Below, piece after piece: positions 1-64,000 of a DNA stretch of 64,000 nucleotides. Under the pieces are notes generated by a model. The model had not been told where the DNA came from, searched no databases, and saw only the letters and a list, made by a program, of their open reading frames with translations. The translations under genes and the position numbers were made by a program. Numbering within the stretch: position 1 is the stretch's first letter; every line of letters begins with the position of its first letter. This DNA comes from Vitrella brassicaformis CCMP3155 (taxonomy: Eukaryota; Protista; Chromerida): assembly GCA_001179505.1 (NCBI GenBank), contig CDMY01000385.1, forward strand, positions 124,001-188,000. The letters are read 5' to 3'.

Positions 1-3000
1 AGATCGACGACTACTGGGAGGCGTCGCAGGCCAAGCTGCTCAAGGACCCGAAGAAGCTGCTAGACGACCTCATGAACTTCGACAAGGCACGTCCACCACA
101 ATACCTCCCATGCCCTTGGTGTCCATATGTCTCCATCTGTATCTGTATGTGCTGCCTTGTTGATAGGATAACATTCCCGACTCGGTGATCACCAAGATCA
201 AGCCATACATCGACCGTGAAGACTTTGACCCCGCGGCCATCAAGAAGGCCTCTGTGGCGTGCGAGGCCATCTGCATGTGGGTGCGGGCCATGGACAAGTA
301 CTACCACGTCTCCAAGGTGGTCGAGCCAAAGCGCGTGCTGCTCCGCAAGGCAGAGGCCGAGCTGCAGGTCACCATGGGCCAGCTCAACGAGGCCAAGCGC
401 CGCCTGCAAGAGGTAGTCGACAAGATCGAGCGGCTGGAGGCCGAGTACAACTCGGCTGTCGAGAAGCAGGACCAGCTGGCACGCGACATCGAGGACTGCC
501 AAGTGAAGCTGGACCGCGCTCAGAAGCTGATTGGCGGTCTGGGCGGCGAGAAGGCCCGGTGGACAGAGCAGGTGCAGATGCTGGGTGCCCAGTACGAGCT
601 CATCCCCGGCAACGCCCTGGTGGCGTCGGGAATGGTGTCCTACGCGGGGCCCTTCACATCCCTCTACCGCGGGGAGCTTGAGAAGGGCTGGCTGAACGCC
701 CTCAGGGACGCACAGATACCACACACAGAAGGGACCTCAATGAGCAGCTTCCTCGGTGAGCACTGAGTGGACGCAAGGGCCGTGTGTCCGGATGGATGTG
801 TATGTGTGTGTGTGCATCGATGTGCTTCATGCAGGTGAGCCGGTGAAGATCCGTGTGTGGAACGCTGCCGGTCTGCCGAATGACGGCCTGTCGATCGAGA
901 ACGGCATCATCATCGACAAAGCGCGACGCTGGCCGCTCATGATCGATCCACAGGCAGAACGGACAACCAACTGTCGTGCTGCAATCCATCCACCCATCAA
1001 CGTGTCCTTTGCATTTGTTGTGTCTCATGGCAGGGTCAAGCCAACCGATTCCTCAAGAACATGGGCAAGCAGACGCCGGAGGGCATCGACGTGTGCAAGC
1101 TGTCGCAGACTTCGTTCCTGCGTACTCTGGAGCTGGCGATTCAGTTCGGCAAGTGGCTGCTGCTGGAGAACATCGGCGAGGAGCTGGATCCCGCTTTGGA
1201 GCCGGTACTGCTGCAGCAGAAGGTCAAGGACGGCACCAGCTACGTCATCAGACTGGGAGACAAGACCGTCACCTGGACGGATACATTCAGGTCAGCTGAG
1301 CCAAGCCATCAGTCTTGACTGACTGACTGACTGAGACACACTCAATCCAATCTACTGCCTTCCTCTCCTCGCTGTTGTCAGGTTTTATATGACGACCACA
1401 CTGCCCAACCCTCACTACCCACCCGAGACATCCGTCAAGGTCACTCTCCTCAACTTCGCCATCACACGCGAAGGTACGAAAAGGCACTTATCCAATGTGC
1501 GTTGCGTTGCCTATCCCTCGTGTGTGTGTATGCAGGTCTTGAGGAGCAGATGTTGGGTCTGGTGGTGGCCAAGGAGGCGCCCGACCTGGAGGAGAAGAAG
1601 AGCGCCCTCGTGCAGTCCAACGCCAAGATGCGCAAGGACCTCAAGGACCTCGAAGACGAAATCCTGAGGCTCTTGTCGACGTCAGAGGGCAACATCTTGG
1701 AGGACGAGACACTCATCAACACACTCGCCGCATCCAAGAAGACATCGGAGGAGATCAACGAGAAAGTCAAGGAGGCGGAAATCACAGAGAAGGAAATCGA
1801 TGCAGCACGGTCGGTGCGCACAACACGCATATCTAATCGATTGGGCATCCTCTCTGTGTTGTTTGTGTGTCGCTTTGTCAGAGAGTCCTACCGGCCGGTG
1901 GCGTATCAGGCGAGTGTGCTGTTCTTCTGTATCGTGGACCTGGCCAACATCGACCCCATGTACCAGTACTCTCTGCAGTGGTTCCAGTCGCTCTTTGGCA
2001 TGGGCATCGACCAGGCCCCCGCCTCAGCCGTACTGGAGGAGCGACTGCAGAACCTGCAGGACTACTTTGCCTACCTGTTGTACGAGAACATCTGCCGCTC
2101 GCTATTCGAGAAGCACAAGACGCTCTTCTCGTTCTCGATGTGCATCAAGCTCATGACGGGCTACAACAGGCTCGACCTCACCGAGGTGCGCTTCCTCCTC
2201 ACCGGCCCGACGGGCGAGGCCCAGGGGCCCGCAAATCCCACCTCATGGCTCACAGAGAAGGAGTGGAACGAAGTCGTCAGCCTGTCACAGCTGCCCGCAT
2301 TCAAAGTCAGTCAGAGACAGAGAAAGAAGACAGACCACCATGGGACACATGACATGCCGCTGTATTGCTATGCTTTGCGTGTGCGTGTGCGTGTTCAGGG
2401 TCTGGATGTGTATTTCGTGCAGCACGTGGACGAGTTCAAGCGCATCTTCGACGCTGTCGAGGCCCACATGGAGTCGCTGCCCGGCAGCTGGGACACGCGC
2501 CTCAACGGCATGCAGAAGCTGTGCTTCCTCCGCACCATCCGCTCAGACAAAGTGGTCGACGCCGTCGTCGAGTTCGTCGCCTCGGAGCTGGGCCGGCGGT
2601 TCGTGGAGCCGCCCACCTTCGACCTGGCCAAGTCGTACAAGGACTCGACCAACCTGACGCCCCTCATATTCATCCTCTCGGCGGGCTCTGACCCCGTTGC
2701 TGACATCTTGGCCTTCGCCAACGAGATGAACATGGCCAAGAAGATGGAGTCGATATCGCTGGGGCAGGGCCAGGGGCCCAAGGCGCAGCGGATGATCGAG
2801 GACGGGTGCAGCAGGGGCGGATGGGTGCTGCTGCAGAACTGCCACCTGGCCGCCTCATGGATGCCCGAGATGGAGAGGATTTGCGAGCAGCTGGACCCCA
2901 ACCAGACGCACAGGGACTTCAGGCTCTGGCTGACCTCCATGCCCGCAAAGACCTTCCCCGTTGCTGTGCTACAGAACGGCGTCAAGATGACCAACGAGCC

Positions 3001-5389
3001 GCCAAAGGGACTCCGTGCCAACCTACTGAGGTCGTACGCTGCGATCGACGATCGCGTGTTGGAGGACTGCAAGAAGCCCGACGCACTCAAGAAGCTTCTC
3101 TTCGGCTTCTCATTCTTCCACGCCATCGTGCAGGTAAGACATGCGGATAAAGGGACCGCTGGGCTGGGTGGCTAGGTGCAGTGCATCACCTGTCGTGCCT
3201 GTCTCGGTGTGTGTCTGTCTGTCCTGTGCAGGATCGTCGGAAGTTCGGTCCGATTGGTTGGAACATCCAGTACGAGTTCACAACGGAGGACCTGATGGTG
3301 TGCAGACGGCAGCTCAAGATATTCCTCGACGGATATGAGGAAATACCCTACAAGGCAAGCGAACTGACTGAACCGATGGATGATGCATCCACATCCACAG
3401 GAGACAGACGGCTGGCTGGCATCGTGCCTGCGTTGCGTTGCGTGCGTCTGTGGGGTTGGGTTGGGTTTTGTGCGTGTAGGTGTTGAACTACATCGGTGCG
3501 CAGATCAACTACGGCGGGCGCGTGACGGACGACAAGGACAAGCGGCTGATCCAGTTCATTCTCAAGACATACTGCTGCAGAGACCTCATCGAGCAGGCAT
3601 GTCAACCGTATACGACAAACACACACACCGGTCTCTCTCACCCCACCCTCACTGTGGTCACTTCAGGCGGATGAGTACAAGTTTTCCTCCTCGGGCATGT
3701 ACTTCTGCCCGACGTCGGAGGACCACCAGGGCTTCGTCGACTACATCAAGACGCTCCCACTAATACCCGCACCGGAGGTGTTCGGCCTGCACGACAATGC
3801 AAACATCACTTTCGCGCAAAACGAGACACTTGTAAGTTAGTGCCAAAGGGATAGATAGACCAGCCAGGACACGACACGCACACGAGTTTGTGTGGCTGGT
3901 CACTGACTGACACAGGCCCTGCTGAATGGCATTTTGTCGATGGCGCCGCGGTCGGGAGGCGGCGGGGCCAGCAAAAAAGAGCAGGCAAGCGTCCCGTCCG
4001 CACATATGCACGTCACGTGCATCAGTCAGTAGCAAATGTGTGTGTGTATATGTTGGCGCTTGGTGTGTGTATTGTATTGTATTGTATGTGTCCACCAGGT
4101 GATGGAGGAGACGGCGCAGGTGATACTGGACAAGACCCCGCCGGTGTTCGACCTTGACAAGGTGCTCGAGAAGTACCCCACCAAATACGAAGAGTCACTC
4201 AACACCGTGCTCACACAAGAAGTCATCAGGTAGGTCAGCCGCCCACTCTCGACACGACACACCACACCTCGCAGACAGAATACACATACATTTGCGGGCG
4301 GGGCGGCCGTCACCAGGTACAACCGTTTGTTGGCGGTGATGCGTTCGTCTCTGCCTGAGTTCAAGAAGGCGCTCAAGGGGCTGGTGGTCATGTCAGAAGA
4401 GCTGGAGCAGCTCGGCAACTCCATGTTCGACAACCAGGTACGCTTTGGTACGACACAACAGCACAGCACCCGACCCGCACTGCCCACAAACATCCACCAC
4501 ATGGTATAGTTGACTGACGCACAAGTGCCTGCCCTGCCACGTACGTACAGGTGCCGAAGATGTGGGAGAAGAAGGGGTTTCTCTCTCTGAAGCCGCTGGC
4601 CTCGTGGATCAAGGACCTCAACGACAGGGTGGCATTCCTCAACAAGTGGATCACCGAAGGCACGCCTGCCGTCTTCTGGATTTCAGGGCTCTTCTTCCCA
4701 CAAGTCAGTCAGTCAGTCAGTCACACCGGTGGAGGAGAGCCGAGACACCAGACAGATGTGTCTCTGTCTGGTTGTGTTGTGTACGTGCAGGCCTTTCTGA
4801 CGGGGACTTTGCAGAACTACGCGCGTCGGCACGTGATAGCGATCGACCGTCTGTCGTTCAACTTCCAGGTGATGGACCAGCTCAAGGCCGAGCAGGTGAC
4901 CGACAAGCCAAAGGACGGGTGCTACATATCGGGCATCTACCTCGAGGGAGCCAGGTGGTGCAAGGAGACACACGCACTGGTACGCTCGCACGCACATATA
5001 TAGAGAGGGAGGGAGAGAGACCGTGTGTGTGTGTGTGTGTGTGTATGACTTTAGAGTGAGAGCAAGCCGAAGGTGCTGTTTGAGGAGCTGCCGATGGTGT
5101 GGCTCATCCCGGTGGCCGACCGGGACCCTCCTAAAGACGGCGTCTACAACTGCCCCATTTACAAAGTCGTCTCAAGGGCAGGCACACTCTCCACCACAGG
5201 TCTGTCCGTCCGTCTCTATCATGATACACACAACCGAAGCCCTCCATCTCCTGTCCTGTCCTGTATGTGTTTGTGTGTTCACTAGGTCACTCCACTAATT
5301 TTGTTCAGTACATCGATTTGCCGTCAGCTGACGACCAGGACAAGTGGATCAAGGCTGGCGTGGCGGGATTCCTCGCACTCAGATACTAG
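1..5389 (+). CDS. Axonemal dynein heavy chain, C-terminal portion (stalk, AAA5/AAA6, C-terminal domain); 5' part lies outside the window; about 18 exons
   Basis: Spliced exons give classic dynein motifs: '[20 protein letters not shown]', '[19 protein letters not shown]...[18 protein letters not shown]', '[24 protein letters not shown]', '[11 protein letters not shown]...[12 protein letters not shown]', '[16 protein letters not shown]'-like '[17 protein letters not shown]', '[11 protein letters not shown]', 'YNCPIYK...[15 protein letters not shown]'. Stop TAG at 5387-5389. Confidence 0.97.
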
Positions 5390-6274
5390 CTGACTGAACG
5401 GTCAACCACTGCCGCAGGCATGGAGGTGACGTGTGCATGTGAGTGATACATGTGCCCTTTATCTATCGGGCGGGGCGGGGCGGGGCTGGGGGGGCTGGGC
5501 TCAGTGTGCTGTCAATTCACTGACCGAACGGCGTGCAGTGCAGGAGTGCCTGCCTGCCTGCCTGCCTCCCTGACGGACAGCCATTGCTCGGGGTTTGCTG
5601 TTGCTTCTCTGCTCTCTGTGTGTGTACATAGGCAGCCCAGCCCTCTGTCTGTTGTCCAGCTGCACTGTACATAGACAGACAGACAGCCATTATACGATTA
5701 GGACGACTTCTCCTTCCTTCTCATGGCATGGCGCCTTCACGTGGGGGTGCGGTGCATGCGATTCCATGCCATGCCATGCCATGCATGTGTCTCCCTGTCT
5801 CCAGTTTGTGGTCGGTGGTCGGTGCGGTTGTTTATCTGGGGCTTTCAACAAGTCACTGAGTGGGGCATGGCAGGTGGTGTTCGTGGGCTTGTCGACGCCT
5901 TCATGGACGGACGCACTTCATGTGTAACACTCGGTGGTCTCTAAATGCAGTGATTAATCGGACTCGACTGGCATAATAAGACCAACACGCTCGAACCCCA
6001 GGCACCCACCATGCAATACGTGAGGGCGTGCAGACACACAGCTGGAGACACACACCGAGTTGCAAGCGGGAAGCCAGGAGTGACTGAGTCATCACGTCTC
6101 GTCGCATATCGAGACACACACACACACACACACAGGGGCTAGCAGAAGAAGGCGGGAAGGAAGCAAACCAATCGGAACAGGTATGCACACGAGATACAGG
6201 CGACCTGCGCCACCCACTACACTTGACAAAAGGGGCCTTGGAAAGGTCACTGACTGCACCAACTGACTACCACG

Positions 6275-8309
6275 TCACGCCTGCTTCGCAGCCATTCTGC
6301 ACTGCAGCAACATGCCCGCCCCCACACACAGGCCGGCACCAGCAATGGCGAGGAGCGTCTTGGCTGCCATGGGCAGGTCCATCTTGACTCCCGGCCAGAT
6401 GCCGTCGATGGTGGCGAAGTAGTCGCCATACTTCTCACCCCGCCGGATGCGGCGGAAGACCAGTCGGTCCTTGGTGGCGGGGTCGACCTTGTACAGGTAC
6501 TCTGCCGACCGCAACTTGCCGTTGTACTGGAACCCCATCGAATGCCCATGCGCACCTGCACAAACACACCAACACCAACACCAACACATGCATCCGTGTG
6601 ATTGATTGCTATGGGAGACGGTGTGGTTGGGGTGCGTTGGTTACCGGCGTCGTGTATGACGGCGATGTCGCCGATTGACGGGACGGATGGCAGGGGGCGG
6701 TCGATGGCGAACTTGTCGTTGTTCTCGCACAGCCCACCCACTATGTCATACACCGCCATCGACTTGCCCACAGCGTCCGCAGGAGTGTCATCCTGACCAA
6801 AGAAACAGAGAGACGCACACCAATACCCATAGCATGAGTGATAGACAGGTCTTCGAAGATTCGATACTCACAAACAATGGCGTAGGTAGGTAATCCTCTG
6901 TCACCTACCTTGTTTGCGAACAGGTTTCTCTTCTTGGGGGTGTCCTTGGGCAGTGCCTCTGGCGGGGTGGGCACGAAGGTCACGTGATGGTAGGCCGTGT
7001 ACATGCCGGGGCGCATCAGGTGAGCCATGTTGGCGTCCAAACCTGATGGATGGATGGACAGACGTGTCTGTCTGCACATTGGTAGGTGGGTGGGTGTCGT
7101 GTCACGTAACATACACCCCTCCCTCCCTTCCTCCCTCCCTTAAGTGACGCACTCACTCCCTCACCAACCGATGTAGTTTTTGTAGGTGTTTTTGTGGTGC
7201 ACGACTCGTGCGATGAGGAAACCGTTTGGTCCCGTGATGAAGCGGCCGTTTTCCATGACCACACGTACCGCCCCGAACCCGTTGGCTTTGAGGACCTTGT
7301 CGTACTCAGCCGCCACGCCAGCCGCCGTGCTCTCCACATCCATCTCGGCCTGATCTGTGGGACAGACAATACAGCACAGCCCGCACAAGCACAAGGAAGG
7401 TGCACACCAGTGAGTGCCCTTGCCTGTGCCTGTGTCATTCATTCATTCTGTGTTGGTCGAGGCGAGGCGAGCGTACCAGGTTTGTAGTTGACGCCCAGCC
7501 CGCCGCCCAGGTTGACCATCGATATCTCCACCCCACAGGCCTTGTTGATCTCCACCACCAGCTCAAACAACATCCGCGCCGTCGCCACAATCTCACTCGG
7601 CTCCGTGCAGTTGGACACAACCATCGCGTGCAACCCAAACCTGATACACACAAGACAGACAGACAGACAGACACACACATGTGATGTGTTGTACGTGGGC
7701 TGCCTGCCTGCCACTGCAGTTGCTGACTGACCTCTTGACCCCCCTCTGCTTGGCCTTGGTATATGCCTGGAAGAGCTGGTCGCGTGTGAGTCCGAACTTG
7801 GCCTCCTTGGGGTCGCCGATGATGACATTGCCGGCCCGGCGCGGCCCGGGGTTGTACCGAAACGAGAGGAACTCTGGCAGCCCGATGGAGTCGTGGAGGT
7901 AGTCGATGTGGCTGATGTCGTCGAGGTTGATGATGGCGCCCAGCTGCTTGGCCTTCTGGTACTCGTTGATGGGCGTGTTGTTGCTGGTGAACATGATCAT
8001 GTCGCCACGCAGCCCCACGCTCTCCGCCAACATCAGCTCGGCGAGGCTGCTGCAGTCAGCGCCCAGGCCCTCGTCCTTGAGCAGCTTGAGCAGGTGCGGG
8101 TTCGGCGTGGCCTTGACGGCGAAGTAGTTGGTGAAGCTGGGCGACCAGCTGAAGGCCTGCTTGAGCCGCCGGCAGGTGGAGCGGATGCCGTCCTCAGAGT
8201 ACATGTGGAACGGAGTGGGGAACCGCTGCACGGCGTCGATGAGCTGCTTGTCTGTGAAGGGGAGGGACTTCCCGGGGGTGCCAGAGGGGGCCTTCTGCTC
8301 ACCACCCAT
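6275..8309 (-). CDS. lysA: Diaminopimelate decarboxylase (PLP-dependent, lysine biosynthesis), 6-7 exons, with C-terminal hydrophobic tail
   Basis: 'PTPFHMYSE', PLP-lysine motif 'YFAVKATPNP', 'GADCSS', 'RYNPG...EAKFGL', 'NLGGGLG', 'MENGRFIT', 'DANMAHLMRPGMYTAYHH', 'IVGGLCENNDKF', 'HDAGAHGHSMGFQYNG'. Confidence 0.93.
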
Positions 8310-8318
8310 GGCTCACAC

Positions 8319-8410
8319 GGTCGACACTCCTCGGTAGACAGATAGATGTGGCTTCTGAATGAAGCCCTCGACACTCGTGGGTAGACACAGATAGATGCGG
8401 TGCTTATGAC
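8319..8410. repeat. Imperfect direct tandem duplication (~48 nt) just upstream of the lysA start
   Basis: 'tcgacactcctcggtagacagatagatgtgg' is followed by 'tcgacactcgtgggtagacacagatagatgcgg'. Confidence 0.7.
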
Positions 8411-8811
8411 CCAGTTGCCAAAGATGGCCAATGAGAACGCTGAGGTGGTCCTTCCTTGTGTCCTCTTCCTTCTTCTCTCTCCTCCCCTTCTTCTCAGCTG
8501 TGGCCAAGCTCGCCCTGCTAGGGTGCTCCCTGAAACCGCTGCTGCAAAGGGTGGCGAAGAAGAGAGAGGCCTCTCCCACTCGCTATTCGTCACACGGGGA
8601 TGCGCTCCTTCACCATGGCGTAAGCAAGCACAGCGCAGGGAGCGGGGGGGAAGGCAGATCGGATCTGATGATGTGCCGAGGGAGCGAGGACTGCACCATG
8701 GCAGGCAGGCAGCATAGAGGGGGAGAGTGGGGCACTGCACGCAGTCTTTGCACACCTCTGCGGCAGGCGGAGGTCACAAATTTCCCTCTCTCTTGCTTGT
8801 GTTGTGATGCG

Positions 8812-9377
8812 ATGCGATGCTTTGTGTCTTTCCGTTCGTTCAGGCACAGCCTCGTGTGCCGTAAGTTTGCTGCGTCGCCGTCCGTTTTTGCCACTGCCAC
8901 CAAAGCGATGGCCGCCACACCTGGTCAGTCAGCACACCACCCACTCACTCGACACACACATCTCCCTCCCTCGGTGTGTCAGTCCTAGATGGGGTGTGGC
9001 CTCCCTCTGCCGTGCTCTGCTCTGTGTGTGTTTGTTCTATAGGTGTGTCGACGCAGGTTCGTGGGTTCGCGTTGACGCAGTTTGAGAAGAAGAAGCGTTT
9101 GTACCACAACGAGTGGGTGCCGGCGTATTGCCAGAACAGCGACGAGTACCCCGGGGGGCTGCACCCGATCTACGGGATGAAGCCCGGCACCTACGGGTAC
9201 TACCGCAACCCTCGGCGGCCCGCCATCGACCCCGACTTCTGGTTCATCCCCTTCTACTTCAACCTCTTCTTCACCGCATTTGAGGTCGTCAGCGCCTGCC
9301 AGGCCGAGGCCATGTGGGGCTGGCTGCCCACTGTGCCCTTCATCGGGGACGGCAACTGGCCATGGCCATTCGGATGA
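8812..9377 (+). CDS. Small (~149 aa) probable mitochondrial protein of unknown function, 2 exons (intron 8924-9042)
   Basis: The GT-AG intron joins an Arg/Ser/Ala-rich acid-free leader 'MRCFVSFRSFRHSLVCRKFAASPSVFATATKAMAATPG' to 'VSTQVRGFALTQFEKKKRLYHNEWVPAY...FWFIPFYFNLFFTAFEVV...WPWPFG*'. It has an R-2-like 'VRGF' site and one aromatic hydrophobic segment. Confidence 0.7.
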
Positions 9378-10441
9378 GTCCACACACACACACGGACAGA
9401 CGTGTTGGGTGGAGAGGAGGGAGGGGCAGTGGGCTAGTGGTGGGGAGGGAGGAGAGTGAGTGTGTGTGGCTGTCTTTCTTTCTGTTTGGCTGTTCGTTTG
9501 TCCGTCCATGTGTGGTGGCGGGATGGATAGGCATGGCCGACTGACTGACTGTCTCGTGCTTTGAATCGAACGGTGCTCCACTTGTACAATGGATCAACGA
9601 GTGAGTGATAGGCAGGCAGATCAGAGGGAGGCAGGCAGCCGTGGCTGCGGCAACACGCCTCGGGGCTGGGCTGGCTGCAGTCGGGTCGGCGTAGTTGAGG
9701 GGGCAGGGCCTCTTGTCGCCCGCCGTTTTTTCACGGCTGCCTGTGTGATTGATGTCTGTGTGCGCGTCTGTGTACCCTACCGAGGGCATTATTCATGTCG
9801 TGAATGTAATGAGTGTCCACTCAAGCTCTGCGGCTGACTTGATGTGGGGTAATCTAGGCACACTCACCGACCCGACCGACGTCTGAAGACACTGCACAGC
9901 ACACGAGTCTGTCTGTGCATTGGATTCAGACTCGGCCGGTGCGGTGAGTGCGTCTGAGTGAACCTCGTCGAGCGACTCGCGAGCCGATTGGTGCAGTGCA
10001 GTGCCTGTGGGAACGGTGTGCATGTGTGTACCCGACTGACTGACGCATGTCATGTGCACCTCTCTCCTGCCTACAACAAACGCCGTGCCTTCTTCGGATG
10101 TCATCGGAAGAAGGCGCGCCGCATGGTGGGGCTGGCAGAGAGGGGTCATGACATGCATGGCGCAGGCAGGTAGATCTGTTATGGCACGAACGACACGCAT
10201 TTGCACTGACACTCTAACAACTGTTTGACAAAGATCGCACAAACGGTAGTGCGGCGTTTTGGGTTTTGCCGAAGTTCCCCCACTGCAGCTCCCGGATCAT
10301 CACTCCGCCGCGAAGTTCCTGACGCAAAGCCACCCACCCACCCGTCACGTCATCCCGCCTACTGCGTGGGTAGAGAGGGAGTGAGGCGCCGCTGCATCCA
10401 TCCACCATCGGGCCGTCCCGTCCATCCATCCATCCGTCCAT

Positions 10442-13400
10442 ATGTACGCGCCCGAGGAGTACGGGTCGTACCGCAAGGATGACCGGGGATGCACCGACCT
10501 GTGCGGCCTCATCATGTTCATCTTCGCCGCGCTCCTGCTGGCGGGTTTGGCGGTGACGGCATACTCGGAGGGCGAGGTGGCCCGCCTCTACAAGGGCATC
10601 AACTACAACGGCCGGCTCTGCGGGCTGGACCATCCCGTGGAGGCCAAGCCCTACCTCTTCTGGCCCAAGTCGCCATCTAGCGGCGACATCGACCCATCCA
10701 CACCCCTGTGTGTCAAGAAATGCCCCACCGAGGACGACGCAAACAAGGCCGTCACCGTCAACTACCCCGAGAGGACCACCGTATACAACAACAAGACCAA
10801 AACGGTACGCCACGCCTCTCAACAGGCAGGCCAGGCCATTCATGTGTTGTGTGGCCACCGTTGATTGATCTCCCCCTCTCTCTCTCCTTCCCTCTCTGTG
10901 TGGGCTGGGCTTGGCTTGTGTGTATCATATGTTACGTGTGTGATCTTGTTTGTCAGACGAGCACGACGCAGACGCTGCTGCCGACCCCGGTGTACGCGAC
11001 CACTTTGGTGTTCCGTGCCTACTGCATGCCCGAGGACCCCGACCTGCGTGCAGCGGTGGAGCCGCAGTTCGCCACACACTTCCACCAGTTCCAGGCGGCC
11101 GTCGGCGGCATCGCCAGCTCATGGCCACTCATCCTGTCGGCCCTGCTGGCGGCGGCTCTGCTGTCGTTCGGATGGGGTCAGCTGATGCGTCTGGTGCCCA
11201 AGCCGATGATGTGGGGGTCAGTGGGGCTGGTGGCCGCGCTGCTTTTGGTCATCGGGGGGGCGCTGCTGTATGTGGGCTTCACGGGCGACGCCATCACCGA
11301 GTATATGGGGAATATCAGTGGGGACAACCAAGTCTGGGCGATCGTGGTGAGCACTCTGGCACGAACAGCACCTGGGCCATGGGGTGGCACATCCCCCTCT
11401 CTCTCTCTCTCTCTGTTTGTGTGTGTTCTCTTGGTCAGATTGGTGCGGTGCTTCTGCTGATCGCCGTCCTGTTCATCATCGTGATTGTGTTCGCGCAGCA
11501 GACGATGAACGTGGCCGTGGCGGTCATCGACGCCGCCGCAGACTGCGTCATGGACATCCCCATGATGGTCCTGGGACCGCTCATCACCTCAGCAGGTCGC
11601 ACACACAGACACACAGACAGACAGACAGACACACAGACAGACAGACAGCCACATACACGTGGACGAATCGTGTTGTGTTTGTTGTGTTTGGTGTGTGTGT
11701 GTGTGTGTGTTGCAGCGATGGTGGGCTGGGCGGTGCTGTGGATGGTGACCTTCCTCTACATTGTTAGCTCGGGAGAAGTCTACGGCAAAAAGGTCAGTCA
11801 CAACAAATCCACCACCAACGAACAAACGAGCGAATATCAGTCGTGCGGCATCGCATCGCACATCAGAGCCCTCTCGCCCTCTGTGTGTGGTGTGGTGTGG
11901 TGTGGTTGGTCAGATGGCGTTGGGTATGCAGGAGAATGGGGGCGCGGAGGTGGAGGGCCTTCACAGGGAGATACACTGGGACAGCAGAATGATCCTATTC
12001 GCCATGTGTGTAATCCAATCAATCGCAACACCACCACCGCCACACGCCACGCCCCCATCCCTCTCTCCCTTTCCCTTCTATCGGTGTCCTTGCGGTTCAC
12101 TCGTTTGTTCAGCCTATGGACGTTTGCCCTGTTCTGGGTCTTCGAGATGCTCGTGTCCTACACACAATTCGCCATCTCTTACGCCAGTCAGTCAACACAC
12201 CCACACACACACATACGCGCACACGCACACGCACACAGACACACACACCCTGGGTGCACCTGTACGACGCCTCCCTCCCTCCCTCCCTCCCTGCCTCCCT
12301 GCCTGCCTGCCTGTGCTACTTACTGTTGGTTCTGTCTGCAGCTGTGGTGTGGTACTACACCGAGCCGAATCACGTGACCGAGGAGCGAGACCCCGAGGGC
12401 TGGCCGCCCCTGGACGGTTTGAAGAACGGCATCGTGTACCATCTGGGGTCCATCGCCCTCGGGGCCCTCCTGGTCGGACTCACGCGACCCGTCCGCATAC
12501 TCTTCTCGTGGGCCAGCCAGAAACCACACCAGGGCAACCGAGTACAGACACAACTCTACAGAAGCTTCGGTAGGTAATGGGCCAGTGGCTGAGTGAGTGA
12601 GTGGGGGCTGTGTGGGGCGGGGGCGGGGGGAGGGAGGGAGAGTGATGGTGGGGTGTGTGTGTGTGCAGGTCAGTGTGTGGAGTGTTACCAGGCCAACATA
12701 GAGTGTCTGAGTTCTAACGCCTATATCGAGTTGGCCGTCTCGGGCTCTCACAACTTCATCACTGCCGCCAGAATCGCACTCAAGTCAGTCAGACACACAC
12801 ACACACACACATACACACACACGGACTGCTATCTATCTATCTGTGTGTGTGTGTGTGCGTGTGTGTTTCCAGCAAGGTGCTGACCTGCCAGACCAACATA
12901 GTCTTCCTCTACGGGGTGAGCGGACCGCACTGACTGACACTCACACACGTGTGTCGTGTTGTGTTGTGTGGTGTGGTGTGTTCCTACTGGATGGCCCACG
13001 GCAGATATCGACATTCATTTCCTACGTCGGTGCGGCGGCGGTGTCGCTGCTCGTCACCTACGTCTGCTGGGAGGTGGGTGGGGGCCTGGGGGCGGGCGGC
13101 GGTGACGTCACTGCACGCCCTTATTTGCATACACGTGTGTGTGTGTGTGTCAGGTCATGACGCGGGCGAATGTGTTCACCAGTCCCGACTCGGCCTACTG
13201 GGTGGAGTCCCCCGTCTTCCTCACAGTGGTGGGTGGGGGGTGGGGGGGTGAGCTGCTGCCCACTGCACTGAGACACACACGGACGCACACACACACTCAC
13301 TCACTCACACAGACAGACACAGCTCCGGTGCGTGAGTGTATTGTCCTGTCTGTCTTTGTGTGGTCGGCCTGAATGAATGGCAATGGCTGTGTTGTGTGCA

Positions 13401-13835
13401 GTTGATATTCATTATCTCCCTCTTCGGGTCGTCCGTATACATGCAGGTCTTCGACCAGGTCACACCCACCCACACACACACACCCGTCGCCCACCTATAG
13501 ATATGTACCCGCTGTCCTGTCTTGTCCTGTCATCTGATCTGTTTGTTGGTCCCTCACTCAGGTGGCTGACACCATCCTCTACTCGTACCTTTGCGAGGCG
13601 GAACAACAGGCATTCGGAAGTGAGTGCGCAAAACACCACACACACACACACACACACAGAGGGAGACCAACACGCACACACTCTTTCTCTCTCTGTGTGT
13701 GACTGTGATGCAGTCAAGGATTACAACCCCGACAACAAGCGCTACGCGCCGCCCGCCCTGAAGGAGCTCCTCAAGTTCGGCCCACACTCATACGGCGAGA
13801 GGGCCGCGCTGGCACAGCAGCAGGAGTACATCTGA
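10442..13835 (+). CDS. Choline transporter-like (CTL/SLC44 family) multipass membrane protein, about 13 exons
   Basis: N-terminal 'RGCTDLCGL', 'YNGRLCG', 'CVKKCP'; multiple TM exons; 'YHLGSIALGALLV', 'SSNAYIELAVSGSHNFITAAR', 'QVADTILYSYLCE', 'YAPPALKELL'. Confidence 0.92.
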
Positions 13836-15396
13836 TCCCACCGACGGGACGGAGGGACTGACTGACGGACGGTTGAGAATAGATACCTAGCGCCGACTCC
13901 TCCCTTGAGATTATCGAATCGATGAGTAGCCAGCCAGGCAGCCCACGCCGCTCTCCCTCTCTCTATCTCTCTCTGCAGCTGAGCTCAGCTGGTGTGTACA
14001 GGTCAGGTCACCCACCCCACTCTGCTTGCGTTGCGTTTCGTCACCTCATTTCTCTTGCCTCCTTCGACTCGACCAGCATGCCATGCCATGGTTGGCTTGG
14101 CATGGCATGCGATGCGTACCGTCTTCATCTCTCCATCTGTGTGTGTATGTGTGTTGCTTTGCGTGGTGTGTATAGTCATTCCTTCCTTCCTTGTGGGGTG
14201 GGTGCGTGGCGTGGCGTGGCGTGGCGTGGATCTGTCTGTCTGCGGACACGCAGCACGTAGACCACCCTTTTAAGTATATAAGTGCCCTTGGCCTGGGGCG
14301 TCCACTCGCCCAATCGACGGACGGGGGTCGGGTGGGGGGGTGGGGGGCTGACTGACTAGCAACCCTCATCCATCCCCCCTTTCCGCAGGCAGGCAGCCTT
14401 TGGCTGGCTGGCTTTTGCCCGTCCGTCCGTCCGTCGTCGCTGTGTAGACAAACATAACCTGCGTCCGATACGATACATACTGCCTGCCTAGCTGTGAATA
14501 CTCCTCACTCCCTCACCTCACCTCCCCTCACCTGTCTCTCTCTGCCTGTGCAAGCTATGCTGGATGATGAGTAGTGCCTAGACGTGCGGGGTTGCCTCGC
14601 CTCGCCTCGCCTCATGAATCGATTCGTGGTTATGTTTCTGACTTGCGTGTCGCGTCGCGTGTCGTTTCCTGCGCGTGTGCGTGTCGTGTCTGCATGTGCT
14701 GTGCGTGGGGTGGGGTGGGCGTGGGTTCCTGCGTGTGCGGTTGGTGTTTTGTGGGGACGGACGTGACACATGATTGTGTGAGTGAGTGACCATGCCGCTG
14801 GGCTCCGCTACAATGAATGCAATGCGCCTTCCTTCCTTCCAATCAGGCCAGGCCAGCCAGGCCTTCCGACCCTCAGCCAGCCACCCATAAATACACACAC
14901 ATTCAGCCACAATTGAGGTCATACACACAAGACACGTACCTGTCAGCCAGTCAGGTCAGCCACGCACACAGCAAAAACGTCAGTCACATGACATGACGCC
15001 CCACCCTCCCGCCCGCCCGCCCACTGGCTCACCGGCCTGGCCTCTACACCACACCACACCACACTCAGCTCACATCACACTGCTCCTTCCTTCACTGTCA
15101 TCTTTCTACGTGTCTTGCTCAGCGCTCCAATATCGACAATAAACAGCATGAGCGGCTCCAGCTACGGCTGCCCGCACACGGCAGGCTGAATGTTCCCTGT
15201 TTTCGGCTCAGGCAGGCAGGCAGGCAGGTGGGCAGGTGGGCAGCAGAGAGGGAAGAGAGGGGTCAACAGCCAGCCAGGCAGGCAGGTCAGGTCAGGTACA
15301 TCGTTGATTGATTGACACAGGGGGCGGGGATGGGGAGCGGAGTCAGTCAGTCAGTTGAGTCAAAAGGAAGCAACATGCGGCGTATCCATAGTGTCT

Positions 15397-15782
15397 TCAC
15401 ATGGCGCCGCCGCGGAGCTGCAGCACCATGTGGATCGTGTTGCCAGCTGCACACACCTCACACACACACACACACGCACACCGTCACACACACACATGGC
15501 TGCATGTCTGCTGGCGCCTTACGTTTGACGCCATAGTCCGACAGCTTCAGCTCGTCAGAACTGCATATACATACACACACAGGCAGGCAGGCAGGCGGTG
15601 TGTGTGAGCCAATCAATCACTCGGCCTACATACAGTTGTTTGCCTCCGAAGATGAGTCGGATCTGGTCAATCATGATGCCCTCCTTCTCCTGCAGCGCCT
15701 GCTTGACCTGCAGGATGGTGTTGTCGGGCTCAAAGTTGAAGTTCTGCTTCCGACCCGTCAGAGTCTTGATCAAGATCTGCAT
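15397..15782 (-). CDS. NEDD8: Ubiquitin-like protein NEDD8/Rub1, 3 exons, precursor ending LRGG-AM
   Basis: Spliced protein: [78 protein letters not shown]. It is ubiquitin-fold with di-Gly but too divergent to be ubiquitin; the '[10 protein letters not shown]' end is NEDD8-like. Confidence 0.85.
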
Positions 15783-16074
15783 GGCTGGATGGTCGAGAAG
15801 GGATGAACCGACGAAGCGCCGGGCAGCGGTGAGGGCGAGCAGCGGCCGGTGCGATGAGGGACACACAGACAGATCAGCACGCCGCTGGGTGTGGTGTGGT
15901 GTGACAAACAGGACGATGGGAAAGCTGTGCAGTTCCTTCTAGATAGGACGGACGAGTCAGCAACGCACACGGTTCCGCAAGACAAGACACTTTGCACTTT
16001 CCCCCCTTTTCCCTTCGGGAGCTAAGCACACACGTGAGGCGGAAGGAGGGCGAAAGGAGCCAAAGGCAGTTTTG

Positions 16075-19000
16075 ATGCAGCGACGGTTGATGCCTCTTGA
16101 CGCATTCAGGCTGACATCTCGACGGCTTTCCGGATCTGCTGCCCCTGCCCTCGAGATCTCACCGCCTTCCGCCCATTGGATTCATGGCCCTGACGCGCTA
16201 GAGGTGGAGTCACCCCTACTGAACGAAGAGCTGCCGACCCGGAGCCCTCCGAAGCGACAAAAGCGGAGAGCATCCCGCCCTGCCGACGAGCTGACGCTGC
16301 TATATGAGACGGATGGACGAGGCGAGTGGACGTCCAGCCAGCCCAGCATCCTCAGAACGGCGCGGCAGCTGGCGGCATCACAGTTGCGCCAGACACCGTC
16401 GCAGAAGAACTCTCTGGCGTGGCAGCAGCTGACAGAGCATGCTCTCGCGCAGCTGCCATCCCTCTCATCGACCGAGATCGCCGTGCTGGTGCACCATTAC
16501 GCGAGGGCTGGCCGACGCCACGATCGCCTGCTGTCACAAGTAGCTCTGCAGATCCCACTGGAGGTCATCCACTGGCCTGCTGCCGACATCGTCATGCTGG
16601 TGGGCGCCCTGGCCAAACTGGAATTCGACGATGCGCCGCTCCTCTATCGCCTCAAGGAAGCGGCGAGAGTGCAGCTTGAGGGGCACTCGTACGGTGGGAA
16701 CGCGTGTGCGGTGCTGGCGGGCGCGTTTGTGAGGCTGCGGTGGATGACAGTCGACATATGGACTCCCCTGCAGGCCGAGCTACAGGCCAATGCGGCTGAG
16801 ATGAGTGCGCGGAGCCTGGCGACTGTCCTCACTGCGTGTGGCTATCTGCGGGAACGTGCCGCAGAGGGGAAGCGGCAGCATGGAGTAGAGGCCGACTCTG
16901 CCACTGCTGCCGCTGTCAGTCAAGAAGCCGTGTCACAGGCAGAGGACAGAGCGGCTGAGTTGTCCCCGTCTTTGGTGCAGACGCTGATAGTCTACCTGCA
17001 CGAGCGCGTCAACGAGTACCCCAGCTCCCTTTTCCCCGCAGTGTGCAACGGCCTCGTCCGCCTCAGAGACGCATGGCGGTCCCAGACACACAGCCACAGC
17101 CAGCACCAGGAAAGTGCCCCCCCTCCCCGAGACCCCTTCACCGAGGACGACTACCGGCTGCTGTGGGCGACACTGGCCGGCCGTCTGTCATCCCATGTGG
17201 ACGGCTACAAGGCCGACAAGATCGCCCTCATTGCCAACGCCATGGCACGTGCGGGGCTCGACCCGCCGCCGGCGTCCTTCCAGCCTCTGGTCAAGGAGAT
17301 CGCCTTGGCGCTGGTCAAGCAGGTCAAGACGCTCGGGCCCACCTACAATGTGCAGTCCTTCAGCCTCACCCTGCTGGCGATCGCCAGGCTGGGGCTGAGG
17401 GACATGCGGACCTATCGCTTCCTGGCTGCCTACAGCAGCGGGCTGCTGCTGAAACCAACACAGGGCAAGACAGACAAGGATAACAACACCGGCAAGGAGG
17501 TCAAGGGGGGGGAGGGGAAAGCAGTGGACCGGCGAGTGGTGGTGCTCGACAACGATACTATCTGTGACACCAGCGGTGGTGGTGGTGGTAGTGGTGGTAT
17601 TGTGGATGAGGCGGCCACTGATGTGCTGCAGCTGCACCAGCTGACCACGGCATTCGCTCTTGTGTACCCGGCAGAAGATGAGGACGACTTCCTGACCTTT
17701 TTCTTCCGCGTCACTGACGTCCTCAACAAGCGGCTGGTCGCCGCAGCCAGGGCAGGGGTGCACGGCCATGTGTCGGTGGAGCTGCTATGTCACCTGCTGA
17801 AGAATCTGGGGGAGGTGCACAGCAGAACCGCCCATGGGGAGCTCATGAACCGCATCGAACACGTCTTTATGACGGTAGGTAGGTAGAAACACACACACGG
17901 TGGATCCACCGTGTACTCTCTGGATGGATGGATGGATGTGTGCTTGTCGGCTCGGCTCGACGCAGGCCGGGCGATACCTGAAGGATCGCGTCCATCACGG
18001 ACACCTCCCAATGGCCGCACTCGTGACACACACACACACACACACACATCCGGGTGATCTGATCCAGACATCCATCGTGTGTGTGCTGTGCTGTCAGTCG
18101 TCGCTTCAGCTGGCGTGGGGCCGCGTGGGCATCCTGCACACAGACCTCATGGCAGAGACGTGGACAGAGGTGCAACAGAGGGCACACGAGATGAAAAGTA
18201 ACCACCGCCAAGCGAGCAACCCCCCTCCCTCCCACCAAAGCAAGCATCCGCCAACCTTCTCTCTTGTCGCGTCAGGCAGCGACATCGTGGCCACGGTGTT
18301 GACGGCCGTCAGCCTCAAGGTCGGCAGCGCCCAGGACCCCATCACTGCTCTCACTGACGACCCCTCACACCAGCACAGCGGCCCCATACAGACCAAGAAG
18401 CTCTCCCGCCTCCTCAGCACCGTCCACTTCGTGTGGTCGCGGATCGGCACACACATACGGGACACCTGTGCGGGTGAGCTCAAGGCCGGCGGCAATGCTG
18501 TGGACAGAGTGCGGCTGAGTGACGAGGAGGTGGTCCGCATCTTGACCAGCTATGGGTCGTCGCTGCGCCTGCCGCCATCTGAGCTCGTCACCGTGGCCCT
18601 CATGCGGCTGAGGCGCAGGCACGAGATGGATCGCCACGCGAGAAGCGCGTGTTGGGCTTCCAGACACGAAGCGGCCCTCTCCCAGTTGTCGGCCGCCCCA
18701 CACAGACTGACACCCGACAAGCCCCACACGGCCCCTCCATTATCTCTCAGACGGCTGGCAGAGACGTGTTTGTACGCGTGCAGGATAGCACAGGTCATGT
18801 GCAAGCTCGACATGCACTGCAAGAGAGGGTGGCACGGCAGCATGCAAGAGATCGGGGGCATATTCCGGGACAACCTTGTGTCGCTGACTGCGGGGCTGTC
18901 GTCGCGTGTGCCGTTGGGCGGGAGGGGGCAGGTGGGGGAGATGCTGCAGGGGGTGTCGGTGAGGATGGCCGAGGTGGCCATGCTCGGACACGACGGGCCC

Positions 19001-19803
19001 CTGCTCTCCTTTGTGCTCACCTGGTACGTCACACACAGTCTCAGAGAGGCGCAACACGCGACCGCCACACACGCCTCTCTGTCTTTGTCTCTGTGTGTGG
19101 CGTCACACAGGCATGCGCAGCAGCTCCGCCACTGGGCCCGCGCGGCGTCCGACTCATGGTTCCTCACCGACGCCTTCGCCGATGACACCGACACCGCCCA
19201 CACCCCCAAGTGGGCCAGGTCGCTCCCACCATACGTCATCCTCTCACCAACGGACCACCACAGGCTCATCAAGACAGCCACTGCCGCCGTCCTGGGGTGT
19301 GTCCACGGGGACGCCAATACGCTGGTGGGCAGTCTGTCTCTGCCGGCGGTGCAGGTGGTATACCAGGCTGTGAGCAGGGTGCTCAGGAGGGCCGCCGGGA
19401 GACAGCCGAGGGAGGGGGAGGGGGATTCTGACAGTGACGAAGGGACTGCTGGTAGTGGTGGTGGTGTAGATAGGGACCATGATGCCAGGCTGCAGTCGAC
19501 GGCATTCCATGCAGAAGTGCTCAAGACTTTGCAGGTAGGTAGGTGATGTGTGTGATGCCGACAACAGACAGGACAGACCCCGGCCCAGAGAGACGGTAGG
19601 TATTGTGCGCGCGTGTGTGTCTGTGTGTGTGTGTGGGTGGGTGGGTGGGTGTTCAGGCTGTTGGTTCGTCAGGTGGTGGAAGGGGAAGAGGCGTGTTGGC
19701 TCGTGTGGAGACGGAGGTGCCGGTGGGATGCTTCTTTGTCGACCTGATGATAGATAGCTCCACACACCCAAGGTGCGGACGGACTGAACGACTGACTGAC
19801 TGA
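16075..19803 (+). CDS. Organellar (probably mitochondrial) helical-repeat RNA-binding protein with a C-terminal RAP-like motif
   Basis: Basic leader 'MQRRLMPLDAFRLTSRRLS'; degenerate ~37-aa repeats ('LSSTEIAVLVHHYARAG', 'WPAADIVMLVGALAKLEF', 'YKADKIALIANAMARAG', 'YNVQSFSLTLLAIARLG'); last exon 'ARVETEVPVGCFFVDLMI' resembles the start of a RAP domain. Long ORFs 16072-17886 and 17900-19546 are joined by an intron. Confidence 0.7.
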
Positions 19804-20350
19804 CTGACGAGCAGTTGGTGAGTGAGTGATTCGATCATTCATGAATGAATGAGCCATATGCATGCAGGCAGCAAAAATGGGTCGGTCGGTCGGTGGATCG
19901 GTGAGACAGACAGACACACAGACAGACAGGCAGACCAGCAGATGGATAGATAGATAGGACAAAGTAAGTGGAATGCATGACATGGAAGTCATCCTGACGT
20001 CCTCACTCACTTTCTCACTCACTCACTTGACGCAAAGCGACTGACTCATCTCATCAACCCATGCGGCCAGCGATAGAAAGACACACACACACACACACGC
20101 ATAGCATAGATACCGACAGACACACAGACACACAGTAGCAAAATTGTTTCATCACAATGATCACATCTCACACAATCATTCCATTCAAGCAATCTTTATG
20201 TATGTCATCCAGGAGAGGCAGCCGTTGGAAAAGCCTTCCCGCACTGCATCACAATGACGGGAAGCGGACCCTCCCTGCCTGTCTGCCTGTCTGCACGGCT
20301 GGCACACCACACCACACCCTCCCCCCCATCCCTCCCTCCCTCTGCCTCTC

Positions 20351-20994
20351 TCATGTGGTGGACTGCCTGGCGATTATGAAATAGGTGAGGATGGCAATGA
20401 TGGCCACCAGAATCAGCGGGATGATCCCACTCATCCCGCCACCGCCGGACGAGGCAGCCTGCACACGCGACAAATGGGATGCAACACACAAGTGAGTGCC
20501 GTCTGTGTGCCTGACGTACACACGGCTTTCTTTCTGTCTGACCTTCTTGGCCTTCTCGTCCTTCGGCACCACACAGCCGGTTGCAGTCTCCTCGTGCCCC
20601 TCGAGGACGCCGATCTCGTAGGGGACGGCCTGGTGCCTGGCGCTATCGCTGTGACCGATCTCCTCAAACTCCTCGCTTGTGTCCTGACCTGCACACACAC
20701 ACAGAGAGAGGGTGGAGTGTCTGTCTGTCTGTGTGTCCGGTGGGAGGGTTGATTTGTTGGGCTGGCTGCCTGGCTACCGGCGATGTTTGTGATGACTTCA
20801 GGTCCGCCCGGGTGGTCCGGGAGGAACTTAGTGATGTCGTAGACCTTGCCGTGAACAGCTATCCAGCAGTCGTCCTCGGTGTTGTGCTTGGCCATCTCCT
20901 CCTTGCTGATCACGCGCTGCTTGGCTGCTGGTGGGGCAGCCGCACCGCCTTCCTGCTGCTGCTGCTGCTGCTGCTGTGCGTCCGTCTCGCCCAT
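20351..20994 (-). CDS. CYB5: Cytochrome b5, tail-anchored, 3 exons
   Basis: 'EEMAKHNTEDDCWIAVHGKVYDITKFLPDHPGGPEVI...AGQDTSEEFEEIGHS' (HPGG and second heme His); C-terminal TM 'GIIPLILVAIIAILTYFII'. Confidence 0.95.
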
Positions 20995-21352
20995 CTTGCC
21001 GCTCTGCTCCTCTCCTGCACTGGAAAGAACCAACAGCCGCCAAAGTCAACAGATCTGCGCTTGGGTGGGTGAGGACTGCCCGTTGACTCGCGGAGAGGGC
21101 GAAAGACGAGCAGAGAGAGGCGGCCGGTGAAGAAGTTGCGATCCAGGTCAAGCTCGCATAAGCAGCAGGAGCCTTCCTTTCCCCTTTTGAACTTTGCGTG
21201 ACGTGAGGAGCGTCGAGAGGCAGGTTGACGCCTTTCGGGTCGATTCCAAAGGCCAGGGGGAAGCGAAGGCTGCAGGGCAGTGACAGAGGGAGAGCGTGTG
21301 AGGAGACTGGCCCGCAGAAGAGGTCTTTGCTCGCCGGCACAGAGCTTGTGTG

Positions 21353-22456
21353 ATGGGGTGAGTCTGCCACACGACACTTGAGGAAGGGAATGGGGAAATG
21401 GCTTGCTGAAGCCTGCCTGCCTGACATGAATCAATTGCCCGCTTCTCTATCTATCTCTGTGTGGTGGTGGATGGGATCGATGAGTGCAGGAATCAGGCGT
21501 CGGGTCTGAGTCCGTCTGAGCAGCGTGAGTTGGTCAAGGCGGCCAACTTCACAGAGAGGGACATCAAGCGGTTCTACAAGAGGTTCAGGGCGCTAGACAC
21601 CAACCAGAATGGGGAGCTCGACCCACACGAGCTGTTTGACGTGCCTGAAGTCGCCGAGGTCTGTGGGTGATGTGCACACGCAGACAGACAGCAGGAGAGG
21701 AGAGAAGGCTGGCTGGCTGGCTGGCTGACGAGTGATGGATGGATGGCCCTGATTGATTCCCCTTCCCCTTGCTGCCTTTGTCTGTCAGAATCCGCTGGTC
21801 AAGAGGGTGATATCCATCTTTGACACGGACTCTGACGGCAAGGTGTCGTTTGTCGAGTTCCTCGTGGGCCTCGGTACGTACGCCACCCACAGCCATCCAT
21901 CCATCTATCTATCTGTTGGCTTATCTTATGTATGTGGATTGGATGGCTGGGGCTGGATGGGTGTCGGTGTGGTGTATCTGTCTGTCTGTGTGTATCAGCC
22001 AAGTTGACTGCCGGGACGGACGAGAGTGAGAAGATCAAGTTTGCGTTTGAGGTGTACGACATCAACAAGGACGGCTACATCAGCAACGGGGAGCTCTTCC
22101 AGGTCATGAAGATGATGGTCGGCAACAACCTCACCGACCAACAGGTACCTACCTACCTTGTCACGCACACACACATCGGCACACACAAATCGCATGGTCC
22201 GCAGCCGGCAATGGGTCTCTATCTGTCTGTTTGTCTGTCTGTCTGTCTGTAGCTTCAGCAGTTGGTTGACAGGACGATGCTGCAGGCCGACATCGACGGG
22301 GACGGGATGATATCATATGCTGAATTCAAAAAGGTCGGAAGGCACGCCTCCTTGCCTGCCTGTGTGTCTTGACGAGCGAGGATGTGCGGTGTGCGTGTGT
22401 GTGTGCAGATGGTGAGTCACATCGACTTTGGGGAGAAGTTCAGATTAGAAGTCTGA
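21353..22456 (+). CDS. CNB1: Calcineurin B regulatory subunit (4 EF-hands), 6 exons including a 5-nt first coding exon ATGGG
   Basis: ATGGG|gtgagt (21353-21357) splices to ag|GAATCAG (21490), giving myristoylatable MGNQAS. EF-hands [36 protein letters not shown]; '[13 protein letters not shown]'. Confidence 0.93.
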
Positions 22457-22952
22457 TGCTCTATTACAAGGTACTGACCGACACTTTACCTACCTGACCA
22501 GGCAGGGGTGCGTGTGTGTGTCATTCCCTCTCTCTCTCTCTTTCTCTCTCCCTCCCTCTTTGACTGCCCGCAGGCCTGGGTCCGCTTGTTTTTGCTCCCC
22601 TCACCTCCCTCCCCTGTACATTTGGCCTGCCTGCCTGCCTGCCTCTTACGCCTGCCCGCTGTCTGTCTGCCTGCCTGCCGTGCTGTGCTGCCTGTGGATA
22701 GATCGCCCTGTCTGTCCCTCACTCACTCACTGCCGCCTTGCCTTGCCTTGCCCCCTCACCCTTGCCCCCATCCACGGCCGCATTCATTCTGCCATCCATC
22801 CATCCAGCCATGTATGTCAAAGAGTCAGTCCCGTGTAGATAAGTGGATGGACATTTTTTCCAAACCTTACTGCCTTCCCTGACTGATTGATTGATTTGAC
22901 TGATTGCATCAAGCGCACCCACACCCACACCCACACCCACACATAAATCCTT

Positions 22953-23252
22953 NNNNNNNNNNNNNNNNNNNNNNNNNNNNNNNNNNNNNNNNNNNNNNNN
23001 NNNNNNNNNNNNNNNNNNNNNNNNNNNNNNNNNNNNNNNNNNNNNNNNNNNNNNNNNNNNNNNNNNNNNNNNNNNNNNNNNNNNNNNNNNNNNNNNNNNN
23101 NNNNNNNNNNNNNNNNNNNNNNNNNNNNNNNNNNNNNNNNNNNNNNNNNNNNNNNNNNNNNNNNNNNNNNNNNNNNNNNNNNNNNNNNNNNNNNNNNNNN
23201 NNNNNNNNNNNNNNNNNNNNNNNNNNNNNNNNNNNNNNNNNNNNNNNNNNNN
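22953..23252. other. Assembly gap (300 N)
   Basis: Run of exactly 300 N, flanked by (CACACC)n and C-rich sequence. Confidence 0.99.
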
Positions 23253-23882
23253 CCCCTCCCTCCCTCTCTGCTTCCATCAGGGCTGAAAGGTTTGTTTCTT
23301 GCCTTGCCTTGCCTTGCCTTGCCATTTGGTTGATTGAATGAATCGGATGGGCGAATGGATGTGTGTGCGTGTGTGTGGTGGTGCGGATGGACGGACGATT
23401 CGAGTGCATGGCGAGTGCCATGTGTATTGTCTGTGTCTGTGTCTGTGTGTATGTGCTGGCCGAGCGATTGATTGAGGTCCAGATTTGACCCAAACATGAC
23501 TGACTGACTGACTGACTGACATGGTTGCGTAACTGAGTGAAGAACAGTTGCTGGCTTTAAAAGTAGCTTCTTCTGATGCCCGAAGAGTCACGTTGTTTAG
23601 CCAATAGAGGCACACACACGCCATACCATACACCCCTACTCTTGACTGACATGTATCTCGAGAATCTAGTTGTTGAGCACAGCCTCAGCCAGCTCACTCC
23701 CCAGCACCTCCCGCACCCACTCCCTGCCCCCCATATGCATCATACCCTCACTGGTGGTGTACACCACCACACTCATCTTTTCGCTCACACCGCACCTCTG
23801 CACACCCATAATGGCTGCACACTCGTCGCCCACACCGTGACGCACCACATAGCGCATCTGCCACCCATCCTCCGCTCGCAAG

Positions 23883-24641
23883 TCATACCCACACACCACT
23901 GCTGTCCGCAAGCAGGCGATCCACCTGCTGTGCTAGGGGTAAAGGGGGTGACCAAGCAGTCCATTCGGCGATGCGACGGAGAGAGGGAGAGGGGCGGCTG
24001 CCAGTGGCGGCTTGGACGAGCCGAAAGAAGACCAGAGAAGTGAAGGAGCGGAACAGCAGCCAGTCGGTCGACGATGGCATCGGAGGGTCTTCCACACACC
24101 CAGCATTACCACCGTATATGGCGCAAGCAGCGTCAAGGGGGCAGGGCTTCACGGCCTCATGTCGCTGCTGCATAAAGTTGTAGATGAGCCCGCCACTCAG
24201 CTGCAGCGGCACACCGTCGACAGCCACATTGGCCGTGAGCATCATCCACTCGCGAATGGCCGCGGGCAGCGGGACGAGCTGCGCGTCAAAGGACCCCTCA
24301 CCCAGCACAACCGGCTCCCCCCCTCGAGCTCCCCTTCTCAGCAGCTGCAGCACCGCCAGATGCGGCACCCACCTCGCCCAGTCCTCTGCAGCATCGATCA
24401 TCCACAGGGCACGCAGAGCAACCTTTATGCCGCCAGGCGGTCGTATCTTCAGTGCAAAGAGGCCGTCCCTCCTCCTCAGCCGCTTCTCAGTGGCCTGGAG
24501 TCGCCGTGTGACGTAGGTGAGGTCGAGAGGGTAGAGGCCGTGTAAAGTGGCGCGGTGCAGGGCGCGCCAGACGCACAGGTGCTGCACATCCAGAAAGTCG
24601 GCTACCGCCGGCTGTGCTTCAGGCGGCAGATCTGGCAGCAT
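23883..24641 (-). CDS. Intron-poor hypothetical protein (~250 aa); possibly a member of a lineage-expanded family with an F-box-like N-terminus
   Basis: Continuous 252-aa ORF with coding-like composition; N-terminus 'LPDLPPEAQPAVADFLDVQHLCVWRAL' resembles an F-box-like helix; late motif 'FRSFTSLVFFRL'. The 3' end is uncertain. Confidence 0.6.
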   Translation of the reverse strand: MLPDLPPEAQPAVADFLDVQHLCVWRALHRATLHGLYPLDLTYVTRRLQATEKRLRRRDGLFALKIRPPGGIKVALRALWMIDAAEDWARWVPHLAVLQLLRRGARGGEPVVLGEGSFDAQLVPLPAAIREWMMLTANVAVDGVPLQLSGGLIYNFMQQRHEAVKPCPLDAACAIYGGNAGCVEDPPMPSSTDWLLFRSFTSLVFFRLVQAATGSRPSPSLRRIAEWTAWSPPLPLAQQVDRLLADSSGVWV

Positions 24642-24715
24642 TCTCTGCCCCGGCCGTTAACGTTAACGGCCGATGGTGGAAGCTCGCAGTTTCGCGCCAA
24701 AACAATTCCTTTTCA

Positions 24716-25845
24716 ATGCAGCCGATTCCCATCAAGATACTTGCCACAATAGTGGCTGTGTTCGCCCCCCCGCCCTGCGTGTCGGCCTACCCCCAGTCAG
24801 TGCTGGTCTCCTACTTCGAGTATTGGCGGAGCGATGCCGACATCAGCCCCCCAGCCCTGGGCCTGGATGACGACTGCACTGTGCTGGGCATGATCCCCGG
24901 CAAAGACACGATCTGCATCGATTTGGATGGATACGCCGAGGAGACGCTGGCGCTGACCTGTCTCAACTCGCCTTTGTGCTGTGTGGAGGGGCAGCCGCGC
25001 TGCGGGTGTGGGCCACGGCTGTGGCAGACGCGCGTCAGTGGTACGTATGCATCGACTCGACGTACTTACGGCCACACACACACGTGTCACCTCTGAAAGT
25101 GCGAAGCAGGCAGTGTGACCTCTGTGAATGCATCATTGACTGCAATGCATGCAGTGTCGCCGGGCGGCAATCCTGACCCAGACGATGACGACCAGGAAGA
25201 GCAGGTAGGTGGGAGACAGCTCAGCTGAACTCAAGAGGGGGAAGGAATGCCCTTCTGACTCACTTGGTCTGTCTGTCCGTCTGGCTGTCTGTCTGGCTGG
25301 CTGCCTGTCTGTGTGTGTGGTGCACCCAGCCGAGTTGGCACACGAACCAGAAGCATCTGCTGAGGACGGTTTACGACCACCTGCACGACCACCCGGGGCT
25401 GCCTCAAGGCAATCAATACTCCCATCCATGACAGACATGGAGCAAATGAGAGACAGAGAGACATCTGACTGTCTTGTCTGTTGGGGGGTGTGTCTGTGTT
25501 GGTTGGCAGGCATGGACTTGTCAGAGTTCCTGCGCAACCGGCACGAGTCGTCCCACTACGGCAGCACATTCAATGACACTGTCTCCATCTTCACCTCCAG
25601 AGGAGGTAGGTGTATATTACCCCCCCACACAACCCAACACCCTCAACTCACGCATCTCTCTCTCTGTGCGCGTGTGTGTGTGTGCGGCAGGTCTGACTCC
25701 TCTGCTTGCGTGTTCGTTCGCCCCCTACAGGGACGTGTGTGTGCAGGGCTTCAGGGACGGGCCGGCCACGCAGCAGCACGTATGGATACTGCGGGCGGTG
25801 CAGGACTTCCCCTGCTACCAGGACTCATACACCTTCGGCTTCTGA
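24716..25845 (+). CDS. Secreted Cys-containing hypothetical protein, about 4-5 exons
   Basis: Signal-peptide-like 'MQPIPIKILATIVAVFAPPPCVSA'; Cys cluster 'TCLNSPLCCVEGQPRCGCG'; later exons 'DLSEFLRNRHESSHYGSTFND' and 'LLACSFAPYRDVCVQGF...QDFPCYQDSYTFGF*' flanked by GT/AG. Confidence 0.55.
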
Positions 25846-26200
25846 CTGGGCCATGCATATATGGCATATAATGCTAGCTACTGTGGCTGGCTGGCTGCAT
25901 CAATGCCATTGCAATGTGTGTGTGGACGAATGAATGATGGACATTTGAATTGAACGGGTCGATGTATAGGTCTCAATCAATCGACGGCTGGCTGGCCGAC
26001 CCGACTCGTGCAGCTAGCTAGCTACGCAGCCCGCCACAGATAAAGGATCTACCTATCGGTCACTCACGCGCACACACGTCTCCCTCTCCCTCTCCCTCTC
26101 GCTCACACCAACACCCACACCCACACCCATAGACACAGACACAGACATCCATCTACATCTGCAAGCAAGCACCTGTCCGTCTGTCCGTCTGTCTGTCTGT

Positions 26201-29200
26201 CTAAGCGAGTCCGGATGCACTGAGCGCTTGCTTGACCTGGGGCGTGGCGTGCGCGTCGAGCAGCGCCTGGAAATCCTGACACGACGGCAGCACCTGATGC
26301 TGATGCTGCTGGTGCTGGCCTGACGACAGCAACGCCTTCAAGAACTCTGCCAATCGCCGGAAGAACGCCTGAAGGGCCGCTGATACGATACACACCCACC
26401 ACACACATGACGAACCACGTGGCGACTGACTCTTGTCTTTTCATGCCCCGCTTGCTTACGCGCATCGTCATCGCTTGTGAGTATCTGCGCCATCACCCCG
26501 CCCTGGCCGTCCGCCTGACCCACCAGCCCCGCCCTAGTCCCCCGCTGCTGCCGCACACTCCTCGGCAGCCTGCTGGTGGAGAAGCCGCCCTGCCGCCGGC
26601 TCTCCATGGCGTTGCGCAGAAAGTTCATAATGTTGCTCTGCTGGCTGTCTTTGGCGCGGTTGGCATCGCGCTGCTCGAGCATGGTGGCGCAGCAAGCCAG
26701 CAGCTCCTGCAGCAGGGCCAGCCAAAGGTGCGGAGGGGAGGAGGGGCAGAGGAAAGTGGATGGGGCGGGGTGGTGGGTGGGGGCGAGGTGCTGCTGATGG
26801 TGCTGGTGGGGGTGGTGCTGATGGTGCTGGTGGTGGGCTGAGAGAAGGGTGGATAAGATCAGCTGCAGTTTGCCGCAGCGGAGCAGTGTGGGGCGCTGAA
26901 AGAGCCTGCAGGTCAGGTGTGTAGGTAAAGGCAGACAGGGAGGGAGACAGACAGACAGACGTGTGTGTCGGCCTACAGACAGAAACAGTGTGCGCGTGTG
27001 GGTACGTGGTGTACCTGAAGCATGCGAGTAGCACAGCGGCAACCTCCAGCCTGGAGAACTCCATCGCACCCAACGCCTCACCATACTGACACACACACGC
27101 CCACACCACACCACACCCATACCCACGACCCATATATCCACAGCCACATCACAGCCATCTACCCACCCCACCACCCACCCTCACGTATGTACCTCTGTGG
27201 AACAGCTCTGGCTCCACGTCACGAACAGCGGCACCAGAGCGGCATACCTCCGCTCCCCTCTAGCAATCCCCCCCACCTTCAGCCCAGCCACCACCCTCTC
27301 CCTGTCATCCCCACTTCGTCTCGGTGGCTGCAGGGGGGGCGGTGGCCGCACTGTGCTGCCATTGAGCAGGGGAGTGGGTGTCTGAGTGGGGGGGTGGGGG
27401 GACGGCATAGGTGTGGGGGTGGGGGAGGTGCCTGCCTGGATGGCGGCCTTGATGAAGTGCTGGTACAGAGAGAGGACGCACAGATGCAGCTTCTGCTGCT
27501 GCTGCTGCTGAGTCTGCGAGGGGGAGGGGAGCATGGGCAGGGCCATCACGAGCAGCTGCAACAGCCGATACACCCGCTCCTCGTAGGGCTCCTCCCTTGC
27601 GTGAGCCAATATGTGTGTGCAGACGTCCAGCAGCGAACCAAACACCCCCGGCAGCTCCTCAAGTGCGCTGGGCTGTGGCGTGACCTGGCAGCGGTGGCTG
27701 AGGAAGGCCAGCACGTCGATCAAGGACAGCTCGATCCACACGTCGAGGACCGTCTCGAGCAGGCTGCCCGTGAAGGGCCGCTCGGACAGGTGCTGCTGCA
27801 CCAGACGCGTGAAAACGCCCTTCAGGCTGGAAACCTGACCACATCGATCGACCCACACACAGGGTGTATTTGTGTGTTAGTGCGTGCTGACCTGGTGGTC
27901 CTGGACGACTCGTGTGACGGCGAGGAGCAGCTGTGCACAGCTCTCATCCAGAGCGCTGCTGCCGTCCACAGGGGGGTTTGTTGTTGATAATGCGGCCTCT
28001 GCAGACAGAGCACACACACGTCGCCAAGGCACCACACACATACGCTACGGGCCCACACAACAATTGCGTATAGGTGGCTTGCTTACGTGTGGGGATGGAG
28101 GACGGGGGTGGCTTCACGGTGCTGCTCATCAATGAGCTGCGTGAGCCGCCCAGCAAGCCGTCAGAGACCACCTAACCCACACGAACACACCACAGCCGCA
28201 CACACACGATGGGATGGGGAGGGGAGACAGACAGACAGACAGACGCCGTTTAGCTACCGACCGACCTGTAGGCACGTGGCGAGCAGTTCATCCGAGAGCA
28301 GGGTGGGGCTGTCCTTGCTGGGGCAGGCCATCGTCACGAGCGACTTGAGCACGTCCACTATCGCCGGCCGGATCATCGCCTGCATATCCGCCTGGCTGTG
28401 GGGGTCGCCGACGCTGCTGGGGTGGTGGTCGTGGGGTGTCTGCTGCTGCTGCTGCTGCCGCCACAGAGCAAGGAACTGGTCGAAGTGCGCTTTGGACAAG
28501 TCGGTGCGGCCGGTGATGGACGCCTCGCTCAGGAGCTTCTGGATGACCGCCAGACACCGCCACTGCGCCTCCGGAGACCTCACCTGCACACAACCACACA
28601 CACACACATACATTACCCCTCTACATCCCACCTCCCCCCCTTCCTCCGTACCAATCTGAGAAGGTTCAGCCCGGTGCTTACGAACAGCTTCTGTCTGTCG
28701 CCCTGCACCCAGGCCTCATAATTGTCCAGCGGATAGGCCACCAGCAGCAGCCGCAAAGGGGCCAGGGAGGCCAAAGCGACCGCCGTTGCAGCGGGGGATG
28801 GCGCTTGTTGGGGTGTTTGGGGGGCGTGCTGAGGGGTGATGGCCTGTGCGAGTGCGGCGATGATGTCTAGCGTGGTGCCGAGGGTGGACTCGTCCATTGG
28901 GGCGGGGGAGGGGGTGGCCTCACTCAGCCACACCTGCACACACATAGACACACACACCAGAGGGGAAAAGATGCCTCTCTCTCTCTCTGTGCGTGTGTCG
29001 GTGTAGGTGTAGGTGTGTGCATTGGATTCGTGTGTAAGACCAGACCACCTCACAACCTCACTCACCTTGATGAGGTTGGCCAGTCGCGTCTGTATGAGTG
29101 GGTGTGGCTGCCTGGGCAGTAGCTGCAGCACCAGCTGTATTAGATCCCTGAAGGATATCTTCCCCATCGCCTGCAGCTTCGCCTCCAGAAGCCCCGTCCA

Positions 29201-31077
29201 GCACAGCAACGCGTCCATGCGGAACAGCACCGACTCGTCCCGCCCGCTCAGGTCGGCCTGCAGCAGGTCCCCTCTGAGACGCTGCACCACGTGCGACACT
29301 ACCGACTCGTCAAAGGGCGCCTGAAACAAACGGACAGACAATGAGATGAGATGAGATGGATGTGGGCGGGCTGGTGGGGTGGGGTTTTGCAGACATAGAG
29401 ACGTACATTGGCAATGTTGGTCAGCGCCCTTTCCGCGGCATTTCGCGTCTCTGACGTGCCATGTGCCTCACGTATGCCCTCCTCGGGCTCATCCAGGTAC
29501 TCAGACGCCTATGTCATGTCGAACACAGCGAGAACATCCAAACGAACGAACGGACAAACGTCTCCCTACTACCACCCCCTCCCCTCCCACCCCAGGTAGC
29601 GCACCTCGTGTGCATTGAGTACCAGGCATCTGTCGAGGATGGCCTCGCCGATCTGGGCAGGGCCCCCATTGGCCTGCAGGAAGGCCTGCAGCTGCTCCTT
29701 GCACTTGGCAGCGGCTGCCATGCCGGCCTCGCTCAGCTGGGACCGCTCAGCGGGCGGGAACCGGTAGCTGTGGCAAGAGAAGATGTTGCTGATCGATATG
29801 ATCGATGACAAACAAACACGCAAGCAGGGCAGGCAGATACATACCAGGACGCACAGCGAGAAGGAGACAGAGTGAGGGAGAGTGAGAGTACGCACACACG
29901 AAACCCACGTACCCAATGAGTATGAGTATGTGTCTGACGAGGTGGTCGGGCACATCGGGCTGAGTCACGCGGCAAAACTTACCCAGCACACCACATCGCA
30001 CCGCACATCATGTCACAACGGTGGATGGCCCCACATCCCTCCCTCCCTCCCCACCTGCACAAGTTCCAGAGCGGTCCTGAGGAGGTCGCCCACATTGATG
30101 GCCGCCACCACATAACACTGACCCTCAACCAAATAGCACATCCTACACACACACACACACACACGCTCCCCTCTGGCCTTCCCTCCCTCTCCCTCCCTCC
30201 CTCCCTCCCTCTCTGCTAACCACTTAAGTGCTGATTTGACGTTTTTGAAGAACCACTGCTGGCTGGCGAGTATGGCGGGGCGGTGCTTCCAGACCCGTAT
30301 GAGCAGCAGCAGCTTCTGGTACATGAGCAGGGCCAGCTGCCCACCTGCGGCGTGGTCATGGAGCTTTTCGAAGCAGTGCGTCAGCACCAGATACATCAGG
30401 CCGTCGAGATAACGGGACGCCTTGACACACACACACACACACACACAGAGAGAGAGAAAGAGAGAGAGAGAGATGGAGTGGAGCCATGGATGTGATGTGC
30501 CTAGAAGGCCGTGTTGTGTTGTGCTGATTTCCCCCGCCCCACCGACCTTCCAGACGCCATCAGGCAGGTTGGTGAGGCTCGCTTCCCCGGCCTGCTGCAG
30601 TGCCTCATTCTGGCGCATCCACACCCGCCCCACACACTCGACGAGGGGCGGGCCCAGCTGGAAGGACTCCCGCCGAGACATGATAAGCCGCTTCGAGCCC
30701 TGCTCCTGCAGTGAAACAAATAGAACGGCGCACACACAGCACAGAGAGGGGGAGGAGAGGGTGGGGGAGGGGAGGTGACGGGGGAGGGGACGGGAGGGTG
30801 ATCCGCCGGCCGACCTTCAGGACGCCGTGCAGGAGTGCGATGTAGACGCAGTGCTCGTCGGATATCTCAGAGCTGTCGCACTCTGCACACACACAGGGAG
30901 AGATGAGATGAGTACGTGGGTGGGGATGAGATGAGTGCATTCTCTCTCCTGCAAACGGCTGGGCTGGGTCCGATCCCACTGACCGTTCAGTTTGGCGATG
31001 AGTAGCTGCCCCAGCTGCGGCCACTTGCTGGGGAACTCAAAGCGACATATCCGACGAATGATCAATGACAGCTGCAC

Positions 31078-31128
<51 letters not shown>

Positions 31129-31581
31129 GCAGTGATGAGTGAGTGGGCAATGTCCCGCCCCGCTCGGCCCGGCTCATCTCACTGACTTCGACGATGTGTG
31201 GCAGGTGGGTGACGCTGCCCTTCTGACCGTTCTGCAGGCCCCCTGCTGCAGTGGGTGGCGGCTCCTGCAGGATGGTCACTATGCTCTGCTTCAGCTGCTG
31301 CTTCTCGCCGTCCTGCAGCTGGTGGGAAGGCGCGTGACGATTCTGACAGAGGAAATGAAATGCGCCAGGGTGAATGGTAAATGAATGAGTGTCTGTGACT
31401 CAGTGATTGATTGGCTGACCTGCCAGTTCCTGTAGATGACGTTCTTGCAGAGGACGATGGCCAGCCATCTGGACTTGGGGTCCACCGAGCCGTCGGCATA
31501 GATATGGAAGAGCACCAGTGCCAAACCTGCCATGCCCTCCAGCCGCTGCAACTCTTGCTCGGCCTGCACACAACACAACCG

Positions 31582-31631
<50 letters not shown>

Positions 31632-31782
31632 GGGTGTAGATCTGACGTAAGATGATGTTGTGCTCATGAGCACCTCATACACTCATCTCACTCACAGGTT
31701 TGCGTATGTTGCCGTCCTGTTGAATGGACGCGTTGAGCGTCTGGATGAGCATCGCTCGCTGATCCGCCGTACCTTCCATCAT
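26201..31782 (-). CDS. Importin-beta family karyopherin, importin-11-like, many exons
   Basis: IBN_N domain 'LIQTLNASIQQDGNIRK..AEQELQRLE...RWLAIVLCKNVIYRNW'; 'QLSLIIRRICRFEFPSKWPQL'; HEAT-like helical exons down to 'DAHATPQVKQALSASGLA*'. Confidence 0.8.
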
Positions 31783-32001
31783 CACCTCACCCTGACTCAC
31801 TCAACCGCGCCGCAGCCAATGCCAAAGATCTGAGCTATAGCACAATTAAGGTAGCAGGCAGGCTGCGACGGCAGATGCACAGCGGTGCACAGCGTCGCTG
31901 CGGTTTTTCTTTGGAGGTTTCGCTCCTTGAGCTCGAAAGCTTCGGGTGACGCGCGTGAAACCGCTCTCGTGCCTGGAGGAAAGAAAGCAACGAAGGCAGC
32001 G

Positions 32002-32383
32002 ATGGCGCCGCCGTACTATATTCAACCGTGGCTGAAGCTGCCGAAGCCGTACATCCCTCCCGCCAAGGGTGAGGAGTTGGTGGACCCCAGGAAGAAACTC
32101 GAGCCCATCTGCGTAGCCAAGTGCAGCGCATGGGTCAACAAATACAACGTACGTACGCCAACCTGCACACAGCCAGACAGACAGGCAGAAAGGCAGGCAG
32201 ACAGGCACAAGGTGTGCACCGCTCATCATGTGATCTGTGTGTGTGTGTTGACAGGACTGCGTGACGCGTGTGCGTGCGAGGACTGACGGCAAGGGCGACT
32301 GCCAGTCGCAGTATGAGAAGCTGGGCGAGTGCATCGACTGGTGCCTCTGCAAGCAGGGCAGACTCTTCGACTACTTGAAGTGA
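32002..32383 (+). CDS. QCR6: Cytochrome bc1 complex subunit 6 (hinge protein), 2 exons
   Basis: MAPPYYIQPWLKLPKPYIPPAKGEELVDPRKKLEPICVAKCSAWVNKYN|DCVTRVRARTDGKGDCQSQYEKLGECIDWCLCKQGRLFDYLK*. It carries the 'VDP...C...C...Y..C..RV......C......C.D.C...LF..LK' hinge pattern. Confidence 0.92.
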
Positions 32384-32428
32384 ACGACCGACCGACTGAT
32401 GAGGTCAGAGAGAGTGACCTGGTCACTC

Positions 32429-32461
<33 letters not shown>

Positions 32462-33083
32462 ATGTACAACGTCGTGTGAGGTGTGTTCGTTCAGTGTGCG
32501 GCAACACGCGCGGCTCTGAAGTGTTTTCGTCTGATTTGTTCCGCATACGTGAGGCTGCCTGGCTGACTGCGCACCGCAGGACACACACACACGCAACCCC
32601 TGTGTGTTTTCGATGTCTGGGTGATGACGGTCACCCGATGCTTGTACTCGGCTGCCTGGCCGTATTGCCTGTCTGTCTGTCTGATGTCCTTGGGTTACCG
32701 GTAGTATATGACCTCATATGCCTCACCCACACTCTCCCTCCGTGTGTATGTGGTGAACTCACTCGTTGGTTGCGCTCATGTAGGTAATGTATGCGGACAG
32801 CAGAGCAGTGAGTGTCAAGTGCGTGACGTTCTCTCGTCCCACAGTGTCGGTCATTGATTGACGCAACACAACCCAAGCGATCTGTACACGTCGGTCGGTC
32901 TGTCATGTCCACATGAGCCCAGCGCGGCTGGGCTGCTTCACAGCCCGGGCCAGGCCACAGGCAGCCACACCTACACAACCCGACACACCACACCCTTCCC
33001 CGCCCCGCCCCTCCCACTCTATTCACATCACACACAGGCCCTCCTCCCTCCCTCCCTGTCTGTCGTTCTGTCTGTCTGTCTGG

Positions 33084-33536
33084 CTATGTCCTGCCTCCCC
33101 CTTCAGCGTTAAACTGCAACACATCTTTCAGATGCGACTCATCTATCGCTCCGGTGTCCACACTCTCATCAAACACCACCGGAATCGAGCCGCCCGACCT
33201 GGCTCGCCCGCCATCCCAAGCAATGCGATACGCCAGCAGCTGCACGCCCGCCTCGTGTGCGCGTTTCAGCACCTGGGCGAAGAGCATGTCGGCTTCGTGG
33301 CACGGACGGAACTGAAGGGTGTCCGAACGGTTGACGATGAAAAGGATCGCCGCCCTGGGTTTGCTTGTGGTCCGTTTGACCATATTGGTGAGCTCGTGTG
33401 CGTGTTTGATGGCCCGGTCGCTGACCACCTTGATCTTGGGCTTCTTGGCACCATGCGGGAAGATGGCACAGCATCTGTAGGGCTGCACTGAGGATGTGTA
33501 GACACCTATTGAGGAACGCTCGGACGGCACTGATGG

Positions 33537-33568
<32 letters not shown>

Positions 33569-34678
33569 CAGAGAGAGAGAGGGAGAGAGAGCATCACCTC
33601 GGCGAATGAAGAAGTCTTTCGTTGCTGTCACCCACCTTGTCCCTCAGGGTAGTCGGCACACACACAATTCTTAACCTCCAGGAACAGCTCATCGCCATTC
33701 GGGTAGTCTAACACGAAATCAACCCTGAGGGTCCAATACACAATCACACGATGACATACACAATCAAGCCTCGTCTCTGCTCCTTCCTGAGTGCTCAGGC
33801 ACTGACCTGGCCTTGCCGTGCGTCACTTGTGTCCTGAACGACGAGTAGCCCGCCAGCTCAGGGATCATATGCCGCTCCAACATCGTCTTGACCATCCTCT
33901 CGGCCAGCTGCGGGTGCGCACCCACCGACGCCACCTCGCCCATTGGGCGGGGCTCCTCGGCCAGCCATATCGTGTGGGACGTCTTGCCCTTCCCACTCGC
34001 AGACGGTGTCATCCTTACCTGGCTGCCCGGCACTATCATGCCCGCGCAGTCCAGACTTGGGCAATGGGCCTGCAGCGGGTCGGCTGACTCGTCGCAAGTA
34101 ACGTTGCCCATGGCGTCTTGTTCCAGGATGCGGACATCGGCAACGTAGGGCGTCTTGATGACTGCAGAGGGGCGCTTGACGATCCTCCCGGTCAGCAGAT
34201 CACCCAGGTCTAGCAGAGGCTCACCGCTGTCGCTGCCTGGCTGCAGTACTAATGCACCAGAGGCAGATGCAGCAGCAGAGGCAGCGGGTTGGTCTGTCGC
34301 TGCTCTCTTCTCTGCCGGTGGCAGCAACTCATGCTCATCGTCTACAGCAGCTGCGGCGGCTGGACCATCGTCTCGGTTCTTTCTCTTATTGCCGGCTGTT
34401 CTTTTCGGTGCCATGAGGTCAATGTCACCCAACGACAGGTCAACAACAGCAGCTGTCTTCAGCCGACTGAAGCCTCCAGCTGGCGGCAGAGCTAGGTGTC
34501 TAAGGGGTGCTGCGGTGCGGCGTCTGAATGGCAGAAACTGCTGGCGTGAAGAGAGGGATGAGGCGGCGCGGTACGTCGGACGGACCACCAGGAAGGATGC
34601 CGCTCGGAAGAGATGCAATACAACGAAGATAGTAGCTAGATCAGTGCTCCATCGCCTCCAATTGCGTGAGGCACCCAT
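33084..34678 (-). CDS. sfsA: SfsA-family (sugar fermentation stimulation protein) PD-(D/E)XK nuclease/DNA-binding protein with signal+transit-like N-terminus, 3 exons
   Basis: OB-fold part 'IVKRPS...PYVADV...AHCPSLDCAGMIVPG', 'VGAHPQLAERMV'; catalytic exon 'RVDFVLDYPNGDELFLEVKN'; 'AIFPHG...SDRAIKHAHEL...AAILFIVNRSD..QFRP...D.LFAQVLKRAHEAGVQLLAY'. Confidence 0.85.
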
Positions 34679-34752
34679 TCATTTTGAGTCGGCTTCAAGT
34701 TGAGCTCGCAGCCCCCATTCCGTGAAACCGCTCTCCCCCTTCCCGCCCTCCC

Positions 34753-35052
34753 NNNNNNNNNNNNNNNNNNNNNNNNNNNNNNNNNNNNNNNNNNNNNNNN
34801 NNNNNNNNNNNNNNNNNNNNNNNNNNNNNNNNNNNNNNNNNNNNNNNNNNNNNNNNNNNNNNNNNNNNNNNNNNNNNNNNNNNNNNNNNNNNNNNNNNNN
34901 NNNNNNNNNNNNNNNNNNNNNNNNNNNNNNNNNNNNNNNNNNNNNNNNNNNNNNNNNNNNNNNNNNNNNNNNNNNNNNNNNNNNNNNNNNNNNNNNNNNN
35001 NNNNNNNNNNNNNNNNNNNNNNNNNNNNNNNNNNNNNNNNNNNNNNNNNNNN
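34753..35052. other. Assembly gap (300 N)
   Basis: Run of 300 N between the divergent SfsA and repeat-protein genes. Confidence 0.99.
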
Positions 35053-35149
35053 CAACGAGTGCCGTGACGATCTTGTCGCTCATCTCTTGTACACACCAAC
35101 GCTCTCCTCAGGCTTGTATTAGCTTTCCTTCCCCATCCATAAGCACACA

Positions 35150-37423
35150 ATGTCGTCGCAGATTCAGTCGAACGTGGTGCGGAGCGGCGTCCGCCCCGGC
35201 CACCGGCCGCAGAGCAACGATGGGGAAGTCAACATCCCCATCAGGACGGCCACCAACGAGAGCGAGACCGCCGTTGGACAACTGATGGACGTACGCCAGA
35301 CAGAGACACACAAACGGACGTGACAGACACCCACACGAGAGTGACTGTCGGGTGATGGGGGTCCGTTGTTTCGCCGCGTGTGTGTTCCCAGAAGGTAGGC
35401 CTCAGCAAGCGCAGCCCCCAGGAGATCCAAGAACGTCGCGAGGCCAACCTGCACCGCGCTGAAACACTCGAGGTATGCCTCCCTCCCCACCTCCAGAGCT
35501 CTTCAGCCCCACCCACTCATTTTCGCCCACTCTTTCTCTTCCTGTCGTCTGTCTGTCTGTCTGTCTGTCTGCAGAAGTTGCGCACCGAGGGCATCAAGGA
35601 CAAGAATGAGGGCAAGCTCGACGCAGCGGAGGAGCGTCGCAAGAACGAGATGGCCAAGAAGGCTGAGCACGAGAAGAAGAAGGGCGACAAGCGGCAGCAG
35701 GTCATCGAGCGGGCCAAGGAACTCGAGAGACAGAAGCAGGAGGAGATGAAGAAGAAGCAGGCCGGCAAGCTAGATGAAGCAGAGCAGCGGAGAAAGAAGC
35801 AGCTCGAGGACAAGGCTAAGCGCATGGCGGAGCTCGCTGCCACCGAGGAGCACGTCCAACGCGCGGCTGAGATTCAGCAAAAAAACGTCGAACAGATCGT
35901 TTCCAAGACGGCAGGTAAGTGTACGGGTGGGTGAGTCAGAGAGTGGCACGATCGTGACATCTGTCTGTCTGTCTGTCTGTCTGTCGGTGTGTGGTTCGCA
36001 CAGGGAAGCTGGATGCCGCCGAACAGCGCCGCCTGGACCATCAGGCTCAAGTGGCCAAGCGCATGGCCGAGCTAGCCGACACCGAGGCGCAGGTCAAGAA
36101 GGCAGAGGCAATGGAGCAGGCACGCAAGGAGGACATCATGGTGGGCACTCACCAGCGCAGAAAGCTGACCGACCAACTATGTGTGGGCACCCGTATCTCG
36201 TGTCTCCTTCTGTCTGTGAATCAATCAATGTGTCTGCAGAGTCGTCAGTATCGATTCGATGAGGCCGAGAAGAGACGGCTGGAGCACCTCGAGAAGGAGA
36301 AGGAGCGCATGCGTGAGCTCGGGCAGACGGAAGAGGTCGAGAAACGAGCCAAGGAGATCGAGGAAATGAAGAAGAAGGCCATCATCGTAATTAAAACGCA
36401 CTCTCGATCTGACGTTGATGCCGTATCCGGTTCATTCTGCCCTCCTACCTGTGTGTCTGTGTGCGTGTGCAGGACAAGACGGACGGCAAGCTGGATGCAG
36501 CCGAGCAGCGCCGCATCGAGCACCAGCGAGAGGTTTCTCGCAGAATGAGTCAGCTGGCCGATACCACCGCGCAAGTGCAAAAGGCCGAGGCTCTCGAGGA
36601 GGCCCGCAAGGAGGAAATCCTGGTATCGCAGCCTTTCGCCACAGACACACACACAAAGAGGGAGAGAGGGAGAGAGGGAGAGGGAGAGAGGGAGAGAGAG
36701 GGGGAAGGTCTGTGTCATGCCCATCAACGTAGCGACACAGACACGTTTGTGTGTTTGTGTGTGTGTTGTGATCCTGATCCTGCAGGCAAAGGCGGGTCGG
36801 TTCAGCGAGGCAGAGAAACGGCGCCTGGAGTTCCTCGAGAAGGAGAAGGAGCGCATGCGAGAGCTCGGCCAGACCGAAGAAGTGGAGAAGAGGGCCAAGG
36901 AGATCGAGGAAATGATGAAGAGGGCCATCATTGTACACACACGCACACAGACACAGACATCCCACCCGCGGCAAGCTTCGAATGGCTTGTTTGTCCATCC
37001 CTGTGCGCATCTCATCTGCAGGAGAAGACCGACGGCAAGTTGGATCAGGCTGAGGCGCGCAGACAGTCAATTCTCGACGAGCGCAGAAGACGCATGTCCG
37101 AGCTGGGCGCCACCGATGAACAAGTGCAGCGGTAATCAATAAATCCACTCACAACACGGTGTTGGGCGAGACTGACACGCACTGATGTGCATGTTGAAGA
37201 CACATTCTTCATACCCTCTATGATCTAACGCCATCTTACCTTACCATGGCTGCGCTGCCTTCCCTGTTCGCGTCTGTTGTTTCTTTAATTCAGTGCTGGT
37301 GAGATAGACCAGGCCCGCCGGTCATCGATAGCCGCCAAAACCGAGCAGAAGCAGGCCAAGGCGGAGGAGACAAGAGAGATCTACAACCAACTCATGCACC
37401 GCGGATCCAAGGAACACATGTAA
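35150..37423 (+). CDS. Charged alpha-helical protein with seven 49-51-aa tandem repeats (stathmin-like, putative tubulin-binding), 9 exons
   Basis: Repeat heads GKLDAAEERR, GKLDEAEQRR, GKLDAAEQRR, YRFDEAEKRR, GKLDAAEQRR, GRFSEAEKRR, GKLDQAEARR. Exons 36240-36386, 36473-36622 and 36786-36932 are 49/50/49 codons with phase-0 GT-AG introns. Last exon 37294-37423 ends 'RGSKEHM*'. Confidence 0.85.
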
Positions 37424-38123
37424 TGACGTAGAAAGGCACTGTACTGAGTACAGTACGTGTGGTCGATTGACAGGATGCAACACACATACACACACACGTG
37501 GGGCGGGGGGGAGGGGAGGATCCATGTCTGCGGTGCGACACCGAGGGCGATAGTCACATAGCGATAGTGAGAGAATTTGTTGTACAGCGCGGCTGCCTGA
37601 GTGCCATCTACATCTATCTGCTGTTGTCGTCTTTTTCTTTTCCTTTCCTTTCCTTTGCCTTTTCCTCTGGCCGGCGTGGCCTTGGGGGGGTGAGGTGTGC
37701 AGTCAGCAGACAAGAGAGAGAAGGGTGTGGTCTGGTCAAAAGAAGTGTCAATTGTTGCGCCATTTGCTGCCGCTTGTCTATCTGTCTGCTTGTCTGTCTG
37801 TCTGTCTGCCTGGGTGTGTGTGTGAGTCTCCGACAGGATGCATGTGTAATTCGCTGTAGTGTAGTGGTTAGCAAGTCACAAAAAAAGACTGTGCAAAACG
37901 AAGCGATAGTGGCCACGCGACACTCACACACTCTCACCCCCTGACACACTGCCTACATGATCATGAATTGAAGATGCCGACCTTCAAAGTCTCTTTGCGC
38001 CTCCTTTCAACGCATGTGAACCCATCAAAAAGTTGCAAAAAGTCCGAGACATTAACCGATTCATAAAGTCACACCTGGGCGATGCCAATTGGGGCCGAGT
38101 GTGGGGCGGGGGGGGGGGGGGGG

Positions 38124-38423
38124 NNNNNNNNNNNNNNNNNNNNNNNNNNNNNNNNNNNNNNNNNNNNNNNNNNNNNNNNNNNNNNNNNNNNNNNNNNNNN
38201 NNNNNNNNNNNNNNNNNNNNNNNNNNNNNNNNNNNNNNNNNNNNNNNNNNNNNNNNNNNNNNNNNNNNNNNNNNNNNNNNNNNNNNNNNNNNNNNNNNNN
38301 NNNNNNNNNNNNNNNNNNNNNNNNNNNNNNNNNNNNNNNNNNNNNNNNNNNNNNNNNNNNNNNNNNNNNNNNNNNNNNNNNNNNNNNNNNNNNNNNNNNN
38401 NNNNNNNNNNNNNNNNNNNNNNN
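38124..38423. other. Assembly gap (300 N)
   Basis: Run of 300 N flanked on both sides by G homopolymer. Confidence 0.99.
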
Positions 38424-38480
38424 CGGGGGGGGGGGCTCGCCTTTCCTTCGGTACTCACACCTGGAGGCTTTTACACATCC

Positions 38481-40182
38481 ATGATGACTGCTCTAGCTCT
38501 GTCGGGCTTGGTTGTGCTCCTGCTTTACCCCGCCTTCTCACTCTGCACTGACTCGGCCGCCCACCAGAGCAAGAACGTCCTCCGCCATGGGGCTTTCGAA
38601 GGTCGGGCGCTGGAGGCCGCCACTCCCACGGCGGGGATGCCCATAGCCCTCGAGGAGGCCATGTGTGTGGAGCAGGAGATCGAGAATCCCACAGGGGCCA
38701 AGTTCAAGGTCAAGGACTGCCACCGCATCTACGCCATCGGCACGCAGTTCCTTAGCGAGCTGCCAAGCATGGAGAACCTCGGCAGCTCCCCCAAGTTTAT
38801 CATCCAGTGCGAGGACACCAAGGCCGAAAAGGGCCAAGCAGAACGCCTGTGACGGTTCGCGGTGGACGCACTTCGTCGTCACCTCCTGCTGGGTCATGAA
38901 GGCTAACACAACGGCCGGCGGAGAGGCGGAGGAGAAATTCGACTGCGGCTTTGCAAAGCTCGACGAGGACCAGTGCACGACTAAGATGAATCGGTGCGAG
39001 AGGGAGTGGCGGGAGATCATCACCGACCCACACTCGGTGCAGCTGGCGGGCATTTTGGGGGCCAACCGCATCCGCATCAACCACCACTGCCTGCCCAGGG
39101 ACCTCTATGCCGTCAACATAGTCTCCAAGGAAGCCGCCGGCGAGCAGATTGAGATCCCTTGCGAGATTCCCACCAGCTCTGTCATGGTCCGCGAAGCCGT
39201 CTATGGCGACAACTGGTGAATTCTGACACGACCACACGAACGAGACACACGCCATTTGTGTGCTTGTTGCGCCTGCTCTGCGTCACGCAGCGGCACAGAC
39301 AAGGCTTTGGTGCAGACGCATGAGGCTTTCCAGGCGTGTGAGCGTGCCCCGGGTGTGTGTCGCTACACGGTCAAGGGCTTCACGGACCGCGACTACCTGA
39401 GCAAAAAGGGGTGCGACACGCGCAACTTCTACGCCATCTACAGCTGCGAGGTGAGCAAGGAGACCCGGCTGATCTACAACAAGCTGGGCGAGATGGTGGA
39501 GCGCAACAAGAGAGAGCAGCAGGAGCTCGACAAGGTCAAGTACAGCGAGGCCGACCTGCGGGTGTATATGCTTTACACCTTCAAGCAGAACCGGGACTTC
39601 ACGGCATTCAATGACAACGAGAAGCGGTGCTTCCGCTGCTTCATGGGGCTGACCGACGCCAACGCCGAGGGGGTGGGGGTGACCATCGACAAGGTCAACG
39701 AGGAGATTGACAGACTCACCATGCCACCTGTCAAACTAGACTGCGCCCAGCTGAGGGAGGACACACCAGTCCATTCCCCCCACAGGCCGAGAGCTCAATA
39801 TGTACCTTCCTTGTCTGGCTGTGCGTCTCTGTCTGTGTCACCCTGTGAGCAGCAAGGCAAGTACGATCTCTTCGACTGGCTCAAGAACAGCACTCAGTGT
39901 CTGTCTCAGTGCAAGGGCCCCTGCCAGCGCAACACCGACCTCATCGAGTTCATCAGCAACTGCACTTCAGCCGCCGGAGGGGCTGCTGCTGCTGCAGGTG
40001 GTGCTGCTGCTGGGGCCACACCTGCGGATGCAGCCGCAACAGTGGCTGCAGAGGCTGCTGTGGCGGCTGTGGAGCTGACACCCCTGGCGACCATACAGGA
40101 GCACACACAGCTGATGCAGCGAGTCAGCCAGCACCACCAGGAGCATCAGCAGGAGCAGCAAGCAGGAAGACAACAGGCCTAG
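38481..40182 (+). CDS. Secreted Cys-rich protein containing a SUEL/rhamnose-binding (Gal_lectin)-like domain; apparent 1-nt frameshift near 38831
   Basis: Signal peptide 'MMTALALSGLVVLLLYPAFSLC'. After splicing TG|gtgaat...ag|C it reads 'IEIPCEIPTSSVMVREAVYGDNCG...QACERAPGVCRYTV...KGCDTRNFYAIYSCE', matching the C..(V)..A.YG..C....C....C....C....Y.C SUEL pattern. Confidence 0.65.
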
Positions 40183-40465
40183 GTTACGTACGTCACTGAC
40201 GAGTGAGTGAGTGGGTGGGTTGGCCGCTATCGCACCTGGGCGTAGTGTGTTTGTTAGATATCTGTGACTGTGAAGCTTTTTCTGACTTGCTCTGTGTGCC
40301 ATTATGTGTTTCTGTCCGTTCATGGCATGGTTGACTGACACTCTCTGGTTGCTTTGGTGGTGTGCCCTGGTCTGCCGGGCGAGCGCATGAAGTTAATGCC
40401 TCATCAATCCATCAATCCATCTCGCTAACACGGCCCGCTACCCCCTACTCCAACGGTCTGGCTAG

Positions 40466-43400
40466 CTACATGTCCATTGCTGCCGGCGCTGCTGCGGCTC
40501 CGTTGGCTCCTTCCTCCGCTGCTGTGTCGCCCCCGTCTACGGCCATTGGCATGGCTACCTGGGTGTCGTCATCCCCACGGCTGCCAGAGCAGAGCACCGC
40601 CTCAACCACCTCCCAGAACAAAGGACCAGCAGGGGACTGGAATCTCTTCAACGCACATGCTATCTGCCACACAAGTACAGATGAGATGCAGAATCAGGCA
40701 ACCTCTGGGTACACCAACCATCCCCTTGTGTGCTCTTGTTTGGGTGTGTGGCTCTTTCCGACCTCCATAATGTCGTCCAGGAATGGCGTCAGCCACAGGG
40801 TGGTGTCCTTCTGCTGCAGCAGCTGCACCAGGCAGTGCAGCCCGATGGCCACGTACCGGCTCGACGTGATGCTCTCCACATCCCCCGCACGCACACTCAC
40901 ACTCACACCCGTGTCCAAGCTGCTGCTGAATGTGCTGGAAGGGTCGTCCACCAAGGGGATAGAGATGATCGGCTGCAGCTCCGACCGCAGCACACCCACT
41001 ATCGGCCGGACCACCAGCTCCCTGCCCGATGACGGCTGCGGGGCGTCGGCTGCAGCAGCAGCAGCTGCTGCTGCTGGTGGTGGTGGTGGTTGGCCGGTGC
41101 TGGTGGTGCTGGTCACCACCAGCTGCTTCAGGACGGCGGGCAGGTGGTCACTCACCACCAGACACATCAGCGTCAAGGCGGCTGCATCGCACCCACACAA
41201 AGAATAAAGAAAAAGGCACTGCAGGCCAGATGTGTGTGTGTCTGTGCCTCTGTCTGACGTACCGTCTCTGCATTGGTTAATCAGTAGGATGAACTCGTGC
41301 GTCTGTTTGTTGGCCCCAGATGTGGATGACAGCGACGGGCTGCCCCCCAGATAGGGTGCGAGCAGCCACGGGAGCGACTGCTTGAGCACGGGAAGCAGCA
41401 TGGGAGACCACACCTGTCAGTCAATGTCATGCCGACAACGACATACAGGAGGACCACAAACACGGGTCTGTTTGGCTGGGCAGGTTAGGTTACACAAACA
41501 CACATACCCACCTCTGTATAAGTGGTCGACACGAGTTGCGTCATGGTGTCCAATGCGGCCTTGGCCACCCCCAGGCACCGCTTGAGCCACTCGAGCCTCT
41601 CGCTGGTCACCATGCACATCCACCCACCAGACCCACCACCCCGACCACCCCCAAGCCCGCCNNNNNNNNNNNNNNNNNNNNNNNNNNNNNNNNNNNNNNN
41701 NNNNNNNNNNNNNNNNNNNNNNNNNNNNNNNNNNNNNNNNNNNNNNNNNNNNNNNNNNNNNNNNNNNNNNNNNNNNNNNNNNNNNNNNNNNNNNNNNNNN
41801 NNNNNNNNNNNNNNNNNNNNNNNNNNNNNNNNNNNNNNNNNNNNNNNNNNNNNNNNNNNNNNNNNNNNNNNNNNNNNNNNNNNNNNNNNNNNNNNNNNNN
41901 NNNNNNNNNNNNNNNNNNNNNNNNNNNNNNNNNNNNNNNNNNNNNNNNNNNNNNNNNNNNNCAGACCCACCACCCCGACCACCCCCAAGCCCGCCCCCAC
42001 CCCCACCCTCCGCCGCCTCCTTGCCCATCTGCGCCAACACGCTCGCCTTCTCACGCAGCACATCCGGGTACACCCTCGTGTTGGCGTCCATGACCCGCAG
42101 CACCCTCTCGCCACTTTGTCTCACCAGCCACTCGCCCCCCTCCTTGCCAGCACCCTCAGCCCGCCCCAGCAGCACCAGCAGGGTGCGGATGCAGATGTCA
42201 GTGGCCATTGCCACGTTGACGAGGAAGGAGGTTGGCAGGGCGTGTGGCGGCAGGCTGAGCGCCATGGTGGCCTCCCACACCTGCAGGACGTCGAAGAGGG
42301 CCGACACGAAGCCGTAGTGGATGCCCTCGCCAGCCATGAGCATGTCCTCCCCTTCCGCGTTGTTGTCGTCTGACGCTCGGGCGAGCGAGTCGTAGCGCGA
42401 CAGCCGGCTGGCCCTCTCGACGATGTCATCATTGTTCTTTGAGCCGCGGTCGTCCTCCTTGTCGATGACGATGCTTGCTGCACCCGCTGCTGCGGCTGTG
42501 GGCTGGTCACCACCCCCTCCGGCCCCTGCAGCGATGTTGTCGTATGATGGCATCCGTGAGTGTGATTGGGAGGGGGGCATCTGGAGGGGGACTGGGATAG
42601 GGAGAGGGGGCTGGATGGGCGGCGCGGTGCCGATGACGATGTTGAGGTTGTCGTCGTGCTGCAGCAGGGCCGCCAGCACGTTGGGCAGGTGGTAGAGGAA
42701 CGACGCTGCACGGTGCAGCTGAGAGGGGCTGACGGCTGGGGGGCTGTCGGCTTCGGCTGTGGTGGTGTTGTCGCCGTCGCTTGTTCTGGTGCGCTTGAGT
42801 TCTTCGGCGTCGGCGTGGTCCTTGAGCAGGGAGAGGGTGTGCTGGCAGACCTCGCTCAGGATCGCGCTCAGGATGCTCATAAGTGACGGCAGCTACACCC
42901 ACACACACAAACACACACACACAAGGACCGTCAGAAAGGTCTTTCCTCCCGCCCACCTTTGACAAGGAGGCCGTCTTCTTGGCGCCGTTCCCGGCTCGGG
43001 CAGCAGCAGCGGCTGCAGCAGTGGTGGTGGTTGTGGTGGTTGTGTCGCACGCCGTCTTGTAGAGGGCGTTGAGTGCTGCGGTAATGGGGTTGACGCGCTC
43101 GGTGGATGTCAGCCACTGGTGTGGGGGGGTTCGTACGTCACGGTGCCGCTGACACAAGGTACGGGCGATGCGACGAAGCTCTGGTTCACACACACACACA
43201 CACACACACATTCAGACAGGCAGCCACGTGTGTGTGTGTGGTGGTGTGTGAGTGTGTCCCTGCCTGCTACCTGTGTCCAAGGCGTCCGCTTCGTTCTCCC
43301 GCTGCCGCTGCCGCTGCAACTGCTGCTGCAACTGCAGCGCCTCAGCCCACGGATGACCGTGAAGCTGAAAATACCCTGGTTGCGGCTGCGGCTGCGGCTG

Positions 43401-44748
43401 CGGCTGCTGCTGCTGCTGCGGCTGCTGCTGAGGCACAATGATGCACCCAGGCCGTGAAGGCGAGGCCGACAATCCCAGCTGCTGAGCATGGCGCGCAAAC
43501 CCCTCACCGGTCGGGGGACCACTCGGGGGCGACCGCGAAGGAGCCTGACCACCGTGTCGGGTCACCATCACATGCTGCTGCTGCTGCTGCTGGGCAGGTG
43601 GCGGGCGGGCCACATCACGGTTTTTCGTTGGAGGCCGACCACGGCGCTTGGGCGGGGGAGGCTGGTAGGGGTATGGCCGCTGCTGTGGCGGCCTGGGAGC
43701 AGCAGCAGGTACCATGGCGTATGAGTATTGCGATGGCCTTGGGGCGTTGGGGGTGCGTGAGGGGACATTCAGTGCGGAAGGCCGGCCGTAAGACGATGGG
43801 GGTGGCTGGTGCGTGGGGCGGGGATTGGCGGCGGTGGTGGGGTGGCCGCCCGCGACCGTCACGTACTCGAGAATGTACTTCTCGTACGAACGCATGAGCC
43901 TGCAACAGGCAAAGACGACGACAGCAGATGGACGGATGGATGGATGGAGAACGCGCACTCAGTGAGTGCGACTTTTCGTCTCGTCTGTCTGCACACACAC
44001 AGACTGACGTACTCCTGGGCTTCCGCGTATGTCTGCAGGCAGAGGAGGGAGACCCACACAACAGCCAGAACAGCACGTGGTGTTGGGCACAGCACACACA
44101 CAAAAGACAGACCCGCACTGCAGTGCACTCACCGGTGCTGTGAATCCCAGTTTGGAGCAGCACATGGCCCACATGTTGTTGCGGTTACACTGCTCATACC
44201 CACCCATATCCTCCACCTGCACACACACACACACACACGCACACGCACACACACACACACCGAGGCGCAGAGATACAGAGGGACACACATACACCCAGAA
44301 GAAACGTGGTTTGGCTTGCCCACTGACTGTTCGGTAGACGTCATAGACGTTGAGTCGTTTGTCCTTCTTGGGTCCGTCCGTCGGCTTGGGGAAGCGGATG
44401 ATGTTCTGACCACAACACACACACACAACACATGTCAGCAGATCGCCTCATGCGCGCGTGTGTGTGTGTGTGTGAGTGGTCGTGTGGCGTACGATGCCGC
44501 TGCCCTGCTCCTGCAGACACACCACACACATCAACACACCACAACATGCACCAACACACGACAACACAACACAACACAACACATGGAAGGAATGGAATGG
44601 ACGGGCACCGGTGTGTGTTGTGTTACCTGCAGGTGGTTCTTCAGGCCCTCCATGAACGTCTGCCGATCTGTACGTATGTGCAGCAGGCCGCCACTGAGTG
44701 CCATGCACCTCATTTGTGTCAGATAGATGCATGCTTACCGAGCAGCAT
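40466..44748 (-). CDS. ARID/BRIGHT DNA-binding protein with AT-hook, Q/P-rich region and helical C-terminus (ARID1/SWI1-like chromatin factor)
   Basis: Spliced exons 'MLLDRQTFMEGLKNHLQ', 'NIIRFPKPTDGPKKDKRLNVYDVYRT', 'VEDMGGYEQCNRNNMWAMCCSKLGFTAP', 'LMRSYEKYILEY' form an ARID. AT-hook 'PPPKRRGRPP'. ARM-like downstream exons. It spans the N gap at 41662-41961. Confidence 0.8.
41662..41961. other. Assembly gap (300 N), probably a false gap
   Basis: The same 34-mer cagacccaccaccccgaccacccccaagcccgcc occurs on both flanks. Confidence 0.97.
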
Positions 44749-44948
44749 GGCTGGCTGGCGACGCTTTCTTTCGTTTATTCGATCAGATCTCAGCTGTCAC
44801 CTAGAGCACCAGCACCAGCAGCCCTTCACTCGTGGGCACGGTGCCGATTCGATCAGCGAAAAGCTCGCAGGTGAGGGAAGGAGGGGAAGGAGGGAAGGAG
44901 GCGCTGCGACAGCTGACTGCTTTCACGCCAGATCTTGGCCTCCAGCCG

Positions 44949-47900
44949 ATGATGGATGAATCAGCCCAACAAGACCGCAGAGGCCAACGCGACCTTGATT
45001 CTGTTGCCACACCAGCAGGCGCCAAGGCGCTGAAGAAGAAGCTCAAGGCCCTCCAGAAGGACCGGCAGCTTAAGCAGCAGCAGACGAGCCACGAGCCGGA
45101 CATCGATGCGACAGAGGCGCTCATCAACCTTCGGAAGAAGAAGCAGAAGCAACAGAAGAAGCAGAGGGGCAAGAAGAACGACTTGTCGGTGGAGGCACAC
45201 AAGGACGATGAGGAGGACCCGCCGGAGGTGCGTCAGCTGGAGGATTTCGTGTTTGGCGGCGGTGTGGGCATGAGCGGTCCCCTGCCCTCACTCCAGCAGC
45301 TCGGTGGCCAGCTGGCCTCCCTGCGCCGGCAGCAAGACCTGTCGATGGCCGATGAGGAAGGCGATGATGATGCTGAAAATGACGAGGCTGAGGAGCTCAG
45401 GGAAGACGAGAGCTTTCTCTACCAGGACCAAGACCGAGAACAGCCGCCAGAAGCAGCGAGCAAGGCCAAGAAGAAGCAAAAGAGGAAGCGCAAAGAGGGC
45501 GGACAATCAGCAGGGGATGATGGTGATGTCGATTGGGACGATCTGTTCCGCATCGACGTGGAGCCGATGAAGGAAGACCCTTTTGCCAATCTATCTAGGG
45601 ACCAACCACAAGACGGCCAGCAAGACGTCGATCAAGAACAAGAAGACGACATCGAGCACTCTCCCACCTCACTTAACGCTCTCCGCCGGCAGGCGAAGCG
45701 GCAACGTAGCGGCCATGCTCACCAGAACGGTCCATTGCCACTACCGTCCCTATCGTCAGGCAGCGCGTGGCACGACCCCGATGACGACAACATCGCCGTC
45801 AACCTTGCGGCCATCCCGAAGCTCAAGAAGCTGCGGCGCGACGACAGGGAGACCGAGGTCAAGGGCAGCGTCTACGAGCAGAAGCTGCGAGTGCAGTTCC
45901 AGAAGAACCTTCCCGCGCCCAGCTGGGTGGAACTCGCAAGACAGAGGAGAGAGAGGAGAGAGGGGGGCGGGGGGGAAGAAGACAATGACAGTGACGAGAA
46001 TGACGAGCGGCAGCATGGGGGCGGTGGTGGTGGTGGGGGCGATGACGAGGCGCTTGCATTTCTGCGGACGAGCGGGAGGGTGCTGGAGGGTGGGGCGGAG
46101 AGCGGACGGCTGCCGCCGCACAAACTCAATATCAGGAGGATGCCTGAGCTCTTCCAGAAGGACCAGTCATGGTACGGGAGGGAGGAAGGAAGGGAGGGAG
46201 GGAGAGAGAGAGGGAGAGGGAGAGGGAGGCTTTGTGTGCTTGTCATGCCACAGGGGAATGTGTGTGTGTGTGTGCCATCCCTCCCTTCCTCCCTCCCTCC
46301 TTCCCTCCCTCCTTGTATGTGTTGATCAGCTCGAGCATCAAGGTGGTTGAGTTCCACCCCACGAGTGAGGTCCTTCTAGCGTGCGGCGACGACCAGACCA
46401 TGCGGCTGCACACAGTGAGCAGTTGACAATGATAGAGAGCAGCCCTCCCCTGATGGCTGACAGACACAGGGCTGACAGACACATGCAGCAGATCTCTCTG
46501 ATTGATGTGTGTGGGTGTGGTCAGGTCGACGGGCGGGACAACCCCCGTCTGAGCGTGCATCACCTCAAGAGGTTCAAGATACTCGACGCCGCTTTTGAGC
46601 CGGGGGGCAACCAGGTGCTGCTGACGAGCTACGGCAAAATGCTCGTCGATTACGACATGCAGTCAGGGTGCGGACACACACACACACACACGCGCACACT
46701 CACACAGAGACAGAGAGAGACAGAGAGAGGGAGAGGGAGAGGGAGAGAGGGCAATCCTGTGTTGCTTGTCATGTCATTCAGAGCGGTTCGCACCATCCCG
46801 GGTTTGGGTGGCCGCAGCGGTGACTCCAAGTATTGGGGCTTGCGGTTCACCCCCCCAGACCACCCACAATTCGCCACCTCGCCGCTCTTCGCTACCGTCA
46901 CCAACAATGGGTCGGTCAGTGCGGCAGCCGCACAGGACATCCATGCCATGCGTTGGTTCGTCGTTATGGCTGGCTGTGTGCGTCACGTCCGTGTGCAGCT
47001 ACGTGTGTGTGGTGGACTGGAAGACCAAGCAGCTGGTGCGGGCCGTCAAGGGCAACGCCGGGGTCTACGTAAGCACCGAGCACAGCACAGCACAGCACAG
47101 CACGCCAGCCAGGGGTGTGGTGATGGGTCACCCCACCCACGACCCCTTCCTGTCTGTCTGTGTGCTGTGCTGTGTGTGAATCTATCTGCATCAGGCTCGT
47201 GGCGTGTTCCACCCCTCCCGGCCCATCCTCTATACCGCTGACAAAGAGGCATACGTAAGCGCCGCCCCCGCCAGCACCCACACCCACACCCACACCTGCA
47301 CACCCAGCCCCTCACACACACGATGGACGGATGGACGGATGGATGGATGCCCCCGTGCCATGCAGATCTACGAGTGGGACCTCGGCAGCGGCCGGTGCAT
47401 CAGCAGGACGCAGGACGTCGGTGTGCTCTCGGTGTCGTGCCTCGAGGCTACCAGGACTGCCACCACCACCACCACCTCCCCCTCATCGACAGCACTGCTG
47501 GCCGCGGGGGGCACCCCGGGCATTGTGGACATATTCCCGCTGTCATCTGTGTCGACGGGCTTGCCGAACGGTCCGATCAAGGTCAGAAACAGACAGCAGG
47601 GCCTGCAGAGATGGGGATGGAGGGAGAGAGAGGTTGTGGGTGCGTTGGTTCGCTGGATTGGTCAGAGTGTGACGAATCTGACAACCGAGATCAGCACGCT
47701 GCGGTTCCACCCTTCGTGTGAGATACTGGCGATGGCCTCAAAGACCAAGAACAACCAGCTCAAACTGGTAGGGACACACACACACACACACATATCGGCC
47801 GGCACCTGTGTGTGTGCTTGTGTGTCGGGGGTGTGCACATGAATTGTGTCCATCTTTCATCAGCTGCATCTGCCGTCCTACACGGTGTTCCAGAATTGGC

Positions 47901-48022
47901 CCACCGAGCGCACCGTCTTCAAGGGCGTCACTGCCCTGGACTTCAGCCACACGGGCGGCTACATGGCTGTGGGCACGGATCGTGGCCGCGTGCTGCTCTG
48001 GCAGCTGCAGCACTATGCTTAG
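44949..48022 (+). CDS. UTP18: U3 snoRNA-associated protein 18 (WD40, SSU processome)
   Basis: 'AWHDPDDDNIAVNL...KLKKLRRDDRETEVKGSVYEQKLRVQFQK..PAPSWV'; WD repeats 'VVEFHPTSEVLLACGDDQTMRL', 'VTNLTTEISTLRFHPSCEILAMASKTKNNQLKLLHLPSYTVFQNWP...LDFSHTGGYMAVGTDRGRVLLWQLQHYA*'. Confidence 0.93.
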
Positions 48023-48272
48023 ATGGATGGACTTAGTAGGGGTGGCAGGGAGGGAGGGAGGGAGGGACGCATGATTCGCGCGGTGGTGGATTGGACAGGC
48101 TGCGAAGACACACACACACACACATATCTCTAGTGTCGGTCGGTCCGTCTGGTCTGACACATCAGGCACCTACTCCCAATGACAAATAAATCGCAAGACA
48201 GACACAGACACAGACACAACACACACAATGCGTCACAAAGCGTCAGGTCGGTCGGATGGCTACGGCCTATGC

Positions 48273-51200
48273 TCAAGTGCTTCCTTCATCCGCAATAACC
48301 TCCTTATCTATCTATCTGCCACACTGCTGCTGCAAATGCAGCTGCAGCTGCAGCTGCAGCACCCCCACTCCCACCCACCCACACCACATCAGCAAAACGC
48401 CCCAATCCCCCCCGCTGCCCAAGCCAAAAAGCCCAAGTCGAGCAAACCGAAACCCAAATCTAGCAAATCTAGAAAATCTCACCCCCCGCCCCCCCGCAGC
48501 ACTCTCGAGTCGCCTCTCCTCAGCACCATCCCCAGTAGTTGCTCTGCCAGAGACCCCCGGCCCCTCCCCCTCTACCACACAGGTGTGCTGATCGGCCGAG
48601 AGGTCCTGGCCGGATGTGCAGGAGCATGTGTAGGAGCCGGGGGTGTTGGTGCAGGTGTCTGAGCACTGGCCGTTGTCGATGAGGCACTCGTCGATGTCTT
48701 CGCAGGGCGAGTCGGGCTCGTCTGAGGAGGGGCGGTAGCCCGAGGGGCACTCGCACCTACACACAACACACAAGGGTAGGGAGGCAGACACACGTACACA
48801 CAGATAGATGCAGGCAGTCATGAGCATGACACACCTCTCGCTCTGCGTGTGTGTGTGTGTGTGGGAGAGGTGTGGTGTGTGTGTGTACCTATATCCCCCG
48901 TCAGTATTGGTGCACGCGCCGCCACACGTCTTCGCCACTTCCCCGCTCTCGCACTCGTTGATGTCCTCAAAGCTCCTGCACAGCAGCTGAACCTTTCTGT
49001 AACCCTCCGCCATATCCACCTGCACCACACTCACCCCAACCACCACCCCCTCCTCTCCGCAATACGCCCTCACAGAGGGGTCAGCTGCCGTCCGCTGCCG
49101 CAGCTCTATCCATGAGAACGGCCAGCTTGCTGCTGGTTGTTGTGGCGGTGACAAAAAAATGGGTGGCTGGAGGAACGATGCAGGCGGGCCACCGGCGATT
49201 CTATCGCTTCTCAAAGTCCCGATCGTGGGCGCGACGCGCCAGCCTCTTTCTGGCCAGGTCGACAAGGGCAGCGAGCAGCGAATACTCAGCTGGGAAAGAA
49301 CCAACCAAAGAGAGAGAGACATGGGTTTGCTGTGGAGTCAGATGTGTTGCGAGCGCTGCGCTGCCTACGCGGCTGCAGTGGGTGTCTTGGCACTTGAACT
49401 GCGTGACGACCTGCCCGTCGGGGCACTCGGCTGAGCTCCCTGACGGCCCCACAGGCTCCAGCCAACCGCCGGGGGGCTCCTGCGTCCGCATATCCGATTT
49501 CCTGCAGTGGCAAGGAGGGAGGGAGGAGTGTGTGTCTCGATGTGTGATGTGATGGTCGCCCCGCACCAGTAAGCCCGCAGCTTCTTGCACGAGTAGTCGT
49601 AGCACTGCATCCCTGTGATCGCGCGATTCTCCTGCCCACGCACAACACACACATTCTTCTTGTGCAGATGGCTGCAGGAGTGGTGTGTGCCCGTACGTTT
49701 GGCATGGTGTCAGTGTGGGTTGCGTCTCCCGGCGAGGTCACCCATCTCCCGTAGTCGGTGGCGAGCATCAGCGGCACACCCGGGCTGGTGATCCAGGTCT
49801 CGCTAAACACCTGCAAGCCACACACATACACACACATGGAAGTTCTCAACACACACACACACACACACCACACACATATGCTTACGTGGTTGGTGCCGCG
49901 TTTCATCCTAAAGTAGCCATTGTCCCCCCAGTCGTCGCCCCAGGAGTTGCGCATGAGCCAGTAGGGCACCCCGTCCTTGACCCCCCAGCCCACCACAGCC
50001 ACCTCGTGGTCGCCCACAGGCACTGGGTTCATCAGGTAATTCTGATTGACCACAGAGAGAGAGAGAGAGAGAGTGGAGGAGGGAGACGGGGGCGGCTGGG
50101 TGGGTGGGTGGGTGAGGGCTTACTCGTGTGTATACGCCAGTGGGGTTGTCAGCAAAGAATGGGATGAAGTCGCTGTAGACGGTGAAGGCCGTCACTATGG
50201 GGCCGTTGCGATAGATGTCACGCTGACACACACACACACACACACACACGTGTACCCACACGAGCATATCGATGAATGACTGTCTTCGCTTGCTCTCTCT
50301 TTGTGTGCCCCGTGTGGTGTGCACAATACCATGGCGCTTTCGACGATTTCGTCCTGTGTGTATGCCTCGCGGGTGTTGGGATTCCACTCGCCGGGCCCCG
50401 GCAGAAAGCCCCACTCCGCCTGCAGTTCCATTGCAACACACACGATGAAGGAAGGGGTATCTGTCTGTCTGTCTGTCTATCTGGGTGGGTGAGTGGGGTG
50501 GTGGGTGCCTTCTACCGACCGTGCTGAATAGAGCCGGCTTGTGGAATTGGCAGTCCGGGACCTCGTTGCTCGGTGTGCACTCGCCCTGCTCTGCTCCACC
50601 ACCACCCCCGGCCAGCCCGAAGTCCGTCACGCGATGCTGCCGACGGTCGTAAGATGATGACGGACCAGAACCCTACACAGCACAGGAGGCAGAGAGGTGA
50701 CCTTCCCGCGGCTGGCAGTGCGCCGCCTCTCTCCCCTTTTTTCCGCTTTCTTACCTTGCTGGGATCCTTCGGAATGCCCGTTGCCACCGATCTATCCTTT
50801 AGCTCCCTGCCGCTGCTGCTGCTGCCGCTTTTGGTGGTGTTGCCAGCAGCATCTACTTCCAACAATTTGCCTTCACCGGTGCCGCCCTCATCGTCGGCGT
50901 CAATTTCCTCGGGCTCGACGACACCGCCCGAGCCAACCCAGCAATGCGAGGCGTACGGGTAGTCGCTATTGTACCCCACGCCCTCGGCCGACACGTGGTG
51001 CGCCACGATGTCCGCAAAACCGCCGTGGCAACCTGATGTTGATTTTGGTGTGTTGTGGGGGAGAGAGAGGGGTGAGGGTGTGTGTTTGTGAGTCTGGGGG
51101 GGGGNNNNNNNNNNNNNNNNNNNNNNNNNNNNNNNNNNNNNNNNNNNNNNNNNNNNNNNNNNNNNNNNNNNNNNNNNNNNNNNNNNNNNNNNNNNNNNNN

Positions 51201-54200
51201 NNNNNNNNNNNNNNNNNNNNNNNNNNNNNNNNNNNNNNNNNNNNNNNNNNNNNNNNNNNNNNNNNNNNNNNNNNNNNNNNNNNNNNNNNNNNNNNNNNNN
51301 NNNNNNNNNNNNNNNNNNNNNNNNNNNNNNNNNNNNNNNNNNNNNNNNNNNNNNNNNNNNNNNNNNNNNNNNNNNNNNNNNNNNNNNNNNNNNNNNNNNN
51401 NNNNGTTACCGAGTGCGAGGCCGTAGACTCTGAGTGCTTGGACCTCACTGTGGCACGAAAGCCCCTCCTGAATGGACAGCTGACGCCTGACACATACATA
51501 CCAACCCACACACACACGAGTGTGTGCCTGAGTGAGTGGTTAGGTGTTGTCATCCATCCTGTCAGCTCACTCACTGACCTTCTGCCAGCCGAGGTGAGCA
51601 TGACTGTCGGATCTCTCATGCACAGCCGGTCCCCCAAAGCAGACAAAGCGCTCACCACCCAACACGAACCACACCGACCCTACACAGACAGGTACAGCCC
51701 ACCATTCTCTCTCTCTCGTGTGTGTCATGGGTGTGTTGGTGAAGAGCGACGTGTGACGAGCGACGTGTGACGTGTGGCGTCATACCTGTGAGATCACGTG
51801 TTTGGGCGGGAAGCACTTGGGGTACGCCTTGCGGACGTCATACTCCTTGGGCGGCGGCTCACCAGACAGATCAATGTGCCGCATCTCCAGCGCCATCAGC
51901 TGTTTCAACAGTGGGTACACGTCAGGCCGGTTGCCGATGAACCCCATGGCCGGCACGGGCACATCCTCTGTCCCTGTCCCTGTCGCTGTTCCTCTCGCTG
52001 TTTCTGCTCCCGTCTCTCTCTCCTCCGGCACTTGGAAAGTGCTCTTGGTCATCAGCTTGCAGGCGTCGATGGGCAGCGTGACCACCTTGTGTGTCAGCCT
52101 CGCCAGCTCTTCAGCATTTTCTGACGGCGGGCCTGTGGTCGTCTCGTTGTGACTGTCATGGCCACTTGTTGCTGTGGTTGGTGCTGCTGTTGATGACGGT
52201 GACTGTGATGGTGATGATGTTGATGTTGATGTCGGGGCGGTTGTGGTGTCCGTGCTGGGGGTGGAGGTGTTTGTGCCCGTCACTGTGTCCAGCGGCTGCT
52301 GCACATCCTCGGTGGGAGACGGAGAGGGGTCCGAAGAGGGGGAGGGGGCACCGGTCGTCGTCGTAACATCCGCACCCCCGTCACGAGTCCCGTTGCTGCT
52401 CCCATTCTCGTACACGAACACCTGCCTCCCACCCTTCCCACCATCCCGCCGCCTCCCCCTCTCTCTCTCGCTCGCCATCTCTGCCGTCCTGCCCTCAACG
52501 CCCGCATCCGATTTGCCCACTTGGCCGCCTCTGACGATGCCTTCGCTTGCTGTGGGCCTCCTGAACTTGCCGGATGCGGGTGCCAGGGAAGAGGTGATCG
52601 GGATGATGGTTTTGTATCTGGGGGTGGCGATGTACTTCTTGGTGTGGGGGCGGGGGGTGGGGGAGGGGCGAGATCGCTGCTGGGTGAAATGGGGGAGGGA
52701 GAGGGGTCGCTGCTGCACAAAGGTCGGGCGAGACGATGATCTCGGCGACGGCGCGGCTATGTGTGGGAACGTCTCATTGTGGTGGGCAGCCGCTGAGCTC
52801 CTCTGTGTAGTGGTCGCGTTGTGTCGGCTCCTGTGGCCATTCTCGTGTGCCGCTGCCCGCCTCCTCTCACTCTCGTGCTTGACAACAAGATGGCTGGAAA
52901 TCGACGCATCCTTCTTGATGTGACTCGTGACCGCGGCTGCTGCCGGCCTCCTCGTCGGCTGGTGCTGCTGCGGCGGCTGATGATGCTGTTGATGATGATG
53001 GTAGGTCGCCAGCCTGCCCTCCTCCTGCATCCCCGGCGTGATCTCCATCTCGTGCACATACGACCCAGGCGACGAAGACGGCGACTTGTCCGCACTTCTC
53101 TCGGCCTCTTGTTCGATAAACTCGGCACCGAAAGGGAACTTCTCTATGAAAATGGGGTCACCCTTGGTCCGGTCATGCACCCGCACGGCGTCATCTGGAT
53201 CGATAGGCTCGAGCGCGTTGGTGTCCTTCTCCAAAAAACGCGCTTCCTCGTCTGTGTCATTGGCAGGGAAGTCTGTCTCATTGGTGAAAGGGGAGCCCGG
53301 TGGGAGGTAGCTGGGTGGCAGGGTGGTCGTCACGAGAGAGGCGTTGGCGTATGGGGGAGAGGTTGTTGTGGTGCTGGTGGTGGTGCTTGTGGTGGTGGTG
53401 GTGCTTGTGGTGGTCGTGGTCGATTGCGGCCGGCCGCCGAAGAGCCCCGGTGCCGCGGTGGTTGTTGGATGTGAGCCGTGTTGGATGCCCCATTGTACCT
53501 GAGTAAGGCCGCAAGCACACACGCACGCACGCACACACCCATACACATGACGGCGGAAAAGACCCCCACCCACCGACCCACCGACCTCGAATTGGTGCGT
53601 TTTGGGTATATCGTTGTCGCTGGGCACGTCTGTTCTATTGTGACGGTTCTTGGCGGCCACCTTGGCGGTGAAAGTGACACAAATGCCCTGGCAGAGAGCT
53701 ATCTTGGGGGCCGGCCGGGGCAGCACGGTAAGGTTGAGCTCGGGAAACCCGCTGCCGCACCGCTCACGACGGTCACGGTTGATGAGTGTCTGCGTGACAG
53801 CAACCGAGTGCGCGACCATCTTGGAGTCGGGGGAAGCCCTTCTTGGTGCGTCGCCAGCCTCGTTGTCGATGTCACACGCGTGTGGGCTCACCCTTATCAA
53901 CTCATACCCTTGTCCCTGTCCCTCTGGCTGTGGCTCGTGCGCCGTCCCAGTCCGCACATGGACCCAGAGACGATGCCCCATCGGCTGGGAAGCGACGAAG
54001 AAATAGTCGTGAGGCGCTTGGACGATCCGCTTCATCAGCCGGATGTGCACCACCGAGGGGTTCAGCCCGGTCAGGTCACCGTCGGGGCAGCCGCCCCCAG
54101 TCCTCTGCTCGTTGATCTGCTCAATAGCCCACAGGAAGGCGCACTTGGCGTCCTCCTCGGCTGTAGTGCCGTTGATGTCCTCCAGTGTGCTGCCCTGCTG

Positions 54201-54557
54201 GGACTCGTTCAACAAAGGCGCCACGTTGCGGAGCATCATGGACCGGTCCTCGCCCGTCGGCTCCTGCATCGACGCAATCTTGCATGGCGGCGTCAGGTCG
54301 CCCGTCACGTTGGGAGCGGCCACATCCCCCAGCGGGGGGATGCTGTCCACACCGCCGCGCATATGCGTCGGATGCGTCGGTCGCCGGCCGTGCTTGGCCG
54401 TGAGATTGACCATCAGCTGAGGCTGGATGCTGCCGTCGGAGCTGACGGTGCGATGTGTGGGGTGATGGCGGTGGTCGATGGCGGATGATGAGGGAACCAG
54501 CGAGAGCAACGCGGCGATTTCGATGAGCAGCAGCAGCACAGTGGGCGCTTTTTGCAT
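48273..54557 (-). CDS. Large secreted papain-family (C1A, cathepsin B-like) cysteine protease with long N-terminal prodomain and C-terminal Cys-rich and Ca-EGF domains
   Basis: Signal peptide 'MQKAPTVLLLLIEIAALLSLVPSSSA'; 'EYDVRKAYPKC...ISQ|GRCGSCW' (catalytic Cys), 'GCHGG', 'DIYRNGPIVTAFTVYSDF', 'GDHEVAVVGWG' (His), 'YWLMRNSWGDDWGDNGYFRMKRG' (Asn); EGF_CA 'DINECES...CTNTDGGYRCEC' and 'DIDECLIDNGQCSDTCTNTPGSYTCSC'. The 3' end is approximate. Confidence 0.9.
51105..51404. other. Assembly gap (300 N) inside a cathepsin intron
   Basis: The run of N follows a G homopolymer. The flanking exons splice as 'ALG|CHGG'. Confidence 0.97.
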
Positions 54558-55306
54558 CTGCGGGGCACACAGAAGCCACAGACAGTGAGCACGGGACCCT
54601 CCCTCAGTGCAAATGGCGTCCACATTGACCATACAAACAGTAAAACACGCTCGTGGTTGCCAGGTGATGGCTGCGCTTACCATTGCACAGCCGACACAAA
54701 ATCTACCGGACCCCCAGATGCGATAAGGCTCGAGCCTCAGCGCTGCGTCAGGGGTGATGCAGGCACCCGGTCCGTGGGATGGGGCGGGCTCCCATATTCG
54801 AAGTCTTCAGTCGAAGATCAACATGGAAGGTGCGTGCAACCGTGCGGGGATTGAACAAAGCGGTCCGATAGAGTGGCTGAAATCACCAAAACTGGAAGTG
54901 GGAGCCTCCCGATTTGTTCATTCGTTCGGAAAGGTCACGATGATTTGGGGCACCACGTCAATCCGCTCCCCCGGTCCAACTGTGCGGCTCGCAGACACAG
55001 CGCCAGGGAGAGAGATTGGCATTGCAACCGCTCTTTTTGGTCGTCACATCGTTGCCATCTCGCCGTGTCTCGTCCACGCGCGACACGGATAGGTCGTCTA
55101 CACGAGTACAACGCTATACAACGCGGACAGAATGACGGTCTCTGGAATGTCGGCTGCATCGGCCTTGTTTTTCTTAAGAATGCGTATGCACGCCCCCCTC
55201 CCATTCAGATCTTATCATGGCAGCCCCGTGGCCCCGCCTGCCTTCCTTCCTCCTTCCCTGCCTCCCTCACATACATACAGACAGACAGACAGAGAGCACG
55301 TGTTCA

Positions 55307-56910
55307 TCAGACCACTCCTGTTGCCACATGAGGCCCGCCATCTTCCCCTAACTCCTCGTCTCTTGCCTCTTCTCGGTCTGCTGGTGCTTCCCCCCCACCG
55401 CTGTCTTCTCCCTCCTGTTCAGCCCCGTTGCCTTGGCCACTTGTGTCGTTGGCTGTTGTCGTGCCGCCCGATGGCTCACCCGACTCGATGGCTTCTCGCA
55501 GTGCCTTCCTGGCGTAGCTAAAGAGGGAGACAGGGAGCAGCAAGGCATGCGCAGTCAAGGCTTACGCCTACCGTGTGATGAGGTACACCTGCGTCGAGAG
55601 ACACAAACAATGGATTGATGGTTGTGTTTGGGGTGTGTGCGTCATCCTTCGTCTTACCGCAATGACTGTGGCCAGGAGTCCGACAGTGATAACGACTGTG
55701 TTGATCACGTCCCCACTCCCGCCCCCTGCGTCACGTGTACCAGACACATGGGCAGCTGTGCATATGTGGCCGGCTCCCATGGATGCTCACCGTCCGAGAA
55801 AATCGCCGGAATGGCACCGATATATACGTAGAGAGCTGTGCCGGGAATGATGGCGATCGTCCCTGTTCCAGAATGAACAGACAACATAACAGCGTTCATG
55901 GAGACATACAAGAAACCGAATGAAACCACCCACCAATGGCGTAATCCTTGTATCGGCTGCTCGTACCGCCCTTCAACCACAACAACAACAGCAACACAGC
56001 AGTAGAAGCAACAGCAGCAGCAATGGACACTAGTCATCATGCAGCTCAAAGTGACCGCCCACCATGACGTAATTGAAGGCACTGAAGGGCACGACAGGCG
56101 AGAGCCTCAGGAGAAAGTTGATCTTGAGCCCCTGCGTCTCGAAGACGTTGTCGATCGCCTTGATGACGCGAAACTTGTTGACTAAAGACTCAACGAAATC
56201 CTTCAAAACGAATCGCCCGCCCAGGAAAGCCAGCTGCGCCCCCATGAAGGCACCGATAAACACGGCAGAGATGGCAAGAGGAAGCTGAGACACATGCGAG
56301 GTCGGAGAGACGTCGATCCATTCATGTGTCTCCTGTATAAGCATGGATTGCCAGACGCTCTCACCCCCACACCGATGCCCAACGCGCTGACGAAGGTGAA
56401 TCCAGCACCTGCATACAAAATGCCATCGGGGAAGAAGGAAGAATGCAAATTGTGCGGTATGCATACCGACCAAGAGTGAGGATGCTGCCGGGAAGAAATC
56501 CCACTGTCGCCACCATATAGACCACAACAAATACCGCCCACCCAGGGCCTGGATTGTCCTCCACCCGTTCGAGAAAAGACCTCACAGCGTTCACCATATG
56601 CTTCGACTGCATGACATTAAAGCAAGTGTCGCAGCTGCTGACCGACCGACAGTCGCGACATAATACGCCACATACCGTCAGGGAATCAATGACAACAGCG
56701 ATTATCATGATGATCATAATAGCCAGAATGAGCAGCTCTGAAAGAGAAACCAGCCGACCATAAGGTCGTCTGATGGCGCAAGTCTCCTCACTTACTTTTC
56801 CATGACACAAAAACCCACTCTCTCCAGGTGCGTTTGGCCTTGGCTTCGGTCGCCTCCGTCCTTTCCTCTTCGCTCTCGATATGGGCGGAGTCTGGATGCT
56901 CCGTGCTCAT
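55307..56910 (-). CDS. TVP38/TMEM64 (SNARE-associated, DedA/VTT-domain) membrane protein
   Basis: 'WAVFVVVYMVATVGFLPGSILTLG', 'GAFMGAQLAFLGGRFVLKDFVE', 'AIDNVFETQGLKINFLLRLSPVVPFSAFNYVMVG', 'IIPGTALYVYIG', 'YARKALRE'. The start is inferred at 56910 (MSTEHPDS). Confidence 0.88.
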
Positions 56911-57540
56911 CTGTTGCAGACAGAGAGATACAGCGCACATGCGCATGACCCATGAGCTGATCTCTCAATGTGCCGGTTACCTCTGCTTCTAGCTCTGAGA
57001 GCACAATCAAGGGAACATCAGCCGCAACAGGTCATGGGATCGAAGGACAGTGGTGCATGACTGATGGCTGAAACATGTACCTGGATTTGGCATCCCCTCC
57101 TGTTCGCTCTTGTGCACCTTCTTCATGAACGGCTGTGTGGCCACGCACGCCGGACAACGAACGAAATCGATGTATTTTCACCCTTCCTTTCCGATCCCGG
57201 CTGACCTTCATAAGCCGCTGGCACCACTCACAGTTTGACATATTCAGGAACACCACAAACTGCATGAACCAATGACCACACCAACCAACGGGCTGGAACG
57301 TGGGCTTGGTGCTTTTCTCGTAGTCCTTTCTTACCGGCTGGGCGCCGTTGACAACGCGATGCGTGCGTGCGTTCGCCATTGCGTGTTTGGGAGGGGGGGA
57401 GGGGAGGCCTAAGGCGGCCCCAAACGGGGGCCCCAGTTCGATCGTGCAGTGGAGCGTCTTTTGGATTCAAGAGCCCTTTCAAGTACCGTCTTTCGCATTT
57501 CACCCCAAAGCCGAACAGCTGTGTCTCCCCTGTCGTCATC

Positions 57541-58336
57541 ATGCGGCTGAACTTCGAGGCCTTTCTTCACCTGCTGCACTTCGGCTTTTTCATCGGGGCT
57601 CCTCACCCCGACATGGTGCCGCCCCCGCCCCCCATCAACGAAGAGGAATTCAAGCATCAGACAAGGCATCAGAGGCCCACATGCACTGGGGGTGCTCGCC
57701 GTGCAGCCCGTCGTCGAGGGAAGCGAGGACAGCAACTGTCGGCCCCTGCACTGCAGCAAGCCAGCATCAACAGCATCAACAGCATCAACAGCATCAGCAT
57801 CAGCATCAACAGCGGCACCGGCAGTGCAAGCGGCAACTGGATCACCCGCGACAAGGAGGCAGAGTATCGAAGGTGGACGGCTCCCGCTGCCGGGCAAGCC
57901 GAGTTGGGCGACAAGGAACAAGAGAACAAGGGCGGCGTCAGCAACAAGGGCAAGGTGAGAGCGAACTTGGATGAAGTCTCACTTACATGGCATTGTAACG
58001 GAAATCTCTATCGCTGTCTCTGCCTCGCACTCAGGATGTTCTTGCCAATGAGCCCTCATCGTCCGCTGCCTCTGCCAGCGCCACCGTCGACAAGAAGGCC
58101 ACCCGGCTGCAGCGTGTGACACTGCGGGATCACGAGCTGCCCGTGGCGAGGGCTCCGGTGGCCGAAAAGATGGTATCGGTGCTGGTACGTATATGTGCAC
58201 CTCCTGCACACATCTATCCATCCACCTATCACTCTCTTGTGTCGTGTGGATGCAGGCGGAGAAGATCAAGGGCAGCGGCCCCAGCGTGGTGTGCAACAAC
58301 AAACACGCCAACACCAAATACAACAACGGAATCTGA
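57541..58336 (+). CDS. Hypothetical low-complexity protein, 3 exons (5' end uncertain; the open frame extends to 57367)
   Basis: The ORF splices at 'NKGK|gtgaga...cag|DVLANEP' and 'VSVL|gtacgt...cag|AEKIKG...KYNNGI*', preserving the frame; S/I/N and P-rich segments. Confidence 0.5.
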
Positions 58337-59341
58337 TAGGGAGACAAGAGGGGAACTCAAGACGGAGGAAAGAGGTATGAAGAGGGGGGGCGGTGGGTGC
58401 GTCTGCCTGCTCACTCGTCGTCTTTGCCATTCTCTCGCTCGCCCTTCCTGTCTGTCTGTCTGGCTGGGTTGCCTCCTGTACATGTGACTGATTGGGGGTA
58501 GCATCGTTCGTTTGTGTTGTGATGTGCACCGTCCACTGAGAGCACAGCCGGCCCGCCCCACCTAGCTGGCCAATTCCCCCTAGCCCGTCCACTCACCCAC
58601 TCGCATAGCTCCCTCGCCTGACACACACCTACCTACCTCATAGATGGCAGCGGTTTTCCCCTTAGTTGCCATCAGCACAGCGTAATGAGACAGGGGATAG
58701 GTCCACCCATCCATCCATCCACCAGAGAACAGTCAATGTTGAACAGCGGATGGAAGGCAGAGAATGTACTGACTTACATAAGTGTGAAGCGACCGTTCAC
58801 ACCACACCACACGTACATAGCCAGCGGCACAGCACACGTGCATCTGTCGGCCCTTTGAGCTCTCTCTTGCGGGGTGTGTGTATCCATGCGTTTGTGTGTG
58901 TGTGCGGACTGTGTGCGTGCGGCCCATCGAGGCCCGCCTTCACGCATCCGTCCATGTCCGTGTCTCGTGGTTGTTTCCGTGCGTGGTGCGTGGATCGACT
59001 TATTACATGGCCTGACATATGCATATTGATGTAAATGGATTACTTCTATTCTCCGTCCGACATGCATAAGGTATGTGTGCTGCTAATCATATCTGCCGCT
59101 GCTCGATTCGTCCATCCATCTGTCCAACCATCCGTCCATCAATCCATCCATCAATCAATCCATCCATCTGCCGGTCAAATGGACTCACTCGCCTGTCGCA
59201 CTACACCCCACGTCCTCGCTTTGTCCCATACCAGGCTATTACCATCACAACCACAAATCCATGAGTACTGTATGAAGAAGATTGCTCAAAAACACATGGC
59301 CACAAGTCATCGAGACACCCCGCCTATCCCCCATCGCCCCG

Positions 59342-61225
59342 TCATGCAATCTGCTCATTGCTGGCCAGCTTGATACTCAGGTCCAGCCTCTTGGTCTGCA
59401 CAGCGGTGGAAGGGATGCCCGTCCCCTCGGCCCTCAGCACGCTGATCTTGACCGTCTGGCCCGGCTGCAGGTCCTCCAGCACCTGGAACAGATCACCCTC
59501 ATCGTTGATGGGCTTGTCGTCGAGCGACACAATGATGTCACCCAACTCTGACACACGCACACACACACACGAAGGTCATCAATCATTCATACACGGATGG
59601 AGGGGGCCGGCATCGCCTACACACCGATGTATCCCGCGACGCTTCTCCGGGTGCCCTTCATGCCCGCCTGGGCGGCGGGCGACTCTCTCGGCACATCGAG
59701 CACCAGCACGCCCTTGTCGATACCCAGCACACGCGCCTGGGCTGAGTTGAGTAGCGTCACGCCTATCCGCGGCCGCAGCACCCGACCGTCCCGGATGATG
59801 ACCTCAACGATGCGCTTCAGAGTGTCGACGGGGATTGCTGTGCAGCACAAGGCACGTGGAAACACATGCACACATGTGGGTGAGTGATTGGAGGCTCTTC
59901 AGTGTGTGCCTGCGTACCGAATCCAATGCCGGCGCTCGCACCAGTGGGCGACTTGATGGCCGTGTTCATGCCTGCATTCACGCAACACAAACATGGATGT
60001 ACCATGGTCAATCCCGAGCCACCCAACCCTGATGTGCCCACCGATCAGCTGCCCGGAAGTGTCGAGCAGGACTCCTCCTGAGTTGCCAGGGTTGATGGCT
60101 GCGTCTGTCTGGATCACGTTGTCGATGCGCCGGCCGTTGGGCGACCGGATCTCCCTGCCCAGGCCCGATACAACACCTGTCGTCAGGGTGTGATCCAGGC
60201 CGAACGGATTGCCTGAAAACGGTGATAAGGAACACGAACGCGTGTGCATATAAGCACTGTTGACGCGCACACGTAGCACCGACCGATAGCGAGGGCTGTT
60301 TGTCCAACACGGACCCTCATCGATTCGCCCAACGCGACGGGCCTGAGGTCCTTCGCGTCTGCCTCGATACGCAGGACGGCGATGTCCTTGTCGGGGTCAT
60401 AGCTGATAGATCAGCCCATACACGCAGACACAGACAAGTATGTAATCGCCTTGCTCTCACGTCTAGTGGCGCCTACCCAGCAACAGCAGCCTTGTACTGC
60501 ACTCTCTCGGTCTTGCCGCCCTTGGTGCTCGTCAAGGTGACGGCGGCCGACTGCGCATTCTCAATCACGTGGAAGTTAGTAACGATGTGCCCCTTCTTGT
60601 CCCACACGATGCCGCTCCCCGTGCCGGCTGGGAACTCCATAACGTTCATAGTGAATGCATCTCGCCTCGCCACAAACGTGTCGATAAAGACGACTGACGG
60701 TGTGGCATCTTCAAAGAGATTGATGACGCTCTGCTCGTCTCGCTTCAGAGGGGGGGCCGTTCCGTCAATGTAGGACACGGTGAGCAGGCTGGAGGGCTCG
60801 GCCGAGGCAGGGAGCGTTGACACGACCGATGGCACGTTTCGCTGAGAGAGGAGATCGAAGGTTGATGGGTTGAGGGGGAGGAAGAGCAGACAGAGGCTGA
60901 CGAGCGACAGCTGACAAAACGATAAAAATGCCCTTGAGGACGCCGCAAAGTCCCTCCAAGCACTCCCTCCATCATATCCCCTCCAGTCTTCGACGACTGC
61001 GTCCGCCTTCTCCTCTCCTGCTTCGTTCGCAGACTCATGCAAACACGTCAGCAGGCCTTCTCGTCTCGTGTGGATAGACAGATGCTTCCTGAGAGGTCCG
61101 CCGCCCGTCACCCGCCCTGCTGCCGGCTGGCCGAGGCCGATGAACGCTGAAGCGGAATGGGACGTCCCGGCGGATGATTGAATAACATTGAAGAACGTTA
61201 AAAGGCCGAGCAGAGCCAGCACCAT
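59342..61225 (-). CDS. DEG1: Deg/HtrA serine protease, Deg1-type (trypsin + PDZ), with plastid and probable thylakoid-lumen targeting, 6 exons
   Basis: '[20 protein letters not shown]' (His), 'DKDIAVL' (Asp), '[13 protein letters not shown]' (Ser), '[22 protein letters not shown]', PDZ '[19 protein letters not shown]'. The leader is a signal peptide followed by 'SASAF' and a later hydrophobic stretch ending 'PASA'. Confidence 0.93.
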
Positions 61226-61285
61226 CCTTCCCAGATCAGTCACTTCACCATTCACCTCTGAATCATCCGTCGAGAAATCGCGAGG

Positions 61286-63545
61286 GTGAGACGGGGGTGT
61301 CTTTCCCTTTTCGTCAAGCCAGGACAGGCGGACCGCACCGACGAGGACGAGAGGCAGGTGGGTGGATGGCTGGATGGTGCGAGCACAAACACAGCCAATA
61401 CCAACACTGTGGATGCTCTCTCTGTGTGTGTGCTGTGTATGTGTTCAGCTCGTTCGTATCTGCGGTTCCAGCATGCCTTCCAGTGTCTGCACCGCGGCTC
61501 GTTTGACACACTCGCCGTGGCCCTCGACGTCGGCCCGTCAGCGTTGCGCCGTTCGTTCGAGATGTCGCTGCTGGAAAGGCCCGCCCTCACACGAGCCGTC
61601 AAGATGACGCTCTCGCCGAACGACGTGCACGCATCTGTCGGACACGCTGAGCTCATCTGGTGGGTAAATGGACGAACGGATGGATGGCTGTGTGTGCATG
61701 GGGTCGATGGTTCCACGTGTAATTGTGTGTCAGGCGTGGGCTTCGTCGCAATGGCCGTGCCGATGCGTCCACGTCAGAGGCGCTGGCACACCTGAGGCTG
61801 TTGTTGTTCTTGAAGGTCCCCTGTTGCACCTTTCTTGTCGTTTCTGCAACGCTTTGACACGGCATGCCCGCCCCCCCACCTCTCCCGTCTCCTGGCGCCA
61901 ACGCGCCGTCTGCCGTGTCGCTCTGCACGGCTGCGGGCACTCCAGCCGCCTTCTACCCTTACCTTCACCGTCCATGTCCGCACAGAGACCTTCTACGACA
62001 TCGGTCTGCCGGTCGAGCCTCAATGCATGGCTCACCACACGCATCCGAGTGTTTTTGTGAGTCAGCTGCTCGACCGGTTTCTGTCGCGTGAGCTGCTGAG
62101 CGACTACAGAACACAGTGAGTGGCAGATACACGCCACGGACATGATGGACGGATGGAGAGTGTCAGTCGATTCACAGGGCGACGCTCATCACCGATAAGG
62201 AAGAAAAGCTCAGCAAGAAGGATCAACAGGTGGGTGAGCAGCCCAATCCTTGCACCTACATGAGCCACCTTATCTCTCTGTGTCCGTGTGTGTGTGTGCC
62301 AGATCAAAATGCTGCAACAGTGAAGCACAGTCACACATGCAGAGAGAACATCTTTGGTGTGTGGATGGATGAATGGATGGATGTGTGTGTGCAGAGAGCC
62401 CTATCAGCGGTTCGTCATCAGCGCGCACTTCGGATACGAGAGCCCTTTCAGCACCCAATTGCAAGCGACTTCGGAATCCGCGTTTTGCACTTATCGTGCG
62501 ATTGCCGCTCTCGTCATCATGCGGTTCGAGGCCTTTCTGCACATACTGCACACATGTGCGGGCACACATCAGCGGTTCAGTGCCGACAAGCGCGTGCAGA
62601 TGACGTGTTTCCGGTCCCGGCTGGAACAGGTGAGCAACCAAGCTGGCGGCCCCTCTCTACCTAAATATCTCTCTCTCTCTCTCTGTGTGTGTCTGTCTGT
62701 CTGTCTGTGTGTCGGTGTTCAGTTGGGTATGGCGGAGCAGCTGCAGCTGATACGCAGCGACGTGTTCGACGAGACGAGTGGCCATTCATTGCTCGTATTT
62801 CCTGGCGCCCATAGGGATGTGAGACTGACACACATCCCTATGCACACATCATAGTCCGCCCATCTGTCTGTCTGTCTGTCTGTGTTGCATGGACAGGTCG
62901 ACTACTCTATGATGAAGGCATTGGTCAAGGAGCTGATCGCCAAGTTGACGACATCCGTTGACGGCATAGCCGTAGCCGCCCAGGCATCCCTCTCCTTTCA
63001 GAAAGAGCGATTGATTTGCTAGGATGGGCAACGGCTGTGCTAGGCTGTGTCAAGAAGGACCTCGATGTGGCGCTGCAGGAGGACCTGACGAGCACACGGC
63101 AGGTGCGATCGATGGATGGGAAGACGTCAGTGCCTTTCGGACGAATTGCTGTCTGTCTGCCTGTGCCTACAGTTGGGATGGACGGCTGAGAAGGAGATAT
63201 ATACGGCTCACCCAAGGGAGGCCGTGTGTTCTTGGGCAACGACGCGAAGACGTACGACAACGTACGTCTACGATGAAGGATTCTGGGTGCCCTCGTCTGA
63301 GAGTAATGAGTTGCATTAATGGAATCATTCGCTCCCCCACTCACTACTCACACAAAGCTCGCTGACCGAACAGTTCTTCGACCAGAGAATAGAGGTGAGC
63401 TCACGCGTTGACGGAACTCACAGGGGTAGACAAAGGTGAACTGGGTGTCTTTTCTGTCCTTGTGTTTTGCCAACTTTTGTCAGGAGAACGTCAAGTTCGA
63501 CCGAGACCAATCTGAAAAGACCATCACGCAGCTTCAGAACATGGT
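61286..63545 (+). CDS. Multi-exon hypothetical protein (start and end uncertain; may run on beyond 63545)
   Basis: Series of coding-like segments bounded by ag/gt, e.g. 'SYLRFQHAFQCLHRGSFDTL...ELIWW', 'TETFYDIGLPVEPQCM', 'EPYQRFVISAHFGYESPF...IMRFEAFLHILHTC', 'VDYSMMKALVKELIAK', 'ENVKFDRDQSEKTITQLQNM'. No family recognised. Confidence 0.5.
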
Positions 63546-64000
63546 GAGTGGGCAGAATTTCTCTCGCTGCGCTCCATGGCTCTGCGTTGGAGGGCAGGTG
63601 GTACAGATGGTGGGTCCACGATTCGTCATCTCCACTGAGTACTTGTGTGCTTGTGTGTGTATGTGGATTGCAGTTGTGTGTGCGCAGGGACGAATATGAC
63701 ACGCAAGGCGTGTGCCTTTCTGATCGCTGCCTACATTTTATAACTGCTATGTTGGTGTGTGCATGGCTCCGCATCGACGTAACAAGACACTTCTCTCATT
63801 CAAACTTCATTGCGCACTGAACATCGTCTACATCCATTATGCCCTAAATGACCCACAGACAGGACCGGACACACACCACGGAAAACGCTTGCCGCCCAGC
63901 TCATCATGTGTGATGGCTCCAGGCAGATGGCGGACGATACGCGGTGTCTCGATACTCACATGCCTTCGGAGCCCTTGTTAGTGCGTCTCTGACATTAGAA

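Follow-up and report, generated by a model that had tools for sequence, protein, structure and literature searches.

A Vitrella gene encoding a predicted long helix of seven tandem repeats with a possible stathmin-like tubulin period

The window analyzed here, a 64,000-nucleotide stretch of contig CDMY01000385.1 (positions 124,001 to 188,000, forward strand, assembly GCA_001179505.1) of the chromerid alga Vitrella brassicaformis CCMP3155, carries at 35150-37423 of its + strand a gene for which nine predicted exons join in frame. The eight introns are 86-163 nt long and all of the GT-AG type, each opening with gt and closing with cag. The resulting coding sequence of 1383 nt gives a predicted product of 460 aa, and its exons are the following:

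35150..35290, + strand: exon 1, 47 aa with the start codon ATG at 35150, a non-repeat N-terminus; donor GAC/gtacgc.
35392..35472, + strand: exon 2, 27 aa, containing SPQEIQERREA, the start of the charged helix; acceptor cag/AAG, donor GAG/gtatgc, phase 0.
35575..35914, + strand: exon 3, with repeat 1 (35602-35754), repeat 2 (35755-35904) and the opening residues of repeat 3.
36004..36140, + strand: exon 4, repeat 3, A-type.
36240..36386, + strand: exon 5, repeat 4, B-type, 49 aa.
36473..36622, + strand: exon 6, repeat 5, A-type, 50 aa.
36786..36932, + strand: exon 7, repeat 6, B-type, 49 aa.
37022..37131, + strand: exon 8, the opening 36 residues of repeat 7, A-type; donor CG/gtaatc, phase 2.
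37294..37423, + strand: exon 9, the rest of repeat 7 and a degenerate eighth motif, AEETR (aa 441), with the stop codon TAA at 37421-37423; acceptor cag/T restores the frame.

The nine exons were spliced computationally for the measurement of period and composition, and the similarity searches were run with single exons or with database proteins. The 460-aa product is rich in glutamate (17%), lysine (12%), arginine (11.5%) and alanine (11%); E, K and R together make up 41% and all charged residues 45%, and its pI is 9.1. Runs of N that represent assembly gaps lie close on both flanks (about 34740-35053 and about 38120-38440), leaving ~97 nt of known sequence 5' of the ATG. Microsatellites of the (TGTC)n/(CTGT)n kind are found just 5' of several intron acceptors (35542-35571, 35960-35985) and again 3' of the gene (37775-37812), and intron 6 contains a (AGAGGGAG)n tract at 36657-36700; being common to unrelated introns, these microsatellites produce weak spurious similarity between them. 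A 304-aa open frame on the - strand (33767-34678) weakly resembles the N-terminal OB domain of SfsA, with a score under the cut-off (PF17746, E 0.041), and probably belongs to an adjacent spliced gene.

A regular-expression search of the predicted product for the AE-x-RR core places seven anchors at aa 92, 143, 193, 242, 292, 341 and 391, followed by the degenerate eighth at aa 441. These positions reproduce exactly the spacing of 51, 50, 49, 50, 49, 50 and 50 residues read in an initial annotation of this DNA, and the two strings quoted there, SPQEIQERREA and GKLDAAEERRKNE, are both found in the product. The BLOSUM62 autocorrelation peaks at lag 99 (2.02), with further peaks at lag 149 (1.00) and lag 50 (0.97), the maximum over 1000 shuffles being 0.51. 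In a gapless alignment the repeats share pairwise identities of 20-84% and fall into two types, an A-type that starts with G-K-L-D (repeats 2, 3, 5 and 7) and a B-type that starts with R-F-[DS]-E-A-E-K-R-R (repeats 4 and 6); the alternation of the two over most of the array accounts for the 99-residue super-period. Because exons 4-8 carry one repeat each, the array appears to have grown by exon duplication, from which the seven repeats of 49-51 residues and the degenerate eighth would all have come.

AlphaFold2, run with no alignment, predicts one continuous helix for exon 3 (residues 2-112, pLDDT 90.7) and likewise for 2.6 repeats of a Vitrella paralog (CEM18573.1 residues 80-212; helix at residues 2-132, pLDDT 93), and the predicted helix passes straight through the K-x-x-G-K repeat junctions. 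At 0.15 nm per residue, one repeat corresponds to ~7.5 nm and ~400 helical residues to ~60 nm, and these models suggest that the 460-aa product is essentially one ~60-nm alpha-helix. The helix model found no counterpart in the PDB with Foldseek, an outcome to be expected of an isolated helix. At 3.5-3.6 residues the hydropathy moment amounts to 0.15-0.18, compared with a shuffle mean of 0.24 and a 95th percentile of 0.35; a classical coiled coil is unlikely for a helix that, with a moment under the shuffle mean, has no continuous heptad signal.

The distribution of this family appears extremely narrow. An exhaustive phmmer search with exon 3 against 1.84 billion representative proteins returned a single match, CEM18573.1, from the same Vitrella brassicaformis CCMP3155. 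Word searches with exon 3 and with CEM18573.1 residues 1-250 brought nothing further, the window gene's own product was not among the phmmer and word-search matches in the protein collections, and of the 599 pattern matches to the A-type repeat alignment that a metagenome scan produced, none was confirmed. Relatives among the alveolates, for which the initial annotation had proposed a search, did not emerge: phmmer, word searches and metagenome scan found no orthologue in other alveolates or in any other organism and yielded the Vitrella paralog only. As far as these searches reach, the family therefore appears confined to Vitrella.

The paralog locus (CDMY01000503.1 of GCA_001179505.1, about 41533-42867) is a partial duplicate of window positions 35150-36505, spanning exon 1 to early exon 6 with introns included, at 92.9% identity in exons (92% for exon 1) and 91.0% in introns. 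Compared with the window gene, its exon 1 is longer by a 12-nt insertion and its exon 3 lacks 1 nt; a deletion of 38 nt has taken away the acceptor of exon 5 together with the beginning of that exon, and the 3' ends of the two copies are unrelated. CEM18573.1 is annotated at 386 aa by a gene model that skips repeat 1, and the pairwise dN/dS between the two genes is 0.34. From these features the paralog is probably a decaying or chimeric copy. A neighbouring gene (19064-22043 of the extracted locus, in which the duplicate occupies 10001-11335) encodes a protein with a DNAI3_N domain (axonemal dynein intermediate chain); its position beside the paralog is probably a coincidence.

Comparisons within the array allow the constraint on the repeats to be assessed. 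Exons 5 and 7 share 84% amino-acid identity (dN 0.14, dS 1.17, dN/dS 0.12), exons 4 and 6 give a dN/dS of 0.16, with 69% identity between repeats 3 and 5, and exons 6 and 8 a dN/dS of 0.27; over the repeat pairs, dS is saturated at 1.2-1.9 and dN/dS ranges from 0.12 to 0.27. The matching introns 4 and 6 show no alignability above shuffles. Saturated synonymous sites, low dN/dS and unalignable introns together argue that the repeats are old and constrained, and suggest maintenance by purifying selection on the protein. As judged from the predicted exon chain, the locus thus appears to hold a real, constrained and uncharacterised repeat-protein gene. A gene-prediction artefact, or a decaying gene without a functional protein, would agree with a sole relative that is a broken partial duplicate, with a locus that sits between assembly gaps and with the absence of the gene's own product from the protein collections searched; it is nevertheless very improbable, given eight canonical introns that restore a single frame and a perfect period, and internal-repeat dN/dS values that remain at 0.12-0.27 although synonymous sites are saturated.

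The resemblance to stathmin was assessed in profile comparisons with 24,736 Pfam families; for Stathmin (PF00836) the cut-off, or gathering score, is 24.7 bits. This family ranks first for exon 3 (E 0.027), whose residues 10-98 lie on profile positions 46-134, collinear and with no net gaps, as well as for exon 4, i.e., repeat 3 (profile positions 50-89, E 0.034), for repeat 2 by itself (E 0.032, against E 0.33 for repeat 1 by itself) and for repeat 3 of the paralog (E 0.0038). The best Stathmin score, E 1.9e-4 and 21.9 bits over two stretches, comes from repeats 2+3 of the paralog and is ~100x better than that of the next family. The matching repeats all map to one region of the profile, positions 43-89, and competing charged-helix families give E > 2. 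The comparison of single repeats with Pfam Stathmin that the initial annotation had suggested thus places this family first for repeat 2, exon 4 and paralog repeat 3, but every piece scores below the gathering score: 21.9 (paralog repeats 2+3), 20.1 and 17.6, and 14.6-14.9 bits for the window pieces.

This resemblance is unevenly spread over the product. When a B-type repeat is added to a piece, the Stathmin score falls to 10-12 bits, and the full-length paralog gives no match; the B-type repeat had been considered as a counterpart of stathmin's second repeat and was rejected, as adding it lowered the score. None of the B-type repeats matches Stathmin, nor do three of the seven repeats overall, and exons 5-9 are without a Stathmin match (exon 6 at E<=10). 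Exons 1 and 2 have no Pfam match, exon 2 being too short a query for one, and neither matches Stathmin profile positions 1-45, the N-terminal cap and phospho-regulatory part, at E<=10, which for such short queries is a weak test. In an Atlas language-model feature search, 17 of the 30 clusters nearest to exon 3 are Stathmin, and with repeats 3-4 Stathmin is again the sole named family, weakly. Against the PDB, a profile of the repeats puts 21 stathmin chains at the top (E 0.07-0.28), the best being the idealised R1 unit (E 0.067). A single-sequence control, however, yields matches to AfTrax (0.067), spectrin and troponin I that are just as good by E-value as those to stathmin, and because of this equal noise the PDB matches are discounted as support. 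The literature consulted contains nothing linking stathmin to chromerids or apicomplexans.

The initial annotation had read the product as stathmin-like. Stathmin as top family for A-type pieces, the 49-51-aa period and the predicted long helix speak for this, while the sub-cut-off scores, the failure to detect a cap and the PDB matches at noise level speak against it. Sequence kinship with stathmin is accordingly best described as possible but unproven, at somewhat less than an even chance. The product may be one that works like stathmin and is not filed as a PF00836 member, because its scores stay under the Pfam cut-off and the cap feature is not found. The match in period (49-51 aa in Vitrella versus 51 aa per tubulin in engineered stathmin-like domains, where R1 has 87 aa and R4 240 aa) is a coincidence in its own right, one that makes a tubulin-related function more likely, and the product is plausibly a multi-tubulin or microtubule binder. 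Since no orthologues are seen, an origin from the same ancestor as stathmin could be reconciled with this distribution only through extreme divergence, numerous losses or gene transfer.

Two other readings of the helix have to be weighed against this one. It may be a spacer with no relation to tubulin, formed as a single charged alpha-helix or as a weak coiled coil; its likeness to stathmin would then be compositional or convergent, arising from an E/K/R/A-rich helix, and its 49-50-aa period would reflect seven heptads per duplicated exon. We regard this as a serious possibility, though clearly short of probable. Such a helix would explain why all similarity scores are sub-threshold and fall as sequence is added, and why the single-sequence PDB search gives noise (AfTrax, spectrin, troponin I) as good as stathmin; B-type repeats of exactly 49 aa (7 heptads), the E+K+R content of 41%, the monomeric straight helix of the AlphaFold2 model and the orphan status of the gene all fit it. 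The heptad periodicity that it implies is, however, not significant (moment 0.15-0.18 versus a shuffle mean of 0.24), and a mere spacer would not need repeat positions strongly conserved at saturated dS. Nor does it account for Stathmin specifically topping 24,736 Pfam families for several pieces when other charged-helix families stay at E > 2, or for a period that fits the tubulin dimer.

The product may also be a microtubule-lattice protein, which in flagellar or subpellicular microtubules would be either an inner protein or an outer MAP. Filamentous MIPs and Toxoplasma SPM1 are microtubule binders that repeat in step with the tubulin lattice, and a Vitrella analogue with an origin separate from stathmin would show 8-nm (repeat) and 16-nm (A-B pair) periodicity. 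The 99-aa A-B super-period, the strongest autocorrelation peak, agrees with such a protein, as do the ~7.5 nm spanned by ~50 helical residues, a basic pI of 9.1 that suits the acidic tubulin surface, and the long, straight predicted helix. It is made unlikely by the PDB searches with the repeat profile and with single sequences, in which no solved axonemal or apicomplexan MIP chain matched at E<=10, and by the wide conservation of core MIPs, for which an orthologue would be expected in other flagellated alveolates, where none was found.

The reading that we prefer, held tentatively and at somewhat less than an even chance, is that of a real, Vitrella-restricted gene in which each repeat acts as a stathmin-like tubulin-binding module. 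Each such module would lie along one alpha/beta-tubulin heterodimer (8 nm), and the whole protein would align ~seven dimers in an end-to-end row. Stathmin itself caps alpha-tubulin with its N-terminal hairpin and keeps two dimers in a curved row by means of its long helix, which occupies a site on the outer tubulin surface that overlaps kinesin's; a cap-less stathmin helix still binds tubulin, blocks assembly and permits curved assemblies (PMC7491153). Because no capping hairpin is detected in the Vitrella product, it could serve as a soluble multi-tubulin scaffold, a store or template that holds curved tubulin; alternatively, in flagellar or cortical microtubules, it could lie along a protofilament and serve as an 8/16-nm ruler. 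In its strongest form, which we consider improbable, the proposal is that of a stathmin-type scaffold without precedent in nature in having seven to eight tubulin sites, and without precedent among myzozoans as well: a cap-less helix that either serves as template for curved oligomers of ~seven dimers, about half of a tubulin ring, or measures out the protofilament at 8/16 nm. Relatives of the Vitrella lineage build curved tubulin fibres, namely the conoid and pseudoconoid.

The initial annotation's description of stathmins as mainly animal is roughly right, since stathmin-like domains are almost only opisthokont, but two ciliate proteins also belong here and none is found in Chlamydomonas (Deng et al. 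2024, PMC11238091). Given this distribution, a chromerid member with seven repeats would be new. That it stands so isolated could be explained by an ancient stathmin of the alveolates, of which ciliates have two, or by capture from the coral host with later exon amplification. The oldest stathmins have been argued to act at cilia (Deng et al. 2024, PMC11238091).

The textbook example of how tubulin dimers are held in a defined, curved, head-to-tail array is the stathmin-like domain. If the preferred reading is true, a natural seven-site version in a free-living apicomplexan relative would extend the range of the family, offer a ready-made long tubulin scaffold for structural work and indicate that cells building flagella, cortical microtubules and conoid-like structures have an as yet unstudied means of storing or shaping tubulin. 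Should the product be a charged helix only, it would still provide a useful warning that motif and period together can mimic stathmin below family thresholds.

Among known systems, ER/K helices and periodic microtubule binders such as filamentous MIPs and Toxoplasma SPM1 share with the Vitrella product a charged, extended and repetitive helix. Compared with a typical ER/K helix, however, its charge content appears lower and its repeat positions appear more conserved, and no solved MIP chain resembles its repeats in sequence. That stathmin-like domains occur beyond animals, including in Alveolata, is shown by STMND1 and the two ciliate homologues of stathmin (Stylonychia, Oxytricha; PMC11238091), but as described these proteins are short, dominated by a single stathmin-like domain and recognised by standard searches.

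A further likeness is that to stathmin and RB3-SLD themselves (T2R complex, e.g., 1SA0, 4I4T), which have a long, uninterrupted, amphipathic charged helix with repeats about 50-51 residues apart, as predicted for Vitrella. Likewise, the K-L-[DE]-A-A-E-x-R-R start of the Vitrella repeats and the pattern downstream of it align gaplessly to PF00836 profile positions 43-89. Stathmin has two repeats, whereas the Vitrella product has seven to eight and differs further in the lack of a detectable N-terminal beta-hairpin cap or regulatory region, in its basic pI, in its sub-cut-off scores and in its occurrence in a chromerid alga, with no orthologues.

Drosophila stathmin isoforms, with up to four repeats, show that repeat numbers above two and a variable tubulin stoichiometry occur in nature; unlike the Vitrella product, they are bona fide PF00836 members of an animal, with fewer repeats. 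Their extra tubulin-binding repeats are attributed to Lachkar et al. 2010, as far as that work is reported in PMC3694009. The engineered stathmin-like domains R1-R4 (4F6R, 4F61), which bind between one and four tubulins (work of Mignot et al. 2012, as reviewed in PMC7491153), are artificial, have <=4 units and keep the N-terminal cap, and the Vitrella profile matches them at E 0.067 only. In their architecture, however, they correspond to what is proposed here for Vitrella, as modular helices in which each extra 51-residue unit adds one tubulin.
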